This document shows, one piece after another, positions 1-64,000 of a stretch of 64,000 nucleotides of DNA; position 1 is the first letter of the stretch; every line of letters begins with the position of its first letter. The translations under genes and the position numbers were made by a program. Origin of the DNA: an uncultured Candidatus Rokubacteria bacterium (GTDB lineage Bacteria > Methylomirabilota > Methylomirabilia > Rokubacteriales > CSP1-6); NCBI GenBank assembly GCA_963827505.1, contig CAWHBD010000002.1, positions 393,692-457,691 on the forward strand. The letters run 5' to 3'. The notes under the pieces were generated by a model, which saw nothing but the letters and a program-made list of their open reading frames with translations, was not told the origin of the DNA and searched no databases.

Positions 1-192
1 GTCGTCACCGACGCAGCCGATCAGCCGCACATCGGCGCCCAGCCGCCGCGCCGCCACCGCCTGGTTGGCGCCCTTGCCGCCGCGCGCGAGGAACAGCGTG
101 CCCTCGCTGACGGTCTCCCCCGGCCGCGGCAGCCGCGGAAGGGTGACGGTGAAGTCGGCGTTGGCCGAGCCGACGATCAGGACGCGGGGCAC
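1..192 (-). CDS. rbsK: PfkB-family sugar kinase, most likely ribokinase; only the N-terminal ~64 codons are in the window (gene runs off the 5' edge)
   Basis: Reverse complement of 1-192 translates VPRVLIVGSANADFTVTLPRLPRPGETVSEGTLFLARGGKGANQAVAARRLGADVRLIGCVGDD, the classic ribokinase N-terminus (GGKGANQAVAAxRLG). The GTG start at 192 overlaps the stop of the nucleoside hydrolase downstream by 16 nt. Confidence 0.55.
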   Translation of the reverse strand, partial: MPRVLIVGSANADFTVTLPRLPRPGETVSEGTLFLARGGKGANQAVAARRLGADVRLIGCVGDD

Positions 193-1074
193 AGCCGCTC
201 CAGGAACGCGGCCAGGAACCGTGAGGTGTCGACACGGCGCGCGAAACGACAGTTGACCGGGCCGGCCGCCCGCCGCGTCTGCCCGTCGGGGGCGACCTCG
301 ATGCGCGTTTCCTCCCAGCCGACGAGGCTCGGATCGAGCGCGGCCGCCACCGCCAGCGGGTCGTGCAACACCATGCCCGAGGTTCCCGCATCGCCGGTGA
401 ACCCGCGCCGCGTGAAGGCGGCCACGCGGGTGGCCAGCGGGCCTGGGCAGCGGCCCAGCGCGCGCTCGAAGTCCTCGCGCGAGACGACGGCCTGGCGGGT
501 GGCGTCGAGCGGGACGAAGTCCACCGGCAGCGCCGCCGCGACCACGCGCGCGGCGGCCTCGGGATCGACGTGGATGTTGAACTCCGCGGTCGGCGTCACG
601 TTGCCGCGCACGTCGACGGCGCCGCCCATCACCACCACGCGGGCCAGCCGCCCCAGCGCCACCCGGTCACGCTCCAGTGCCAGGGCCACGTTGGTCAGCG
701 GCCCGAGCGCGATCAGGGTCAGGGGCTCGACCGCCTGCCGGGCCGTCTGCACGATCAGCTCGGCCGCGCTCTGGGGCACCAGCGTCCCCGCCGAGGGGGG
801 CCACTCCGGGAGGTCCCCCAGGCCGTCCTCGCCGTGGTACGCGGTCGCCGTCACCAGCGGGCGGCCCAGCGGCGCCGCCGCCCCCTCGGCGATGGGCGGC
901 GGCACGATGCCGGCGCAGCGCCACGAGGCGCAGCAGGTTGCGGGTGGCCGCGGCCACCGGCACGTTGCCAGCCACCGTGGTGAGGGCGGCCAGCCGCAGG
1001 TCCGGCGAGTTCCAGGCGTACAGCAGCGCCAGGGCGTCGTCGAGGCCCGGATCGGTGTCGATCAGGGCGAGCAT
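177..1074 (-). pseudogene. Inosine-uridine-preferring nucleoside hydrolase (IUNH family), disrupted by one frameshift near 905-935
   Basis: N-terminal frame (667..1098 ORF) reads MLALIDTDPGLDDALALLYAWNSPDLRLAALTTVAGNVP, the DTDPGxDD nucleoside hydrolase signature. C-terminal frame (177..905 ORF) reads LIALGPLTNVALALERD...VVVMGGAVDVRGNVTPTAEFNIHVDPEAA. The two halves are in different frames. Confidence 0.6.
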
Positions 1075-1145
1075 GGAATCGGGATGGCGCCCGGACACGT
1101 CATATACAATGACGTAACAATCCTGCCCGGGGGGAGGGACGAGTC

Positions 1146-1373
1146 ATGGACATCGAGATCCTGTATTGCGGGGAGTGAAACTACCTCCCCCAGGCCTCCA
1201 GTCTGCAGGCCTCCATCCAGAGCAAGTACGGCATGACGGCGCGCCTGAAGGAAGGCGTGGGCGGCATCTTCGAGGTGTACATCGACGGCCAGACCGCCTA
1301 CACCAACCAGGAGACGTACCGGTTCCCGACCGACGAGGAGATCTTCGCGAAGATCGACGCCGCTAAGAAGTAA
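1146..1373 (+). CDS. selW: SelW/Rdx-family selenoprotein (75 codons) with in-frame TGA (selenocysteine) at 1176-1178
   Basis: ATG at 1146 is preceded by GGGGAGGGA (RBS). Translation is MDIEILYCGE-U-NYLPQASSLQASIQSKYGMTARLKEGVGGIFEVYIDGQTAYTNQETYRFPTDEEIFAKIDAAKK, with stop TAA at 1371. The CxxU motif after a beta-strand and the GxFEV...G core match SelW/SelT/Rdx redox proteins. Reading through TGA keeps a single clean frame with GC3-rich codon usage. A hairpin AGGCCU(1192-1197)/AGGCCU(1207-1212) with a GU-containing loop starts 13 nt after the UGA (SECIS candidate). The ORF track misses this gene because of the TGA. Confidence 0.7.
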
Positions 1374-2636
1374 GCGCACGCTCGAGTTCCCCCTGGAAAC
1401 GCGGATGGGCCACGGTGAGCAACGCCGTGGCCCTCGCTGTGTCCGACAGCCCTCGCAGCCGCGCCGCCCCGTGCTCGGTCACGACCCAGTCGGCCAGGTA
1501 CCGAGGCGTGGTGACCGCCGCCCCCGCCGTCAGCCGCGGCACGATCCGCGAGACGGCGCCCTCCCGGCCCGTCGACGGCAGCGCGATCACCGACAGACCG
1601 CCGGCCGAGCGCGAGGCGCCCAGCACGAAGTCGAACTGCCCCCCGATCCCCGCCACCTGCCGCGGCCCCAGGCTCTCGGCGGTGACCTGTCCGGTCAGGT
1701 CCACCTCGAGCGCCGAGTTGATGGCGACGAACCGGTCGAGGCGCGCGATGACGTCGGGGTCGTGCGTGTAGGCCGCCGACTCCATGTTGACCGTGTCGCT
1801 GGCGCCGAGAAAGTCGAACGTGCGCCGCGTGCCCATGGCCTCGGCCAGGTCCATCCGCCCGCGATGCACGCGCTTGCGCGCGCCGGTCACGACGCCGCGC
1901 TCGACCAGGGCCACGCCATGGTCGACCAGCAGCGAGTGCAGGGCGAGGTCGCGGTGACCGGTCAAGCGCCTCGAGCACCGCCTGCGGAATGGCGCCCGAC
2001 GCCCACCTGGACGGCGGCGCCGTCCGGCACCAGGGCCGCCACGTGGGCGCCGATCGCGCGCTCGACCGCGCCCACCACCGGTGGCGGGTACTCCACCAGC
2101 GCGCTCGTCGACGTCCACGCGGATGTCGACCTGGCTGGCGTGCAGCCACGCATTGCCGCGGGTGCGCGGCATGCGCGGGATTGACCTGGGCGATGACGAG
2201 CGGGGCCAGCCGCGCCGCCGGCAGCGCCACGCCCACGCCGACGCCGAGGCTCAGGTAGCCGCGCGCGTCGGGCGGCGCGGTGTGCACCAGCACGCAGTCG
2301 GGCGGCCAGCGGCCGCCGGGCAGCGAACTCGGTCGCCACGTCGAAGTAGCGCACCGGCAGGAACTCGACGCGGCCGCGCCGGCGGGCGTCCTCCAGCCGG
2401 GGCGACATGTGCCAGGTGGCGTAGCGGAGCGCCGCACATTCCGGCCGGGCCCACGGATAGTCGCCGAGGTGGATCCCGCCCATGAGCGTGAGGTCGGGCA
2501 GCCGCTCGGACTGCCGGCAGATCTCGGCGACGAGCGCGCGCGGCTCCCCGCAGCCGGGCGGCAGCAGCACCCGCATGCCGGGCCGCAGCCGCTCGACGGC
2601 CTGCTTCGGCGTCATCGCGACGAACCCTCGCGCCAT
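1363..2636 (-). pseudogene. Acetyl-CoA hydrolase/transferase family protein (4-hydroxybutyrate CoA-transferase-like), about 5 frameshifts
   Basis: N-terminus MTPKQAVERLRPGMRVLLPPGCGEP...FLPVRYFDVATEF (frame of ORF 1962..2636). The following pieces DARGYLSLGVGVGVALPAARLAPLVIAQVNP, RMPRTRGNAWLHASQVD, YPPPVVGAVERAIGAHVAALVPDGAAVQVGVG, SGAIPQAVLEALD and GTRRTFDFLGASDTVNMESAAYTHDPDVIARLDRFVAINSALEVDLTGQVTAESLG are spread over three frames. Its 3' end overlaps the selW 3' end by 11 nt (convergent). Confidence 0.6.
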
Positions 2637-2690
2637 CGCGTCGCTATATACACCTTCCCGCCGCGCGAGGGCGGGCGATAATATGCGCCG

Positions 2691-2870
2691 ATGACCTGGA
2701 TCCGACGCACCCTCCTCTGCCTCGTCGCGCTCGTCGTGCTCGCCGGCTGCGCCGCGCCCGCCGCCTCGCCCCCGCGCGCCTCGCAGGCCCCGCGCACGCG
2801 CTGCCTCAGCAATCCCAACGAGACCGGGACCCGGCCGCTCCTCTTCCTGTTCTGCGTCGAGAGCCCGTAG
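2691..2870 (+). CDS. Small putative lipoprotein (59 aa), below the ORF-track length cutoff
   Basis: Translation is MTWIRRTLLCLVALVVLAGCAAPAASPPRASQAPRTRCLSNPNETGTRPLLFLFCVESP, a signal peptide with a LAGC lipobox. The region just upstream is AT-enriched (tatatacacc...gataatatg), which is rare in this window. GC3-rich codons. Confidence 0.35.
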   Translation: MTWIRRTLLCLVALVVLAGCAAPAASPPRASQAPRTRCLSNPNETGTRPLLFLFCVESP

Positions 2871-2887
2871 CCGCCGGCGGCGCCCAC

Positions 2888-3655
2888 GTGATGCGGGTGG
2901 CGTTCGTCACCGGCGGTGGTCGCGGCCTCGGGCGCGCGGTGGCGATGGCGCTGGCCCAGGCGGGACTCGCCGTGGCGGTCGGCGCCCGGACGCCGGAGCA
3001 GGTCGCGGCGGTGGTCGCGGAGATCCGCGCCGCCGGCGGGGAGGCGCTGGCGGTCGCGCTCGACGTGACGGAGCCGGCCTCGGTGACGGCGGCGGCCGCC
3101 GCCGCCGGCGCGCTGGGTCCGGTCGACGTCCTCGTCAACAACGCCGGCATCGCGGAGTCCGCCCCGTTCGTGCGCACCGACCTCGCGCTGTGGGAGCACC
3201 ACCTGCGTGTCAACGCCACCGGCCCTTACCTCACGGCGCGGGCCCTGCTGCCCGGCATGCTCGAGCGCCGGCGCGGCCGGGTGGTCAACGTCGCCTCCAT
3301 GGCCGGCCTGCACGGCGCGCCTTACGTGAGCGCGTATACGGCCTCCAAGCACGCGCTGGTCGGACTCACCCGGGCGCTGGCCGCCGAGGTGGCCGGGCGC
3401 GGCGTCACCATCAATGCCGTCTGCCCGGGCTTCGCGGCAACCGACATCGTGTGGAACGGGGCCCGCGCCATCGCGGCGCGGACCGGGCGCGCCTTCGAGG
3501 ACGCGGTGGCGGCGATGGCCGCCCTGAACCCGGGTGGCCGTCTGATCGAGCCGGCCGAGGTCGCCGACGCGGTTCTGCGCCTCGTGCGCGACGACACCAT
3601 CAACGGCGAGGCCGTCGTGCTCGACGGGACCGCGCCCCAGCGGAGGGAGCCATGA
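2888..3655 (+). CDS. SDR-family short-chain dehydrogenase/reductase (3-oxoacyl-ACP reductase-like)
   Basis: Intact 255 aa ORF. TGGGRGLG cofactor motif, NNAG and a YxxxK catalytic pair (YTASKHAL). Its stop overlaps the next start (ATGA). Confidence 0.85.
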   Translation: MMRVAFVTGGGRGLGRAVAMALAQAGLAVAVGARTPEQVAAVVAEIRAAGGEALAVALDVTEPASVTAAAAAAGALGPVDVLVNNAGIAESAPFVRTDLALWEHHLRVNATGPYLTARALLPGMLERRRGRVVNVASMAGLHGAPYVSAYTASKHALVGLTRALAAEVAGRGVTINAVCPGFAATDIVWNGARAIAARTGRAFEDAVAAMAALNPGGRLIEPAEVADAVLRLVRDDTINGEAVVLDGTAPQRREP

Positions 3656-4061
3656 AGGACCACATCAGCGCGGTGCGGCCGCGGACGCTGCCCAAGCCGG
3701 CCGGCTTCTCGTACGGCTACGAGGTCAAGCGGGGTCGGATCGTCTTCATCGCCGGCCAGGTTGCCCGTGACGAGCAGAACGCCCTCGTGGGCCGGGGCGA
3801 CCTCATCGTCCAGTTCCGCCAGGTCTGCCGCAACATCCAGACGGTCATGAGCGCCGCCGGTGGCGACATGACCGACATCGTGAAGCTGACGATCTACGTG
3901 CTCGATGCCAACGACTACAAGCTCCGGCTGACCGAGATCGGCACCGTTTACCGGGAGTACTTCGGCAAGCACTTCCCTGCCATGACGCTGGTCGGCGTCC
4001 GCGACCTGTTCGACGCCGCCGACGGCTGCCTCATCGAGATCGAGGGCGTCGCCGCCCTGGC

Positions 4062-4065
<4 letters not shown>
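3652..4065 (+). CDS. ridA: RidA/YjgF family reactive-intermediate deaminase
   Basis: MKDHISAVRPRTLPKPAGFSYGYEVKRGRIVFIAGQVARDE...MTLVGVRDLFDAADGCLIEIEGVAAL, the conserved RidA fold (137 aa). ATGA overlap with the genes on both sides. Confidence 0.8.
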
Positions 4066-5549
<1,484 letters not shown>

Positions 5550-5558
5550 TCGCCGAGC

Positions 5559-6284
5559 ATGCCCGCCCGTAGGCGACGGCGGCGCGGCCTCCGCCGCCTG
5601 CTCATCCTGGTCGTGCTCGCCGTCGTGGCGTGGCTCGCCTGGGAGGTGTGGGCGTGGCCCAACGTCGGCGCGCTGGCCGCGCGGCCACCAGCCACGACCG
5701 CGTTCATCGAGCGCTGGCGGGCGGCGCAGCGTCAGGCCGGGCGAAGCGATCAGATCGATCGGCGGTGGGCCGCGTACGGTTCGATCGCGCCGTCCATGAA
5801 GGTGGCGGTGCTGGTGGCCGAGGACATCAACTTCTTCTCGCATCGCGGATTCGACAGCGGCGAGATCCGCAAGGCGCTCACGCAGGCGATCGAGGAAGGC
5901 GAGCTGCCGCGGGGCGCCTCGACCATCAGCCAGCAGCTCGCCAAGAACTTGTGGCTGTCGCCCGCCCGCGACCCGCTCCGCAAGATGCGGGAGGCGATCC
6001 TGACCTGGCAGCTCGAGCGCACGCTCGGCAAGCGCCGCCTGCTCGAGCTGTACCTCAACGTCGTAGAATTCGGCCCGGGCGTGTGGGGGGTCGACAGCGC
6101 CAGCCGCCGCTACTTCGGCAAGGCGGCCGCCGACCTCGGCGACGACGAGGCGGCCCTGCTGGCCGCCGCCCTGCCGAGTCCGACCACGTGGCACCCGGGC
6201 TCCGGCAGCGTCGCGTATCGCCGCCACGCCGACAACGTACGACGCCGAATGGACAAGGCCCAGTTCCTGAGGAGGCTCATCTGA
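5559..6284 (+). CDS. mtgA: Monofunctional biosynthetic peptidoglycan transglycosylase
   Basis: 241 aa, N-terminal membrane anchor. Has the GT51 motifs EDINFFSHRGFD, GASTISQQLAKNL, RKMREAILTWQLERTLGKRRLLELYLN. Confidence 0.85.
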   Translation: MPARRRRRRGLRRLLILVVLAVVAWLAWEVWAWPNVGALAARPPATTAFIERWRAAQRQAGRSDQIDRRWAAYGSIAPSMKVAVLVAEDINFFSHRGFDSGEIRKALTQAIEEGELPRGASTISQQLAKNLWLSPARDPLRKMREAILTWQLERTLGKRRLLELYLNVVEFGPGVWGVDSASRRYFGKAAADLGDDEAALLAAALPSPTTWHPGSGSVAYRRHADNVRRRMDKAQFLRRLI

Positions 6285-7150
6285 TGGCCGCACCCGTGTT
6301 CCGTGACTACGATCAGAAGGCCCTCGACGCCGAGTACAACAATCGCGTCAAGGTCAAGAACGCCATGGACTGGATGGCCCGCGCCGGCGGCGAGAGTGCC
6401 CGGACCCGCGCCGAGCTGCCGCTCCGCTTCGACGTACCGTACGGCGCCCATCACGCCGAGCGCCTCGACATCTTCCCGGCCACGCGGCCGGGGCCGGCCC
6501 CGGTGCACGTCTTCATCCACGGGGGCTACTGGCAGCGCATGGACAAGGCCGACTTCAGCTTCGTGGCGCGCGGGCTGGGACCAGCCGGCGCCGCCACCGT
6601 CGTCATCAACTACGGCCTCGTGCCCTCGATCGACCTCGACACGCTCGTGCGGCAGTGCCGCGCCGCCGTGGCCTGGGTGCACCGTCACGCCACCGAGTGG
6701 GGCGGCGATCCCGGTCGGATCTCCATCTCCGGCCACTCGGCCGGCGGCCACCTGGTAGCCATGCTGCTCGCCACCGACTGGCCGGCGCTGGGCGTCCCCG
6801 CCGACGTCGTCAAGTCAGGGTGCGCGGTCAGCGGCCTGTACGACCTCGAGCCCATCCGCCTCTGCTATCTCAATCAGGTCCTGGCACTGACGCCCGAGGT
6901 GGCGCAGCGCAACAGTCCCGTGCTCCTGGCCCCGTCGCGGCCGACGCCGCTCATCCTGGCCCTCGGCGGCGCCGAGGGTCCCGAGTACCACCGGCAGACC
7001 GACGCCCTGGCGGCGGCGTGGCGGGCACGCGGGGTGCCGATCGAGGTGATGGACCTGCCCGGCCACGATCACTTCTCGATCGTCGCCGAGCTCGAATCGC
7101 CGTTCAGCTCGCTTGCACGCGCGATCCAGACGCAGATGGGTCTGGCCTAA
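6284..7150 (+). CDS. Alpha/beta-hydrolase fold esterase (arylformamidase / kynurenine-formamidase-like)
   Basis: Real start is MAAPVFRDYDQKALDAEYNNRVKVKNAMDW (ATG at 6284, TGATG overlap with mtgA). HGGYW oxyanion motif, nucleophile elbow GHSAGGHL, C-terminal HDHF. The long upstream extension in the ORF track (5630..) is an out-of-frame artefact. Confidence 0.8.
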   Translation: MAAPVFRDYDQKALDAEYNNRVKVKNAMDWMARAGGESARTRAELPLRFDVPYGAHHAERLDIFPATRPGPAPVHVFIHGGYWQRMDKADFSFVARGLGPAGAATVVINYGLVPSIDLDTLVRQCRAAVAWVHRHATEWGGDPGRISISGHSAGGHLVAMLLATDWPALGVPADVVKSGCAVSGLYDLEPIRLCYLNQVLALTPEVAQRNSPVLLAPSRPTPLILALGGAEGPEYHRQTDALAAAWRARGVPIEVMDLPGHDHFSIVAELESPFSSLARAIQTQMGLA

Positions 7151-7177
7151 CGTTCGGCCCGCTGGCGCGGGCGGCGC

Positions 7178-7347
7178 CGCTGGGCGGCGGGGGCGGCAGG
7201 GCGACAGGGCCTCCTGAGGTTCCGTTGGCTTCGATCGTGTAGGGCCTCACGTAGGACCAGGCTCCGACCGCGCCTTCGCGCGCCGGGTCGTCTCTCGCGG
7301 AACCGAAGGGGGCCCTGTCGCCCTGCCGCCCCCGCCGCCCACCGGCG
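7178..7347. repeat. Structured intergenic repeat, family 1, copy 1: ~38-bp self-complementary arms around a ~100-bp conserved core
   Basis: Left arm GCTGGGCGGCGGGGGCGGCAGGGCGACAGGGCC pairs with right arm GGCCCTGTCGCCCTGCCGCCCCCGCCGCCCAC. The core ...GGCTTCGATCGTGTAGGGCCTCACGTAGGACCAGGCTCCGAC... is ~90% identical to the reverse complement of 17200-17285. Lies between the convergent esterase and PQQ-dehydrogenase genes. Confidence 0.7.
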
Positions 7348-7394
7348 ATCCCGGCTGGCAGAAGGGCCAACCTCTCTCACGCGACGCGCATCGG

Positions 7395-8576
7395 TTAGCG
7401 TTCGGGCTCCAGGCGGACGATGCGGCCGTTGGGCTCGTCGGTCAGCAGGTAGATGAGGCCGTCGGGGCCTTGGCGGACGTCGCGGATGCGGGCGTTGGGT
7501 GTCAGCGTGTAGCGTTCCTCGGCGGCGACGCGGCCGTTGAGAAGGCGCAGGCGGACGAGGCCGCGGCGCTGCAGTGAGGCGAGGAACAGGTCGCCGCGCC
7601 AGGCGGGGAAGCGGTCGGCCGTGTAGAACAGGGCGCCCGAGGGCGCGATGACGGGATCCCAGTAGTAGACGGGCTGCTCCATCCCCGGGCGCGAAGTGCC
7701 GACGCCGATGCGGGTGCCGGAGTAGTCGACGCCGTAGGTGATGATCGGCCAGCCGTAGTTGCGGCCGGCGCGCGGATTGTTCAGCTCGTCACCGCCACGG
7801 GCGCCGTGCTCGGCCGTCCACAGCTCGCCCCGCGCGTCCAGGGTGGCCCCCTGCACGTTGCGGTGCCCGTATGACCAGATCTCAGGGCGGGCGCCGTCGC
7901 GGCCGACGAACGGGTTGTCGCGGGGGGCCGAGCCATCGGGGTTGATGCGCACGATCTTGCCAATGGTCACCGCCAGGTCCTGGGCGGCGTCGCGCCGGGA
8001 CAATCGGTCGCCGAGCGTGACGAACAGCGTGCCGTCGGGGCGAAACACGAGCCGCGAGCCCCAGTGGAACTCGCTGGTGACCTTAGGCACCTGGCGCCAC
8101 ACCACCTCTGTTCCTTCCAGCCCGCGCTCGCCCAGCCGTCCTCGCGCCACCGCCGTGCCGGCCCCGCCCGCTCCCGGCTCCGAGAAGGACAGGTAGACGA
8201 GCCGATCCTGGGCAAAGCTCGGGCTCAGCGCCACGTCGAGCAGGCCTCCCTGGCCGCCAGTCGCGACCCCCGGCACACCGGCCAGCGGATCGGAAAGGCG
8301 GCCGCTCGGCGCGACGAGCCGCAAGCGCCCCGCCCGCTCGGTGACGAGCAGGCGGCCGTCGGGCAGAAACGCGAGCCCCCACGGATGCTCGAGGCCGCGC
8401 ACGACGTCGATGGCGCGCGCGGGCAGCCGCACCGGGATCGGCGTGGGCGAGCGCGTCGCCTCCTGGGCAAGGGCTGGAAGCCCGAGCAGCACGATGGCGA
8501 CGATCATGCCGAGCCAGAGCTTGCGCGTCGTCGTACATCCGGTCGAGCCGAGGCGGAGAGCCGCTGGTGATGGCAT
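7395..8576 (-). CDS. PQQ-dependent soluble sugar (glucose/sorbosone) dehydrogenase, beta-propeller, secreted
   Basis: MPSPAALRLGSTGCTTTRKLWLGMIVAIVLLGLPALAQEA (signal peptide), then LEHPWGLAFLPDGRLLVTERAGRLRLV, PLAGVP, GQGGLLDVALSP, IWSYGHRNVQG, YGWPIITYG, the hallmarks of the SGDH family. The ORF-track extension above 8576 has no support. Confidence 0.8.
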   Translation of the reverse strand: MPSPAALRLGSTGCTTTRKLWLGMIVAIVLLGLPALAQEATRSPTPIPVRLPARAIDVVRGLEHPWGLAFLPDGRLLVTERAGRLRLVAPSGRLSDPLAGVPGVATGGQGGLLDVALSPSFAQDRLVYLSFSEPGAGGAGTAVARGRLGERGLEGTEVVWRQVPKVTSEFHWGSRLVFRPDGTLFVTLGDRLSRRDAAQDLAVTIGKIVRINPDGSAPRDNPFVGRDGARPEIWSYGHRNVQGATLDARGELWTAEHGARGGDELNNPRAGRNYGWPIITYGVDYSGTRIGVGTSRPGMEQPVYYWDPVIAPSGALFYTADRFPAWRGDLFLASLQRRGLVRLRLLNGRVAAEERYTLTPNARIRDVRQGPDGLIYLLTDEPNGRIVRLEPER

Positions 8577-8636
8577 GGCGCAACTCCAGTCTACGATGGC
8601 GTCTGCTACAATCCACCCCGCCCCGGAGGTGCAGCG

Positions 8637-9884
8637 ATGCGCACCCTGCTTCGCAATGCGCGACTGATCGACGGCACCGGCCGCGCAGCCCAGGACGGCG
8701 CCGCGCTGCTGATCGAGGGCGACACGATCGTCCACGCCGGCCCGCTGGCCGGGGCCGATGCACCCGGTCCCGACGCCGCCGTCGCGCTCGATCTCGCCGG
8801 CCGCACCGTGATCCCCGGCCTGGTCGAGGCTCACCTGCACCTCTCCTACAACGACGTGAAGCAGATCGCCGACCTCGACCTGAACTGTCCGCCCGAGTAC
8901 TCCACGCTCCTGTCGGCGAAGAACGCGGAGCTGGTGCTGCACTGTGGCTACACGGCGGCCCGCTCGGCCGGCTCGGTTCACGCCGTCGACGTGGCGCTCA
9001 AGCGCGCCATCAACGAGGGGCTCTTCCCCGGCCCGCGACTGCTGGCGGCCGGCCGCGACATCTGCGCCACCGGCGGCATGGCCGACTGGAACCCGTCCTA
9101 TCTCAAGCTCGGCATGGAGGGCCTGGCGCTGATCGCCGATGGCCCCGAGCAGATCCGGGCAGCGGTGCGACGGGTCATCAAGGACGGCGCCGATGTGGTG
9201 AAGTGCTACGTCGGCGGCGACGCGCTGTTACCCCACACACCCATCGCCGACTGCACCTACACGCTGCCCGAGGTCCAGGCACTGGTCGACGAGGCCCACA
9301 TGCGCGGCCGGATGGTCGCCGCCCACGTGCGCGGCGAACGCTCGAGCGAGGTGGCCGCCCGGGCCGGCGTCGACTCGATCGAGCACGCGACCTACGCCAG
9401 CGACGACACGCTGAAGCAGATCCGCGACCAGGGGCTGACACTGGTGCCGGGGCTGCGCTATCTCTACTCGATCATCGAGAACGGGCCGCGCTTCGGCATC
9501 ACCGAGGCCGTCGTCCGCCCCAGCGGGCTGCACGACGAGATCAAGCAGGCCTCCGATACGTATCGACGCGCGCGCGAGCTGGGCATCCGGATGTGCCCGG
9601 GCGGTGATTTTGGCTTCGCCTGGAACCCCCACGGGGAGTACGCCAAGGACGTCCAGGTGTTCGTCGACGTCATCGGCTTCACGCCGCTGGAGGCGATCAC
9701 CTGCGCCACCCGCCACGGGGCCGAGTTGATGCGCATGCAGGACCGGATCGGCACCCTGACCCCCGGCAAGCTTGCCGACCTGGTCGTCGTCGACGGCGAT
9801 CCGCTGCAGGACATCGCCGTCCTCCAAGACCGGACCCGCCTGTCGGTCATGAAGGGCGGCCAGTGGGTGACCCGGAGGTTCTGA
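8637..9884 (+). CDS. Amidohydrolase-superfamily metal-dependent hydrolase (imidazolonepropionase / prolidase-like)
   Basis: Intact 415 aa. N-terminal LIDGTG...DTIV...GR.VIPGLVEAHLHL metal-binding motif. Diverges from the PQQ dehydrogenase gene. Confidence 0.8.
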   Translation: MRTLLRNARLIDGTGRAAQDGAALLIEGDTIVHAGPLAGADAPGPDAAVALDLAGRTVIPGLVEAHLHLSYNDVKQIADLDLNCPPEYSTLLSAKNAELVLHCGYTAARSAGSVHAVDVALKRAINEGLFPGPRLLAAGRDICATGGMADWNPSYLKLGMEGLALIADGPEQIRAAVRRVIKDGADVVKCYVGGDALLPHTPIADCTYTLPEVQALVDEAHMRGRMVAAHVRGERSSEVAARAGVDSIEHATYASDDTLKQIRDQGLTLVPGLRYLYSIIENGPRFGITEAVVRPSGLHDEIKQASDTYRRARELGIRMCPGGDFGFAWNPHGEYAKDVQVFVDVIGFTPLEAITCATRHGAELMRMQDRIGTLTPGKLADLVVVDGDPLQDIAVLQDRTRLSVMKGGQWVTRRF

Positions 9885-9978
9885 GGTGGTCCGGCGAGGG
9901 CGGCCAGCGCAAGTTGGCCGCCCCGGGCCCCGCATGGTAGTGTGAGCGCGCTTTTCGACGACCCAACGGAGGGACGCC

Positions 9979-10169
9979 ATGCCGTTCGTCAACATCACGA
10001 TCTACGAGGGCCACGGCAAGGACCGCAAGGACGAGATCGCCCGCCGGGTCACCGACGCCATCACCGACGTCTGCAAGCTGCCGCGCGAGGCGGTATGGGT
10101 GGTCTTCAAGGAGGTGACACCGCCCGACTGGTACGTGGCCGGCAAGCCGGGAGCGCCGGCAAGAAGTGA
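9979..10169 (+). CDS. 4-oxalocrotonate tautomerase family protein (~60 aa domain)
   Basis: MPFVNITIYEGHGKDRKDEIARRVTDAITDVCKLPREAVWVVFKEVTPPDWYVAGK has the catalytic Pro1 and the beta-alpha-beta fold. As written, the reading frame runs on without a stop into the gluconolactonase domain. An alternative frame gives ...AGKK-stop at 10167-10169. The 3' end is therefore uncertain (true fusion or a 1-nt indel). Confidence 0.5.
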
Positions 10170-11017
10170 CCGCGGCTCACGGTTCGAGAAGCTCGGGACC
10201 GGCTTCCTCTTCACCGAGGGGCCGCTGTGGCACCCGACCGGAAAGTACCTGCTCTTCAGCGACATGCCCGGCGATCACCTGCGCCGGTGGTCGGCCCGGG
10301 ACGGCGTCACCACCTTCCGCAAGCCCTGCAACATGTCCAACGGGCTCACCTATGACCGCCAGGGGCGTCTGGTCGCCTGCGAGCACGCCTAGCAGCCAGG
10401 TGACCCGCACCGAGGCCGACGGCCGCATCGTGCCGCTCGCCACGCACTACCAGGGCCGGCAACTCAACAGCCCCAACGACATCGTGTGCCGATCCGACGG
10501 CGGCATCTACTTCAGCGATCCGCCCTACGGCCGGGCCAAGTTCTACGGGGTCGAGCGGCCCCAGGAGCTCGCCTTCCAGGGTGTCTTCCGGGTCGGCGCC
10601 GACCCCAAGTCGCCCACACTGCTCGTCGACGACTTCGAGCGTCCCAACGGGCTCTGCTTCTCGCTCGACGAGGCGCGCCTGTTCATCAACGACACCGCCC
10701 GCAAGCACATCCGCGTCTTCGACGTGGCCCCCGACGGCGGCGCTCCGCCGACGGCCGGCTCTGGGCCGAGACGAAGGGCGACGGGCCGGGCGCGCCCGAC
10801 GGCATGAAGCTCGACTCCGCCGGCAACGTGTACTGCTGCGGGCCGGGCGGCATCCACGTGTTCGACCCCGACGCGAACCTGCTCGGGGTGATCTGACGGT
10901 TCCCGAGTACACGGCGAACTTCGCGTGGGGCGACGACGATTATCGCTCGCTGTTCATCACCGCCTCGACGTCGCTGTACCGGGTGCGCGTACCGTCCCCG
11001 GCCTGCCGGCGTTCTGA
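10166..11017 (+). pseudogene. SMP-30/gluconolactonase/LRE-like (SGL) beta-propeller hydrolase, 3 or more frameshifts
   Basis: Fragments RFEKLGTGFLFTEGPLWHPTGKYLLFSDMPGDHLRRW...NGLTYDRQGRLVACEH (frame 1), GRQLNSPNDIVCRSDGGIYFSDPPYG...RPNGLCFSLDEARLFINDTARKHIRVFDVAPDGG (frame 2), ETKGDGPGAPDGMKLDSAGNVYCCGPGGIHVFDPDANLLGVI (frame 3), and VPEYTANFAWGDDDYRSLFITASTSLYRVRV plus ...PGLPAF-stop (TGA at 11015). Confidence 0.55.
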
Positions 11018-11044
11018 GCGCGCCGACTCGACAAGGAGGTCGTC

Positions 11045-12243
11045 ATGCAACGACGCACTGCTGCTGATCCTGCTCGCTCGCCCTGATCGCTGGCCGTGCC
11101 GATCGGCCGCCGACGCCCAGAAGCCGATCAAGGTCGGCATGCCCATGCTCGCTCTCCGGCCCGCGGCGCCCTCTTCGGCGAGCCCGCCTCCAAGGGCGCC
11201 AGATGTACGTCGAGGAGGTCAACGCCAAGGGCGGCGTGCTCGGCCGCAAGATCGAGCTCATCGTGCGCGACTCCAAGGCCGACGCCAACGAAGCGGTGCG
11301 CAGTGCGCGCGAGCTCATCCTGAAGGACAACGTCGACTTCCTGGTCGGTACGCTGACCTCCGCCGAGGGCCCGGCCGTCTCGGTGGTGGCCAAGGAGAAC
11401 AAGATCGTCTTCATCGCGCCGATCCCGAAGACCGACCAGCTCACCGCCCCCGACAAGCTGCACCCCTACGTGTTCCGCGTCGCCGCCAACACCACGATGG
11501 AGGGCCGCAGCGCCGCCGAGATCGTGGCCAAGTGGCCGGTCACGAAGGTCGCCACGATCGCCTTCGACTACGCCTACGGCCAGGACGTCACCAAGGCGTT
11601 CGTCGAGCACATCAAGAAGATCAAGCCGAGCGTGCAGATCGTGGACCAGCAGTGGCCCAAGCTCGGCGAGCAGGACTACAACGCCGTTCATCAACGCCCA
11701 GATGGCCAAGAAGCCGGAGGCCATCGTTTCGTCGCATCTGGGGCGGCTTCTTCGTCACCTACTCCAAGCAGGCCAAGGCGCTCGGCGTGTTCGACGCCGT
11801 GAAGTACAACTTCCTCGGCCTCGGGGAGGCGGCTACGCCGGAGACGACCAAGTCGATGGGCGCCGACTACCCGGTCGGCATCTGGGGCAACGCCTACGAC
11901 GCCTTCTACTGGGGCGAGACGCCAGGCCCACAAGGACTACACGGCGCGGCTGTCGAAGTACCTGAAGGACGAGTATCCGTCGTCGTGGGCCATCCAGGGC
12001 TACACCGGCATGCAGTTCCTGGTCGAGGCGATCAAGAAGGCCAACAGCACCGACTCCGACAAGGTGGCCAAGGCCCTGCTCGGCCTCACGGTCGAGACGC
12101 CGATCGGGCCGCAGACGATCCGGGAAAAGGACCACCAGGCGAACCGCGGCCAGCTCTACGGCAAGACCGCGATGGACCCCAAGTACCCGTTCGCGATCAT
12201 GAAGCCCGCCGTGTACGTCGATCCCACGAAGTTCATGGATTGA
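11045..12243 (+). pseudogene. livK: Branched-chain amino-acid ABC transporter substrate-binding protein (LivK/LivJ family), 8 or more frameshifts
   Basis: AAGGAGG RBS before the ATG at 11045. Signal peptide MQRRT(L)LLLILLA..., then PIKVGMPMLAL, MYVEEVNAKGGVLGRKIELIVRDSKADANEAVRSARELILKDNVDFLVGTLTSAEGPAVSVVAKENKIVFIAP, MAKKPEAIVSSHLG, FFVTYSKQAKALGVFDAVKYNFLGLGEAATPETTKSMGADYPVGIWGNAYDAFYWGETPG and KANSTDSDKVAKALLGLTVETPIGPQTIREKDHQANRGQLYGKTAMD...KPAVYVDPTKFMD-stop are spread over all three frames. Confidence 0.6.
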
Positions 12244-12349
12244 TTGGACTGGGGGCCACGACATGGCCCCCAGACCCCCAGGTCGCTCGGGGCGCCCCGG
12301 CGGAGCCGTGGCGCCCCTCGACCTTCGGGGGTAACCTAACGCGTCCTAC

Positions 12350-13239
12350 ATGCCCGATCCCTCGTTCGTCTTCGCGCAGTCGATCAGCGGCCTCACGGCG
12401 GCGATGTTCCTGTTCCTCATCGCCTCCGGGCTGTCGCTCATCTTCGGCGTGCTGCGCGTGCTCAACTTCGCGCACGGCACCTTCTACATGCTCGGCGCCT
12501 ACTCGGCTTTCCAGCTCGTGCAGTGGCTGGGCGTGGGCGGCGGCCGGTTCTGGCTGGCCGCGCTGGGCGCCGCCACTGCGGTGGCGCTGCTGGGCGGGAT
12601 CATCGAGCGGCTGCTGTTCCGCCACCTCTACGGCAAGGAGGAGCTCTACCAGCTACTGTTCACTTACGCGCTGGTGCTGATCCTGAGCGACGCCGCGAAG
12701 ATGATCTGGGGCACGCAGCAGAAGTCGGTGAGCCGGCCGCCCGGGCTCGACCGGCGCGCTTCTCGCTCTTCGGCGCCACCATCCCCTACTACAACCTGTT
12801 CATCCTGCTGCTGGGGCCGGCCATCGCGCTCGGCTTCTGGTTCGTGCTGCAGCGCACGCGGGTCGGGCCGCTTCATCCGCGCGGCGGCGCTCGACCGCGA
12901 GACGCTCGGCGCCCTCGGCGTCAACGTCGACGCGCTCTACACGGGCGTCTTCGTGATCGCCTCGTTCCTCGGCGGCCTCGGCGGCGCCCTCGTCACGCCC
13001 GATGCGCGACCATCGTGCCCGGCATGGACACCGAGATCATCGTCGAGGCCTTCGTGGTCGTGGTCATCGGCGGCCTCGGCTCGTTCTGGGGGACCTTCCT
13101 CGGCGCGCTCGTCTACGGCCAGGTGCTGTCGTTCGGCATCCTGTTCTTCCCGCGCTTCTCGATCTTCTCGGTCTTCGCCCTCATGGCCGGCGTGCTCATC
13201 ATCCGGCCGTGGGGCCTGCTGGGCCGCCCGCTCAAGTGA
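12350..13239 (+). pseudogene. livH: Branched-chain amino-acid ABC transporter permease LivH, about 3 frameshifts
   Basis: N-terminus MPDPSFVFAQSISGLTAAMFLFLIASGLSLIFGVLRVLNFAHGTFYMLGAYSAF is intact. Then FSLFGATIPYYNLFILLLGPAIALGFWFVLQRTRVG and IVPGMDTEIIVEAFVVVVIGGLGSFWGTFLGALVYGQ...GLLGRPLK-stop fall in another frame. Confidence 0.55.
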
Positions 13240-14228
13240 TGGCGCAGCTGGCCCGGCTGCCGTGGGGTCTGCTCGTCCTCGTGGCCGCGTTCTGCGTGCC
13301 CGCCGCTCGGCTCGCGCTTCTACACGTTCCTGGCCAACGACATCGTCATCTGGGCGCTGTTCGCCACCAGCCTCAACCTGCTCGTCGGCTACACCGGCCT
13401 GGTGTCGTTCGGCCACGCCGCCTACTTCGGCATCGGCGCCTACACGACCGGGCTCCTGATGAAGAAGCTGGCGGTGCCATTCCTGCTCGCCTTCCCGGCC
13501 GCCGGCGTGGTGGCCGGCGCCTTCGCGCTCGTCTTCGGCTTCTTCTGCGTGCGGCTCACGCGGATCTACTTCGCGATGCTCACGCTGGCCTTCGCCCAGA
13601 TCGTGTGGGCCATCTGCTTCAAGTGGAACGAGGTCACGGGCGGCGAGCAGGGCATGCCGGAGATCCCCTACCCGAGCTTCGACTGGGTGGACGCTCGCCG
13701 GTGCTGCCGCTGGTGGGCGGCTACCGCACGGCGCGAGTACTTCTACTTCCTGACGCTGTGCTGATGGTCGCCCTCTGCCTGTGGCTGCTCCGGCGCATCG
13801 TCGGCTCGCCGTTCGGGCGCATGCTGACGACGATCCGCGAGAACGCCGAGCGCGCGGAGTTCATCGGGGTCAACGTCCGGCGCTACGAGCTGGCCGCCTT
13901 CGTGCTGGCCGGGCGCCTTCGCCGGGCCTCGCCGGCGGGCTCTTCGGCATCTTCAACCGCGGCGTCTTCCCCGACTTCGCCTACTGGACGAAGTCCTCCG
14001 AGGTGCTGATCATGACGCTGCTGGGCGGCATGGGCGCGTTCTACGGCCCCGCCGTCGGCGCCCTCGTGCTGCTCTGGCTCAACCAGCAGATCGTCGTCCT
14101 ACACCGAGTACTGGCCGCTCGTCCTCGGCACCATCCTGGTCATCCTGCTCTTCGTCTTCCCCGGCGGGCTCGCCGGGCGCCGTCGCAGCGCTCGGCAGCC
14201 GGCGCCTGGCGGAGGCCGCGCGCGTGCT
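13236..14228 (+). pseudogene. livM: Branched-chain amino-acid ABC transporter permease LivM, multiple frameshifts
   Basis: MAQLARLPWGLLVLVAAFCVP... then NLLVGYTGLVSFGHAAYFGIGAYTTGLLMKKLAVPFLLAF...IYFAMLTLAFAQIVWAICFKWNEVTGGEQGMPEIP... then MVALCLWLLRRIVGSPFGRMLTTIRENAERAEFIGVNVRRYELAAFVLAG... then GIFNRGVFPDFAYWTKSSEVLIMTLLGGMGAFYGPAVGALVLLWLNQQIVV, across three frames. Confidence 0.55.
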
Positions 14229-14975
14229 TGAGGTGCGCGACGTCCGCAAGAGCTTCGACGGCTTCCAGGCCGTGGGCGGCGTGAGCCTCGACGGTGGCCC
14301 GCGGGCTCGATCAGCGCCATCATCGGTCCCAACGGCGCCGGGCAAGACCACGCTCTTCAACCTGATCACCGGTCACCTCCGGCCCGACGCCGGCCCGTGG
14401 TGCTTCAAGGGCCGCGACATCACCGGCATCGCCCCGCACGACTCTGCCGGCTCGGGCATGGGGCGCTCGTTCCAGCGCACCAACATCTTCCCGCAAGCCT
14501 GACCGTCTACGAGAACGTGCAGGCCGCCTTCCTGTCCCACCGTGGGCGGGGCTGCGAACCTGTTCGAGCCGCGTGGACGCGGCTCTACCGGGACGAGACC
14601 GACGGCGCTGCTGGGCGCGGTCGGCCTGCTCGACCAGCGCCGGGGAGGTCAGTCCGGCTTCCTCTCCCACGGCGCCCAGAAGCAGCTCGAGCTGGGCATC
14701 GCGCTGGCGCTGCGAGCCGGCGCTCCTGCTCCTCGACGAGCCGACGGCCGGCATGTCGGCCACCGAGACGCGCGAGACCATCCGTCTGATCGAGCGCATC
14801 GCCCGCGAGCGCGGCCTGACGCTGCTGTTCACCGAGCACGACATGGAGGTGGTGTTCTCCATCGCCCAGCGCATCACCGTGCTCCACCAGGGCCGGGTGA
14901 TCGCCGAGGGCGCGCCGGCCGAGGTGCGCGCCGATCCCGAGGTGCGCCGCGTCTACCTCGGGCGAGCGCCGGTGA
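14224..14975 (+). pseudogene. livG: Branched-chain amino-acid ABC transporter ATP-binding protein LivG, about 3 frameshifts
   Basis: LEVRDVRKSFDGFQAVGGVSLD...IIGPNGAGKTTLFNLITGHLRPDAGPWCFKGRDITGIAPHDSAGSGMGRSFQRTNIFP (Walker A), then TVYENVQAAFLSHRGRG, then SPTAPRSSSSWASRWRCEP...LLLLDEPTAGMSATE (Walker B)...LFTEHDMEVVFSIAQRITVLHQGRVIAEGAPAEVRADPEVRRVYLGE. Confidence 0.55.
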
Positions 14976-15691
14976 GCACGCCGCCGCCGCTGCTCGAGGT
15001 GCGCGAGACTCCACACCGCCTACGGCCTGTCGCGGTGCTGTTCGGCGTGTCGCTCGAGATGCCGCGCGGGCGAGTGCGTGTGCCTGCTCGGCCGCAACGG
15101 CGTCGGCAAGACCACGACCATGCGCAGCATCATGGGCCTCACCCCGCCGCAGCCGCGGCCGCGTCGTGTGGAAGGGCACGCGACATCACCGGCTGGGCGC
15201 CCTACCGGATCGCCCGCGCCGGGCATCGGCTTCGTGCCCGAGGACCGCCGCATCTTCGCCGACCTGACGGTGTGGGAAAACCTCGACGTGGCGAGCGCGG
15301 CGCCGCCGGCCGGCGGCTTCACGGTCGAGCGCGTCTTCGACCTCTTCCCCAAGCTGCGCGAGCTGTGCGCTCGCGCAACGGTGGCTTCCTCTCCGGCGGC
15401 GAGCAGCAGATGCTCACCATCGCCCGAACGCTCATGGGCAACCCCGAGCTGCTGCTGCTCGACGAGCCGTCCGAGGGGCTGGCGCCGCTGGTGGTCGACC
15501 ACCTGCGCGAGCAGGTCGAACGCCTCAGGCGCGAGGGGCTCACGATCCTGCTCGCCGAGCAGAACGTCGAGTTCTCGCTCGCGCTGGCCGACCGCGTCTA
15601 CGTGCTGGAGAAGGGCTCGATCCGCTTCAGCGGACCGGCCGCGCGCCTTCGCGATGACGAGGCACTGAGGCACGAGCTGCTGGCGCTCTGA
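14972..15691 (+). pseudogene. livF: Branched-chain amino-acid ABC transporter ATP-binding protein LivF, about 3 frameshifts
   Basis: LLEVRET.H.AYG...LFGVSLEMPRGECVCLLGRNGVGKTTTMRSIMGL, then GFVPEDRRIFADLTVWENLDVASAAPPAGGFTVERVFDLFPKLREL, then GGFLSGGEQQMLTIARTLMGNPELLLLDEPSEGLAPLVVDHLREQVERLRREGLTILLAEQNVEFSLALADRVYVLEKGSIRFSGPAARLRDDEALRHELLAL-stop. Confidence 0.55.
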
Positions 15692-15808
15692 CCGCACAAG
15701 GGCCGGGCCCGGCCTCCGACCGGCGGGCGCAAACCCTTCCCGGGGCCGTGCGGTGTGTCATACCATAGACTTCAGTCACGGCTGGCGACCGCGCCAGCGG
15801 AGGGTGGC

Positions 15809-17131
15809 ATGCGGATTCGCTTCTGGGGCACCCGCGGCTCCATCCCCAAGCCGGGCCCGGCCACCGTCCGGTACGGGGGCAATACCTCCTGCGTCGAGGT
15901 CCGGTCCGACGGCACGCTGATCGTGCTCGACTGCGGCACCGGCGCCCACGAGCTGGGCCAGCAACTCGTCACCACCTACCCCGGCCCGATGCGCGGTCAC
16001 CTGCTGATCACTCACACGCACTGGGACCATATCCAGGGCTTCCCGTTTTTCGCGCCGCTGTTCGTTTCCGGCAGCGAGTGGGACGTGTACGCGCCACGCC
16101 AGGTGGGCCGCACGTTGGAGGAGATCCTCGGCGGCCAGATGCACCGCACGTACTTTCCGGTGCCGCTCGGCGAGCTGGCCGCGACCATTCGCTACCACGA
16201 GCTGAGTGAGGGGGCCTTCAACCTCGACGCTGTCCGCGTGACCACCCGCTACATGAACCATCCGGCGCCCGCGCTCGCCTACCGGCTGGAGGCCGGAGGG
16301 GTGGCCGTCGTCTACGCCACCGACCACGAGCCCCACTCGCGCCACCATCCGGAGGCCACCGGCGAGGCCGCGCGGGTGCATCGCGAGGACGCCCGCCACA
16401 TCGAGTTCCTGGCCGGAGCCGACCTGGTGATCCACGACGCGACGTACACGCTAGAGGAGTACCCGGCCCGGCTGTCGTGGGGGCACACGCCGGCCGAGTG
16501 GGCCGTCGACTTCGCGGTGGCGGCGCGAGTCCGCCGGCTCGCCCTCTTCCACCACGAGCCGTCGCGCACCGACCGCGCCATCGACCGGCTCCTCGCCAGC
16601 TGCCGCAAGCGCCTGCCGGCCAAGGACGGCCCCGAGGTGTTCGCGGCCGCCGAGGGCCAGTACCTGGTGGTCGTGCGGCCCGGCGCCACGCCGACGTCGT
16701 CCACGCCGGTGGTCGCCTCCACGGCCGCGCGGATGGCAGCGCCAGAGAAGACGACGATCCTCGTGGCCGACGACGACCCCGACGTGATGGCGGTAATCTT
16801 GGAGACGCTGGAGCCGGAGGGCTACCGGGTCATCACGGCCACCGACGGCGACACCGCGCTGCAGCTCGCCCGCGACGAGCGGCCGGACATCGTCGTGCTC
16901 GACTGGATGATGCCGGGGCAGGACGGGCTGTCCGTGTGCCGGGCGCTGCGTCAGGAGAGCGATCCCAGGCTGGCCGAGGTTCCGGTCGTCCTCATCACCG
17001 GGCGTGCCGACGCCCAGGACACGGCAGCGGGCTTCACCGCCGGCGTGACCGACTACCTCACGAAGCCGTTCAAGCCCACGCACCTCGTCGCACGCCTGCA
17101 GTCCTGGCTCAGCCGCTCGCACAGCGGCTGA
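15809..17131 (+). CDS. MBL-fold metallo-hydrolase (RNase Z / PhnP-like) fused to a C-terminal response-regulator receiver (REC) domain
   Basis: Intact. RBS GGAGGGTGG before ATG 15809. MRIRFWGTRGSIPKPG...VLDCGTG...HLLITHTHWDHIQGFPFF (HxHxDH) in the N-terminal ~300 aa. C-terminal 120 aa: TILVADDDPDVMAVILETLEPEGYRVITATDGDTALQLARDERPDIVVLDWMMPGQDGLSVCRALRQ...VPVVLITGRAD...DYLTKPF, with the phosphoacceptor Asp in VVLDW. Confidence 0.8.
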   Translation: MRIRFWGTRGSIPKPGPATVRYGGNTSCVEVRSDGTLIVLDCGTGAHELGQQLVTTYPGPMRGHLLITHTHWDHIQGFPFFAPLFVSGSEWDVYAPRQVGRTLEEILGGQMHRTYFPVPLGELAATIRYHELSEGAFNLDAVRVTTRYMNHPAPALAYRLEAGGVAVVYATDHEPHSRHHPEATGEAARVHREDARHIEFLAGADLVIHDATYTLEEYPARLSWGHTPAEWAVDFAVAARVRRLALFHHEPSRTDRAIDRLLASCRKRLPAKDGPEVFAAAEGQYLVVVRPGATPTSSTPVVASTAARMAAPEKTTILVADDDPDVMAVILETLEPEGYRVITATDGDTALQLARDERPDIVVLDWMMPGQDGLSVCRALRQESDPRLAEVPVVLITGRADAQDTAAGFTAGVTDYLTKPFKPTHLVARLQSWLSRSHSG

Positions 17132-17157
17132 GCGCGTTCCCCCGCGCCGGCCACGCC

Positions 17158-17330
17158 GGTGCGCGGGGAGCGGGCGATGGAGCGACAGGGTCCCCTTCGG
17201 TTCCGCGAGAGACGACCCGATGCGCCGTGGCATGGTCGGAGCCTGTCCTACGTGTGGCCCTACACGATCGAAGCCAACGGACCCTCAGGAAACCCTGTCG
17301 CTCCATCGCCCGCTCCCCGCGCACCGGCGT
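17158..17330. repeat. Structured intergenic repeat, family 1, copy 2 (core inverted relative to copy 1)
   Basis: Arms CCGGTGCGCGGGGAGCGGGCGATGGAGCGACAGGGTCCCC and GGAAACCCTGTCGCTCCATCGCCCGCTCCCCGCGCACCGG form a perfect ~38-bp stem. The arm sequence differs from copy 1 (GCAGGG vs ATGGAG) but the changes are compensated on the partner arm. Core GGTTCCGCGAGAGACGACCC...GTCGGAGCCTGTCCTACGTGTGGCCCTACACGATCGAAGCCAACGG. Lies between the convergent MBL-REC and hydroxylase genes. Confidence 0.7.
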
Positions 17331-17372
17331 CCCCAACACCGCTTCAGGCGAATCTGAACTTCGGACGGCGGG

Positions 17373-19628
17373 CTACGTCGGGCGGGGGGTGAAGGTCTTC
17401 ACTGAGATGTACTGGTCGGGCCAGGGGAGGTCGAGGCCCTGGTCGCGGGCGGCGTGGCGGGTCCAGTAGGGGTCGTAGAGGTGGGCACGGGCCAGGACGC
17501 AGAGGTCGGCGCGGCCGGCGGCGATGATCGAGTTGACGTCGGCGCTGGAGGCGACGCCGCCGACGGTCATGGTCGGAATGCCGGCCTCGTGGCGGATCCG
17601 GTCGCTGAACGGCGTCTGGAACAGGCGGCCGTGATCGGGCGCCTGATCGGGCACCGTGTTGCCGGCCGACACGTCGACGATGTCACAGCCGTGGGTGCGT
17701 AGCGCGCGCGCCACCTCGACGGCATCCCTCGGCGACAGGCCGCCCTCCTTCCAGTCGGTGGCCGAGAGCCGGACCGAGATGGGCTTGGCGACAGGCCATG
17801 CCGCCCGGACGGCGTCGAAGACCTCGAGCGGGAAGCGCAGGCGGTTGGCGAGCGCGCCGCCGTAGGCATCGGCACGCCGGTTGGTGAGCGGCGACAGGAA
17901 CGACGCCAGCAGGTAGCCGTGGGCGATGTGGAGCTCGAGCAGGTCGAAGCCGGCCTCCTCGGCCATGCGGGTGGCTCGCACGAAGTCGTCGCGCACGGCG
18001 TCCATGTCCCCGCGGTCCATCTCGCGCGGGACCTGGCTGTGCGGGAAGTACGGGATCGGCGACGCCGAGATCAGCGGCCAGTTGCCCTCGGGCAAGGGCT
18101 CGTCGATGCCCTCCCACAGCCGGCGCGTGGAGCCCTTGCGCCCGGCGTGGGCGAGCTGGATGCCGATCCGGGCCGGGCTGGCGCCGTGCACGAAGTCGAC
18201 GATGCGCTTCCACGCGGCCACGTGCTCGGGCTTGTACAGGCCGGTGCAGCCAGGGCTGATGCGCCCGTCGCGGCTGACGTCGGTCATCTCCGTCATCACC
18301 AGCCCCGCCCCGCCGACCGCGCGACTGCCCAGATGCACCAGGTGCCAGTCGCCCGGCGTGCCGTCCTCGGCCGAGTACTGGCACATCGGCGAGACGACGA
18401 CGCGGTTGGACAGCACCAGTCCTCGGAGCCGGAACGGCGTGAACATCGGCGGCGGGAGCGGGGCCGCGGGCACCGTCACGCCGCTCTGCTGCGCAGCCTT
18501 CTCGGCGAGCCAGCCGTCGACCGTGGCCACGAGCTTGGCGTCGCGGGCCTTCAGGCTGTCGTGCGTCACCCGCAGGCTGCGCGTGAGCAGGCTGTAGGCG
18601 AGCTGGGCGGGCTCCAGGCGGCCGTGGTACCGCTCGGTGTGCTCGAACCACTCCAGGCTGCGCTGGGCCGCGCGCTGCAGCGCCTCGACCTGGGGCCGGC
18701 GCTCCGCCTCGTAGGCCGGCAGTGCCCGCCGCACCTCGTCGTGGGCCTGCAGGCTGCGGCTGAGAGCGATGGCGTCCTCCATCGCGAGCTTGGTGCCGGA
18801 GCCGATCGAGAAGTGCGCGGTGTGGGCGGCGTCGCCGACGAGGACGATGTTGTCGTGGTACCAGGCGTCGTTGCGGATGACCGGGAAGGCCCGCCACAGC
18901 GAGCGATTGTTCAAGATCGGATGGCCCTCCAGCTCGCGCGCGAACAGCGCCTGCGCGAACGCCACCGTGTCGTCCTCGCGGGCCTCGTCCAGGCCGGCCC
19001 GCCGCCAGGTGTCCTCCGTGCACTCGAGGATGAACGTCGAGTGGTGGCGGTCGTAGCTGTAGGCGTGCACGCGCCACAGCCCGTGCTCGTCCTCCTTGAA
19101 CATGAAGGTGAAGGCCCGGAACGGGAACGTCGTGCCGAGCCAGACGAACCGGTTGCGGCGCCAGTCGATGCGCGGCCGGAAGTGACGGGCATGGCGCTGG
19201 CGCACCCAGGAGTTCACCCCGTCGGCGGCCAGCACGAGGTCGGCCCCCGCCCACGCCTCCGGCCGATCGACCTCCGTGGAAAAGCGGAGGACCACACCCA
19301 GGTCGGTGGCCCGGGCCTGGAGGATGTCGAGCAGCCGCTGGCGGGAGAGGCCGGCGAAGCCGTGGCCGGTCGAGGTCAACACCTGCCCCCGGTAGTGGAT
19401 ATCGATGTCGTCCCAGTGGGCGAAGGCTCGGGTGATGGCGGCGTGCGTCTCAGGGTCGGCCTCGCGGAAGTTGTCGAGGGTGGCATCGGAGAAGACCACG
19501 CCGAAGCCGAAGGTGTCGTCGGAGCGATTGCGCTCGAGGACGATCACCTCGTGGGCCGGATCGGCCCTCTTCATCAAGATCGCGAGGTACAGGCCGGCCG
19601 GCCCGCCGCCGATCGAGACGATCTTCAC
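17373..19628 (-). CDS. Bifunctional FAD-dependent aromatic monooxygenase / Old Yellow Enzyme oxidoreductase (salicylyl-CoA 5-hydroxylase-like), 751 aa
   Basis: Intact. N-terminus [19 protein letters not shown] (GxGxxG FAD fold)...[27 protein letters not shown] (flavoprotein hydroxylase). C-terminal ~350 aa OYE domain: [42 protein letters not shown]...[12 protein letters not shown]...[26 protein letters not shown]. The domain order matches the gentisate-pathway salicylyl-CoA 5-hydroxylase type. Confidence 0.75.
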
Positions 19629-19644
19629 GCCTTCGATTGTACGA

Positions 19645-20898
19645 TCAGGTGGCCGCCTTGGTCGAACGCGTCATCCGTCGCCATCGCCACCTCGCGCGGG
19701 CCACGAAGAATCGCCACGCCATCTCCAGCCGGTGCCGGCGCAGGCTCGCCTCGCCCAGCGCCACCAGCGCGAAGAGCCGGCACAGCCGGGCGTCGAGCGC
19801 GGCGGCACGGATGATCGCATCGGCCAGGGACGGATTGGCGAACAGCCGGCGCTGGATGCGCACGGAGTCGGCGAGCTCGTCGCCGATCTCCTCGCGCCAG
19901 CGCCTCTCGTAGGCCGCCAGCCGGGCGGCCGAGCCGTCGCCGGCCTGCACGGCGTCGGCCGCCACCTCGCCGGCGTGGCGGCCCGTCACCATCGCGTGGT
20001 AGATCCCCTCGCCCGTGTAGGCGTTGACGAAGCCGCCGGCGTCGCCGCAGACGAGGACACGCTCGGCGTAGGTCCGGGCCAGCGGCCCCCCCAGCGGCAG
20101 CCGGTACGCCTTGAAGTTGGCGGGATTGGAGCGGCCGCGCACGATGCCGCGGGCGGCGACCTCGTCGAGAAACCGCGCGTGGTGCGCGTAGGGCGGCCCG
20201 GTCAGCGTCTGCTTGAAGAACGGCAGCAGGAAGCCGACGCCGAAGTCGACGCAATCCCGCTTGGGGAACACGTAGCCGTACCCGGGCCAGCCCTTGTAAC
20301 CGTAGGCCACGTACATCGTGTCGGGGGCGGCCATCGACAGCTCGGCCAGCGGCGTCTCCTCCATCGTGTCGATGGCCAGCGTCTCCTCGGCAAAGCCCGT
20401 CGTGAGCCCGGCCGCCCGCGCCACCACGCTGTTGACCCCGTCGGCGCCGATCACGAGCCGGGCGGTCAGCGCGCGGCCGTCGACGCAGTGAACCACGACG
20501 CCGTCGGCGCCGGGCTCGATCCCCGTCACCCGTGCGCGCTCCAGGACCCGGGCGCCCTCGGCGCGGGCCCGGGCCAGCAGGGCGGCGTCGAGCTCGGTGC
20601 GGCGCAGCGTGAGGTAGAACGGCGCATCGCCGGAGGCCGTCACGGCATGGCCGGCCGGCGACTCCATCAGCACGCGGTGGATCTCGTGGATGGCCACCGT
20701 CGAGCGCAGGTGCTCGGCGAGATCGGGGAAGCGCCGGTAGACCCCGTAGCGAATGCCACCGCCGCACGGCTTGTCGCGCGGAAAGGGCTTCTTGTCGAGG
20801 ACGAGGACGTCGACGCCGCGCCGGGCCAGGGCCAGCGCGGCGAGCGACCCGGCCGGACCACCGCCGACCACGATCACCGCCGCGTCCACGTCTCGCAT
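19645..20898 (-). CDS. Geranylgeranyl-reductase-family FAD-dependent oxidoreductase
   Basis: Start [49 protein letters not shown] (GGR family signature), ...[19 protein letters not shown]. 417 aa, intact. The ORF-track N-terminal extension to 21114 is antisense to lhr. Confidence 0.75.
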
Positions 20899-20937
20899 CG
20901 GGACAGCGTACTCCACACGCCGGGTACAATGGTCGGG

Positions 20938-23900
20938 ATGCCGGAGTTCCTCCCCTTCGTCCGCCGCTGGTTCACCGAGACGTTCGCCGACGCGACCCGC
21001 CCGCAGCGCGAGGGCTGGGAGGCCATCGCCTCCGGCCGCGACACGCTCATCGTGGCGCCGACTGGCTCCGGCAAGACGCTGGCCGCCTTCCTGTGGGCGC
21101 TCGACCACCTGCACCGGCTCGGCCTGGAGCGACGCCTCGAGGACCGCGTGTACGTGGTCTACGTCTCACCGCTGCGCGCGCTCAACAACGACATCGAGAA
21201 GAACCTGCGCGAGCCGCTGGCCGGCCTCCGCGCCGCGGCGGCCGCCGACGGCCTCGACCTGCCCGAGGTCCGAGTGGCCGTGCGCACCGGCGACACGCTG
21301 GCCGCCGCCCGCCAGGCCATGACGCGCCGCCCGCCGCACGTACTCATCACCACGCCGGAGTCGCTGTACATCCTGCTCACGACCCAGGGTTTCCGGCCGG
21401 CGCTGGCTCAGGCGCGGTTCGTGATCGTGGACGAGGTCCACGCGCTGATGGCCAGCAAGCGCGGGGCCCACCTGGCCCTCTCGCTGGAGCGGCTGCAGGC
21501 GCTGGTGGAGGGCGACGGGACCGCTGCCCGCCCCCAGCGGATCGGCCTGTCGGCCACGGTGCGACCGGTAGAAGACGCGCTGGCCTTCCTCACCGGCGCT
21601 ACCGCCCGTGACCCCGTGCTGATCGACACCGGCTTCTCGCGCGACCTCGACGTGCAGGTCGTCTCGCCGGTCGACGACTTCCTCACCACGACCAGCGACA
21701 CGGTCTGGGACGCCGCCCTGCAGCAGATCGCCGAACTGGTCCAGGCGCATCGCACGACGCTGGTCTTCGCCCAGAGCCGGCGCGCGGCCGAGCGCCTGGC
21801 CCGCGATCTCAACGACCGGGTCACCGACGGTCGAGTGGCCGCCCACCACGGCTCGCTCTCGCGTCGGGCCCGGCTGGACGCCGAGAACCGCCTGAAGGCC
21901 GGCGAGCTACGCGCGCTGGTCGCCACCTCCTCGCTGGAGCTCGGCATCGACGTGGGCGCCATCGACCTCGTCGTGCAGGTGCAGTCGCCGCGCAACGTCG
22001 CCGCCGCCCTGCAGCGCGTGGGCCGGGCCGGCCACCTGCTCTCCCGCACCTCCAAGGGCCGCATCCTGGTGACGAAAGGCGAGGAGCTGATGGAGGCGGC
22101 TGCGGTCGTGCGGGCGATCCGCGAGCGCTCGCTCGACCGCATCGCGATGCCCGAGGCCCCGCTCGACGTCCTCGCCCAGCAGATCGTGGCGGCGGTGGCC
22201 GCCGAGTCGCTCGACGTCGACACCCTGCACCGGCGCTTCATCAACGCCGCCCCGTACCGCGCGCTCTCCCGCGCGACCTTCGTGGAGGTCGTCCGGGCGG
22301 TGGCGGAGCCGCTGCCGCTGGAGGTCAAGGGGATCGCGCCCCGCATCCTCTGGGACCGCGTCAACGATCGGCTCCACGCCCGCCGAGGCACCCGCTTCCT
22401 GGCGCTGACCGCCGGCGGCACCATTCCCGACGCCGGGCTGCTCGACGTCTACGTGACCGAGACGGACCTCAAGGTCGGCACCCTCGACGAGGAGTTCGTC
22501 ACCGAGAGCCTGCCCGGCGACGTGTTCCTGCTCGGCTCCCACGCCTGGAAGATCGCCAAGGTCAAGGCCGGCCGCGTCCTGGTCGAGGACGCCCAGGGCA
22601 TGGCGCCGACCATTCCGTTCTGGAAGGGCGAGCACCCCTCCCGCTCGTTCGATCTCGGGGTGGCGGTCGGTCGCCTGCGCCGAGACGCCGCCGACAAGCT
22701 CGACGACCCCGACTTCGACGCGTGGGCGACCGCCGAGGCCGGTCTCGACAGCCGTGCCGTGCGCGCGATGCATGCCTGGCTGGTCAAGGCCGGCGAGGTG
22801 CTGCAGGGCGTGCCCGACGACCAGGGCATCGTCGTGGAGTCGTTCTCCGACGAGATGGGCGGCCGGCACGCCATGATCCACTCCGTCTTCGGCATGCGGG
22901 TCAATGGCGCCTGGGGCATGGCCCTGCGCGAGCAGGTCCGCCGGCGCTTCGGCCTGCTCGTCGAGGCCAGCCACGTCGACGACGGCATCCTGCTGTCCTT
23001 CGCGCCCGGCCAGGTGCCGCCCGCCCCCGAGCGGCTCGTCACCCTGGTGGGGCCCGACGAGCTCGACCCGCTGCTCGGCGAGGCACTCATCGGCTCGCCG
23101 ATGTTCGCCACCCGCTTCCGCCATGCGGCCGTGCGCGCGCTGTTCATCCCGCGCATGACGCGCGGCCAGCGCACGCCCGCCTACCTGCAACGGCTGAAGG
23201 CCGACGCGCTGCTGGAGTCCGTGCGCGGCCAGCCCGATTTCCCGGTGGTGGCCGAGACGCTGCGCGAGTGCTTCCACGACGCCTACGACGTCCCCCGCCT
23301 CAAGCGCCTGCTCGAGCGGCTGCAGGACGGCGAGCTGTGGACGCGCCACGTCGACACCCCGCTGCCCTCGCCCTTCGTCTACCCGCTGCTGATGGCCTGG
23401 GACTGGGCCTACCTGGACGCCGGCCACGCCGAGGAGCGGCGCAGCGACACGATCGTGATGCGCAAGGCGTGGAGCGTGGCGCCGGGACCGATGCGCGCCG
23501 ACATCGTCGCCGCCGTCGAGGCCGAGCTGCAGAAGACGACACCCGAGCGCCGGGCCCGCGACGCCAACGAGCTGGCTGCGATCCTGGACGACCTCGGCGA
23601 CCTCACGCGCGCAGAGATCGCCGAGCGCGTGCTGGGGGAGGCTGACGCGCTGATCGCGGCCCTGGTGGCCGAGCGGCGGATCGTCGAGGTCGAGTTCGGC
23701 GGCGGGCGGTGTACGTGGATCCCGGCCACCGACGCCACGCTCTACGCCGGCCTGGCGACCGAGGCCGGGCTGGAGCGTCTCACCTTGCGGGTGCTGCGCA
23801 CCCGGGGCCCGATGTCGGCCGACGCACTGGCCGCCCGCTACGGCCTCGTCGCCGCCGAGGTCACCCCCGCGCTCGATCGCCTCGTCCTGCGCGGCGTGGT

Positions 23901-25275
23901 GCGCGAGGGCACGTTCGTCGAGGGCGTCGAGGGTCGACAGTACGTGCACGTTGCCGTGCTGGACGAGATCCAGCGGCGCCAGGTCCACGCCCGACGCATC
24001 CCGCGGCCGGTGGTCACCGCCGAGCAGTTCTCGGCCTTCCTGCTGCGTCGCCATCACCTGCACCCCGAGCAGCGCCTGGTCGGTCCTCCCGGCGTCCTCG
24101 CCGCCCTCGAGCTGCTGCAGGGCGAGGACTTCGCGGCCCGCGTGTGGGAGCAGGACCTGCTACCCGCGCGGATCGACGGCTACCAGCGCGAGTGGCTCGA
24201 CCGGCTCGGCCTCTCGGGCGAGATCGTGTGGACGGTGTTCGAGCCGGGGGGCGGCGATCGCGGCCGCTCGGGCCGCGTGGGAGCCGCGCTGCGGGAGAAC
24301 GTCGGCTGGCTGCGCGAGAGCACCGAGCGGCCGCCGCTGGAGCCCGCCGTGAAGAACGTCCTGCTCCACCTGCAGCTGCGCGGTGCCTCGTTCGCCCGCG
24401 ACCTGGGTCGAGCCACGGGCCTCGACGGCCCCCAGGTCCTCGACGCCCTGTGGGCCCTGTTCCGGGCAGGCCTGGCCACTCCCGACACCTTCAGCGCGAT
24501 CGTCGCCGCGAGCACGGCACCACGTGCGATCGACACGCGGGGCCCCGCCCGTCGGCGTCCTCGCCGCGGCCAGGCCCGTGGCCCGCTCGTCCACCTGCCG
24601 CCGGTCGGCCGCTGGAGTGCGCTGGCCGAGGAGGAACCGCTGTCACCCGAGGATCGCGACGAGGCCTGGGCCCACCTCCTCCTGGCCCGCTACGGCGTGG
24701 TGGCGCGCGAGCTGGCGCGTGGCGACTGGGCCACGCTGCGCCACGTGCTGCTGCGCATGGAGTACGGCGGCGAGGTCGTACGGGGCTACTTCGTCGAGGG
24801 GCTCTCCGGCGAGCAGTACGCGCTCGAGGACGCGCTGGCCGCGCTGACGGCGCCGGCCACCCGCCGGGCCGAGCCACACGTCCTCACGAACATCGTCGAC
24901 CCCGCCAACCTGTGGGGCCGGGTGTGGCCGTTGTCGCGCCGCGACGGCTCGCGGCTGAGCGTGGCGCGGCTGGCTCATGCCTGGCTCGTGCTGCGGGCCG
25001 GGCGGCCCGTGCTGCTGGCCGAGAACTACGGCCGCGAGCTGACCCCGCTCGGCGGCTTCGAGCCGGTCGACCTGCCGGGGACCGTGCGCGCGCTGCAGGC
25101 GATGCTTGATCGCCCGCTCACGCTGCGCCCGGTCCGCCGGCTGGAGATTCTCATCTGGGACGGCCGGCCCGTTCGCGACAGCGAAGCCTTCTCGGCCTTC
25201 GCGGAGGCCGGCTTCAGCGCCGACGGCGCGCGCCTCAGCTGGGACGGCTACCCGGGTCCTCGACTACCGCGTTGA
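20938..25275 (+). CDS. lhr: Lhr-family large ATP-dependent DEAD/DEAH-box helicase (1445 aa)
   Basis: MPEFLPFVRRWFTETFADATRPQREGWEAIASGRDTLIVAPTGSGKTLAAF (Walker A), VIVDEVHAL (DExH), GLSATV, HHGSLSRRARLDAENRLKAGELRALVATSSLELGIDVG, QRVGRAGH (motif VI). The long C-terminal Lhr-specific domains are intact. The upstream part of the 1956-aa ORF in the track (19405-20937) is antisense to the GGR gene and I rejected it. Confidence 0.85.
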   Translation: MPEFLPFVRRWFTETFADATRPQREGWEAIASGRDTLIVAPTGSGKTLAAFLWALDHLHRLGLERRLEDRVYVVYVSPLRALNNDIEKNLREPLAGLRAAAAADGLDLPEVRVAVRTGDTLAAARQAMTRRPPHVLITTPESLYILLTTQGFRPALAQARFVIVDEVHALMASKRGAHLALSLERLQALVEGDGTAARPQRIGLSATVRPVEDALAFLTGATARDPVLIDTGFSRDLDVQVVSPVDDFLTTTSDTVWDAALQQIAELVQAHRTTLVFAQSRRAAERLARDLNDRVTDGRVAAHHGSLSRRARLDAENRLKAGELRALVATSSLELGIDVGAIDLVVQVQSPRNVAAALQRVGRAGHLLSRTSKGRILVTKGEELMEAAAVVRAIRERSLDRIAMPEAPLDVLAQQIVAAVAAESLDVDTLHRRFINAAPYRALSRATFVEVVRAVAEPLPLEVKGIAPRILWDRVNDRLHARRGTRFLALTAGGTIPDAGLLDVYVTETDLKVGTLDEEFVTESLPGDVFLLGSHAWKIAKVKAGRVLVEDAQGMAPTIPFWKGEHPSRSFDLGVAVGRLRRDAADKLDDPDFDAWATAEAGLDSRAVRAMHAWLVKAGEVLQGVPDDQGIVVESFSDEMGGRHAMIHSVFGMRVNGAWGMALREQVRRRFGLLVEASHVDDGILLSFAPGQVPPAPERLVTLVGPDELDPLLGEALIGSPMFATRFRHAAVRALFIPRMTRGQRTPAYLQRLKADALLESVRGQPDFPVVAETLRECFHDAYDVPRLKRLLERLQDGELWTRHVDTPLPSPFVYPLLMAWDWAYLDAGHAEERRSDTIVMRKAWSVAPGPMRADIVAAVEAELQKTTPERRARDANELAAILDDLGDLTRAEIAERVLGEADALIAALVAERRIVEVEFGGGRCTWIPATDATLYAGLATEAGLERLTLRVLRTRGPMSADALAARYGLVAAEVTPALDRLVLRGVVREGTFVEGVEGRQYVHVAVLDEIQRRQVHARRIPRPVVTAEQFSAFLLRRHHLHPEQRLVGPPGVLAALELLQGEDFAARVWEQDLLPARIDGYQREWLDRLGLSGEIVWTVFEPGGGDRGRSGRVGAALRENVGWLRESTERPPLEPAVKNVLLHLQLRGASFARDLGRATGLDGPQVLDALWALFRAGLATPDTFSAIVAASTAPRAIDTRGPARRRPRRGQARGPLVHLPPVGRWSALAEEEPLSPEDRDEAWAHLLLARYGVVARELARGDWATLRHVLLRMEYGGEVVRGYFVEGLSGEQYALEDALAALTAPATRRAEPHVLTNIVDPANLWGRVWPLSRRDGSRLSVARLAHAWLVLRAGRPVLLAENYGRELTPLGGFEPVDLPGTVRALQAMLDRPLTLRPVRRLEILIWDGRPVRDSEAFSAFAEAGFSADGARLSWDGYPGPRLPR

Positions 25276-25602
25276 GCCGGGCGAGGCCGCCGGCGTCGAG
25301 ATCTGCAGACTATTGACCACGCGGCCCACGCCCTTCACCTGCCGGGCAATCTCCTCGGCCCGCACCTTCTGATCGACCGAATCGACCACGCCGTCGAGGT
25401 GCACCTGGCCGTTGACCGTGTTGACGCCGACCCGCGTGAAGTTCGACGCCTTCTCACCGACCAGCTTGGCCTTCACCTCGGCCGTGATGGTCGAGTCGTC
25501 GATCACCCGGCCGGTGCTGCGGCCGGTCATCGACTGGCAGCCCGACGCGAACGCCACGACCATCAGCAGCGCGACGACGACCTTGAACGTTGGACCGCGC
25601 AT
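25264..25602 (-). CDS. BON-domain lipoprotein (OsmY-like)
   Basis: MRGPTFKVVVALLMVVAFASGCQS (lipobox), then a BON domain STITAEVKAKLVGEKASNFTRVGVNTVNGQVHLDGVVDSVDQKVRAEEIARQVKGVGRVVNSL. Overlaps the 3' end of lhr by 12 nt (convergent). Confidence 0.65.
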   Translation of the reverse strand: MRGPTFKVVVALLMVVAFASGCQSMTGRSTGRVIDDSTITAEVKAKLVGEKASNFTRVGVNTVNGQVHLDGVVDSVDQKVRAEEIARQVKGVGRVVNSLQISTPAASPGSTR

Positions 25603-25815
25603 GACTCTCACTCCGTGTCTCGCGCTCGGCATCGCCGGCGCGGAATCGCCTGTCTGGTGTTCACGCGATGATCGGAGCCCGCCCATCGGACCCCGGCAAC
25701 GCCCTGTATACCCGCACGGAGCAGAGCAGTCCGCGTGCCAGCGACCTCCGCGCCCTAGTGGAGCGCGCGCAGGCAGGGTACGCTTGGCCGCCATGGCCAC
25801 TCCTTCGAGGCCGGC

Positions 25816-26259
25816 GTGAAGGCGCGTGCCGGTCGCTCCGCGGCCGCGCGCCCGCGGCCGACCCGGCGCGCCGCGGACCGGACGCGCCCGCCGGCCAGCG
25901 CGCGAGTGGCCACCAAGCGGGTGTACGAGGCGCCGGCGGCTGCCGACGGCACCCGCGTGCTGGTCATGCGCTATTGGCCGCGCGGGATCCGCAAGGAGAA
26001 GGTCGACGTCTGGCTGCGCGAGCTGGGGCCGGTCATTCCGCTGCTGCGCAGCTTCCTGGATGGGGAGATCACCTGGGCGCAGTACGTGCCGCGCTATCGG
26101 GCCGGCCTGCAGCGCGCCGAGGCGCAGGCCGCGCTCGCCGAGCTCCGGGGCCTCGCCGGCCGCGGGGCCCTCACGCTGCTGTGCAGCTGCGCCGATCCCG
26201 AGCGGTGCCATCGCACGCTGCTCCAGCGGCTTCTGCTAGACTCTGGCGGCGAGGCGTGA
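25816..26259 (+). CDS. DUF488-family protein
   Basis: KRVYEAPAAADGTRVLVMRYWPRGIRKEKVDVWLRELGP...LRGLAGRGALTLLCSCADPERCHRTLLQRLL matches the DUF488 pattern (RLWPRG...K...W.KEL.P; TLLY/CS.D...HA.VL). The true start may be an internal GTG near 25910. Confidence 0.55.
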   Translation: MKARAGRSAAARPRPTRRAADRTRPPASARVATKRVYEAPAAADGTRVLVMRYWPRGIRKEKVDVWLRELGPVIPLLRSFLDGEITWAQYVPRYRAGLQRAEAQAALAELRGLAGRGALTLLCSCADPERCHRTLLQRLLLDSGGEA

Positions 26260-26269
26260 CCCTGATCGG

Positions 26270-26689
26270 ATGAGACGCGCACGGTGGCTGCTCCCGCTGC
26301 TGCTCGCGGCCGCCGCAAGCACGGCGACGGCCGAGCACGAGATCTTCTATCGCTACACGGTGCTCGGCTACGTCAAGGACGCGGCCGGCCAGCCCCGCCC
26401 CGGGCAACGCCTGGAGCTGACGCGCGACAAGACCGGCTTCTCCTACCTCGGGGAGAGTGACGCGGCGGGGCTCTTCGTGATCGTCGCGCGGCTGGGCGAC
26501 GAGAGCGCCGGCGAGTCGCTCACCTTGCGGATGGGCCCGACCCAACTGCAACTGGTGGCGAGCTTCGACCCGGCCAACCACACCGAGGAGCGCGGTACGC
26601 GGATCGACCTGGAGGGCGCGCAGGCCCTGGAGCGGCCGACCTGGTTCCGGGCGACGCTGACCCAGCTGCGCAGCGCGCCCCGGCCCTGA
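26270..26689 (+). CDS. Hypothetical secreted protein (139 aa, signal peptide)
   Basis: MRRARWLLPLLLAAAASTATAEHE, then a beta-rich sequence. GC3-rich coding pattern. I recognise no family. Confidence 0.45.
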   Translation: MRRARWLLPLLLAAAASTATAEHEIFYRYTVLGYVKDAAGQPRPGQRLELTRDKTGFSYLGESDAAGLFVIVARLGDESAGESLTLRMGPTQLQLVASFDPANHTEERGTRIDLEGAQALERPTWFRATLTQLRSAPRP

Positions 26690-26693
26690 GCCA

Positions 26694-26978
26694 ATGGAGG
26701 CAAACATGGCGACGAAGACACCGCGGCGCGGGATGAAGGCGTTCGTGCTGATCGAGACGGCCCCCGGCAAGACCAAGTCGGTCAAGAAGGAGCTGAGCCG
26801 GATCGCCGGCTCCGGCTCCAGCCTGGCTCACCTCGACGCCGTCACCGGCCCCTACGACTTCATCGCCCAGGTCGAGGGCGCCACCCTGGACGCCATCGGG
26901 CGACTGGTCACCGACGAGATCGGCATCATCGACGGAGTGACCCGCACCACGACCTGCGTCGCGGTCGCCATCGGCTGA
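26694..26978 (+). CDS. Stand-alone Lrp/AsnC ligand-binding (RAM) domain protein
   Basis: MKAFVLIETAPGKTKSVKKELSRIAGSGSSLAHLDAVTGPYDFIAQVEGATLDAIGRLVTDEIGIIDGVTRTTTCVAV is the beta-alpha-beta-beta-alpha-beta RAM fold without an HTH. The start could be the internal ATG (MKAF). Confidence 0.6.
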   Translation: MEANMATKTPRRGMKAFVLIETAPGKTKSVKKELSRIAGSGSSLAHLDAVTGPYDFIAQVEGATLDAIGRLVTDEIGIIDGVTRTTTCVAVAIG

Positions 26979-26979
26979 C

Positions 26980-27936
26980 GTGCGGGTCCTCGTCGCCGGC
27001 GGCACCGAATTCATCAGCCTGCACCTGGTCCAGGCGCTGCGGCGCGACGGCCACGACGTCACCGTCCTCAACCGCGGCCGCCGGCCGGCCCGACTGCCGG
27101 CCGGCGTGCAGGCCATCGTCGCCGACCGCAAGGACCACGGCGCTCTGCGGGCGGCGCTGGCCGGCGAGCGCTTCGACGGCCTGGTCGACGTCACCTACGC
27201 GCCCACGCTCGGCGAGGACGTGGCGGCGCTGCTCGACGCGCCGGCGGCGGTCGGTCACGTGCTGTTCGTGTCCACCGGCCGCGTGTACGACCACGCGCGG
27301 CCGATCCCCTTCGACGAGGACACCGCGCGCACGCTCTACTGGGGTGACTACGCGAAGCACAAGATCGCCGGCGAGGACGTCCTGATGGAGCGGCACCGCG
27401 CGCGGGGGCTGCCGGTGACCATCGTGCGGCCCACCCACGTGTACGGGCCGCTCAACACGCGCAACAACGAGACGTTCTTCTTCGACCGTCTCGTGCGCGA
27501 CCGCCCCATCCTGGTGCCGGGAGAGGGCGGCTGGCTCCGGCAGTTCGGCCACGTGGCCGACCTGGCCGACGCCATGGCCGCCATGCTCGGCGTGCCGGCC
27601 GCGTTCGGGCGCGCCTACAACGTCAGCGGCGAGGAGGCGATCACCCAGGTCGGCTTCGTCGAGCTGATCGCCGAGGTCATGAAGCGCCACCTCACGCTGA
27701 TCTTCACGCCGCCCAAGGTCGGCCAGACGCCGGTCCCCTTTGGCCAGAACCTCGTGTACGACTGCCACGCCGTGTACACGACCGCCCGCGTCCGCGCCGA
27801 GCTGGGGGTGAGCCCCAGCTACACGCTGGGGGCCGGGCTGCTCCACACGCTCGAGTGGTACCAGGGCGAGGGCCTCGATCGGCGCGAGATCGACTTCTCG
27901 GCCGACGACGCCATGCTGCGGGCGCTCGGCGCCTGA
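26980..27936 (+). CDS. NAD-dependent epimerase/dehydratase family protein (extended SDR)
   Basis: VRVLVAGGTEFISLHLVQALRRDGHDVTVLNRG (GxxGxxG), YAKHKIAGE (YxxxK). 318 aa, intact. GTG start directly after the upstream stop. Confidence 0.75.
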   Translation: MRVLVAGGTEFISLHLVQALRRDGHDVTVLNRGRRPARLPAGVQAIVADRKDHGALRAALAGERFDGLVDVTYAPTLGEDVAALLDAPAAVGHVLFVSTGRVYDHARPIPFDEDTARTLYWGDYAKHKIAGEDVLMERHRARGLPVTIVRPTHVYGPLNTRNNETFFFDRLVRDRPILVPGEGGWLRQFGHVADLADAMAAMLGVPAAFGRAYNVSGEEAITQVGFVELIAEVMKRHLTLIFTPPKVGQTPVPFGQNLVYDCHAVYTTARVRAELGVSPSYTLGAGLLHTLEWYQGEGLDRREIDFSADDAMLRALGA

Positions 27937-28898
27937 TGTCGGTGCCGGAGGCGGCCCCGGCCTCACTGCTCGTCTACCACCCCGACGAGGCCCCGCAGTA
28001 CGCGCAGCTGATCCGCATCCCGGCCGGACGCGAGGTCACCCTGCACGTCTGCGCCACCGAGAGCGAGGCCGCCTCGGTCATCGGCGAGGTCCAGGCGGCC
28101 TACGCGTGGAAGCTGCCGCCGGTGCTCTACGGCAAGGCGCGGCGCCTGCAGTGGCTGCAGGCCATGGGGGCGGGCGTGGACTGGGTGCTGGTGCCGGAGC
28201 TCCCGGCCCGGATCGTCGTCACGCGGGCGCCGGGCATCTTCGGCCCGTGGATGAGCGAATACGTGCTCGGCTGGTGCTCGTGGGTCACCCAGAAGACCGA
28301 GGTCTACCGCGCGGCTCAGCGCGAGCGACGCTGGCGCGAGGACGTGCTGCCGGGACGGCTGCGCGGCAAGACGCTGACGCTGGTGGGCGTGGGCGACATC
28401 GGCCGCGAGATCGCCCGGGTGGCCCGCGCCGTCGGCATGCACGTCATCGGCGTCAGCCGCTCGGGCGAGCGGGTGCCGGCCGTGGAGCGCGTGTACCGGC
28501 CGGGCTACCTGGCCCGGGCCCTGGCCGCCGCCGACTTCGTGGTGGTCGTGGTGCCGCTGACGAAGAAGACGCGCGGCCTCATCGACGCCGAGGCGCTGGC
28601 GGCGATGCGGCCGGACGCCTGGCTGCTGAACATCGGCCGCGGCGCGGTGGTCGACGAGGCGGCGCTGCTGGAGGCGCTGCGGACCAGGCGCATCGCGGGG
28701 GCCGTCCTCGACGTGTTCCCGACCGAGCCGCTGCCCGCCGAGCACCCGCTGTGGGAGCTCGACAACGTCGTGATCACGCCCCACGTGGCCGGGCCCAGCA
28801 CCGCCGAGGAGATCGCGCCGGTCTTCAACGACAACCTCGCCCGCTGGCTGCGCGGACGCCCGCTGCAGCACGTCGTCGATCGCACGCGCGGCTACTGA
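27936..28898 (+). CDS. D-isomer-specific 2-hydroxyacid dehydrogenase family protein (glyoxylate/hydroxypyruvate reductase-like)
   Basis: GKTLTLVGVGDIGREIARVARAVGMHVIGVSRS (NAD site), VVVVVPLTKKTRGLIDAEALAAMRPDAWLLNIGRGAVVDEAAL, ITPHVAGPS (catalytic His). The start ATG overlaps the upstream stop (TGATG). Confidence 0.8.
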   Translation: MSVPEAAPASLLVYHPDEAPQYAQLIRIPAGREVTLHVCATESEAASVIGEVQAAYAWKLPPVLYGKARRLQWLQAMGAGVDWVLVPELPARIVVTRAPGIFGPWMSEYVLGWCSWVTQKTEVYRAAQRERRWREDVLPGRLRGKTLTLVGVGDIGREIARVARAVGMHVIGVSRSGERVPAVERVYRPGYLARALAAADFVVVVVPLTKKTRGLIDAEALAAMRPDAWLLNIGRGAVVDEAALLEALRTRRIAGAVLDVFPTEPLPAEHPLWELDNVVITPHVAGPSTAEEIAPVFNDNLARWLRGRPLQHVVDRTRGY

Positions 28899-28910
28899 TC
28901 GCCCCGACGG

Positions 28911-29645
28911 CTACGGCCGGCGGATCACCAGCCGGTAGCCCAGGTCCAGCTCCTCGAGGTCCAGCAGGTCGGCGTGGCGCCGACGCCAGGTGCCGTCGGC
29001 GAGATCACGATGCAGCCGGGCCAGGCCGGGTTCGGCGTCGCCCAGCTTGCTGAACGTCGACATCGCCCCGCGCACGCCGGGATCGAGGTAGGCCTCCGGG
29101 CGCCGCCAGTAGGCGCCGACGAAGCCGTCCGTGCAGTCGTGCGGCACCGGCACCGGCCGGACCTCGATCGGCCCCAGCCGGCGACGCAGCTCGTCCAGCG
29201 TCGGGAAGATGGGCCGGTCGATCGCCCAGATGCCAGGGAAATATTCGTCGACGAGCCAGAAGCGCGGCGTGGCCGGATCCCACGTCAGCAACACCACGCA
29301 TGCGGCGACGCGGGCGAGCTCGGCCAGGCCCCGGGTGCGGTCCGGCCAGTGGTGCACCGTCAGTATGGCCAGCGTCGCGTCGAAGGCGGCGTCGCGGAAC
29401 GGCAGGTCCGTGGCTGACGCTTGCAGGGCCGGCGCGGCGCCGGGCGGCCGCTGGGCGATCATGGCCGCCGAGGGCTCGACGGCGACCACCCGGCGCCCGC
29501 CCGGCTCGTAGGAGCCGGCGCCGGCTCCCACGTTGACGATCGTGACCGCCTCGCCGAGGGCGGCGTCGATGGCCGCGGCTACCCGCGCATCCGGCCGCCG
29601 GTAGGCGCCGTAGCCGCGGCCGATGCGGTCGTAGAGCTCCGCCAC
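28911..29645 (-). CDS. Class I SAM-dependent methyltransferase
   Basis: VAELYDRIGRGYGAYR...TIVNVGAGAGSYEP (motif I), AFDATLAILTVHHWPD. GTG start. The longer ORF-track extension to 29762 has no support. Confidence 0.65.
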   Translation of the reverse strand: MAELYDRIGRGYGAYRRPDARVAAAIDAALGEAVTIVNVGAGAGSYEPGGRRVVAVEPSAAMIAQRPPGAAPALQASATDLPFRDAAFDATLAILTVHHWPDRTRGLAELARVAACVVLLTWDPATPRFWLVDEYFPGIWAIDRPIFPTLDELRRRLGPIEVRPVPVPHDCTDGFVGAYWRRPEAYLDPGVRGAMSTFSKLGDAEPGLARLHRDLADGTWRRRHADLLDLEELDLGYRLVIRRP

Positions 29646-29646
29646 T

Positions 29647-30084
29647 CTAGCGGGGCGCGACCTCCGAGGTGCAGTGCGGACACCGGCGAGCCCGGAGCGG
29701 GATCTGGCTGGTGCAGGCCGGGCACTCGCGCGTCGTTGGCGCCGCCACCGGCTCGGGGCCACGCAGGCGGTTCACGTTCTTGACCACCAGGAAGACGGCG
29801 AAGCCCACGATGACCAGGTTGATGATGCTGTTGATGAACAGCCCGTAGTTCAGCGTGGGGACTCCGGCCGCCTTGGCGGCGGCGATGGTCGGGAAGCTCC
29901 CGCTGCCCAGCGTGACGAACAGGTTGGCGAAGTCCACCTTGCCCAGCAGCAGTCCGACCGGCGGCATCAAGATGTCGCTCACGAACGAGCCGACCACGGT
30001 GGTGAAGGCCGCTCCGATCACGATGCCGACCGCGAGATCGACCATGTTGCCCCGCATGATGAAGGTCTTGAATTCGCCGAGCAT
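29647..30084 (-). CDS. mscL: Large-conductance mechanosensitive channel MscL with a C-terminal C4 zinc-ribbon extension
   Basis: [56 protein letters not shown]...[25 protein letters not shown] is canonical MscL. A tail [21 protein letters not shown] (CxxC-x10-CxxC) follows. Confidence 0.8.
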
Positions 30085-30109
30085 GTCGCGCCTCCTGAAG
30101 GTGGGCCGT

Positions 30110-31867
30110 TCACCGCTTGGAGATCAGATACCGTCCGAGCGCGAGGTGCGGCAGTCCTGAGCGCTCGAACGTGTCCACCGCGTCGGCCGGTGATCCGACC
30201 AGCGGCTCGCCATGCAGGTTGAACGAGGTGTTCAGGACCGCCCCGGTCCCGGTGCGTCGCTCGAATTCGCGAATCACGCGGTGGTAGCCGGGGTTCCACG
30301 TCTCGTCCACGATGTGGGCCCGGGCGGTGCCGTCCTGAGGGTGCACCGCGGCAACGATCTCGTCACGCCGCTTGGGGTTGGTGGGGAAGGCCAGCATCAT
30401 GTACGGCGAGGCAAGCCCCTTGGGGTTCACCAGGTAGTCGCCCTCGCGCTCCCGCAGCACGCTCGGGGCGAACGGCATCCAGAAATCCCGGTTCTTGATC
30501 ATGCGATTGATGAGCCCGACCACCCGGTGATCGGCCGGGTTGGCCAGGATCGAACGGTTGCCGAGCGAGCGGGCGCCGAACTCCATGCGGCCGGCGCAGC
30601 GGGCGACCACACCGTCGGAGACGAGCAGATCGGCGATGCGCTCCTCCATCTGCTCGGGCTCGCTCACGCGGTGTCGGGCTCCGAGATCGCGGCGGCGCAC
30701 GAGGTCCTCGACCTCGGCGTCGTCGATCGAAGGCCCCAGGTAGGCGGGCCCCAGCGGAGCCGGCCGGGCCTCGACGCCGGCCCCGGCGCAGGCATCCACG
30801 TAGCCGAGGTAGGCGGCGCCGATCGCATTGGACTCGTCGCCGCACGACGGGAACACGAAGAGGTCGCGCACCCACTCCTCGTCGGCCAGCCGCATGTTGG
30901 CCTTGACGTTCATGAACACGCCGCCGCCCAGGGCCAGCCGCTCGCCGCCGTAGCGCGTGTGCATGAGCCGCGCCCATCGCAGCAGCAGATCCTCGACCAT
31001 CTGCTGGGCGCCACCCGCCACCGCGTCGAAGCGCTGGCCCAGCGTGTCCTCCAGCAGCAGCCGGTAGCGGCCGCCCCGGCGCCGCCAGGCGAAGCGGGCC
31101 GGCGTGTCCTCCACGAGGCCGAAGGTCTCCCCGAGGGCGGCGACGGCGCGCTCCACCGCCTTGGCCGGGGCGTAGGGGGCCAGCCCCATCACCTTGTACT
31201 CGTGCTCCCCGAACTTCATGCCGAGCAGCAGCGTCACGAACGAGTAGAACGATCCGAGCGAGCCGGGTGCGCTGGGGGCGGCCTCGTGGCGCTGCAGCGC
31301 GGTACCGCTGGCGCTGGAGGCGGTGGCGCAGAGACCGTCACCGGAGTTGTCGTTGGTGAGCACCAGCGCGGGCGCCCCCGTGAACGGCGCGCCGAAGTAC
31401 GCGGAGGCGGCGTGGCAGGTGTGGTGATCGAGCGTCACGATCCGCTCGGCGCCGAGGCCGAGATGGCCGTCCACCAGCCCCAGCCGCTCGTTCTCCGACA
31501 ACGTGAACTTGCCCTGGGCCGGCTCGATCAGCCCGAGGCGAGCGCCCAGCTTGCGCGCGCGCTTGCGTAGCCCGGTCCGCGGCTCCTGCAGCCGCACGCC
31601 GTAGTACTCGCGCGCGTAGTCGCCGTCGTGGAGCACGCGGTTCATCCAGTCGCGCGCGTAGGCGCGGCGGCCGGCCAGCGCCACCAGGTCGATCTGCTGG
31701 GGGCGCAGCCGTAGCTCGCGCAGGAGGGCGTCGATGGCCCGGCGCGGATAGCCGGCGTCGTTCTTGAGACGGGTGAAGCGCTCCTCGGAGGCGCAGCCCA
31801 CGACGACGCCGTCGTGCAGGATGGCCGCGGTCGCGCAATGCGTCTCCGAGATGCCGAGGACGATCAT
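30110..31867 (-). CDS. Carbamoyltransferase (NodU/CmcH family)
   Basis: [51 protein letters not shown], a C-terminal carbamoyltransferase domain ([40 protein letters not shown]). 585 aa, intact. Confidence 0.8.
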
Positions 31868-31915
31868 GCCGGCATGATCTTAACAGACGCCCGGCCGGCG
31901 GCCGGCACCACGCGA

Positions 31916-32358
31916 TCACGCGCCGGGATCGGCGACCAGGCGCGCCGCGGCGATGCCGGCCACGGCGCAGGCCTCATCCTTGTCGGAGGTGTCGCCGGAG
32001 ATCCCGACCGCACCGAGGATGTCTCCGCCCGCATCGCGGATCAGCACGCCGCCGGCGGCCGGCACCACGCGGCCGTCCGACATGGCGTTGAGGGCCGCGA
32101 AGAACGCCTGCTGCTGCGCCTGTCCGTCAGCCACCCGGCGGGCCAGCGTGCGAGAGCCGAAGCCCATCCCCAGCGCGCCCCACGCCTTGCCCACCGCGAT
32201 CTGGGGCCGCACGATGCCGGCGCCGTCCTCGCGTGCGAAGGCCTTCAGGTGCCCGCCGGCGTCCAGCACCGCCACCGCCAGCGGCGCACAGGTCGTCTCG
32301 CGACCAGTGCGTAGCGCGGTCTCCACGATCGTCGTCGCCTGCTGCAGGGTGAGGCTCA
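31916..32358 (-). CDS. GlcG/HbpS-like heme-binding protein (DUF336)
   Basis: MSLTLQQATTIVETALRTGRETTCAPLAVAVLDAGGHLKAF...GGVLIRDAGGDILGAVGISGDTSDKDEACAVAGI. Coordinates are within 2 nt. Confidence 0.65.
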
Positions 32359-32440
32359 TGCGCGGGGCGCCCTCCCAGGAGCCCGCGCTAGGGTATGCTC
32401 TGGCCACTGACCACGCAACCTGGCCCCGGGAGGAATGTCG

Positions 32441-33163
32441 ATGGCACGCTGGGACACCATTCAGGTCGATGGACAGCCGATGCGGGTTTACCTGGACACC
32501 CCGCCCGGCGGCGGCGCCGTACCCGGTGTCGTCGTCATCATGCACGGGCCCGGCCTCGATCGCTTCGTCGAGGATCGGGTGGAGGATCTCGCGCGCAACG
32601 GCTACGCAGCGATCGCGCCCGATCTCTATCACCGCCAGCCCCCGGACGGCGACATGATGACCCGCGTCGGCCGGCTGCGCGACCGTGAGATCCTCGCCGA
32701 CGCCGACGCCGCCACCGCCCACCTCAAGGGGCTGACCGAGGTCCGGGTCGGCGATCTCGCCGTGCTCGGCTTCTGCATGGGCGGACGCATCACGTACCTG
32801 CTGGCCGGCGCCCGGCCCGCCAACTGGAAAGTGGCCGGCGTGTTCTACGGCGGCAACATCATGAAGCCGTGGGGCGAGGGCCCGGCGCCGCTCGAGCTGA
32901 CCGGCCAGATCGCTTGTCGGACCATCGGCTTCTTCGGGCTGGAGGACGCCAACCCCTCGCCCGACGACGTGAAGAAGATCGACGCCGAGATGACCCGGCA
33001 CGGCAAGCCGCACGAGTTCCACAGTTACGAGGGAGCCGGCCACGCCTTCCTGAACTTCATGAACGCCGAGCGCCACCGGCCCAAGCAGGGCGCCGACGCC
33101 TGGGCCAAGATGCTCGCGTTCCTCGAGCAGAACCTCAAGCTCAAGGCCGCCCGCGCCTCCTGA
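32441..33163 (+). CDS. Dienelactone hydrolase family protein
   Basis: GVVVIMHGPGLDRF...LARNGYAAIAPDLYHR, VLGFCMGG (nucleophile elbow, Cys type), C-terminal HAF. An ATG at 32435 is also possible. Confidence 0.75.
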   Translation: MARWDTIQVDGQPMRVYLDTPPGGGAVPGVVVIMHGPGLDRFVEDRVEDLARNGYAAIAPDLYHRQPPDGDMMTRVGRLRDREILADADAATAHLKGLTEVRVGDLAVLGFCMGGRITYLLAGARPANWKVAGVFYGGNIMKPWGEGPAPLELTGQIACRTIGFFGLEDANPSPDDVKKIDAEMTRHGKPHEFHSYEGAGHAFLNFMNAERHRPKQGADAWAKMLAFLEQNLKLKAARAS

Positions 33164-33989
33164 CCGCCCGCGCCCGGAATCCCGACGGCGGCGGGCTCTC
33201 GAACGCGACCCGCCGGCCGTCGGGATGCACGAAGCCCAGGCGGGTGGCGTGCAAGCACACGCGGCCCAGCGGATCCCGGCGGCCGCCGTAGGCGCGGTCG
33301 CCGACGATCGGGTGCCCGAGCTCGGCCAGCTGTGCGCGAATCTGGCCGCGGCGCCCGGTCACCAGCGACAGCTCCAGCACCGTTGCGCCCTCCTCTCGCG
33401 CCAGCACCCGGTAGCGCGTGATCGCCTCCCGGCCCTGGCGGGTGTCGCGGGAAGGCCGGACGCGCAGCGAGCGGTCCTCGACCAGTCTCGAGGTCAGCGT
33501 GCCGGTGTCGTCGCGGATGTTGCCCTCCACGCGGGCCACGTAGACACGCTCGGGCGTCCGCGCGCGGAACTGCTCCTGCAGCACGTCCTTGGCCTTGAGC
33601 GTCCGCGCGAAGACCAGCAGGCCGGACGTCTCGCGGTCGAGCCGGTGGACGACGAAGACGCGGCCGGCGTCGCGGCCGTCCATCCAGTCGCGCAGCAGCC
33701 GGTAGGCCGTCCGCTCGCGCTCGCTCAGGTCGGCGATCGTGAGCAGGCCGGGCGCCTTGTCGATCACGAGGATCTCGGCGTCCTCGTGGACCAGCCGCAG
33801 CGGCGCCGGGATGGGCGCGTCGGGGGGTGACCCCAACTCGACGCGATCGGCGGTCCGGACCGGCGCGTCGCCCCGCCGGACGACGGTGCCGTTGACGCGC
33901 ACCCGCCCCCGCTCCAGCCACTGCTTGAGGCTCCGCCCGGACGTGCCCGGAAACAGCGCGTGGAGGCGGGCGCGGACCGTTCCCTTCAC
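33141..33989 (-). CDS. RluA-family pseudouridine synthase with N-terminal S4 domain
   Basis: S4 domain (LHALFPGTSGRSLKQWLERGRVRVNGTVV), HRLDRETSGLLVFART (catalytic Asp motif). GTG start assumed at 33989. Converges on and overlaps the dienelactone hydrolase gene by ~22 nt. Confidence 0.7.
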   Translation of the reverse strand: MKGTVRARLHALFPGTSGRSLKQWLERGRVRVNGTVVRRGDAPVRTADRVELGSPPDAPIPAPLRLVHEDAEILVIDKAPGLLTIADLSERERTAYRLLRDWMDGRDAGRVFVVHRLDRETSGLLVFARTLKAKDVLQEQFRARTPERVYVARVEGNIRDDTGTLTSRLVEDRSLRVRPSRDTRQGREAITRYRVLAREEGATVLELSLVTGRRGQIRAQLAELGHPIVGDRAYGGRRDPLGRVCLHATRLGFVHPDGRRVAFESPPPSGFRARAVRRRGRP

Positions 33990-34043
33990 CAGCTTGCCGT
34001 TCCTTTCTTGACCCCGGCGGCCGCAACGGCCTAGCGTCGGAGC

Positions 34044-34448
34044 ATGCCCCACCAGCCGACCGCCGCCACCGAATTCCGGCGCGGCCTGAATGGCTACAAC
34101 CTGACGGTCGGCCTGATCGCGTCGCTCGCGCTCGGCGGGGCCGTACTACTGGCGACTGCGACCGGCCTCGGCCCCGACCTGCTCGGCCGCGGCGCCGCGC
34201 CGCAAGCCGCCGTCGCCGCACTCGCCCTCTTCGTGGTGATCACTGCCATCCACACGGCCGTGCACACCTACCTCGGCTGGCGCTTCGACCGCGGCATCCG
34301 GGCCGCCACCGCCGGCGACCACCCCCGCGCCGTCCGCCTCCTCATCCCCGTCACCCGTCCCGGCCTGGACCACTATGACCCCGACGGCACCGCCCGCCAC
34401 ACCCTGGAATCGAGCCGCGCCGAAGTTCAGCGAACCGCCCGCCGCTAG
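34044..34448 (+). CDS. Hypothetical membrane protein (2 predicted TM helices)
   Basis: 134 aa, hydrophobic segments LTVGLIASLALGGAVLLATA and AVAALALFVVITAIHTAV. Coding-like GC3 bias. No family recognised. Confidence 0.35.
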   Translation: MPHQPTAATEFRRGLNGYNLTVGLIASLALGGAVLLATATGLGPDLLGRGAAPQAAVAALALFVVITAIHTAVHTYLGWRFDRGIRAATAGDHPRAVRLLIPVTRPGLDHYDPDGTARHTLESSRAEVQRTARR

Positions 34449-34459
34449 TCTCCCTGGTC

Positions 34460-34665
34460 GATGATTCGCCCCCCGGGTTGCGGTGGGGGAGTCCGGTGCT
34501 CGGGGTGGGGTCCGTGGACCCGTTCCCGCCAACCATCACCGTACGCCCCCCAGCCTGATGGAGCCCAGCCGCCAACGGCCCGATGCGGACTCCAGCCCCG
34601 TGGTGCCACGGACCCCACCCCGAGCACCGGACTCCTCCACCGCAACACGGGCCGGACGAATCGCC
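34460..34665. repeat. Large inverted repeat / hairpin element: ~57-bp arms, 88-bp spacer
   Basis: GATGATTCGCCCCCCGGGTTGCGGTGGGGGAGTCCGGTGCTCGGGGTGGGGTCCGTGG (34460-34517) is near-perfectly complementary to CCACGGACCCCACCCCGAGCACCGGACTCCTCCACCGCAACACGGGCCGGACGAATCGCC (34606-34665). It sits 12 nt after the stop of the + gene and 11 nt before the stop of the convergent amidase. Confidence 0.65.
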
Positions 34666-34675
34666 GCTCCGGAGA

Positions 34676-36020
34676 CTAGGCGGCGGGCGAGACCGCTCCC
34701 ACCAGCCAGCGTGCGGTGCGCAGGAGACGCGCATCGCCGTGGCGAGGCCCGACGAGCTGGACACCGAGCGGCAGGCCGTTAGCGCCGCGCATGATGGGCA
34801 CGCTGATGGCGGGCATCCCGGCGAGCGTCCACAGCGCGCAGAAGGCCGGATCGCCGGTCGAGTCGAGTCCCGCCGGCGCCGTGCCGGGGGCGGCCGGGGT
34901 CAGGATGGCGTCGTAACGCTGCTCGAACAGCTCCGTGAAGCTCGCCTGCAGCTCGGGGATGCGGGCCAGCGCGCGCAGGTAGTGGGGGGCGCGCACCTCG
35001 TGGCCGCGCTCGATGCTGGCCCGCAGCGAGTTCGACAGCCCCGCCCGTCCGGTCCGCCATTCCCGGTCGAGGTTCACCGCCAGCTCGGCGTTCATGATGG
35101 TGCGATGCCACTCGGCCGTCTCCGCGGCCGGCCTCACCAGCTCCACCTCCTCTAGGCGATCGCCGAGCACGGCGGCCAGCTCCTCGAAGGCCTCGCGGGC
35201 GTCGGGGTCGACCGCGTCCCACATCGTCGTCTTCACGAAAGCGAACATCGGCGGCAGCGGGGGCTCCTCGCCAGCGAGCTGCCGGTAGGGCACACGCGCG
35301 CGTGGCCGGGTGTCGGGATCACGCTCGTCGTGGCCGGCCAGCTGCTCCAGTAAGCAGAGCGAGATCGTCGATGGAGCGCGCGAACAGCCCCACGTGATCC
35401 AGCGTGCGCGAGAGCTGGAACATGCCGTGGCGCGGAATCAGCCCGTGGGTCGGCTTGAGGCCGTACACGCCGCAGTAGGAGGCGGGCCGGATGGTGGAGC
35501 CGCCGGTCTGGCTGCCGAGCGCCAGCGGGACCATGCCCGCCGCCACCGCCGCCGCCGAGCCGCTCGACGATCCACCCGGCGTGTGGGCCGGGTCGTGCGG
35601 GTTGCGCGTCTTGCCCGGCTGTCGCGTCGCGAACTCCGTGGTCACCGTCTTGCCCAGGATGACCGCGCCCGCCCCCCGCAGCATCGCCGTCACGCTCGCG
35701 TCCCGGGAAGGCGTCCGGCCGGCGTGCAGCACCGAGCCGTTCTCGGTCGGCATGTCGGCGGTGTCGATGATGTCCTTCAAGGCCACCGGCACGCCGTGCA
35801 GCGGCCCGATCACTCGGCCCGACATCCGCGCCTCGTCCGCCGCCCTCGCCTGCCCCAGCGCCAGCTCCGGGTCCAGGAAGGTCCACGCCTCGACGTCCCG
35901 ATCGACGGCCCGGATGCGCGCCAGGCACGCCTCGACCAGCTGCTCCGAGCTGATCACCCCATCCCGAATCAGCCGCGCCCCCTCCCCCGCCGACACCGCA
36001 TACAGATCCGTCAAATCCAT
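34676..36020 (-). pseudogene. Amidase (amidase-signature family, GatA-like), single frameshift near 35325-35345
   Basis: N-terminal 233 aa intact, including the GGSSSGSAAAVAAG signature and VPVALKDII. The C-terminal 200 aa sit in the other frame (…GLPLGVQLVGPRHGDARLL). A 1-nt indel at ...IDDLALL|LEQLAGHDERDP. Confidence 0.6.
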
Positions 36021-36150
36021 CCCACCACCCCCTCCTCCCCATTGGCTCCACGCCCAGCACCCACGTGCCCGCGTAATCCTAGCCCAGGACGACGTCAGCC
36101 GGCGTCTCTCGCCCCTCCGCCAACAACCCTTATCAGCGAGACGGTCTGAT

Positions 36151-36267
36151 CAACCGCGCTCGAGCGCGGGCTTCGCCCGCGCAATCCGGTCCGAGGGGGA
36201 GGCAGGAAGGAGCGCGACGCCAGTCGCGCGACGACCGCCGGAAGGGGGACGAAGTCCCCCTCCGGGC
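36151..36267 (-). repeat. Structured repeat, family 2, copy A (minus orientation), starting at the dctM stop codon
   Basis: On the minus strand: TAG-CCCGGAGGGGGACTTCGTCCCCCTTCCGGCGGTCGTCGCGCGACTGGCGTCGCGCTCCTTCCTGCCTCCCCCT...GCGCGGGCGAAGCCCGCGCTCGAGCGCGGTTG. Three hairpins (GGGGGAC/GTCCCCC; GCGCGAC/GTCGCGC; GCGCGGG-cgaa-CCCGCGC containing the GCGAAGC mini-hairpin) plus a CU-rich tract CUCCUUCCUGCCUCCCCCU. About 85% identical to 53897-54018. Confidence 0.65.
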
Positions 36268-38301
36268 TACTTCCCGTAGAGAAACTCCGGCAGCCACAGC
36301 GTCATGCCCGGCCACACGTGCATGAAGACGAGACACACGACCACGATGATCATGTACGGCATCATGCCCGCGAAGATCTGGTTGAGCGTGACGTGCTTGG
36401 GGGCCACTCCCTTCAGGTAGAACGCCGACATCGCCACCGGCGGCGACAGGAACGCGGCCTGCAGGTTGACCGCGACCATGGTGCCGAAGAGCAGCGGATC
36501 GATCTGGAAGTGGGTCAGCAAGGGGATGAAGATCGGACAGAAGATGACGATGATCTCGGTCCACTCCAGCGGCCAGCCGAGCAGGAAGATGATGAGCTGG
36601 GCGATGATCGTGAACCCCAGCGGGCGACAGGTTCAGGCCGAGCACCCAGCGCTCGATGAGCGACTGGCCCCCGTGCAGGGCGAACACGGCGGAGAAGAGG
36701 GCGGAGCCGACGAAGAGCCAGCACACCATCGCCGTCGTCTTGGCGGTGAGGAAGGTCGACTGCTTGAGGTTCTCGCGGAGCTCGGGGGAGTCCCGCAGGT
36801 GCCACAGGCCCGGCACGACGGTGCCCAGGAACGTCCCGCCGATCGAGCCGGCCACCAGCAGCGAGGCCAGCGTCTCTTCCTGCCACCAGCCGAGCGTGAC
36901 CCCGACCACGAACCCGACCAGGCTCCACCACCAGACCTGGCGCGGGTAGCGCGCCATCACCGCCAGGTAGAGCGCGCCGAGGGCGCCGATGGCGGCCGAC
37001 TCCGTCGCGGTGCAGATGCCGAACAGGATCACCGCCAGCACCACCGCGGTGAGCACGCCGAGCGGCACGACCGAGACGATCAGCTCCTTGAGGATCTCGA
37101 GCTGCTCGCCGTCCATCCGCCAGAAGTAGACGGCGAGCAGGAGCCCCGAGAACGCCGCCAGCCCCCAGAACCAGGGATAGAAGTGCGCGGGCACCTTGCC
37201 GGCCGACGTCACCGCCGTGGCGTCCCGCAGCGACGTCATCTCCTCGGGTGGCCCCTCGGTTCGCGGTGAGCGCGCCGTGCTCTCCGACGAGGCCCCCGAC
37301 CCCAGCTCCTGCACGGGCTCAGCCTCCACGGCGGAGCCCAGCTCCTGCGGCTTGTCCTCGCCGGCGGCGACCGGCGCGGCGCGGCGGTGCCGGGGCAGCC
37401 GCGACGGGCCGTGGGCTCGGCGCCGGGGCGAGCTGCCGTGACCTCCGGGGCGTTGTAGACGACGACGTACCACCACGTCGCCCCGAAGGTGCCGGCCGTC
37501 GAGCAGGACGGGCACCGCCAGCGCGGCGACGTCCCGCGCGATCGCCCGGTAGCCGGCGCCGGCGGCCGCTCGGGCCGGCCGAAGGGCGGCGCCGAGGAGC
37601 CCGGGCACGATGCGGCCCGAGCGCCCGCGCTCCAGCGCGGCCAGGTAGGCCGGCACCGCGACGCGATACTGGTCGGGCGCCAGCTTGGGGGCGATCTTCG
37701 GGTTGATGATCGCCCAGCCCAGGATGTAGACGAGGTAGAGGAACGTCAGGAAGAAGCCCGGCAGCATCGCCGCCGCGTACAGCTTGACGATCGACTGGCC
37801 GGCCACCGCCGCGTAGACGATCAGCATGACCGAGGGGGGGATCAGGATGCCCAGCGTGCCCCCCGCGGTGATGGCCCCCGAGGCCAGCCGGATGTCGTAG
37901 CCCGCCTTGAGCATCGGCCGCAGGGCGATGACGCCCATGAGCACGACGACGGCCCCGACGATGCCGGAGGCGATGCCCCAGAAGGCGCACACCAGCAGCG
38001 TCGTCACCGCCAGCGAGGCCGGCACGCGGCGGAAGGCGAGCTGGACGCTGTGGAACATGCGGTCGACCAGCGCCGCCCGCTCCATGATGTAGCCCATGAA
38101 GACGAACAGCGGGACCGACAGCAGGGTGTCGTTGGTCATCACCCCGTAGGTGCGCTGGGCGATGAGGTCGAAGATCCGGTTGTCGTACCAGTGGGCCCCG
38201 GGCACCCAGAACGCGATGAACCCGAAGACCATGCCGAGGCCCATCAGCGTGAACGCGGTCGGGTAGCCCATCATGATGGCGACCACGATGAGTCCCAGCA
38301 T
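36267..38301 (-). pseudogene. dctM: TRAP transporter large permease DctM, one frameshift near 36590-36610; possible ~150-aa low-complexity insert
   Basis: N-terminus MLGLIVVAIMMGYPTAFTLMGLGMVFGFIAF...; central FYPWFWGLAAFSGLLLAVYFWRMDGEQLEILKELIVSVVPLGVLTAVVLAVILFGICTATESAAIGALGALYLAV; C-terminus in another frame (LTHFQIDPLLFGTMVAVNLQAAFLSPPVAMSAFYLKGVAPKHVTLNQIFAGMMPYMIIVVVCLVFMHVWPGMTLWLPEFLYGK-stop). Confidence 0.6.
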
Positions 38302-38325
38302 CGATGAGACCGAGCGAGGGATCGC

Positions 38326-39034
38326 TCACGGCTTGGGCTCGTCGTCCCGGATCGCCCGCTCGTGGACGACGCCCTCCTCCATCACGCTCCGGTGACGGGC
38401 GGCCTCGTCGATCGCCTTGGCCCCCTCCATGGCCGCCCGGCGCGACTCCTCGTCCACGTACTGGCTGTGCCCGAGCTGGGTGTCGATGACGTCGATCTCC
38501 TCGACGTCGGCCAGCCGCGCCGGCCACGCCCCGGTGCGCAGGCAGACGACGCAGCGCACGATCTCGGCCAGCCCCTGGAGCATGACGAGCACGCCGGCGA
38601 TCGGGAATCACGCGTCTTGAAGTGGTAGACCGGCGGCCCCTCGGCGGTGACCGTGGAGTGCTCGCCGATGCGCCAGGAGTCGGCGGCGAAGCCGCCCCCC
38701 GCGTAGATGAGCCCGAGCATGCACGGGATGAAGAAGAGCAGGTAGAGGGTCAGGTCGAGCGCGGCCTGGCCGCGCGGCTTCATGTAGACGTAGACGAAGT
38801 CGGCGCGGACGTGGCCGGCCTGGGCCAGGGTGTAGGCGCCGCACATCATGAACAGCGTCCCGTACAGCATGTTGTTGAAGTCGAAGATCCACGCCGTCGG
38901 CGCGTTGAGGATGTAGCGCTTGAACACCTCGATGGACGACGACGAACGTGAGGGCCACGATGAGCCACGCGAAGGTCTTGCCCGACCAGTAGCTGAGCTG
39001 GTCGACGGCGCGGATGAAGCGCGGTGGCGCTCAT
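38326..39034 (-). pseudogene. dctQ: TRAP transporter small permease DctQ, 3 or more frameshifts
   Basis: MSAPPRFIRAVDQLSYWSGKTFAWLIVALTFVV (shifted already at codon 4), FKRYILNAPTAWIFDFNNMLYGTLFMMCGAYTLAQAGHVRADFVYVYMKPRGQAALDLTLYLLFFIPCMLGLIY..., and the C-terminus LVMLQGLAEIVRCVVCLRTGAWPARLADVEEID in another frame. Confidence 0.5.
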
Positions 39035-39113
39035 CGGCGGCGAACCGCCGGCCCGGCCACCCGGCGGGCGCCGGGTGACGGCCGGGACGACGCGGAGACG
39101 GCCACGGAGGTCG

Positions 39114-40257
39114 CTAGCTCTTCTTCGGGGCGGGCTTGCCGAAGTAGTGGTTGTACGCCATGCGGCGGCTCACGTTGGTGTCGAGGTCCCACTTCACCGC
39201 CCGCGCCGCGAAGGCCTTCTGGGACTCGACGATCTCCTTGAACATCGGGTTGTCGGCGGCCTTCTTGTCGGCGACGCGCGTCGTAGATCTCCAGCTGCCT
39301 CTGCAGCACCGAGTCCGGCGTCTTGTAGAAGCGCACCTTGTCCTTCGTCTGCAGCTCGATGTAGTCCTTGGAGTAGCGGTCGATCGCCTTCCACGCCATG
39401 TCGGCCGAGGCCGCCTCGACGGCGTACTCGATGATGGCCTTCATCTTGTCGGGCAGGGCGTCGAACTTGGTCTTGTTGAACGTGATCTCGAACTGCTCGG
39501 CGTTCTGGTGGTAGCTCTGCAGCATGCACACCTTGGAGACGTCGGCGAAGCCGAGGATGCGGTCGGAGGTGGCGTTGTTGAACTCGGCGGCGTCGAGGAG
39601 GCCGCGGTCCATGGCCGGCACGATCTCGCCGCCCGGCAGCGCGTTGACGGCGGCGCCCAGCCCCGTGAACACGTCGATCGAGATGCCGACCGTCCGGAAC
39701 TTGAGGCCCTTGAAGTCGTCGGCCTTGGTGACCGGCTTCTTGAACCAGCCCAGCGGCTGCGTGGCCATGGGCCCGTACGGGAACGACACGACGTTGGCGC
39801 CGATCGAGGCGTAGAGCTTGGTCAGCAGCTGCTTGCCGCCGCCGTACTTGTGCCAGGACAGCAGCATGTTGGCGTCCATGCCGAAGGCGGGGCCCGAGCC
39901 CCACAGCGCCAGCGCCGTCTGCTTGCCGTAGTGGTAGACGAGGACGCCGTGGCCGCCGTCGAGCGTGCCCTTCGACACGGCGTCGAGCAGGCCGAAGGCC
40001 GGGACGACCGCGCCGGCCGGCAGCACCTCGATCTTGAGGTCGCCGCCCGTCATGTCGTTGACCTTCTTGGCGAAGTCGAGCGCGTACTCGTGGAAGATGT
40101 CCTTCTGCGGCCACGTGCTCTGCCAGCGCATGGAGATCGGGCCCTGCGCCTTGGCGACCATCGGGAAGCCCAGGGCTGCGGCGCCCGTCGCCGCCACGGC
40201 CGCTCCTGTCAGGAACCTTCGACGCGATGCCTCGGGGGCTGCCTGCGGAGTGTTCAT
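39114..40257 (-). pseudogene. dctP: TRAP transporter substrate-binding protein DctP (Tat signal), one frameshift near 39290
   Basis: MNTPQAAPEASRRRFLTGAAVAATGAAALGFPMVAKAQ (twin-arginine). 340 aa of the DctP fold is intact. The C-terminal 55 aa (VVADKKAADNPMFKEIVESQKAFAARAVKWDLDTNVSRRMAYNHYFGKPAPKKS-stop) are in the +1 frame. Confidence 0.6.
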
Positions 40258-40353
40258 GTGCCCGTCCTCCTCAATGAGGGTGCCTGAGAGATCCGCGTGG
40301 TCTCTCGGTCAGACCATGGCGAAAATACTGGCCCTATCGCACTTCTGTCAAGT

Positions 40354-41046
40354 TTACGGGCGGACGTCCGGTGCCGGCAGGGTCAGGCTCACATGGCCGC
40401 CGTCCCGCCGGACCGTGAGCTGCAGTGGCCGCTCCATCCCGATCTCACCCAGTGCCTCCCGGGCGGCGTCGCGAGTCAGAACCGCCTGCTCGTTGATCTG
40501 CAGCAGGACGTCGCCCACCTCCAGCCCTGCCTTCTCGGCCGGGCTGCCCTTGGCCACGAAGGTCACCGCCGGCATGCTGGGCGAGGGGCGCGCCTCCCGC
40601 CCGGCCACCGGCTGCGACTCTTGCAGGACGAAACCGAACTCGGCGGCCAGGCGTTCCCCGGCGACCCCTCGCGGCATGGCCATCAGCCGGACCGGCAGGG
40701 GCCGGCGCCCCTCCCGGCGCAGGACCGTGAGCCGCACGTCGCTGTCGACGGGGGCCCGCGCGATCAGCCGCTGGAGCAGGCGAGTGTCGGTCACCGGTCG
40801 TCCCTCGACGGCGACCACGATGTCGCCGGAGCGCATCCCGGCCCGGGCGGCCGGCGTGTCCTCCATGACCTCCACGATCACGACGCCGAAGCCCTCGCCG
40901 ATGCCGTGGCGGCCCGCCAGCTCGTCCATCTCCTGCTCGCTGAGGTCGCGGATTCGCACGCCGAGCCAGCTCCACGACCGCGCGTCGGCGGCGGCCGCCG
41001 CCACCAGCAGGAGCAGGGCCACGAGGAGGCCGCGCCGGAGCGTCAC
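40354..41046 (-). CDS. Secreted protein with two PDZ domains (periplasmic PDZ-only, HtrA-like without protease domain)
   Basis: VTLRRGLLVALLLLVAAAAADA signal, then WLGVRIRDLSEQEMDELAGRHGIGEGFGVVIVEVMEDTPAARAGMRSGDIVVAVEGRPV (PDZ1) and GFVLQESQPVAGREARPSPSMPAVTFVAKGSPAEKAGLEVGDVLLQINEQAV (PDZ2). Intact frame. GTG start overlaps the upstream stop (GTGA). Confidence 0.65.
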   Translation of the reverse strand: MTLRRGLLVALLLLVAAAAADARSWSWLGVRIRDLSEQEMDELAGRHGIGEGFGVVIVEVMEDTPAARAGMRSGDIVVAVEGRPVTDTRLLQRLIARAPVDSDVRLTVLRREGRRPLPVRLMAMPRGVAGERLAAEFGFVLQESQPVAGREARPSPSMPAVTFVAKGSPAEKAGLEVGDVLLQINEQAVLTRDAAREALGEIGMERPLQLTVRRDGGHVSLTLPAPDVRP

Positions 41047-41630
41047 TCGCGACCGCCCTTCAGCTCGCGAACGAGCGCCTCCACCGCGTCGGCGACGCGG
41101 GTCACCCGCGTGGCCACCTCCGGGGTCTCCAGCAGGCTCTGGCGCAGGTCGGGGTCGGGCAGGACAGCCGCCGCCACGCGATCGGCGATGGCGCCCGCGC
41201 CCTGGCCCTCGGCCAGGGCGGTGTCGAGCAGGTTGGCCGGGCGCTGGAGCGCGTCCAGCAGCGTGCGACAGGCGGCGCGGATGCGGGCCAGCGCGCGGAG
41301 CAGCGTCGCCGGCCTCGACGTCGGGCAGCCGGTGCGCGCGGACGACCCGGTAGAGCGTGTCGCTCGGCAGCTCGCTGCTCGAGCCGGATGCGGGCCTCGC
41401 CCCGCAGGAGGATGTTGTAGCGCCCGGTGGCCAGGCGCTCGCAGGCGACGATCTCGCCGAGCCCCGCCACCGCGTGCACGGCCGGCTTGCCCGCGTAGCT
41501 CGCCTCGTAGCCCGGCCTGCAGCCCGACCACGGCCAGTCGCCGGTCGCGCTCGAGGACGTCGGTCACCATCGCCCGGTAGCGGGCCTCGAAGACGTGCAG
41601 GGGCAGCAGCGTGTGCGGGAAGAACGTCAC
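41043..41630 (-). pseudogene. LON N-terminal (substrate-binding, PUA-like) domain protein, about 4 frameshifts
   Basis: MTFFPHTLLPLHVFEARYRAMVTDVLERDRRLAVVGLQAG, then HAVAGLGEIVACERLATGRYNILLRGEARIRLEQ (second frame), then ELPSDTLYRVVRAHRLPDVE (third frame), then ...LAEGQGAGAIADRVAAAVLPDPDLRQSLLETPEVATRVTRVADAVEALVRELKG-stop back in the first frame. Confidence 0.5.
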
Positions 41631-41684
41631 GTCGGGTAGCGGGAAGATCGGGAGATGACGACCGGTGCCGCCATGCCCGGCGCG

Positions 41685-42825
41685 TCAGCTGATCTTCGGC
41701 AGCGAGCCGAGCGCGGCCAGCTCGTCGATGCGCGCTGGTGACGGCGGCGGCGAGGTTCCGGAACGCCTGCCGCCTGGGCCGAGTCGGGCTGGCGCACGGT
41801 GATCGGCGTGCCCTCGTCGCCGCCCACGCGCGTCTCGGGATCGAGCGGAGATCGGGCCAGCAGCGGCACGCCGTACTCGTCGGCCACCCGCTGGCCACCG
41901 GCCTCGCCGAAGATGCTGGTGTGCTGGCCGCAGTGCGGGCGCGGCGAAGTGCTCATGTTCTCGACGACGCCCGAGGATCGGCACGTTGAGTCGCTGGAAC
42001 ATGCCGATGGCCTTGCGCACGTCGAGCAGCGCCACGTCCTGCGGGGTCGTCACCATGACCACGCCGCTCGAGCGGCAGTACCTGGGAGAGCGAGAGCTGG
42101 GCGTCGCCGGTGCCGGGAGGCATGTCGAACACCAGGTAGTCGAGCGCGCCCCACATGACGTCCTTGCAGCATCTGCTGGATGAACGAGTGGATCATCGGG
42201 ACCGCGCCAGACCAGCGGCTCCTTGTCGCTCACGAGCAGCCCGATCGACATGATCTTGATGCCGTGGGCCTCGACCGGAATGATCCGGTTGTCGAACATG
42301 CCCGGCTTGCCCTTGGTGCCGAGCATCAGCGGCACGTCGGGGCCGTACACGTCGACGTCGATGATGCCGACGGTGGCGCCCGCTCTGCCGGAGCGCCAGC
42401 GCCAGGTTCACCGCCACCGTGGACTTGCCCACCCCGCCCTTGCCCGAGGACACCGCGACGGTGTGGCGGACCTCGGGGATGAAGTCCGGCCGCGGCGGTG
42501 GCGCCTGGCTCTGGGGCTGACCGTGGGCGTGCGCGTGTCCTGCCCGGGCGCTGGGCATGGGCGGCCGGGGCCGGCGGCGGCCCGCCGCCCATCTTGATCT
42601 GCACCCGCGCCACGCCCGGGAGCTGCCCGACCAGCTCGCGTGGCCATGCTGTGCACGCTCGGCCTTGGTGGCTGGCGCCTGGCCGGTGAAGGCCAGCGTG
42701 AAGCTGACCCCGGCGTCGTGCGATCGCGAGGTCGCGGACGAGCCCGAGCGCCACGATGTCCTTCTGGCTGTCGGGATCACGGACGCCGCGCAGCGCGTCC
42801 AGGATCTGCTGCTCGGATGCGCCAT
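41685..42825 (-). pseudogene. mrp: Mrp/ApbC/NBP35-family iron-sulfur cluster carrier ATPase with N-terminal MIP18/DUF59 domain, about 7 frameshifts
   Basis: [116 protein letters not shown]...[95 protein letters not shown], alternating among three frames. Confidence 0.55.
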
Positions 42826-42905
42826 ACCGCCGCGACTATACAGCACGGTGCGGGCGCAGCCTTCGAGATCTTGCATTCGCCGAACCTTCCTGCTACATAA
42901 AGACC

Positions 42906-43404
42906 GGTGATCCCCGCCGACGACTTTCGCACGCGTTCTCGGTCACTTCGCTACGCGGAGTCACCATCATCACCACCTGCGACATCGACGGGCGCCCGAC
43001 CGGCCTGACCGCGAGCGCGTTCTCCTCGGTGTCGCTGGATCCCCCGCTCGTCCTGGTCTGCGTCGACCACAAGTCGCAGAGCTACCCCGCGCATCAGGGA
43101 GCGGGCTGCTTCGCGGTCAACGTCCTGAGCCGCCGACCAGGAGGCGATCTCGCGCAACGTTCGCCTCCTCGCGCCTGCGACAAGTTCGACGGCGTCCCCC
43201 ACTCGATCAGCGACCTCGAGCTGCCGCTGATCGACCGGGGCCCTCGCCCAGCTCGAGTGCACCACCGTCACGCGTGCACGTGGAGGGCGACCACACCATC
43301 TTCGTCGGCCGGGTCGAGCGGGCTCAGGTGCGACGCCGGGCGAGCCCCTGCTCTACTTCCGGGGTCAGTACGACCGACTCGCCAGTCCCAGCCCAGGAGC
43401 CTGA
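42906..43404 (+). pseudogene. Flavin reductase family protein (FMN-binding split barrel), 4 or more frameshifts
   Basis: IPADDFR.AFS..GVTIITTCDIDGRPTGLTASAFSSVSLDPPLVLVCVDHKSQSYPAHQGAGCFAVNVLS..DKFDGVPHSISDLELPLID..VHVEGDHTIFVGRVERAQVR..EPLLYFRGQYDRLASPSPGA-stop. Confidence 0.5.
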
Positions 43405-43405
43405 C

Positions 43406-44490
43406 GTGAGCGCGATCCCGCTGTCCCGGCCGCCGGTGGACGACGAGATCAAGCAGGCGGTCCTGGCGGCCATCGACTCCCGCCAGTACATCCTCGGCCC
43501 CGAGTGCCGTGCATTCGAGGCCGAGCTGGCTCGCTACGTCGGCGTCCGCCACTGCGTGCTGAGCAACTCCGCCACCGCCGGGCTGTGGCTCACTCTGCGC
43601 GCGCTCGGCGTCAAGGCCGGCGACGAGATCCTGGTGCCCTCCCACACGGCCTTCCCGACCATCGAGGCCATCTGCTTCGCGGAGGCCACGCCGGTCTTCG
43701 TCGACGCCGACGACTACTACACGATGGATCCGGTCGGACGCCGCCGCCAAGGCGACGCCGCGCACGGTCGGGCTGATGCCCGTGCACCTCTACGGACAGC
43801 CGGTCGACCTTGACGCCATCCGTGAGCTGCGCGCCGGATGGGCGTGTGGATGCTGGAAGATTGCGCGCAGGCCCACGGGGCGGCCTGGCGGGGCAAGAAG
43901 GTCGGCGGCTTCGGGCGCGCGGCGGTCTTCTCGTTCTACCCGTCCAAGAACCTCACCGTCATGGGCGACGGCGGCGCCGTCGTGACCGACGACGACGAGA
44001 TCGCCGCCCGCTGCCGGCGGCTGCGTGACCACGGCCGCCTCAGCAAGGACCTGCACGCCGAGGTCGGCTTCAACCTGCGCTTCAACGACATCCAGGCGTC
44101 GATCGGCCGGGTGCTGCTGCGCCGGCTCGACGCGATGAACGACGCGCCGTCGCGCCCTGGCCGCCCGCTACCGATGCGGCCCTGGCCGGGCTGCCGCTGG
44201 GCCTGCCGCGCGAGCGTCCGGGCGCCTGCCACGTCTATCACCTCTACGTCGTGCGCACGCCGCGCCGGGACGAGCTGGCGGCGTTCCTCAAGGCGCGCGA
44301 GCATCCAGACCGGCATCCACTACCCGGTGGCGACCCACCGGCAGCCGGCCGTGGAGCGCTTCGCCGGGCCGCCACTGCCCGCGACCGAGCAGCTCGTGAA
44401 CGAGATCCTGACCTGCCGATCTCCGCCGGCCACACCGAGGCCGAGATCGACGCGGTGGCGGCGGCGGTGAGAGAGTTCTTCGGAGCCTGA
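43406..44490 (+). pseudogene. DegT/DnrJ/EryC1/StrS-family PLP-dependent sugar aminotransferase, about 6 frameshifts
   Basis: VSAIPLSRPPVDDEIKQAVLAAIDSRQYILGPECRAFEAELARYVGVRHCVLSNSATAGLWLTLRALGVKAGDEILVPSHTAFPTIEAICFAEATPVFVDADDYYTMDPV.. MPVHLYGQPVDLDAIREL.. GVWMLEDCAQAHGAAWRGKKVGGFGRAAVFSFYPSKNLTVMGDGGAVVTDDDEIAARCRRLRDHGRLSKDLHAEVGFNLRFNDIQASIGRVLLRRLDAMND.. CHVYHLYVVRTPRRDELAAFLKAREH.IQTGIHYPVATHRQPAVERFAGPPLPATEQLVNEILTLPISAGHTEAEIDAVAAAVREFFGA-stop. Confidence 0.55.
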
Positions 44491-45621
44491 TGGCGGGAAC
44501 CCCCCTTCGGATCCTCGCAGATCTACCCGAAGGGGGACTTCTTCACGGGCGCGGCCATCCAGCTGCGCGAGCTCGCTCGAGGCCTGGCCGCCCGCGGCCA
44601 CCACGATCACCGTGGTCACGCCGCCCAGCGAGGTGTGGGCGGCTCGCTGCCGGGAGGCCGGGCCTCGCCCACGCGGCCATCCCCATGCGGCGGCCCTACG
44701 ACCCGCGCGCGGCGTGGCGGCTGGCCCGGCTGATCCGCGCAGCAGCGCATCCAGATCGCCCACGCCCACAAGGGCCGGGCGCGCACGCTCACGCTGCTGG
44801 CCGGCCTCGATCGGCGCCCGGGCCGCTGCTCGTCCTCAACCGCGGGGTGAGCTTCCCGATCGACCGCGTGCACCGCGTGGGCTACACGAGCCGCCGGGTG
44901 CACGCGATCGTCGCCGTCTGCCGAGTCGATCAAGCGACGGGCTGGTGGCCTCCGGCGTGCCCGCCGGCAAGGTCGAGGTCGATCTACTCGGGCACGGACC
45001 TCGAGCGGTTCCACCCGGGCGTGGACGGCGGCCTCGTGCGCCGCGAGCTCGGCCTCACCGCCGGGCACGCGCTGATCACGCAGGTCGGCGTGCGCTCGTG
45101 GCGCGGCTGGACGGACGTGCTGGAGGCGATGCGCACCATTGCCGCCGGCTGCGACCGCGCGCGACTGCTCTTCGTGGGCGCGCCGCCACCGCGCGTCGTC
45201 GAGATCGCCGAGCGGGCGCGGGCGGCGCGGCCTCGAAGGGCGCGTGCTGACCCTCGGCCACCGCGACGACGTGCCGGCGATCCTCGACGCCTCCGACGTC
45301 GTCGTCGACGCCTCCTACGCCGGGCTCGGCATCACCGGCTCGATTCGGGAGGCGCTGGCGTGCGAGCGACCGGTGGTCGCCACCGATCTCGAGGGCATGC
45401 CGGAGCTGATCGACCGACGGCGAGACGGGGCTGCTGGTGCCGCCGCGCCAGCCGGCCGCGCTGGCCGAGGCGGTGCTACGGCTGCTCGGCCGACCCGACG
45501 GCCGCTCAGACGATGGCTCGGGCGGGGCGCAAGCGCGTGGAGGCGCCACTTCTCGCTGCGCGCCAAGCTCGACGCCACCGAGGCGCTCTACCGCCGACTG
45601 GTCGCGGGCGGGGCCGCGTGA
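44490..45621 (+). pseudogene. Glycosyltransferase family 1 (GT4-like), 8 or more frameshifts
   Basis: MAGTPLRILQIYPKGDFFTGAAIQLRELARGLAARGHH.., ..HAAIPMRRPYDPRAAWRLARLIRAAA.., VSFPIDRVHRVGYTSRRVHAIVAVC.., ASGVPAGKVEVIYSGTDLERFHPGVDGGLVRRELGLTAGHALITQVGVRSWRGWTDVLEAMRTIAAG.., ARLLFVGAPPPRVVEIAERARAA.LEGRVLTLGHRDDVPAILDASDVVVDASYAGLGITGSIREALACERPVVATDLEGMPELID.. (EX7E region), LLGRPDGR../AAQTMARAGRKRVEA.., FSLRAKLDATEALYRRLVAGGAA-stop. Confidence 0.5.
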
Positions 45622-45636
45622 GACGACGCCGTCGTC

Positions 45637-47368
45637 GTGTACCGCCGACTGCTGCCGCTCATGCGGCCCTACCTGCCCGTGCTGATCCTGGGCGCGGCGC
45701 TGGCCCTGATCGTCGCCGCCATGGAGGGTGCCATCGCGTGGCTGGTGAAGCCGGCCATGGACGACATCTTCATCCGCCGCGACGAGGCCATGCTGCAGGC
45801 TCATCCCGCTGCTGCTGCTCGGCGCCTACCTGGGCAAGGGGTTCGGCCCGCTACGGGCAGTCGTACCTGATGGCCTCGGTCGGCGAGCGCGTGGTCGCCA
45901 CGCTGCGCCGCGGGCTCTACACGCACATCCAGGCCATGCCGCTGTCGTTCTTCGCCGACCTGCACTCGGCCGAGCTGATGTCGCGCGTCGTCACCGACGT
46001 CAACCGCCTGGCCCGGGTCTCGTCGACGGTGCTGGTCATGGCCTTCCGGCAGGTGGCGATGGTGATCGCGCTGCTGTCGGTCATGCTGGTCCGCGAGTGG
46101 CGGCTGGCCCTGATCGCGCTGATCGTCTTTCCCGTTCGTCGGCGTGGCCGTGCGCTCGATCGGCCGCCGGCTGTACCGGATCAACAAGCGCTCGCAGGAG
46201 AAGGTGGCCGAGCTGAACGTGCTCCTGCACGAGGCCTTCTCGGGGACGAAGATCGTCAAGGCGTTCGGCCGCGAGGGGCACGAGGCGGAGCGCTTCGACC
46301 GGGTGAACCGCCGGCTCCTCGACCTGGCGCTGAAGGATCACCGCACCGACGAGATCACCGAGCCGCTCATGGAGGTGCTGGCCGCCTTCGGCATCATGGG
46401 CGCGCTCTGGTACGGCGGCCACCAGGTCATCGCCGGCGCCATGACCCCCGGCGACTTCTTCTCGTTCACGGCGGCGCTGGCGCTGATCTACGGCCCCGTG
46501 CGCCAGCTCTCGCGCATCATGAACACCATCCAGCAGTCCACCTCGTCGGTCGAGCGCGTGTTCGAGATCCTCGACACGCCGCCGGCCATCGCCGACCGGC
46601 CCGGCGCCCATCCCCTGCCCGGCTTCCGGGAGTCGCTGCGCTTCGAGGACGCGTCGTTCCGCTACCCGGGCTCGACCGAGCCTCACGCTGCGGGACATCA
46701 CCCTGGACGTCCGCCGCGGCGAGGTGGTGGCCTTCGTCGGGATGAGCGGGGCCGGCAAGTCGACGCTCATCGACCTGGTGCCGCGCTTCCACGAGGTGAC
46801 CTCGGGCCGCATCACCGTGGACGGCCACGACGTGCGCGACGTCACCCAGGCCTCGCTCCGCGCCCAGATCGCCGTGGTGACCCAGGAGACGTTCCTGTTC
46901 AGCGACTCGATCCACTACAACATCGCCTACGGCCGGCCCGGCGCCACCACCGAGGAGATCTCGCGGGCCGCCCGCCAGGCCAACGCCGAGGAGTTCATCC
47001 TCGCCTGCCCCGAGGGCTACGCCACCCTGGTCGGCGAGCGCGGCGTCCGCCTCAGCGGCGGCCAGCGCCAGCGCCTGGCCATCGCCCGCGCGTTCCTGAA
47101 GGACCCGCCCATCCTGATCCTGGACGAGGCCACCTCCGACCTCGACGCCGAGAGCGAGTTCATGGTGCAGCAGGCGCTGGCCGAGCTCATGCGTGGTCGC
47201 ACCGTGCTGGTGATCGCCCATCGCCTGGCCACCGTGCGCAACGCCGATCGCATCGTCGTCGTCCACGAGGGCCGGCTGGCCGAGGTCGGCCGCCACGACG
47301 AGCTGATCGCCCGCGACGGCGTCTACCGCCGGCTCTACGCGCTGCAGATGGAGGGCGTGGCCGGCTAG
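45637..47368 (+). pseudogene. ABC transporter ATP-binding/permease protein (MsbA-like lipid/multidrug exporter), about 3 frameshifts
   Basis: MYRRLLPLMRPYLPVLILGAALALIVAAMEGAIAWLVKPAMDDIFIRRDEAMLQ | LIPLLLLGAYLGKGFGRYGQSYLMASVGERVVATLRRGLYTHIQAMPLSFFADLHSAELMSRV...LALIALIVFP | VGVAVRSIGRRLYRINKRSQEKVAELNVLLHEAFSGTKIVKAFGREGHEAERFD...GFRESLRFEDASFRYPGSTE | TLRDITLDVRRGEVVAFVGMSGAGKSTLIDLVPRF (Walker A)...LSGGQRQRLAIARAFLKDPPILILDEATSDLDAESEF...VIAHRLATVRNADRIVVVHEGRLAEVGRHDELIARDGVYRRLYALQ. Confidence 0.6.
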
Positions 47369-47378
47369 GCGGCCGCCG

Positions 47379-47938
47379 TCACTTTCCGAAGACCACGATC
47401 GCGGTCATGATCACCGTCGCGGCGATGAACGCCCGGCGACGGACGGGCGAGAGGCCGGCGTACCCGCGCCTCACGACGGGATCGATCGATTCGGACTGCG
47501 CCCAGCCCGGCAACCACCGCTCCAGCCCCCGCCATCGCCACGTCGCCCCGAACATCGCGCGGCGCTTGTAGAAGTACGCGAAGCCGACGCCGGCGGTGAC
47601 GGTCGCGAGAACGAAGATGATCACCACGTCCGTCCGTCCGGGGCCGAAGGCGATCGTGTAGACGACGGCCCACACGAGGAGAAGGGGCTGGCTGGCCAGC
47701 AGCACGTACCAGCCCCACGGCGGACGGTCGTGGCGGCGACGCCGATGACGAGCTTCCAGAGCGTGTACAGCCCGCCCACGACCAGACCCCAGGTCCCCAG
47801 GCTGGCGCTGAGGTGCATGGTCATGGTCGGGTCGGCGGCGCTGGCCAGCGACGTACACGCGACGAGCCAGCCGAGTCTGTAGCCCTGCGACGGCGCCGAG
47901 GTTGTCTGAACGACCGCCGGGACCGCGCGGTCAGTCAC
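47379..47938 (-). pseudogene. Hypothetical integral membrane protein (4-5 TM), one frameshift near 47700
   Basis: MTDRAVPAVVQTTSAPSQGYRLGWLVACTSLASAADPTMTMHLSASLGTWGLVVGGLYTLWKLVIGVAA, then in a second frame RPPWGWYVLLASQPLLLVWAVVYTIAFGPGRTDVVIIFVLATVTAGVGFAYFYKRRAMFGATWRWRGLERWLPGWAQSESIDPVVRRG...AFIAATVIMTAIVVFGK. No family recognised. Confidence 0.35.
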
Positions 47939-47977
47939 CCGCCGCTGACACGAAGGCGGCCGGCCACCGGCAGCGGC

Positions 47978-48652
47978 TCACGAGCTGATCCTGGGAAATC
48001 GCTTGCGGATGAGGTTGTGCCAGCACTGCGGCTCCTCGGTGGTCTCGAGCGTGGCGAGGATCTGCCGGGCGTCCTCGTCGTCGTAGACGGTCGCCACCAG
48101 CGTGAAGCCCGCGGCCAACGGCGCGACGACGCGGTGGGGCAGCTGGACCTTCTGCCCGACCGCCGTCGTCGCCGTCCCGATCGGGCGGCCGGCGATGCTC
48201 GGCGTCACCGTCAGCTCGTCGAATCGTAACAGCAGCGCCCCGGCGCGAGCGGCGACGAACGGCTCGATCGTGCTCGGCGTCGATCCGCTCCAGCTCTTCT
48301 CGATGTCGGCGATGATGTAGGCCAGCGTCTGGGTGACGCCGTCGCCGCCGGAGGGGTTGGCGTAGAGGGTCACGGCCACGACCCGGCCGTCGACGGCGCG
48401 CAGCGCGGGTTCCTGCGTCGCGAACTCCCACTGGCCGGGCAGCGTGTAGGCCAGGCAGTGCGGTGACCGGTTCTCGAAGTAGTGGCTGCGCCCGCCGGCC
48501 AGCACGAGGATCTCGGGCCCCCGCGTCGTCGCCCGCGCGTCGCCGCGGTGGACGAAGCCCGTGGCACAGCCGGCCAGGACGAGGTACCCCCAGAGCAGCA
48601 GCAGGGGCAGTACGCGAGCGAGCGGAGTCGGTGCCGGGGGCCTCGCGCCCAC
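47978..48652 (-). CDS. Hypothetical lipoprotein (224 aa)
   Basis: MGARPPAPTPLARVLPLLLLWGYLVLAGCATG (lipobox LAGC). Intact, coding-like composition, no recognisable domain. Confidence 0.5.
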   Translation of the reverse strand: MGARPPAPTPLARVLPLLLLWGYLVLAGCATGFVHRGDARATTRGPEILVLAGGRSHYFENRSPHCLAYTLPGQWEFATQEPALRAVDGRVVAVTLYANPSGGDGVTQTLAYIIADIEKSWSGSTPSTIEPFVAARAGALLLRFDELTVTPSIAGRPIGTATTAVGQKVQLPHRVVAPLAAGFTLVATVYDDEDARQILATLETTEEPQCWHNLIRKRFPRISS

Positions 48653-48655
48653 GCG

Positions 48656-50379
48656 TCAGCGTTCGCGGAAGCGGTTGACGATGGGCAGGCGCCAGTCGCG
48701 GCCGAACGCCCGCGGCGTGATCTTGACGCCGATGGGGCCCTGGCGGCGCTTGTACTCGTTGACGTCGACCATGCGGATCACCCGGCGCACGGTCTCCTCG
48801 CCGAAGCCGCGGGCCACCAGGTCGCTCACGCCCCGGTCCTCCTCGACGTAGGCCTGGAGGATCGCGTCGAGCTCGGCGTACGGCGGCAGCGTGTCCTGGT
48901 CCGTCTGGTCCGGCCGCAGCTCCGCCGACGGCGCACGGTCGAAGACCGACTCGGGGATGACGGCGCGCCCGGCCCGCGCGTTGACGTGGCGCGAGACCTC
49001 GTACACGAGCGTCTTGGGCACGTCCTTGATCACCGCGAACCCGCCGGCCATGTCCCCGTATAGCGTCGAGTAGCCGACCGCGATCTCGCTCTTGTTGCCG
49101 GTGGTGAGGACGAGCCAGCCGAACTTGTTGCTGAGCGCCATCAGCAGGGTGCCGCGCACGCGGGCCTGGATGTTCTCCTCGGCCACGTCCTCCTTGAGCC
49201 CCTTGAAGGGCGCTGCCAGCGTCCGCTTGAAGCCCTTGAAGACCGGCGTGATGGGCAGTGTCAGGAAGTCGATGCCGAGGTTCCTGGCCAGCCGCCGGGC
49301 GTCGCCCCGGGTGCCGGACGACGAGTACGGCGAGGGCATGGTGACGCCGGTGACGTTCTCCCGGCCCAGCGCCTCCACCGCGATGGCGGCCACGACCGAG
49401 GAGTCGATGCCGCCCGACAGCCCGATGACCACGTGGGTGAAGCCGTTCTTGCGAACGTAGTCACGGGTGCCGAGCACCAGCGCCTCGTAGACCTCGTCGA
49501 CCGGCGGCAGCGGCGTCACCGCGCGGGACGGCAGCGCGGGCGTGGCCGCCGCCGCCAGCGGCGGCAGCACGACGCGGGCAGGCCTCGACGGCCCGCTGCT
49601 TCTCCTTGCGCCGCCGGGAGTCGTGCAGGCGCGCGCGGAAGACGGCGTCGAGGTCGAGGTCGGCGACGACGAAGTCCTCGGCGAACTGGCGACCCGCGCG
49701 CCACCGGCTCGCCGCGCTCGTTGACCACGAGACTGCCGCCGTCGAAGACCAGCTCGTCCTGGCCGCCCACCATGTTGACGAAGGCCAGGCACACCACGTC
49801 GTCGGCGGCCCGGGTCGCGATCATCCGCTCGCGCAGGTGGCCCTTGCCGGCGTGGTAGGGCGAGGCGTTGATGGTGACGACCAGCTCGGCCCCCGCCAGC
49901 GCCTGCCGGGTCGTGGGGCCGGTCGGATACCAGATGTCCTCGCAGATGTTGACGCCGAACGACGTCTCGCCCAGGGTGAACACCGGCGCCTCGGTGCCGG
50001 CCTGGAAGTAGCGGTTCTCGTCGAACACCCCGTAGTTGGGCAGGTATTGCTTGTGATAGACGCCCGCCACGGCGCCGTCGTGCAGGACGGCGGCGGCGTT
50101 GAAGATGTCGTCGCGCTTGTCCACGAACCCCACGACGGCGGTGAGGCCGGCGGTGGCGGCGGCCACCTCGGCCAGCGCCTTGAGGTTGGCCTCGATGAAC
50201 GCCGACTTGAACAGGAGGTCCTCGGGGGGGTAGCCGGTGATCGCCAGCTCCGGGAAGGCCACCAGCTGGGCACCGACGCCCCGCGCCTGCTCGAGGACGG
50301 CGCGGATCCGGGCGACGTTGCCCGCCAGGTCCCCGACGGTGGGGTTGATCTGGGCGAGCGCGACCCGGAAGCGACGCAT
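48656..50379 (-). pseudogene. nadE: Glutamine-dependent NAD+ synthetase NadE (N-terminal CN-hydrolase domain + C-terminal NAD synthetase domain), 2 frameshifts near 49585 and 49760
   Basis: [56 protein letters not shown]...NICEDIWYP (nitrilase E-K-C triad region)...[12 protein letters not shown] | [30 protein letters not shown] | [70 protein letters not shown] (PP-loop SGGxDS)...NRFRER-stop. Confidence 0.6.
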
Positions 50380-50416
50380 GACGGTATTGTACTCGCGGCC
50401 CCGGCGGCCGGGCGCA

Positions 50417-50446
50417 TTGTCAATGACGGCCCCGCCGTGATATATG
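50417..50446 (+). promoter_or_regulatory. Sigma70-like promoter candidate for the peptide ABC operon
   Basis: TTGTCA (50417-50422), a 17-nt spacer, then ATATAT (50440-50445), in an unusually AT-rich stretch. A strong RBS AAGGAGG lies 7 nt before the ATG at 50518. The region is the divergent intergenic gap between nadE and the substrate-binding protein gene. Confidence 0.4.
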
Positions 50447-50517
50447 CTGCCTGTCACACGCTCGAGGCAGCGTCGCCCTCGGCAGTCCCCCGATCCCGGG
50501 TCACAAGGAGGCAACTG

Positions 50518-52047
50518 ATGACGCGCTGGCTCCATCCATTCCTGGTCCTGGCCCTCTTGCTCGCCCTCCCGCCGGCCGGCCACGCCCAGCCCAAGGACAC
50601 CCTCACTGTCGCGCTCGTCTCGCACGCGCCAACCCTCGACCCGCACATGCACTTCGAGCGGGTCGGGATCCTCGTCAACATCAACATGTTCGACTCGCTG
50701 CTGCACCGCAACACCAAGCTCGAGTACGAGCCGTCCCTGGCCACCTCGTGGAAGGCGGTCAGCGACACCCAGTGGGAGTTCAAGCTGCGCAAGGGCGTCA
50801 AGTTCCACAACGGCGATCCCCTCACCGCCGAGGACGTGAAGTTCTCCTTCGACCGCGTGCTGGAGCCGGGCAAGGAGAAGAAGAAGTCGCCGCAGTACGG
50901 CAACATCCGCGCCATCAAGGAGGTCCGGATCGTCGACGCCGACACCGTCCACCTCATCACCGACAAGCCGTTCCCGCTACTGCTGGAGCGGCTGGTCTTC
51001 TTCCCGATCGTGCCGAAGAAGCACATCGAGAAGGTCGGCGACGAGGCGTTCGGCACCACGGCCGCCGGTCGGGACCGGGCCCTGGAAGTTCGTGGAGTGG
51101 AAGCGCGACCAGTTCATCCGGCTCGAGGCCTTCGACGGCACTGGCGCGGCAAGCCGGCCTTCAAGCACCTGGTCATCCGGGCCGTGCCCGAGGTGGCCAC
51201 CCAGATCGCCGAGATGAAGACCGGGCGGCGTGGACCTGATCCGCAACGTCTCCGCCGACCTCGTCCCCGAGCTGAAGTCGCATCCGCAGACCTACGTGTC
51301 GCTCGACGCCCATCCTGCGCGTGCACTACGTCGAGCTCGACATGCGCCAGTCCGCCCTTCGACAAGAAGGCCGTGCGGCAGGCGGCCAACTACGCGATCG
51401 ACAAGCAGGCCATCATCCAGAAGCTCATGGGCGGCCTCGGCCAGCAGGTCGCGACGGTGGTGCAGCCGCTGGCCTTCGGCTTCGACGCCGAGGTGACGCC
51501 CTTCCCCTACGATCCCAAGAAGGCCAAGGAGCTCCTGGCCCAGGCCGGCTTCCCCAACGGCGTCGACATCACCGCCCACAGCGCCTTCGTCGAGTTCCGG
51601 CCGGTCTTCGAGGCGATCGCCCAGATGCTGACCGAGGTCGGCCTCCGCACCAACGCCCGGATGTGGGACCCGGGTCCGGCCTGGAACAAGTTCTTCCAGG
51701 CCGAGGGCAAGGCCACCAACGCCGCCTACGGCATCGTGGGGCAACTACTCGGTCTTCGACGCCGACGCCGTCCTGCACCCGCTCTTCCACACCGAGCCGG
51801 GCGGCTGGATCGGCAAGCACTACACGCGCGTGGAGGGGCTCGACAAGCTGATCGACGAGGCGCGCTCCACGGTGGACCAGCCGCGCCGGAAGCGGACCTA
51901 CTCGCAGATCCAGAAGCTGATCCGCGAGGAGGCGCCCGCCATCTTCCTGTTCACCCAGTACGACACGCTGGCCATCTCCAAGAAGGTCGAGTACGCCGCC
52001 CGCGGCGACGAGTGGCTCTGGCTCTTCGACGCCAAGCCCAAGAAGTA
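50518..52047 (+). pseudogene. ABC transporter substrate-binding protein, peptide/nickel family 5 (DppA/OppA-like), about 6 frameshifts
   Basis: MTRWLHPFLVLALLLALPPAGHAQPKDTLTVALVSHAPTLDPHMHFERVGILVNINMFDSLLHRNTKLEYEPSLATSWKAVSDTQWEFKLRKGVKFHNGDPLTAEDVKFSFDRV... then GPWKFVEWKRDQFIRLEAFDG / WRGKPAFKHLVIRAVPEVATQIAEMKTG / VDLIRNVSADLVPELKSHPQTYVS / PFDKKAVRQAANYAIDKQAIIQKLMGGLGQQVATVVQPLAFGFDAEVTPFPYDPKKAKELLAQAGFPNGVDIT... / SVFDADAVLHPLFHTEPGGWIGKHYTRVEGLDKLIDEARSTVDQPRRKRTYSQIQKLIREEAPAIFLFTQYDTLAISKKVEYAARGDEWLWLFDAKPKK-stop. Confidence 0.6.
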
Positions 52048-52064
52048 GGCGTGCCCGGGCCGCC

Positions 52065-52986
52065 CGTGACGGCCTTCGTGCGTCCGCCGGCTCGTCCGGC
52101 TGGTGGTGGTGGTGATCGGGCGTCTCGCTGGTGACGTTCGCGATCCTGCACGCCAGCGGCGACCCCGTCGCCCTCATCATGCCGGAGGCGCCGGAAGCCG
52201 ACCGGGCCGTCCTGCGCCTGACCCTCGGGCTGCACGATCCGCTGCCGGTCCAGTTCGCGCGCTTCTTCGGAAACGCCGCCACGCGGCAACTTCGGCAACT
52301 CGTTCTTCCACCGCACGCCGGCGCTTCGGGCTGGTCATCGAGCGCATGCCGACCACGCTGCTGCTCACGGCCTGCTCGATGGCCCTGGCCATGGCCATCG
52401 CGGTGCCGGTGGGCATCTACAGCGCGATCCGGCGTGACTCGCGCGGTGGACCAGGTGGCGACCGGCATCGGTGTTCCTCGGCCAGTCGATGCCGGTGTTC
52501 TGGACCGGCATCATGCTCATCCTGCTCTTCTCCGTGCAGTGGCGGATGCTGCCGGTATCGGGGTGGGAGTCGTGGGCGTCGATCGTGCTGCCCACCGCCA
52601 CCCTCAGCACCTTCACCGCGCCGCTGCTCCTGCGCATCGTGCGCTCCAGCATGCTCGAGGTCGTCGGCCTCGACTACGTGCGCACGGCGCGGGCCAAGGG
52701 CGTGTCGGAGTGGCTCGTGATCTGCCGCCACGCCCTCAAGAACGCGGCGCTGCCCCTGGTGACCGTCACCGGGCTGCAGTTCGGGCTCCTGCTGGGCGGC
52801 GCCGTGATCACCGAGACGGTGTTCGCGATACCCGGGCGTCGGGCGGCTCATCGTGGGCGCCATCCGCCAGCTCGACTTCCCGGTCGTACAGGCCGGGGTG
52901 TTCATGCTGGCCATGATGGTGGTGAGCGTGAACTTCCTGGTCGACGTCCTCTACGTCTACCTGAACCCACAGATCCGGGTCCGCTG
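52065..52986 (+). pseudogene. ABC peptide transporter permease (DppB/OppB-like), about 5 frameshifts
   Basis: VTAFVRRRLVRLVVVVIGVSLVTFAILHASGDPVALIMPEAPEADRAVLRLTLGLHDPLPVQFARFFGNAAT.. RLVIERMPTTLLLTACSMALAMAIAVPVGIYSAIRRDSR.. LGQSMPVFWTGIMLILLFSVQWRMLPVSGWESWASIVLPTATLSTFTAPLLLRIVRSSMLEVVGLDYVRTARAKGVSEWLVICRHALKNAALPLVTVTGLQFGLLLGGAVITETVFAIPG.. LDFPVVQAGVFMLAMMVVSVNFLVDVLYVYLNPQIRVR-stop. Confidence 0.55.
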
Positions 52987-52987
52987 A

Positions 52988-53898
52988 GTGGCCATCGGTT
53001 CCCTGCCCTCCTCCACGCTCGCCTACGCCGACGAGGTCCGGCCGGCCGCCGGCGCCTCTCGCGCGTGGCGCAAGTTCGCGCGCAACCCGGCCGCCCTGGT
53101 CGGCGCGCTCATCCTCGCGATCGTGGTCGGGGCGGCGCTGGCGCGCGCCGTGGATCGCGCCCCACGACCCGGCCAAGCAGAGCCTGATCCGGCGGTTCAC
53201 ACCTCCGGTGTGGGCGGCGGGCGGCAACCCGACCTACCTGCTCGGCACCGATCAGGTCGGACGCGACATCCTGAGCCGCATCATCCACGGCGCCCGCATC
53301 TCGCTGCTCGTCGGTGTGCTGGCGGTCATCGTCAGCGTGCTGGTCGGGGTGACGCTGGGGCTCGTCAGCGGGTTCGTGGGCGGGCGCGTGGACACCGTGC
53401 TCATGACGATCGTCGACATCACGCTGTCGTTCCCGCAGATCCTCCTGGCCCTGGCCTTCGTGGCCGCGCTGGGCCCGAGCCTCGTCACGATCATCGCTCG
53501 TGCTGGGCCTGACGGGCTGGGAGCGCTACGCGCGGGTGGTCCGGGCCGAGGTGCTGGCCCTGCGCGAGAAGGACTTCGTCGAGGCGGCGCGAGCGCTCGG
53601 CATCGGCGCCCCCCGGATCCTGCTGCGCCACGTCCTGCCCAACACGTTCTCGTCGATCGTGGTGCTGTCGACGCTGCAGGTCGCCCAGGCCATCCTGCAG
53701 GAGGCGGCGCTGTCGTTCCTCGGCGTGGGCTCGGGCCGGAGCTACCCGACGTGGGGCCAGATGATCGCGCTCGGCCGGGACTTCGTCAGCGTGGCCTGGT
53801 GGCTGCCGACCTTCCCGGGCCTGGCCATCCTGGCCACGGTGCTGGCCATCAACCTCGTCGGCGACCGGCTCCGCGACGCGGTGGATCCAAGAATTTAG
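52988..53898 (+). pseudogene. ABC peptide transporter permease (DppC/OppC-like), 2 frameshifts near 53145 and 53500
   Basis: MAIGSLPSSTLAYADEVRPAAGASRAWRKFARNPAALVGALILAIVVGAALA | PWIAPHDPAKQSLIRRFTPPVWAAGGNPTYLLGTDQVGRDILSRIIHGARISLLVGVLAVIVSVLVGVTLGLVSGFVGGRVDTVLMTIVDITLSFPQILLALAFVAALGPSLVTII | VLGLTGWERYARVVRAEVLALREKDFVEAARALGIGAPRILLRHVLPNTFSSIVVLSTLQVAQAILQEAALSFLGVGSGRSYPTWGQMIALGRDFVSVAWWLPTFPGLAILATVLAINLVGDRLRDAVDPRI-stop. Confidence 0.6.
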
Positions 53899-54018
53899 CT
53901 CGGAGGGGACTCGTCCCCCTTCCGACGGTCGTCGCGCGCCTTTCGGCGCGCTCCTTCCTGCCTCCCCCTAGCTCCAAAAACAGGATGGCGCGGGCGAAGC
54001 CCGCGCTCGAAAGCGTTG
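53897..54018 (+). repeat. Structured repeat, family 2, copy B (plus orientation), starting at the stop codon of the last dpp permease gene
   Basis: TAG-CTCGGAGGGGACTCGTCCCCCTTCCGACGGTCGTCGCGCGCCTTTCGGCGCGCTCCTTCCTGCCTCCCCCTAGCTCCAAAAACAGGATGGCGCGGGCGAAGCCCGCGCTCGA. Same three hairpins as copy A, with compensatory change in hairpin 2 (GCGCGCC/GGCGCGC here vs GCGCGAC/GTCGCGC in copy A). Confidence 0.65.
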
Positions 54019-54030
54019 TATCATTCCGTC

Positions 54031-54219
54031 ATGCCAGCGAAGGTTCCTTGGTTGCCGTCGCAGTTGCCGCCGGGGGCGAGGCCGGAGAAGTGTCCGCGGT
54101 GCGGGAAGGCGGGGTTCATTCCGTGGACATTGCGGCGCGACGATCAGAGCAAGGTCGTCATGCGCACCTGGGTCTGCACGGAATGCCAGCTCACCCAGGA
54201 GCGCCCCGAGCCCGAGTAG
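54031..54219 (+). CDS. Small zinc-ribbon protein (62 aa, two CxxC pairs)
   Basis: MPAKVPWLPSQLPPGARPEKCPRCGKAGFIPWTLRRDDQSKVVMRTWVCTECQLTQERPEPE. CPRC...CTEC zinc-ribbon spacing, GC3-rich codons. Begins 13 nt after repeat copy B. The track's 54016 start is a TTG and is less likely. Confidence 0.4.
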   Translation: MPAKVPWLPSQLPPGARPEKCPRCGKAGFIPWTLRRDDQSKVVMRTWVCTECQLTQERPEPE

Positions 54220-55273
54220 CGGTCGGGGCGGCGAGCGGTCCGCCGAAGCTGTTGACCCGGTCGATCAGGCGGCGGAGCCGGGAGTAGGACGAGCGGGCGA
54301 ACGGGATGATCAGCCGCGGCATCTCGGGACACTCGTTCAGCTCCTGCGGCACCGGGCCCGGAGCCTGGTCGAGCGGTCCCTTCAGGATGTCCTCGAACTG
54401 CTGCTGGAGCTCGCCGATCTCGACGTCCGTGAGCGCGCGCGTGAGCCGGAAGACGAGATGGTCGCCGACGATGCGCGAGGACTGGAAGACCCGGTAGAAG
54501 TCGGTGATCTGGTCCACCGCCTCGTCCACGCTGTCGACGATGCGATAGAAGCCGGTGTCGCCGGGCTCGATGAGCCGGCGATCCACCAGCACGCCCTGCA
54601 CGAAGCGATCCCAGATGCGCCAGTACGGCTTGGGCCCCGTCTCCACCAGGACGACCGGAACGATGGCCGACTTGCCGGTCTGCATGAGCGTCAGCAGCTC
54701 GAAGCACTCGTCCATCGTGCCGAACCCGCCCGGAAACAGCACGACCGCACTCGCCTCCTTCACCAGGAACAGCTTGCGCGTGAAGAAGTACTTGAACGTG
54801 ATGAGCTTGGGATCGGCGGCGATCCACGGGTTGGCCTCCTGCTCGAACGGCAGCCGGATATTCAGCCCGAAGCTCTGCTCGCCGCCGGCGCCTTCCTGGG
54901 CAGCACCCATGATTCCGGCGCCGGCTCCGGTGACGACCATCCAGCCCTCCTGCACCATGCGCTGGCCGAAGTCGCGCGCGGTCACCGCGGCCTCCTCGCT
55001 CATCGCGGTGCGAGCAGAGCCGAACACGGTCACCTTGCGCACGCCCCGGTAGGGAGCGAACACCTTGTAGGCGTAGCGCAGCTCCTTGAGGGCGGCGGTG
55101 GTGACTTTGAGGTCACCGGGCTGGGCGCCGTCCTCGTGCAGCTTGAGCACGGTAGTCAGCAGGTGCTGCACGTACCCGCGCCGCTCGGACGTGACCCCGG
55201 CGGCGTCGACCAGCTCGGCGATCAGGCGGTTGGCGGCTTCGTTCTGCAGTTGATAGCGACGTGCTTCAGCCAC
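54191..55273 (-). CDS. LOG-family (TIGR00730) Rossmann-fold nucleotide phosphoribohydrolase, long form (360 aa)
   Basis: VTVFGSARTAMSEEAAVTARDFGQRMVQEGWMVVTGAGAGIMGAAQEG...VVLFPGGFGTMDECFELLTLMQTGK (PGGxGTxxE LOG motif). Intact. Overlaps the zinc-ribbon ORF 3' end by 28 nt (convergent). Confidence 0.75.
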   Translation of the reverse strand: MAEARRYQLQNEAANRLIAELVDAAGVTSERRGYVQHLLTTVLKLHEDGAQPGDLKVTTAALKELRYAYKVFAPYRGVRKVTVFGSARTAMSEEAAVTARDFGQRMVQEGWMVVTGAGAGIMGAAQEGAGGEQSFGLNIRLPFEQEANPWIAADPKLITFKYFFTRKLFLVKEASAVVLFPGGFGTMDECFELLTLMQTGKSAIVPVVLVETGPKPYWRIWDRFVQGVLVDRRLIEPGDTGFYRIVDSVDEAVDQITDFYRVFQSSRIVGDHLVFRLTRALTDVEIGELQQQFEDILKGPLDQAPGPVPQELNECPEMPRLIIPFARSSYSRLRRLIDRVNSFGGPLAAPTATRARGAPG

Positions 55274-55287
55274 GATTCAGTATACCG

Positions 55288-56169
55288 TCACTGCCGCCCG
55301 GTGACGGTCAACGAAAGCCCCAGCGCGATCAGCGCGCCGCCGGCCACCGTGAAGGCCGTCAGCGGCTCGTGCAGGAGCACGATTCCCAGGATGGCGCCGC
55401 CGATCGGCTGCACGGTGACGAAGACCGCCACCTGGGGAGCGGCGACCCGAGCCAGCGCCCAGTTCCACAGCAGGTAGCCGAACGCCGTGATCACCACCGC
55501 CAGGTAGAGGGCGCCGGCCACCGAGGCGGCCGTCAGCACCGGCCGGGCGCCCCCCAGCCATTCGGCGACGACGAACGGGACCATGACCACCGCGCCCCAC
55601 ACGATCGAGCGCACGGTCACCCGCAACGGGCTGTGGCGGCTCAGCACGCCGCGGCCGAGCAGCGTGTAGGCGCCGAAGGCGAGGCCGGAGAGCACGAGGA
55701 GGAGGTCACCGCGCCAGTGCGGCGCCAGCCCGCGCGTGACTCCCGGCACGCCGTTGAGGATGACGACGACGGCGCCCAGCACGGCCAGGACGGCGCCGGC
55801 CGCCTCCCGGCGGCTCATGCGCTCGCCCAGGACCAGCGGGCTGAGCGCCATGATCGACACCGGCTCGACGATGATCAGCAGCGCGGCGTTGGTGGCGGTC
55901 GACCGGGCCAGCCCCCAGTGGCCGAAGGCGAAGGCGCCGGCGAAGCCGATGACGCCCATCCAGACGATGCGCCGGGCGTCGGCCCGGTCCGGCGGCGCCG
56001 TCCCGGGCTCGAGCATCCGCACGAGCGGGATCAGGACGGCGGCGCCGACGACCAGCCGCACGAGCGCCAGCAGGGCGGGTGGCAGCTCGTCGAGCACGAC
56101 GCGAATGGCGACGTAGGACGTCGCGTAGACGAGGTTGGCGCCGAGGAGCAGAGCGTAGGCCGAGCGCAC
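55288..56169 (-). CDS. DMT-superfamily (EamA-like) transporter, 10 TM
   Basis: Two EamA repeats. Hydrophobic throughout (MRSAYALLLGANLVYATSYVAIRVVLDELPPALLALVRLVVGAAVLIPL...). Intact 293 aa. Confidence 0.7.
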   Translation of the reverse strand: MRSAYALLLGANLVYATSYVAIRVVLDELPPALLALVRLVVGAAVLIPLVRMLEPGTAPPDRADARRIVWMGVIGFAGAFAFGHWGLARSTATNAALLIIVEPVSIMALSPLVLGERMSRREAAGAVLAVLGAVVVILNGVPGVTRGLAPHWRGDLLLVLSGLAFGAYTLLGRGVLSRHSPLRVTVRSIVWGAVVMVPFVVAEWLGGARPVLTAASVAGALYLAVVITAFGYLLWNWALARVAAPQVAVFVTVQPIGGAILGIVLLHEPLTAFTVAGGALIALGLSLTVTGRQ

Positions 56170-56188
56170 GCCTCCCTACGATAGGCGA

Positions 56189-56849
56189 TCAGGCCAGGGT
56201 GTGCCGCACCATCTTGCTGTCGACCATGTAGATGACCATCTCGGCGATGTTGGTGGCGTGGTCGGCGACCCGCTCCAGGAACCGGGAGATGAGGATCAGG
56301 CCGGATGGCGCGCGGGATCGTGCGCGGCGTCCTCCATCATGAAGGTCAGCAGCTCGCGGAAGATCTGCTCCTTGAGCGCGTCGACCTCGGCGTCCTCGCC
56401 GCACACCCGCCGGGCCAGCGCGGTGTCGCGGGCCACGAAGGCGTCCAGGCTCTCCTTCACCATGCGCTGGGCGCGCTCGGCCATGCGGGGCAGGTCGATG
56501 TAGGGCTTGAGCTGGGGCTCCTGGTTCAGCTCCAGCGCCCGCTGGGCGATGTTCACCGCCTGGTCGCCGATGCGCTCGAGGTCGGTGACGATCTTCATGG
56601 CGGTGGTGATGAAGCGGAGGTCGCCGGCCGCCGGCTGGTGCAGGGCGAGCAGCTCCACGCACTTCTCGTCGACCTCGACGTCGTAGGCGTTCACCTGACG
56701 GTCGCGGTCGATGACCTCCTGGGCGAGCTCGTCGTCGCGCTCGAGGAGCGCGCGTCATGACCCGCGCGGATCTGGTCCTCGACCAGCCCGCCCATGGCGA
56801 GCAGGGTCTGCTTGAGCGCCTCCAGCTCCTCGTGGAAGTGCCGCTGCAT
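56189..56849 (-). pseudogene. phoU: Phosphate transport system regulator PhoU, 2 frameshifts
   Basis: MQRHFHEELEALKQTLLAMGGLVEDQIRAGHDA | ..DDELAQEVIDRDRQVNAYDVEVDEKCVELLALHQPAAGDLRFITTAMKIVTDLERIGDQAVNIAQRALEL...FMMEDAA | LILISRFLERVADHATNIAEMVIYMVDSKMVRHTLA-stop. Confidence 0.6.
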
Positions 56850-56862
56850 GCGGGCCTCCGCC

Positions 56863-57689
56863 CTAGCCGAACCGGCCGGTGATGTAGTCCTCGGTCTGCT
56901 GGTCCCGCGGATTGGTGAAGAGCTCCCGGGTGACGCCGAACTCCACCAGCTCGCCCAGGAGCATGAAGCCCGTGTAGTCCGACACGCGGGCCGCCTGCTG
57001 CATGTTGTGGGTGACGATGACGATCGTGTAGCTGTTCTTCAGCTCGAGCATCAGCTCCTCGATCCTGGCCGGTGGCGATGGGGTCGAGCGCCGAGCACGG
57101 CTCGTCCATCGAGCAGCACGTCGGGCTCCACCGCGATGGCCCGGGCGATGCAGAGCCGCTGCTGCTGCCCGCCCGAGAGGCCGAGCGCGCTCTCGTGAGC
57201 CGGTCCTGCACCTCGTCCCACAGGGCGGCCGCGCGCAGGCTCCGCTCCACGATGCCGTCGAGGTCGGCGCCGGCTGCCGCACGCCGAGGATGCGGGGCCC
57301 GTAGGCGACGTTCTCGAAGATCGACTTCGGGAACGGGTTGGACTTCTGGAACACCATGCCCACCCGCTTGCGCAGCTCGGTGACGTCGAGCGCGGGATCG
57401 TAGATGTCGGCGCCGCCGATGCGGATGGCGCCCGTGATCGTGCACGCCGTCGACGAGGTCGTTCATGCGGTTGAGGCAGCGGAGCAGGGTGCGACTTGCC
57501 GCAGCCCGACGGGCCGATGTAGGCGGTGATCCGGTGCTTGGGGACCGACATCGAGACGTCCTTGAGCGCCTGCTTGTCGCCGTACCAGAGGGACAGGTGC
57601 TCGATCTCGACCATGGGCGTCTCCATGATGGCGGCGGCTGCCGCGCGCGGATTCGAGGCTCGCGGCCGACCTGCGACGGGTCCAGCCAT
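56863..57689 (-). pseudogene. pstB: Phosphate ABC transporter ATP-binding protein PstB, about 4 frameshifts
   Basis: GAGGAG RBS before MAGPVAG...[45 protein letters not shown] (Walker A) | ..RAGVRQPLGP../[26 protein letters not shown] (signature, Walker B) | [66 protein letters not shown]-stop. Confidence 0.6.
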
Positions 57690-57705
57690 CACGTGTCTCC
57701 TCGGC

Positions 57706-59315
57706 CTAGACCGCCGACGTCGCGTACTGCCGGCGCAGCCGGTTGCGCATGCGCGATCGCGAACAGGTTCAGGAAGACCACGATCACCAGCAGGAGCAGC
57801 GTGGTCGCGAAGACCATCGGGCGGGCCGCGTCCACGTTCGGGCGACTGGAAGCCGACGTCGTAGATGTGGAAGCCCAGGTGCATGAACTTCCGGTCGAGG
57901 TGCAGGAACGGCCAGAAGCCGTCGATCGGCAGCGACGGGCGCCAGCTTCACGACGCCGGTGATCATCAGCGGCGCCACCTCGCCGGCGGCGCGGGCCATG
58001 GCCAGGATGAGGCCGGTGAGGATCGACGGCATGACCGCCGGCAGGACCACGCGCAGCGTCGTCTCCAGCTTGGTCGCGCCGACAGCGCCAGCGAGGCCTC
58101 GCGCGTGCCGCGCGGGATCGCGGCCAGCCCCTCCTCGGTGGCCACGATCACCACCGGCACCGTCAGCAGGGCCAGCGTGAGCGAGGCCCACAGGATGCCG
58201 CCGGTGCCGAAGGTCGGGGTGGGCAGCGCCTCGGCGAAGAAGAGCCGGTCGATGGTGCCGCCCACGATGTAGATGAAGAAGCCCACGCCGAAGACGCCGA
58301 ACACGATGGACGGCACGCCGGCCAGGTTGTTGACGGCGATCCGCACCGCGCTCACGAAGGCGCCCTGCCGGGCGTACTCGCGCAGGTAGAAGGCGGCGAG
58401 CACGCCCAGCGGCGTCACCAGGAGCTCATGATGAAGACCATCATCACGGTGCCGAAGATGGCCGGGAACACGCCCGCCCTCGGTGTTCGACTCGCGCGGG
58501 TCGTCGGAGACGAACTCCCACACCCGGCCGGCGTAGTGCGCGGCCTTGGCGCGCGATGCCCATCTGCGTTGGGAAAGTGCACGTCGAGCGACCTGGGCCA
58601 GCGGCAGCTCCTTCTCCTTGCCGCCGTCGGCCGTCACCACGACGGCTGCGCCGTCTGCCGCGTCGCGCAGCTCGACCAGGCGGGCCTCCTGCTCCTTGTA
58701 GCGCTCCTGGAGCGCCGCGATCTCGCGCCCGCAGCGCCTCCACCGTCGGGCCGGTCGGTGACGCCGTCGCAGCTCGAGCGCCCTGCAGCCGCAGGCGGAT
58801 CTGCTCCTGGGCGTGGTTGATGGCGCCGATGTCGCCGCGCTCGATGCCGCGGATCTCCGGCGCGGAGCGCGGTCGACCTCGGGCAGGCGCCGGCTCGAGC
58901 TCGGCCCACGCGGCGCGGGCCGGCGGCGACCACGCGCTCGCCCTCGCGCACCTCCTTGATGGTGCCGATCGAGGAGCCCCCACTCCGTCCGCTCGATGAC
59001 CGCGACCTCCGGGGGTCGCTCGCGCGCGACGATCTGGGCCTCGTCGACCCACACGAAGTCGGCCCCGTAGAGGTCGCGGTTGGCCACCTTCAGCTTGATG
59101 CCGGTACTGGCCGGCCGCGCCCGGGAACCCGCTCGCGCTCGGCCACTGGCCGGTCAGCGCCTTGCCGTCCTGCAGGGTGAGCGCGCAGGACCTCGGCCGG
59201 CCAGAAGAAGCCGAGCGCCGTTGGACAGGATGATGCCGATCAGGCCAGCGACCATGAGCAGGGCCAGGGCAGCGCGCCACCGGTGAGCCAGATGAACGGC
59301 TCGCCGCTCCGCCAC
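57706..59315 (-). pseudogene. pstA: Phosphate ABC transporter permease PstA, long form with extended N-terminal region; multiple frameshifts
   Basis: VAERRAVHLAHRWRAALALLMVAGLIGIILSN.., ..LAAFYLREYARQGAFVSAVRIAVNNLAGVPSIVFGVFGVGFFIYIVGGTIDRLFFAEALPTPTFGTGGILWASLTLALLTVPVVIVATEEGLAAIPRG.., [45 protein letters not shown].., true C-terminus [14 protein letters not shown]-stop in a shifted frame. Confidence 0.55.
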
Positions 59316-59335
59316 AGCTGGCAGGCGCTCGGCGG

Positions 59336-61600
59336 CTCACAGGTAGCGGTACTTCCGGCGCAGGCGCAGGCGCACCAGCTCGGCCACGGTGTTGACGACG
59401 AAGGTCAGGCAGAAGAGCAGGAAGGCGGCGAGGAACAGGACCCGGAACAGCGTGCCGCCCTCCGGCGCCTCCGGCAGCTCGACCGCGATGTTGGCGCGAC
59501 AGCGCGCGGAAGCCGTTGAAGATGCTCCAGTCCATCACCGGCGTGTTGCCGGTCGCCATGAGCACGATCATCGTCTCGCCCACCGCCCGCCCGAAGCCGA
59601 TCATGATCGCCGAGAAGATGCCGGGGCTCGCGGTGGGCAGCACGATGCGCAGGGCGGTCTGCCAGCGGTTGGCGCCGAGCGCCAGCGAGCCCGCGCGCAG
59701 GTGCTGGGGCACGTTGGCCAGCGAGTCCTCGGCGATCGTGAAGATGATCGGGATCACCGCGAAGCCCATCGCCACGCCCACCACCAGCGAGTTGCGCTGG
59801 TCGTAGGTGAGCCCCAGCGCGGACGAGGAGCCAGCCCCGGTAGTTGCCGGCGAGCAGCCGCGCTCTCGACGAGGCCGCCCAGCGCGAAGGCCAGCCAGGC
59901 GCCCACGACGCACCACCGGCACCAGCAGGAACACCTCGGTGCCGGTCCGGAAGCGGCCGCGGATGCGGCAGCGGCAGCGACTGCCACAGCAGCAGCGCGA
60001 CGAGGATGCACACGGTCAGCGACGAGCGGCAGCAGGAAGAGCCCGGGCACGACCCGCTCGACCATCGGGCGCCAGCCACAGCCCGGCCAGGAAGCCCAGC
60101 ACCACGCTGGGCAGCGCCGCCATGATCTCGACCACCGGCTTCACGTACGCCTTCACCGTCGGGTGCATGAACTCGCTCACGTAGACGGCGGCGAGCAGCG
60201 CCAGCGGCACCGCGAACAGCAGCGCGTAGAACGTCCCCTTCAGCGTGCCGTAGATCAGCGGGCGTCAGGCTGAACTTGGCCTCGAAGTCGTCGGTGCCGC
60301 CGGTCGACTGCCAGACGTACGCCGGGCTGCGAGTACCCCTCGTACCAGACCTTGCCGAACAGCGGTGCCGAGGGTGATCTCCGGGTGCGGGTTGTCGCAG
60401 CGCCCAGTGCGCGAGACGGCCCTGCTCGTCGAGCGTCAGCAGCCCGTCGGCCTTGGGGGCGAACACGACGGCGCGGAGCGCCGCGCCATCGCCGGCACGC
60501 TCGAGCAGCGGTCGTCGCCCGACGTGCCGTAGTTGACGTGCAGGCCTGCCCGCCGGCGTCGACGGTGACGAAGCCCTTGTCGCGGCGCGACGCGGCTCGC
60601 CGCCACGACCCGGGCGCCGTGCGCGGTGAACTGGTGCGATGCGGGTCAGGCGGCGCCTCGCCGCCCGTCGGCGGCGGCACCACCTGCCAGGTCGAGACGC
60701 CACCGGCCTCGGTCGCCGACCACCAGGGTGCGGTCGCCGATCAGGAACTGCAGCAGCGGTGATCGGCGCGCCCGGCCGGCGCCGCCGCCACCGTCTCGGC
60801 CACGCGCGGGGCGCCGCCGTGTCGCGCAGGTCGTAGCGGACGACCTGCCCGCGCGGAGGTGCCGAGGAACAGATCCTCGCCGCGCCCGTCGAGCCGCAGC
60901 GCCGTGATCTCGCCCTCGGCCTCGACCGCCAGGGCCTGGATCGATTCCTCGCGCCGCGGCGCCCCGATCAGCGCCTTCTTCTCGACCACGCGTCTGCACG
61001 ACGAGCTCGCGCGGGACCGACCTGGGCGACCACGATCGGACCGGCGCCGGTGGCGGCCGCCGGCCAGCCGCAGGATCGGCCGCCGCGCGCTCGGGGTCGA
61101 GCGCAGCCGGCGTCGCCGAACTCCTGCTGCGGCGTGAGCACGCGCTGGCCGTCCTTGAAGTCGGCGTCGAACCGGACCTCGAGCGGCACCACGCGGCCGT
61201 CGGAGGTGCCGAGCGCGTGCTGGCCGCGTCCCGTCGTCGGCGACCGCCGTCACCCGGGCGCCCTCGAGCCCGGGCACCGGCACCGGCGGGTAGGCGCCGG
61301 CCACGCGCAGGGGCGTGAACTGCAGCGTGCCCGCCGGGGTGATGGCGTAGGCGATCTCGCGATACTCGTCGACGCCCAGCGGCATCGCCGGCGGCCGGCG
61401 CCGCGCCCGCGAGCCGCCTGCGCCGATCGCGCTCGGCCGTCGGCGGCCTGGAACAGTGGCCACGATCTCGGCCAGCGATCACGAACAGGATGGCCAGGAT
61501 CGACGGCGATGACGACGATCCCGCCGACGCACCACCAGGCGGGAGGCCCAGCGGTCGAGCGAGGATCCGACGCGCCGTCCGGGCCCGGGAGACGGTCAGC
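59336..61600 (-). pseudogene. pstC: Phosphate ABC transporter permease PstC, long form (~750 aa) with ~450-aa N-terminal extracytoplasmic domain; many frameshifts
   Basis: N-terminal TM (ILAILFVIAGEIVATVPG), then a long soluble region (GVDEYREIAYAITPAGTLQFTPLRVAGAYPPVPVPGLEGARVTAVADDG..., KADGLLTLDEQGRLAHWAL...VWQSTGGTDDFEAKFSLTP), then the canonical PstC core: LIYGTLKG..PLALLAAVYVSEFMHPTVKAYVKPVVEIMAALPSVVLGFLAGLWLAP...LTYDQRNSLVVGVAMGFAVIPIIFTIAEDSLANVPQHLRAGSLALGANRWQTALRIVLPTASPGIFSAIMIGFGRAVGETMIVLMATGNTPVMDWSIFNGFRALSANIAVELPEA..TVAELVRLRLRRKYRYL-stop. The 5' end is uncertain. Confidence 0.5.
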
Positions 61601-61650
61601 GGGCGGGCCGGGCAGCCGGCCCGCCCGCTCGAGCGTCGTCGATGGCCACC

Positions 61651-62632
61651 TACTGGACCTTGTTCAGCTCTTCCTTGGCGATCGGGGCCGGGATCGGGAA
61701 GTAGCCGTCCTTGACGACGACCTCCTGGCCCTCCTTGCGACAGCATCAGCTTGCACGAACTCCCGGGTCAGCGGATCCAGCGGCTTGCCGGGCGCCTTGT
61801 TGACGTAGACGAACAGGAACCGGGCCAGCGGGTAGGCGCCGCTGTAGGCGTTGTCGGCGGTCGCCTCGATAGCACTTGCCGCCGTCCTTCTCGGCGAGCG
61901 GCACCGCCCGGACCCCGGCGGTGGCGTAGCCGATGCCGCTGTAGCCCATGGCGAACCGGTCGACCGTGACGCCCTGCACCACCGAGGCCGAGCCCGGCTG
62001 CTCCTTCACCTCGTCCTTGAAGTCGCCGTTCTTGAGCGCGTGCTCCTTGAAGAACCCGTAGGTGCCGGAGGCCGAGTTGCGGCCGTAGAGGCTGATCGGG
62101 CTTGGCGGCCCACTCGCCGGTGAGGCCGAGCTGGCCCCAGGTCTCGACGTCATCCTTCGCGCCGCGGCGGCGCGACTTCGAGAACACCGCGTCCACCTGG
62201 GCGAGGCTCAGGCACTTGATCGGGTTGTCCTTGTTCACGAAGACCGCCAGCGCGTCGACCGAGGTGCGGATGCGCCGTCGGCTTGTAGCCGTACTTCTTC
62301 TCGAACTGGTCGATCTCGGTGCCCTTCATCTCGCGCGACATCGGGCCGAGCTGGGCGGTGCCGGCGATGAGCGCCGGCGGCGCCGTGGACGAGCCCTTGC
62401 CCTCGATCTGGATCTTGGCGTTCGGGTAGAACTTGCTGAACTGTCTCGGCCCAGAGGGTCATCAGGTTGTTGAGGGTGTCGGAGCCGATGCTCGAGATGT
62501 TGCCGCTGACGCCGCTCGTCGCCTTGTACGCCGGCAGGCCCGGATCCAGCTTGGACCTGGGCGCGACGGCGACGCCGCCGAGCAGCAGCACGCGACGCGG
62601 CCATCGCTGCGAGACTTCCACGCATTCTTCAT
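61651..62632 (-). pseudogene. pstS: Phosphate ABC transporter substrate-binding protein PstS, about 5 frameshifts
   Basis: GAGGAGAGAACAGAG precedes [57 protein letters not shown].. [24 protein letters not shown].. [122 protein letters not shown].. C-terminus ..ELNKVQ-stop. Confidence 0.6.
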
Positions 62633-62696
62633 CTCTGTTCTCTCCTCGTGTGTGGTCTGCATGGTCCCGTGCCGGCGTTGCGGGGCGGTGACAGGC

Positions 62697-62714
62697 GTGT
62701 TACGGTTGTGTTAC
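62697..62714 (-). promoter_or_regulatory. Pho-box-like direct repeats (two 8-bp units at 11-bp spacing) upstream of pstS
   Basis: On the minus strand this reads CGTAACAC-AAC-CGTAACAC, a direct repeat with one-helical-turn spacing, the architecture of OmpR/PhoB-family binding sites. It lies ~65-80 nt upstream of the pstS ATG and overlaps the last codons and stop of the PhoB-like regulator gene. Confidence 0.4.
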
Positions 62715-63449
62715 GAACGGCCGGGACTCCCGGAAGCGGTAGCCGACTCCCCGCACCGTCTCGATCGCGGGCGTCGGGCAGCCGGGCGGCGGTGAACTTG
62801 GCGCGCAGCCGGGCCACGTGCACGTCCACGGTGCGCGGCTCCACGAAGCCGTCGCGGCCCCAGACGAGGTCCAGCAGCTCCTCCCGGCCGAACACCCGCC
62901 CCGGCGCGCCGACCAGGGTGGCGAGCAGCTCGAACTCCTTGGGCGTGAGCTCGACGGGCCGACCCTTCATCCGGACCTCGAAGCGATGACGGTCGATCTC
63001 GAGGTCGCCGGCCCTGAGCACTGGCGCCTTGCGCTCGGCGCCGTCGGCCCGTCCGCGCCGGACCACCGCCCGCACGCGGGCCAGCAGCTCGCGCGGGCGA
63101 GAACGGCTTGGTCACGTAGTCGTCGGCGCCCATCTCGAAGCCGAGCACCTTGTCGCCTTCCTCGGCCCGGCCGGTCACCATGATCACGGGGATGGCGCGC
63201 GGTCTCGGCGTCCTGCTTGAGCCGGCGGCAGACCTCCCAGCCGTTGAGCTGCGGGACCATGATGTCCAGCAGGATCGACGTCCGGGCGCGCCTCCCGGGC
63301 CTGCTTGAGGGCGTCGGCGCCGTTAGCCGCGACGACGACGTCGTAGCCTTCCTTGCCGAGGTTGTAGCGGATCAGCTCGGCGACGTCCGCGCTCGTCCTC
63401 GACAACCAGCACCCGGCCCAATCCGCGTGTCGACGTGGCGATCTTCATC
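62699..63449 (-). pseudogene. OmpR/PhoB-family response regulator (REC + winged helix), orphan (no histidine kinase adjacent); about 4 frameshifts
   Basis: [51 protein letters not shown] | ..[51 protein letters not shown] | ..[93 protein letters not shown] | ..[21 protein letters not shown]-stop. Confidence 0.55.
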
Positions 63450-63558
63450 GCGGCCGAGTGTCGACCCCGGGGGTTACGGGACGATGACGGCGTCGTAAAT
63501 CTTCGGCGACAGCGACGCGCCGATCCGTATCACTTGGGGATATCTCAGTGGACGGCGG

Positions 63559-64000
63559 TGGACAGCTAGCGAGCGAGCGGGACGGCGCCGACGAACTCGG
63601 TCAGCGCCTGGGCGTGACTGCCGCGATTGCCGGCCAGGAATGCGATCGGGGCGCCGCCCAGGTGCGCGGCCGTCGCGGGAAAGAGCGGGGCGCCGTCGGC
63701 GGTGGTGAGGACACCGCCGGCCTCCAGCAAGACCGGCGCTGCCCCGGCGACGTCCCAGAGCGACGCCCGATGATCGTGGACGAGATCGAGGGCGCCGAGG
63801 GCGACATAGCACAGGTGCAGCGCCGTCGAGCCGAACCGACGTAGCCGGTATCGCCGCAGCCACTCGTCGACGAAGGGCGGCGTGCCGTCCTCCAGGGGCG
63901 TGCGGACCGAGACGAGCGAGCTGCGGGTCAGCGGTGCCGGCCGCGCCCGGAGCGACCGGTCGTTGAGCCACGCGCCCCGCCCGACACAGCCGGTGAAGAG
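63559..64000 (-). CDS. Inositol monophosphatase family protein (SuhB/CysQ-like), C-terminal part; gene continues beyond the 3' window edge
   Basis: Reverse complement translates ...GAWLNDRSLRA...TPLEDGTPPFVDEWLRRYRLRRFGSTALHLCYVALGALDLVHDHRASLWDVAGAAPVLLEAGGVLTTADGAPLFP...IAFLAGNRGSHAQALTEFV-stop. This matches the IMPase C-terminal motifs (GSAALDLCYVAAG, WDVAAG, EAGG). Confidence 0.6.

Follow-up and report, generated by a model that had tools for sequence, protein, structure and literature searches.

A three-hairpin repeat directly after the dctM stop codon of a Candidatus Rokubacteria bacterium belongs to an undescribed interspersed family and is probably a REP/RPE-like mobile or recombining element

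Does the hairpin-rich sequence that separates dctM from an amidase gene in a Candidatus Rokubacteria contig correspond to an RNA gene, to a regulatory part of a 3′ UTR or to a repeat that spreads as DNA? Rokubacteria abound in soil but have never been cultured and, to our knowledge, nothing is known of the regulation of their genomes. A first-pass annotation of the 64,000-nucleotide stretch analyzed here (hereafter the window) had noticed two similar sequences, copies A and B, and considered that a compensated base-pair change between them indicated a structural RNA rather than neutral DNA.

Copy A occupies positions 36159..36266 of the minus strand and matches all 108 of the 108 positions of the covariance model R1 (119.3 bits, E=5.6e-22 in the covariance-model search of the window). 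As initially described, it starts at the stop of dctM: its first base, 36266 on the minus strand (CCCGGAGGGGG), directly follows the TAG stop codon (36267..36269, minus strand, read 36269-36267) with a gap of 0 nt, the upstream gene being recognized by a Pfam DctM match in its C-terminal 113 aa. The amidase ATG (36020) is located 138 nt downstream of the end of copy A, close to the ~130 nt first given. The names of the genes discussed here are supported by Pfam (DctM, Amidase and, for copy B, BPD_transp_1).

The element, all parts of which are given on the minus strand, begins with hairpin 1 (36238..36265; CCGGAGGGGGAC-TTC-GTCCCCC(T)TCCGG), a 12-bp stem with a single bulged T that carries GGAGG within its 5′ arm and folds at -22.8 kcal/mol (z=-4.3). 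It is followed by the unpaired linker CGGTCGTC (36230..36237), which is invariant in alignment A1 and whose conservation in alignment A3 is not independent, the linker being part of the search anchor for that alignment. Hairpin 2 (36212..36229; GCGCGAC-TGGC-GTCGCGC, 7 bp, -13.4 kcal/mol) is separated from hairpin 3 (36164..36182; GCGCGGGC-GAA-GCCCGCGC, 8 bp, -16.2 kcal/mol) by the unpaired pyrimidine (CU-rich) tract TCCTTCCTGCCTCCCCCT (36194..36211) and by a variable spacer ending with a semi-conserved GGATT (36183..36193). The 3′ tail consists of TCGAG and CGCGGTTGATCA (36147..36163), TCGA(A) being conserved; the 3′ boundary of the repeat is fuzzy because the GCGGTTGATCA part is present in only a subset of copies.

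Copy B, located by blastn, occupies positions 53899..54011 of the plus strand, its first base lying directly after the TAG stop codon (53896..53898, plus strand) of an ABC-permease gene with a BPD_transp_1 match. It scores 108.4 bits (E=7.6e-20) with model R1, the third-best match in the window reaching 12 bits, and it was missed by the direct-repeat finder; it lies in the opposite orientation and carries indels. Its parts are hairpin 1 (~53900-53925), hairpin 2 (53934-53951), the CU tract (53952-53969) and hairpin 3 (53988-54006). The two copies are 18 kb apart, in opposite orientations and in ordinary transporter operons. In their model-guided, hand-counted alignment, 97 positions match, 11 are mismatched and 9 are gaps, corresponding to ~83% identity counting gaps and 90% without gaps, close to the ~85% proposed in the annotation. 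Hairpin 2 reads GCGCGCC-TTTC-GGCGCGC in copy B, so that its sixth pair is C:G instead of the A:T of copy A, and the compensated swap initially reported is indeed present in the sequences. Among the matches listed (at least ~140 copies), this A:T pair is found in copy A only, the other copies having C:G or, in 7-8 cases, G:C. Hairpin 3 and the CU tract are identical in both copies, in agreement with the conservation previously stated; hairpin 1 is also conserved but differs by another compensated change in its basal pair (C:G in copy A, T:A in copy B). The indels, first described as confined to loops and linkers, are found in the G-run of hairpin 1 (one G shorter in copy B), in the hairpin 1 loop (one base fewer in copy B) and in the linker preceding hairpin 3.

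Both copies belong to an undescribed interspersed family of Rokubacteria/Methylomirabilota, with a unit of ~105-125 nt (108 nt for copy A). At least ~140 copies were recovered, nearly all of them in soil metagenomes or in genome bins of Rokubacteria/Methylomirabilota: the genome scan yielded ~38 true copies, almost all in bins of this lineage, and the metagenome scan at least 120 loci. About 10 extra copies are found within ~1 Mb of flanking DNA, which suggests tens of copies per genome; the density can be estimated at roughly ten copies per Mb. The unit is ordered as hairpin 1 (12-bp G/C, -22.8 to -23.5 kcal/mol), linker CGGTCGTC, hairpin 2 (7 bp), tract, spacer ending with GGATT, hairpin 3 (8 bp) and TCGAA. 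The consensus of the tract, CTCC(T/C)CCTGCCTCCCCC, is 18 nt long and unpaired; in copies that were not selected for the tract, 17 of its 18 positions are at least 94% conserved and one is a C/T polymorphic site, while the spacer between the tract and hairpin 3 varies from 0 to ~50 nt. The search of the window against Rfam 15 gave no match, the best scores being 19.7 bits for Proteo-phage-1 (threshold 42) and 10.9 bits for CcsR1 (threshold 65.3), and the plasmid collection did not contain any match to the repeat. Our literature search found no paper describing this repeat and none linking Rokubacteria to repeats or small RNAs.

The comparison of 100 independent copies shows that the hairpins are maintained by compensatory change. 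In this alignment, 97.1% of the stem cells are paired, compared to ~50% when partners are slid, and 22 of the 27 pairs display changes on both sides, values reached by none of 500 shuffles. Such covariation supporting helices is what is expected from a structured RNA in general. Hairpin 1 (98% paired, 11 of 12 pairs changed on both sides) and hairpin 3 (98.3% paired, with C:G to G:C swaps at two pairs in 14 and 31-33 copies) are the best paired. Hairpin 2, whose covariation had been inferred from the two copies of the window, has the lowest pairing of the three helices (93.7%), yet six of its seven pairs have changes on both sides. The annotation had also stated that uncompensated changes in this hairpin would argue against its proposal; some were found (C·A at one pair in 15 of the 94 scored copies), although compensation dominates. 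The three hairpins are therefore real and selected and the sequence is not neutral DNA, as the annotation had maintained. A structural RNA is, however, not the sole reading, since REP/RPE-type palindromic DNA repeats show the same pattern of compensated hairpins, and the evidence described below points to a mobile or recombining repeat.

The distribution of the copies along the genes is very uneven. Ninety-eight of the 108 scorable copies are located 0-6 nt after a co-oriented stop codon, with 41, 22, 9, 8 and 12 copies at gaps of 0, 1, 2, 3 and 4 nt, respectively. Over 60 distinct C-terminal peptides precede the repeat, and ~93% of all copies are in sense orientation. The stop codons adjoining the repeat are shifted towards TAA and TAG, and the 15 nt upstream of the repeat do not contain any conserved motif or tetranucleotide except these stop codons at variable offsets. 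A TA or TRR target site was ruled out by this lack of a conserved flank. In-frame read-through coding with the upstream gene was also ruled out since gaps of 0-4 nt all occur and no reading frame is thus preserved. Besides this major location, one copy lies 4 nt downstream of a tRNA-Pro gene, and antisense copies adjoin the start codons of era, ATPase and hydro-lyase genes. Among 32 resolved contexts, 24 copies lie within strings of co-directional genes, 20-140 nt ahead of the next start codon, and eight are located between convergent genes. The dctM-amidase junction has kept the repeat in 10 or more genomes or contigs of species level, an observation that counts against a mobile repeat. The orientation and position biases are likewise atypical of REP, ERIC, BOX and Correia repeats; they count against this type of element and could mean a selected RNA function.

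There is some chance, albeit a minor one, that the copies are kept by host selection and not by mobility as a cis-acting 3′-UTR RNA device, in which the terminating ribosome would have to open hairpin 1, so that the stability of the mRNA, the access of Rho or downstream expression would be tied to the full translation of the upstream ORF. The position of 91% of the copies 0-6 nt past a co-oriented stop codon, the conservation of the unpaired tract to the same degree as the stems and the retention after dctM across many species all fit this proposal, as does the shift towards TAA and TAG, which is expected from selection against read-through of UGA-C followed by a hairpin. Furthermore, the CU tract of copy A is predicted, in both the MFE and centroid folds, to pair with the G-rich ribosome-binding region and ATG of the amidase gene (35995..36045, minus strand); at -26.8 kcal/mol, this pairing is the most extreme among 26 loci. 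However, it is confined to the copy A locus and does not extend to the family as a whole: a general role of the tract as anti-Shine-Dalgarno partner of the downstream ribosome-binding site was rejected, the 26 adjacent genes being similar to 513 others (p=0.29). The cis-acting device also fits poorly with the antisense and in-gene copies, with the copy following a tRNA gene, with the empty orthologous sites described below and with the location of about one quarter of the copies between convergent genes, where there is no downstream gene to regulate. No clear excess of G·U, which would be an RNA signal, is seen among the non-canonical pairs of the sense strand (14 G·U compared to 34 A·C, 15 of the latter coming from one hairpin-2 pair). 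In addition, the hairpin 1 end is equally tight at the start codons of the opposite strand, which points to a property of the DNA and not of the ribosome.

A portable termination module is an improbable explanation; its C-rich, G-poor tract would serve as a Rho loading (rut) site, or its hairpins as a U-tract-independent terminator. It would account for copies at gene ends, including convergent pairs (the eight contexts mentioned above) and a tRNA gene, for the absence of the repeat from divergent, promoter-containing spacers and for the composition of the ~30 nt from the CU tract through GGATT (roughly 18 C and 4 G). However, the 24 copies within co-directional strings, where the next start codon is so close, imply that termination would be polar; the tract is also much shorter than typical rut sites and no U-run is present. 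In contrast to intrinsic terminators, the sequence after hairpin 3 is UCGAA and that after hairpin 1 is UUCCG, and neither a canonical (Rho-independent) terminator nor a sigma-70 promoter was found at copy A.

The absence of a promoter-like site and of a U-tailed terminator also makes it highly improbable that the family encodes a trans-acting, 3′-UTR-derived sRNA of the CcsR/cuckoo or RsaE type, whose pyrimidine tract, with its CCUCC motifs, would be an anti-Shine-Dalgarno seed between hairpins 2 and 3. The succession of a hairpin, a single-stranded C-rich tract and a hairpin, the near invariance of this tract and a slight likeness to CcsR1 that is not significant (10.9 bits for a gathering score of 65) would be in favor of such an RNA. 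Nevertheless, with tens of copies scattered over unrelated operons of each genome, expression would be unregulated and heterogeneous, and antisense and in-gene copies exist. CcsR1/cuckoo-type CCUCCUCCC RNAs share with the repeat a C/U-rich anti-Shine-Dalgarno-like motif associated with hairpins, but they carry it in the hairpin loops of independently transcribed small RNAs, and the Rfam score, far below its threshold, indicates that the repeat is not a member of CcsR1.

The comparison of related loci shows that spread and turnover of the family take place at the DNA level. Empty dctM-amidase junctions are found in relatives (L212, with an 8-nt spacer, L214 and L215). In about 10% of the loci, a 5′ fragment of 17-28 nt is located directly upstream of a full copy and some of these fragments belong to another subfamily than the adjoining copy. 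Tandems of truncated and full copies, extra hairpin 3 modules and short forms lacking hairpin 2 (internal deletion) also occur, and truncated copies always retain the hairpin 1 end. Hairpin 3 was considered as a REP-like unit in its own right; no genuinely solitary copy was found, all cases following a variant or deleted CU tract. At one locus of ~70 (L196, L204), the repeat is inserted in frame and in antisense within a gene encoding a BcrAD_BadFG ATPase, where it adds 39-47 aa to an ORF that is open for 784 aa. Near-identical strains can also carry different alleles of the repeat. Within the pairs L008/L078 and L114/L166, the flanks are 99-100% identical, but the differences span the stop codon and the ~10 nt of the gene preceding it as well as hairpins 1 and 2; the stop codon appears to travel with the repeat during allele exchange. 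Repeats from orthologous loci are 77-94% identical, a range similar to that of unrelated loci (83.5±4.8%), irrespective of the divergence of their flanks. It should be emphasized that many loci come from metagenome bins, in which the assembly of repeats can create chimeric alleles. The ends of the repeat (CTCGGAGG... and ...GCGCTCGAA) are not inverted repeats, unlike those of MITEs, and a target-site duplication is seen neither when filled and empty dctM-amidase junctions are compared nor around the in-gene copy. Lacking terminal inverted repeats, target-site duplication and a flanking tetranucleotide, the repeat does not fit any known transposition mechanism. Among the loci inspected, no RAYT (Y1 HUH transposase) gene was noticed and no transposase, RAYT or reverse transcriptase was linked to the family.

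Taken together, we favor as the probable explanation that copy A is a REP/RPE-like mobile or recombining repeat of an undescribed family that would be transcribed as the start of a 3′ UTR, and not a dedicated RNA gene. Like the REPs and BIMEs of Enterobacteria and Pseudomonas, the repeat is GC-rich, palindromic and extragenic, has many dispersed copies (at least ~140, following more than 60 different genes) that would be transcribed within operons or 3′ UTRs, and possesses hairpins kept by compensatory change. REPs are also often found no more than 15 nt from a stop codon and are used as insertion targets by IS110-family elements. However, a REP consists of one palindrome of 20-40 nt headed by a conserved GTAG; REPs frequently occur in pairs (REPINs) and are linked to RAYTs, whereas the present repeat is 108 nt long, consists of three unrelated hairpins and an invariant unpaired tract, lacks a head tetranucleotide, is rarely paired and has ~93% of its copies in one orientation. 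It therefore differs from a REP in the strict sense of a short palindrome with its tetranucleotide. With Rickettsia palindromic elements (RPEs), it shares a structured sequence of ~100-150 nt that can be found in frame within genes and be translated, as at the ATPase locus; this is the one in-gene locus seen, the great majority of the copies being intergenic and located at stop codons.

Other families of intergenic repeats show more limited likenesses. MIRU, ERIC and BOX elements are also repeats of 40-130 nt found within operons. MIRUs share the direction of their operon and abut the stop and start codons on either side, but they are tandem direct repeats encoding small peptides and are not based on hairpins. 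BOX elements are modular, as is the present repeat, in which hairpin 3 can be duplicated and hairpin 2 lost; however, ERIC and BOX elements occur in either orientation and show no anchoring to stop codons. The attC sites of integrons (such as the Vibrio VCR) are likewise ~60-140 nt long and conserved in structure; they directly follow the stop codon of an ORF in the same orientation, and it is as folded single-stranded DNA that they recombine. They differ by their one long imperfect hairpin, their R''/R' core sites (GTTRRRY) and their organization in cassette arrays beside intI, whereas the repeat described here has three local hairpins and forms dispersed single copies, outside any array, after housekeeping-type genes.

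An RNA-level effect of the repeat in the 3′ UTR is likely. From its position and orientation, it would be transcribed as the first 110 nt of the 3′ UTR of the upstream gene. A hairpin of ~-23 kcal/mol located 0-6 nt past the stop codon would be inside the footprint of the terminating ribosome, and the three hairpins together would probably block 3′ to 5′ exonucleases. REPs less than 16 nt from a stop codon lower the translation of the upstream gene, according to a passage of PMC12306157 citing Liang et al. 2015. By analogy, hairpin 1, which forms in 98 of the 108 scorable copies a stable hairpin well within this distance, probably slows termination or lowers the output of the upstream gene.

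The tightness of the hairpin 1 end, which lies a few bases from a stop codon or, more rarely, from an opposite-strand start codon or the 3′ end of a tRNA gene, together with the apparent travel of the stop codon and the constant retention of this end in truncated copies, also inspires a related proposal to which we attribute a small chance: gene ends may be coupled to the insertion or exchange of the repeat, which would then be a mobile element. Its copying might be primed at the left junction, for example by target-primed synthesis from an antisense template, or it might insert into single-stranded DNA exposed where translation stops. We know of no bacterial repeat for which either process has been described. 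Alternatively, the family may be a ribosome-termination-sensing device spread by recombination.

This work provides a well-defined structured family and its covariance model for a lineage that previously had none. The near-exact placement at stop codons and the near-uniform orientation make it a good system for studying site choice by intergenic repeats. Should termination or mRNA decay depend on hairpin 1, it would influence the expression of transporter and metabolic operons by the dozen in each genome. The repeat could also help annotation by marking the 3′ ends of genes and by detecting mis-binned contigs in soil metagenomes.

Finally, the repeat is itself a target of another element. An autonomous form, in which a gene would separate the CU tract from hairpin 3, was ruled out, the only such cases being unrelated IS110-family insertions with their own ends; a search of Rfam with the non-coding end of the IS110-family element gave no match. 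IS621 and ISPpu9/10 are known to use REP sequences as targets. In the present family, an IS110-family insertion sequence targets the pyrimidine tract at loci other than copy A and uses a CT core within it. This element and the tract constitute a natural pair, with a target matching a putative bridge RNA, that is relevant to programmable recombinases.

The repeat, a unit of about 108 nt made of hairpin 1, a linker, hairpin 2, a pyrimidine (CU) tract, a spacer, GGATT and hairpin 3, is present twice in the window. Copy A (36159-36266, minus strand) lies between dctM and an amidase gene (ATG at 36020). A blastn comparison of this stretch with the window returned a single relative (53896-54051, plus strand), which contains copy B (53899-54011, plus strand), directly 3′ of the TAG of an ABC-transporter permease gene; the neighbouring genes carry the Pfam domains DctM, Amidase and BPD_transp_1. 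As stated in the first-pass annotation, the element starts at the dctM stop: TAG occupies 36269-36267 (minus strand) and the very next base opens the element with CCCGGAGGGGG. The compensated change announced for hairpin 2 is real and is read directly from both copies (copy A, GCGCGAC/GTCGCGC with A:T; copy B, GCGCGCC/GGCGCGC with C:G). Hairpin 3 and the pyrimidine tract, claimed to be conserved, are identical in the two copies; hairpin 1 is also conserved, though with a second compensated swap at its base pair (C:G in copy A, T:A in copy B). The identity, given as about 85%, is about 83% with gaps and about 90% without. Folding energies of hairpins 1, 2 and 3 are -22.8, -13.4 and -16.2 kcal/mol, each far below shuffled controls, and a covariance model scores copies A and B at 119 and 108 bits, everything else in the window reaching at most 12 bits. 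The two-copy observation is confirmed, far beyond chance.

Since the genes of the window carry frame changes, in dctM (reading frame switching at about 36632), in the amidase gene (about 35437) and in the ABC-permease gene (about 53407), single-base details such as a short G-run in copy B may be errors. Database proteins for this dctM are likewise split, at about 195 aa, and the switches reflect either indels in the assembly, which comes from a long-read metagenome, or genuine pseudogenes or split genes. In the upstream part of the TRAP large-permease frame (36633-38325, minus strand), two DctM-like halves are separated by some 150 aa in which Arg, Pro, Ala and Glu are abundant, and the gene calls of the source contig split the gene there. 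A 62-aa zinc-ribbon ORF (54031-54219, plus strand) starts 20 nt past copy B; its orthologue in L094 (L numbers designate individual genome or metagenome loci) has its own repeat copy 4 nt past its stop codon.

An exact scan with the 17-nt pyrimidine tract in one genome per species gave 90 loci, including about 38 true copies; the bins of nearly all of them bear the label Rokubacteria, Rokuibacteriota or Methylomirabilota, and a few copies come from soil bins with other labels, where gene content is orthologous to Rokubacteria loci. A metagenome scan anchored on the 3′ arm of hairpin 1 and the linker gave at least 120 loci, mostly from soil samples, and the covariance model recovers the element in essentially all metagenome loci listed. 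Nearly all these loci are metagenome assemblies or bins, in which repeats can be mis-assembled. From the end of dctM to the start of the amidase gene, which was the stretch compared, the window is identical to ENA ERZ25039547 contig_14354. Plasmids gave no match to the element. Six IMG/VR contigs classed as viral (L217-L222) carry its 19-nt anchor and may be proviruses in Rokubacteria or misclassified contigs. Rfam gave no match to the element, neither at gathering thresholds nor at relaxed E-values, and literature searches brought up no work on repeats or small RNAs of the Rokubacteria lineage.

The structure is maintained across the family. Stem cells are paired at 94.9% in 31 genome copies (seven pairs with changes on both sides), 97.4% in 40 model-aligned copies (nine pairs) and 97.1% in 100 metagenome copies (22 of the 27 pairs, 150 cells), bearing in mind that model-fitted alignments lean towards the structure of the model and that cell counts are not independent events. 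For the 100 copies, 500 shuffles never produced values as high as those observed, and pairing in slid controls is only 42-62%. Covariation in hairpin 2, which had been proposed as a check, was found: one pair is G:C in 61 copies and A:U in 20, another is C:G in 85 and G:C in seven. The other most variable pairs are (i) the base pair of hairpin 1 (U:A in 69 copies, C:G in 20), (ii) an inner pair of the same hairpin (G:C in 65, A:U in 20, C:G in four) and (iii) two pairs of hairpin 3 (C:G to G:C exchanges in 14 and 31 copies). Of the three helices, hairpin 2 is the weakest: 93.7% of it is paired, and 15 copies have C·A at one of its pairs. The unpaired CTCC(T/C)CCTGCCTCCCCC, assessed in copies that had not been selected for the tract, shows conservation of at least 94% at every position but its single C/T site; GGATT ahead of hairpin 3 and TCGA behind it are also conserved, and the loops and the spacer from the CU tract to GGATT vary freely. 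Mispairs on the sense strand comprise 14 G·U versus 34 A·C (19 without one recurrent hairpin-2 pair), and the usual mark of selection on a sense-strand RNA is not apparent from these counts.

The position of the element at gene ends is very constrained. In 98 of the 108 copies whose upstream gene could be scored, it lies at most 6 nt from the stop codon, with gaps of 0, 1, 2, 3, 4, 5 and 6 nt in 41, 22, 9, 8, 12, 2 and 4 copies, respectively. More than 60 different C-terminal peptides precede it, most commonly those of dctM, several ABC permeases and about 12 other recurrent families; one copy follows a tRNA-Pro gene (gap of 4 nt), and in a few copies (L037, L121, L124, L193 and L128) the upstream ORF extends into the element. 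About 93% of the copies are in sense orientation. Downstream, the next gene is co-directional and starts 20-140 nt later in 24 of the 32 resolved contexts, and is convergent, with its stop codon 10-28 nt away, in the other eight; none of the copies was seen between divergent genes. Compared with other genes of the same loci, element-adjacent stops are enriched in TAA (22% versus 5%) and depleted in TGA (37% versus 61%); empty dctM sites have TGA, and filled ones mostly TAG or TAA. This shift is compatible with selection against leaky UGA-C with a hairpin behind it.

Several observations indicate dispersal, turnover and exchange among copies. Orthologous dctM-amidase junctions of relatives are devoid of the element in L212 (8-nt spacer) and in L214 and L215 (unrelated spacers of 50-58 nt). 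In a lower-GC relative (L216:2537-2707), this spacer, in which the covariance model did not detect the element, shows, in the order of the repeat, two hairpins with CGGTCGTCG between them and then a CU-rich stretch, and may hold a degenerate or diverged relative of it. In about 10% of the loci, a full copy is immediately preceded by a 17-28 nt fragment of the 5′ end of the element, the two being of different subfamilies in some of them (L210, L165 and L138). Other rearranged forms include tandems in which an 81-nt truncated copy accompanies a full one, additional hairpin-3 modules and short forms that lack hairpin 2. In three independent loci, at era, BcrAD_BadFG ATPase and hydro-lyase beta-subunit genes, the element runs antisense to the operon, with its hairpin-1 end 0-7 nt from the start codon. 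A BcrAD_BadFG-type ATPase gene (L196:~590-960 and L204:~2350-2720) also contains it in frame and in antisense orientation, so that the reverse complement of the repeat is translated (…ERGLRPR.PSWGEAGRSTPQACDDRRKGGEAPLRV…). This insert adds 39-47 residues and leaves the ORF open (784 aa in L204), the flanks closely matching uninterrupted orthologues over about 180 aligned residues; the orthologues in L165 and L184 are without insert, but there a copy abuts the start codon. Loci L008 and L078 are 100% identical over 200 nt upstream and 250 nt downstream of a patch in which the final three codons of dctM, its stop, the first two hairpins and the spacer together show about 16 differences. The same pattern separates L114 from L166, flanks being 99-100% identical in such pairs: the patch takes in the last 10 nt or so of the upstream gene (synonymous changes), the stop and the first two hairpins, with no difference in the CU tract, hairpin 3 or the DNA downstream. 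The stop codon is apparently co-exchanged with the element. Furthermore, element identity does not follow flank divergence (77-94% at orthologous loci, no higher than the 83.5±4.8% of unrelated loci). This turnover does not fit the structural RNA proposed initially, if understood as a slowly and vertically evolving RNA gene. Because it is invariably the hairpin-1 end that forms the tight junction, regardless of how the neighbouring gene is oriented, the tightness seems to be a property of the DNA element and not of the ribosome, a reading that draws on only four independent antisense loci.

In three copies that follow different host genes (L117:237-1387, L150:~1477-2620 and L105, minus strand), the same position of the tract is interrupted by an IS110-family element of about 1.14 kb whose transposase has the Pfam domains DEDD_Tnp_IS110 and Transposase_20. 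The junctions are ...CTGC[CT]|TGTAT...ACAGTTG|[CT]CCCCC, with a CT core at both sides. Recombination guided by a bridge RNA is known from IS621. The 5′ non-coding end of the element, which has no match in Rfam, contains three conserved segments: (i) CTGCCT, matching the left half of the target, (ii) GCGGGGGAGC, the complement of its right half, and (iii) GGACAGTTGCCAGGG, matching the right end of the IS itself. It thus appears to have the features needed by a bridge-RNA-guided IS110 recombinase and resembles a bridge RNA whose programmed target is the repeat. Hairpin 2 of the copy in L140 (minus strand, around 4470) is interrupted by a small element bounded by perfect terminal inverted repeats of 28 bp (GGGTCAGGTCTTGAATTACGACATTTTG…). 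Another hairpin repeat, unrelated to the present one (CCCCCTCTCCCC…GGGGAGAGGG.AGGGTGAGGGG), lies directly 3′ of the element in L080 (after 1266, minus strand) and in L192 (after 6277).

Among known repeats, REPs/BIMEs are the closest in how the family works, and the targeting by IS110-family elements is a further REP-like trait; at one locus, the repeat resembles RPEs. However, among the testable features of REPs, it lacks the single short palindrome, the conserved head tetranucleotide and the REPIN pairing, and unlike MITEs it has neither terminal inverted repeats nor target-site duplication. It is not an integron attC site, an intrinsic terminator or a member of an Rfam family. We therefore place it, as a new type, within the known group of structured interspersed repeats.

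REP hairpins block 3′ exonucleases. Because about 93% of the copies are in sense orientation and touch the stop codon, the element would be transcribed as the beginning of the 3′ UTR. Hairpin 1 (12 bp, about -23 kcal/mol), 0-6 nt past the stop, would then lie within the footprint of the terminating ribosome. According to the account of Liang et al. 2015 in PMC12306157, E. coli REPs located less than 16 nt from a stop codon stall ribosomes and lower translation. By analogy, the most likely consequence at the RNA level would be REP-like, with stalling, lowered translation and a block to 3′ exonucleases. Copy A has neither a terminator-like nor a promoter-like site. The ribosome-binding region of the amidase gene (GGGGAGGAGGGGGUGGUGGG, 35995-36045, minus strand) is unusually G-rich and is predicted to pair with the CU tract of copy A (36194-36211, minus strand) over about 17 bp (-26.8 kcal/mol). 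Pairing of the tract with a downstream ribosome-binding site does not generalise as a family trait over the 26 loci examined, among which that of copy A is the strongest.

Follow-up and report, generated by a model that had tools for sequence, protein, structure and literature searches.

Rokubacteria are abundant, uncultured soil bacteria, and to our knowledge nothing has been reported on their post-transcriptional signals or repeat content. In the stretch of Rokubacteria DNA analyzed here (64,000 nt, referred to as the window) a compact module of three hairpins directly follows the stop codon of an ABC permease gene, which raises the question of what kind of element occupies a gene end with such precision and on what it acts. 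The analysis confirmed that the module is a genuine, undescribed, structured repeat of soil Rokubacteria. A preliminary description of this DNA had recognized the module as no described element, and this judgment stood. A search of the whole window against Rfam at gathering scores gave 0 matches, and a search of the element at E ≤ 10 gave sub-threshold matches only; the highest reached 23 bits, with the gathering score at 40. A literature search on Rokubacteria repeats returned nothing relevant and no paper on the element.

The copy under study, copy B, occupies positions 53,899-54,015 of the plus strand, where the preliminary description had placed the module. The DppC-like permease gene, the 3' part of which covers 53,407-53,898 (+), ends with TAG at 53,896-53,898 and the element begins with the next base. 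A comparison of filled with naive alleles at this site defined its ends, and covariance model R1 scored it at 110.3 bits. Hairpin 1 (53,900-53,925; TCGGAGGGGAC / GTCCCCCTTCCGA) is a helix of 12 bp supported by fold prediction and covariation, with its first paired base 1 nt past the stop codon. It is followed by the unpaired linker CGGTCGTC (53,926-53,933), which is invariant in the A2 alignment, by hairpin 2 (53,934-53,951; GCGCGCC-TTTC-GGCGCGC), which is supported by covariation, and by a conserved C/U tract, TCCTTCCTGCCTCCCCCT (53,952-53,969). A variable spacer (53,970-53,987) ending in a semi-conserved AGGATK motif leads to hairpin 3 (53,988-54,006; GCGCGGGC-GAA-GCCCGCGC) of 8 bp and to the 3' tail TCGAAAGCG (54,007-54,015), for which the family consensus is CTCGRA. 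The right-hand flank after the tail, GTKNTATCAT, is common to the naive allele.

The upstream gene encodes a permease with a Pfam BPD_transp_1 match (8e-25) and an OppC_N match in the neighbouring frame. It is split over two frames in the window, while the orthologue is intact in relatives (302 aa in L174; also intact in L175 and L176). Relative to a close relative with intact genes, single-base indels in the window number about one per 150 nt. A relative of 95.5% identity has a canonical GGAGGGGGAC-TTC-GTCCCCC hairpin 1 at the copy B site, and in copy B the shortness of the hairpin 1 loop ('tc') and of the G run (four G only) may be due to assembly errors. Downstream, outside the element, lies a conserved ORF for a zinc-ribbon protein of 62 aa (54,031-54,219, +), the ATG of which at 54,031 is 15 nt past the end of copy B. 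The protein is identical in L174 and has orthologues in L056 and L177-L180; its Pfam zinc-ribbon matches are weak.

A second copy had been reported behind the dctM stop in the same relative orientation, and it was found there. Copy A lies at 36,147-36,266 on the minus strand, directly after the TAG (36,267-36,269) of a TRAP permease gene (3' part 36,267-36,632, minus strand; Pfam DctM, 5.5e-19), and model R1 scored 119.7 bits at 36,157-36,266. Its parts, all on the minus strand, are hairpin 1 (36,238-36,265), the linker (36,230-36,237), hairpin 2 (36,212-36,229), the C/U tract (36,194-36,211), the spacer (36,183-36,193), hairpin 3 (36,164-36,182) and the tail (36,147-36,163). Over 161-nt stretches that include the flanks the two copies have a mean column identity of 85%, and a repeat search gave arms that were 82-92% identical. 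A 20-mer from the C/U tract, expected 0.00 times, is present twice in the window, and when the covariance model was run unfiltered over the whole window, the next best score after the two copies was 16.6 bits. The likeness of copies A and B is not due to chance. Further remnants or diverged copies were looked for in the 64-kb window and none were seen.

The preliminary description had suggested a search for further copies and a tally of their neighbours, which gave more than 200 further copies and 102 distinct contexts. We fetched 52 genome loci and 120 metagenome loci, of which about 35 and about 105, respectively, contained true elements. Almost all records with true elements, and nearly all true full-length copies, belonged to Rokubacteria/Methylomirabilota. 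The repeat is usable as a lineage marker; bins assigned to other phyla that contain nearly identical flanks are a sign of mis-binning. Copies were often found at contig ends, as expected since the repeat breaks assemblies, and this accounts for short-read Rokubacteria assemblies breaking behind genes. The single match in viral contigs was a chance one inside a coding sequence.

Aligned copies define a unit of about 115 nt with three GC-rich hairpins of 18-30 nt. Between hairpins 1 and 2 lies CGGTCGTC and behind hairpin 2 the C/U tract CTCCTYCCTGCCTCCCCC, both of them unpaired and near-invariant; a spacer, which varies, then leads to hairpin 3, and the unit closes with a CTCGRA tail. The three hairpins of the preliminary description all covary, but hairpin 1 is longer than described there: it has 12 bp, YCGGAGGGGGRC/GYCCCCC(T)TCCGR, with a single bulged T. 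Double-sided changes occurred in 19 of the 27 pairs and 97.5% of the cells were paired, a level reached by none of 500 shuffled controls, while slid controls were 44-61% paired. Hairpin 1 alone showed double-sided changes in 10 of 12 pairs among 101 distinct copies, including a T-A to C-G switch of the Y2-R pair in 24 copies. In hairpin 2, G-C to A-T covariation was seen in 25 copies, and as the second pair 74 copies had C-G and 21 had C.A. Hairpin 3 switched between CG and GC at two positions, in 12 and 33 copies, and its loops were GAA, AAA or GGA.

In 77 copies chosen without using the C/U tract, each position of the tract was 90-97% conserved, whereas hairpin loops and spacer varied freely. 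Conservation of CGGTCGTC in the metagenome copies is not independent evidence, because the linker belonged to the metagenome search pattern. The spacer is 0-30 nt long and free in sequence, and the conserved CTCGRA follows hairpin 3 in 81 tails. The ends of the element, CTCGGAG and CTCGRA, are direct and not inverted. Mosaic variants have hairpin 3 duplicated, hairpin 3 missing or hairpin 2 missing. Two additional helices were considered and rejected. Pairing of CCUG in the C/U tract with CAGG before hairpin 3 was complete in only 37 of 89 copies and did not covary, and the small hairpin CGAC-GGTC-GTCG proposed by RNAalifold competes with the base of hairpin 1 and has less support than the Y2-R pair.

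The preliminary description had tied the module to gene 3' ends in the orientation of the gene, and had held that copies in random orientations and locations would speak against such a role. The copies did not show this randomness. In 80 of the 102 distinct upstream contexts a stop codon lies 1-7 nt before hairpin 1 (1 nt in 37 contexts, 2 nt in 17). In nine further contexts the copy stands behind a remnant, and this remnant again comes after a stop codon wherever the sequence before it can be read. Most contexts open to evaluation have a confident same-strand ORF ending at the element, and the copy in L017 begins 4 nt downstream of a tRNA-Pro. The tie also holds for convergent gene pairs (L084, L147, L143, L053), where each gene has its own sense-oriented copy. 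About 10% of the contexts break the rule of a preceding stop codon and sense orientation, among them L125/L110 and L103, antisense between two opposite-strand genes, and L033 in a divergent region. The left flanks share only TAA, TAG or TGA, at an offset of 0-6 nt from the element, and no target-site motif beyond the stop codon was found in them. The repeat poses the puzzle of how a DNA element finds gene ends. A sense-oriented repeat that stands precisely behind stop codons and is kept across species also constitutes a natural experiment in portable 3'UTR function.

The genes preceding the element include rpoA, clpX, metK, ispH, divIVA, lpdA-like and htrA-like genes, genes for an isocitrate-lyase-family protein, a LuxR-type response regulator, DctM and ABC permeases, and a tRNA. 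Since these are unrelated, the association with permeases and transporters noted in the preliminary description is coincidental. Same-strand genes and convergent genes are the downstream neighbour in 26 contexts each; the background for convergent junctions was taken from the same loci and is biased (39% versus 50%), so that the counts are not taken as an enrichment at such junctions.

Exact-protein look-ups gave naive, filled and deleted alleles, and orthologous sites in relatives were found to be naive, to contain a precise insertion, to have a deletion with a 5' remnant, or to carry an IS110-family insertion sequence in the C/U tract. At the dppC/zinc-ribbon site, L177-L180 have the naive allele TGA-GTGCTATCAT, the window, L176 and L175 have the filled allele TAG-element-GTGATATCAT, and L174 has a remnant only. 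Comparison of naive and filled alleles at this one site shows that the element was inserted exactly behind the stop codon, ahead of the base that follows it, without duplication of the target. The dctM-amidase junctions are naive in L188 and L189, and in L056 the zinc-ribbon gene lacks an element upstream and has one after the gene instead. The element is acquired through precise insertion directly behind a stop codon, or behind a tRNA 3' end, in the orientation of that gene and with no duplication of the target. It is lost through deletions in which the 5' half of hairpin 1 stays behind, and the breakpoints of such 5' remnants cluster just past the hairpin 1 loop. In L120 a full copy of one subtype stands behind the remnant of another. 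The element can also be replaced or extended into mosaics. An all-against-all comparison of the fetched loci gave two empty-site candidates, both too diverged for exact boundaries. One of these has a different repeat in the same place.

REP sequences are known to stabilize the 3' ends of mRNAs, BIMEs cause Rho-dependent attenuation, and a REP within 15 nt of a stop codon affects translation; by analogy, such roles would fit the Rokubacteria element. Like the REP/BIME repeats of Enterobacteria and Pseudomonas, including REPIN-RAYT systems, it consists of short GC-rich extragenic palindromes joined with other motifs into mosaics, with hairpin modules inverted within one unit, with tandem and truncated variants, and with many dispersed copies, often behind stop codons and inside operons. 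Both are specific insertion targets of IS110-family elements (PMC11208160, PMC12288879). The family thus has the dispersed GC-rich palindromes, the mosaic and inverted modules and the IS110 targeting that characterize REP/BIME repeats. There is no sequence similarity with REP, and no GTAG-type 5' tetranucleotide beside the hairpins is visible in the family alignments. Unlike REP, the element has three different hairpins in fixed order with two invariant unpaired tracts, and it is near-strictly sense-oriented at 0-6 nt from the stop codon. Its density appears modest as well, with two copies in the 64-kb window and few more in the DNA flanking fetched copies, which by rough extrapolation amounts to tens per genome and not hundreds.

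Other known systems share fewer properties. Miniature elements derived from IS200/IS605, which are associated with palindromes, likewise lack terminal inverted repeats and target-site duplication, are placed strand-specifically and have a hairpin close to either end (here hairpin 1 at the 5' end and hairpin 3 near the 3' end), but they insert 3' of a fixed 4-5-nt target and orient by replication strand, whereas the left flanks here share the stop codon only and orientation follows the gene. Integron attC sites, such as the Vibrio cholerae repeats, are structured repeats of about 60-140 nt directly after an ORF stop in the orientation of the ORF. An attC site, however, forms a single long imperfect palindrome that contains R''/L''-L'/R' boxes and a core of GTTRRRY, and it belongs to cassette arrays beside an integrase; the present element has three separate helices, no boxes, and dispersed positions behind rpoA, clpX and metK, and the independence of the helices and these housekeeping contexts set it apart from attC. 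MITEs with terminal inverted repeats, such as Neisseria Correia elements, are also non-autonomous, intergenic and about 100-150 bp long, and are co-transcribed with their neighbours, as the element would be; the element differs from this class in having no terminal inverted repeats and no target-site duplication at the one site with naive and filled alleles. The stretch from the 3' arm of hairpin 1 to hairpin 3 resembles rut sites in being C-rich and G-poor (33 C versus 16 G in 63 nt; C/G ratio 2.1) where ribosomes leave the mRNA. A rut site calls for some 70-80 nt of unstructured RNA, rich in C and poor in G, ahead of the release sites, whereas about half of this stretch is predicted to be paired (hairpin 2 and the hairpin 1 arm), the fully unpaired part is about 18-25 nt, and the C/U tract itself has an unpaired probability of about 0.5. 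The element, unlike rut sites, is also found inside tightly packed operons.

The most satisfactory explanation, which we consider probable, is that the family represents REP/BIME-like mobile mosaic repeats, restricted to the phylum (Rokubacteria/Methylomirabilota), which sit at gene 3' ends and are transcribed with them. Its insertion behind the stop codons of unrelated genes in the direction of the gene identifies the element as a mobile 3'-end cassette, not a transporter-specific regulator. From its position and orientation, it would be transcribed as the first bases of a 3'UTR or of an intercistronic spacer, and the transcript would then behave like REP/BIME elements. The very stable flanking hairpins could form barriers to 3'-to-5' exonucleases and also act as pause or partial-termination sites. 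Since hairpin 1 starts inside the footprint of the terminating ribosome, its folding may be coupled to translation termination. The C-rich tract could serve as a loading platform for a single-strand-binding factor, for which Rho is a first guess, in which case the element would be a portable rut-like attenuator. A role as stabilizer, attenuator or Rho-loading site is thus what the architecture suggests.

As to the terminator module that the preliminary description had proposed, a canonical intrinsic terminator is not supported: the hairpins have no U-tract behind them, hairpin 3 runs into CTCGRA, and a scan gave no sense-strand terminator at copy B. Moreover, in several operons the next SD and ATG are only 20-35 nt past the element, so it is not an efficient terminator there. 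A promoter scan gave no promoter inside the element. The one terminator-like match at copy B lies on the opposite strand and would not arise without the spacer of that copy.

It is possible, though in our view rather unlikely, that the element is purely selfish DNA, its hairpins being single-stranded DNA structures for a recombinase or HUH-type transposase and its RNA having no role. Placement behind genes and in their orientation would then stem from the insertion mechanism, speculatively by insertion into the displaced non-template strand where transcription lacks ribosome cover. The absence of a target duplication and the gain/loss polymorphism between close relatives agree with this, as do the clustered breakpoints of the 5' remnants, the remnant with a full copy of another subtype in L120, and the existence of mosaic variants. 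G.U pairs are not in excess over C.A pairs in the stems (14 G.U cells versus 39 C.A/A.C cells, or 18 without one hot pair). Loops of the G..A type (GNA, GNNA) are on the antisense strand in hairpins 1 and 2 and on the sense strand in hairpin 3, like inverted terminal hairpins, and the antisense loop spectrum of hairpin 1 (GAA/AAA/GCA) mirrors the sense spectrum of hairpin 3 (GAA/AAA/GGA). To judge from the sequences, these loop strands would fit DNA-level hairpins at least as well as a sense-strand RNA, and d(GCGAAGC)-type triloops are exceptionally stable as DNA mini-hairpins. On the other hand, no target oligonucleotide apart from stop codons is conserved, the unpaired tracts are under strong primary-sequence constraint, and behind dctM the element occurs in at least seven distinct sequence variants, with 400-nt upstream flanks of 83-92% identity. 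In convergent pairs the orientation flips with gene direction within 140 nt, so that a replication-strand bias cannot explain it. A bolder proposal, which we regard as improbable, is that the insertion machinery reads gene ends, the element being a self-propagating 3'-end cassette that the host later used as a Rho-loading or mRNA-stabilizing module. For example, a single-strand-specific recombinase might insert it into the non-template strand exposed where ribosomes stop shielding the transcript. If true, one mechanism would account for the strict sense orientation and the distance of 0-6 bases to stop codons and tRNA ends, as well as for DNA-type loops and for the fact that neither a target duplication nor an excess of wobble pairs is seen.

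Two regulatory readings fared worse. A 3'UTR-derived trans-acting sRNA, cut from many mRNAs and pairing through the C/U tract with the Shine-Dalgarno sequences of its targets, appears very improbable. The tract is indeed conserved, lies between stable hairpins and has two anti-SD-like motifs (CCUCC/CUCCU), and the element stands in sense orientation at 3' ends. Complementarity to ribosome binding sites, to which the preliminary description had drawn attention, was found for generic GGAGG only, with no specific partner on either strand of the window. Specific regulation would be hard with the same seed in tens of copies per genome behind unrelated genes, the 3' end is not terminator-like, and the tract is only about half unpaired in silico (mean probability 0.51 versus 0.35 for the region). 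That the element is a cis-acting, riboswitch-like leader for the downstream gene, here the zinc-ribbon ORF, is hardly credible, despite the 15 nt between copy B and the ATG and the similar proximity of the next SD/ATG (within 20-35 nt) in some operons. The preliminary description had offered this role, which the context tally contradicts: the downstream partner varies between same-strand genes of different kinds and convergent genes, the zinc-ribbon gene has no element upstream in L177-L180 and L056, with L056 having it after the gene, and what stays constant is the stop codon upstream.

REP elements are known targets of IS110 elements, which insert around a CT core (PMC11208160; PMC12288879). 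The present alleles show that the C/U tract is the dedicated landing site of an IS110-family insertion sequence. The repeat and its cognate IS110-family element together provide a natural multi-copy target for studies of bridge-RNA-type recombination in a new phylum. The putative left-end RNA of the insertion sequence carries CUGCCU and GGGGGAG. The inserted sequences encode transposases with Pfam DEDD_Tnp_IS110 and Transposase_20 domains, and the insertion point, CCTGCCT^CCCCC, which is also contained in the tract of copy B, was the same in four independent contexts (L063, L074, L098 and L175).

The element is a repeat of about 115 nt that consists of hairpin 1, a linker, hairpin 2, a C/U tract, a variable spacer, hairpin 3 and a tail. 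Copy B (53899-54015, plus strand) lies in the region 53896-54033, which reads TAG-C-TCGGAGGGGAC-TC-GTCCCCCTTCCGA-CGGTCGTC-GCGCGCC-TTTC-GGCGCGC-TCCTTCCTGCCTCCCCCT-(18-nt spacer)-GCGCGGGC-GAA-GCCCGCGC-TCGAAAGCG-TTGTATCATTCCGTC-ATG. The DppC-like permease gene ends with the TAG, and a 62-aa zinc-ribbon ORF starts with the ATG (54031). Copy A (36147-36266, minus strand) abuts the TAG of the DctM gene, with an amidase gene downstream. The mean column identity of the two copies was 85% over aligned stretches of 161 nt, flanks included, and the repeat arms were 82-92% identical. Chance predicts 0.00 occurrences of the C/U tract 20-mer in the window, where two were counted. When the full 64 kb were scanned with the covariance model and no filter, copies A and B were the only ones found, at 119.7 and 110.3 bits, with a runner-up at 16.6. 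The three-hairpin module at the permease stop and the second copy behind dctM, as given in the preliminary description, were thus both borne out by sequence, alignment and model scan.

The window has a G+C content of 71.5% and contains numerous frame-split genes, including dppC (52988-53898), dctM (36133-38325), the amidase gene (35319-36149) and others elsewhere. Since a close short-read relative with intact genes (L174, one of the loci fetched from other genomes, metagenomes or relatives and numbered with an L) differed by 16 single-base gaps over 2.4 kb, the window has the look of a long-read assembly with many errors rather than of a genome rich in pseudogenes. The unusually short hairpin 1 loop of copy B may be an assembly artefact; a relative with 95.5% identity to the window carries the canonical GGAGGGGGAC-TTC-GTCCCCC at this position.

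The family was traced with two sequences from different parts of the element. An exact match to CTCCTTCCTGCCTCCCCC, with one genome per species, gave 52 loci, about 35 of them with a complete element and nearly all of these in MAGs of Candidatus Rokubacteria, Rokuibacteriota or Methylomirabilota. The 20-mer TCCGRCGGTCGTCGCRCGCC retrieved at least 120 metagenome loci, with about 105 true copies among the matches listed. The search for further copies thus yielded many. Homologues of the DppC adjoining copy B likewise carried Methylomirabilota or Rokubacteria labels. Contigs with the element also turned up under the bin labels Acidobacteria, Verrucomicrobiia, Acidoferrum, Binatia and Limnocylindria (L005, L012, L014, L038, L046). 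The flanks of L014, the only one of the five compared, were 96-99% identical to Methylomirabilota loci, which makes mis-binning of Rokubacteria contigs likely. Many copies lie where a contig ends, as is usual for repeats that interrupt short-read assembly. The few further copies in fetched flanking DNA, together with two copies per 64 kb, suggest by extrapolation tens of copies per genome. When the window and the element were scanned against Rfam, the element fitted none of its families, and a literature search found no published description of it.

To describe the structure, 102 metagenome copies were realigned to a covariance model with three helices. Standard pairs occupied 97.5% of the cells and 19 of the 27 pairs showed double-sided changes (145 cells); these pairing values were matched by 0 of 500 shuffles, and slid controls paired in 44-61% of cells. 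Hairpin 1 is a helix of 12 bp with one bulged T, in which the basal pair changes from T-A (68 copies) to C-G (24) and an upper pair from G-C (72) to A-T (16) and C-G (3). Hairpin 2 covaries from G-C (64 copies) to A-T (25), and hairpin 3 switches from CG to GC at two positions, in 12 and 33 copies. The loops and the spacer ahead of hairpin 3 varied freely, and the linker CGGTCGTC was invariant in the genome set. Every position of the C/U tract CTCCTYCCTGCCTCCCCC was 90-97% conserved in copies picked without using the tract, and therefore its primary sequence is constrained. Partition-function folding with 40-nt flanks gave the tract a mean unpaired probability of 0.51 vs 0.35 for the whole region.

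The position of the element relative to genes was examined for 127 copies, which collapsed to 102 distinct upstream flanks. In 80 of these the first paired base came 1-7 nt after the end of a stop triplet, at offsets of 1 nt (37 flanks), 2 nt (17), 3 nt (8), 4 nt (8), 5 nt (6), 6 nt (2) and 7 nt (2); the codons were TAG in 34, TGA in 29 and TAA in 17. A same-strand ORF ending at the stop was confirmed in most evaluable contexts with a crude GC3-based gene caller. Nine flanks ended in a hairpin 1 remnant (5' half), and remnants with readable upstream sequence themselves came after a stop codon. Two flanks were too short for evaluation. The remaining 11 had no nearby stop; among these, in L017 the element lies 4 nt past tRNA-Pro(GGG) in the tRNA's orientation, in L125/L110 and L103 it is antisense and flanked by two opposite-strand genes, and in L033 it lies in a divergent region. 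The left flanks had nothing in common but the stop codon. Stop usage beside elements was TGA 46%, TAG 37% and TAA 17%, compared with 59%, 34% and 7% for other genes of the same loci, a 2.5-fold higher frequency of TAA (chi-square p = 0.003). In convergent pairs each gene had its own sense-oriented copy (L084, 2565-2677 plus and 2817-2921 minus; L147, L143, L053), and therefore orientation tracks the gene and not the replication strand.

The proposed link with permeases did not hold, as the genes upstream of the copies are unrelated. They include rpoA, clpX, metK, ispH, divIVA, DctM, ABC permeases, binding proteins and genes for a Rho-like ATPase, a dihydrolipoamide-dehydrogenase-like protein, a PDZ protease, an isocitrate-lyase-family protein and a LuxR-type response regulator. 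Downstream genes on the same strand and convergent ones were equally frequent, with 26 contexts each, and the stop of a convergent gene was often just 8-31 nt away. In several operons the next Shine-Dalgarno sequence and ATG followed within 20-35 nt (L021, L023, L033, L085/L161, L109).

Exact-protein look-ups provided an allele series for the copy B site. In the naive allele (L177-L180, GCA_036258015.1 among them; DppC 87% identical) the sequence from the dppC stop to the zinc-ribbon ATG is TGA-GTGCTATCATCGCCGC-ATG. The filled allele, TAG-[CTCGG...CTCGRAAGCG]-GTKNTATCAT...-ATG, occurs in the window and in L176 and L175, both about 95.5% identical to it. Filled and naive alleles differ by an insertion of about 117 nt precisely between the stop codon and the following base, with no target-site duplication. 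L175 additionally has an insertion sequence (IS) in the C/U tract and lacks 10 nt of hairpin 1. L174, 97-99% identical to the window, retains only a remnant, TAA-TCTGGAGAGGACTTCGTCT-ATG. This remnant (2982-3000, GGAGAGGAC) consists of the hairpin 1 loop and 5' arm in decayed form; it lies 8 nt ahead of the zinc-ribbon ATG in the expected Shine-Dalgarno place, and the TATCAT box of the flank was removed with the deletion. The zinc-ribbon ORF itself (CxxC...CxxC; within 54016-54219 of the window) is conserved in the relatives L056 and L174-L180, and in the window its 3' end overlaps a convergent LOG-family gene by 29 nt. Because a TATCAT box precedes its ATG by 6-7 nt and a Shine-Dalgarno sequence is absent, its transcript may be leaderless with its own promoter.

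At the dctM-amidase junction, the site of copy A, L188 (TGA, 20 nt, ATG) and L189 are naive, and the window and at least seven other sequence variants are filled. Lower-GC relatives instead have a tandem array with a GTTCAARCC-like unit of about 11 nt at this junction (L187 1978-2040, L190 2248-2330). Solo or leading hairpin 1 remnants were also present in L011, L067, L075, L089, L099, L110, L120, L138, L143, L149, L157 and L163, with breakpoints clustered 1-3 nt past the hairpin 1 loop. Since the remnant in L120 is of one subtype and the complete copy behind it of the other, this arrangement indicates replacement and not simple duplication. Other mosaics lacked hairpin 3 or hairpin 2, or had hairpin 3 repeated.

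Four independent contexts, L063, L074 (246-1385), L098 and L175 (2465-3407), have the repeat split by an IS110-family element at CCTGCCT^CCCCC, with a CT core. The IS always has the orientation of the repeat; the window has no copy of it. It measures about 1.13 kb in the first three; the L175 copy, with a truncated transposase gene, is shorter. The sequences at the junctions are ..CTGCCT|TGTAT.. and ..ACAGTTGCT|CCCCC.., and the protein has DEDD_Tnp_IS110 and Transposase_20 domains. REP elements are known insertion sites of the IS110 family, which a bridge RNA directs to positions around a CT core (PMC11208160; PMC12288879). The left end of the IS holds CTGCCT and GGGGGAG, which could be the two target guides of such an RNA. 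For the IS the repeat is a safe harbour of the kind that REP elements offer, and the targeting is an independent sign of genome-wide conservation of the C/U tract.

The element is thus a structured, phylum-specific, mobile mosaic repeat that sits immediately 3' of genes and points in their direction. It would be co-transcribed with the upstream gene and act like REP/BIME sequences, as stabiliser, pause site or attenuator; by this analogy it would function and be used in similar fashion. Hairpin 1 would then be within reach of the terminating ribosome, and the C-rich tract (33 C vs 16 G in 63 nt) might be where a protein loads, Rho being the first guess. The element differs from REP/BIME in having no sequence similarity to them, no known RAYT partner and a far stricter rule of orientation and offset. 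It did not qualify as a TIR-type MITE, an attC site or an intrinsic terminator. The missing U-tract and the occurrence in tightly packed operons speak against a strict terminator, and so against the terminator part of the stabiliser/terminator suggested in the preliminary description. Its other two suggestions are poorly supported, both the 3'-derived small RNA, taken as acting in trans through an anti-Shine-Dalgarno sequence, and the leader that controls the gene downstream; for a leader, the downstream neighbours vary and naive zinc-ribbon sites exist.

The main rival of a REP/BIME-like role in the transcript is a selfish element at the DNA level that would recognise gene ends as it inserts. 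The wobble counts and the loop symmetry fit it at least equally well. There were 14 G.U cells vs 39 C.A/A.C cells (18 once one polymorphic pair is left out), which is no G.U excess. The hairpin 1 loops are TTC/TTT/TGC in sense, equal to GAA/AAA/GCA in antisense, the hairpin 2 loop is TNNC in sense, equal to GNNA in antisense, and the hairpin 3 loops on the sense strand are GAA/AAA/GGA. The loop spectra of hairpins 1 and 3 are mirror images, and therefore these are hairpins of the same type in inverted orientation, as in BIMEs/REPINs. Both observations argue against assuming that sense-strand RNA is the functional form.

Other repeats were also found. A second family in the window consists of hairpins of about 175 nt at 7175-7347 and 17153-17330, mutually inverted and 82-86% alike, with arms of 50-53 nt (91-92% complementary) and a loop of about 73 nt. 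A third long palindrome, intergenic at 34472-34651, has 46-nt arms that are 96% complementary and an 88-nt spacer. A separate interspersed hairpin repeat, CCCTCTCCCC-NNN-GGGGAGAGGG followed by CAGGGTGAGGG, occurs in L014 (three sites in 8 kb), L046, L133, L151 and L160, and in L151 it occupies the post-stop place held by the element in the orthologous L015.
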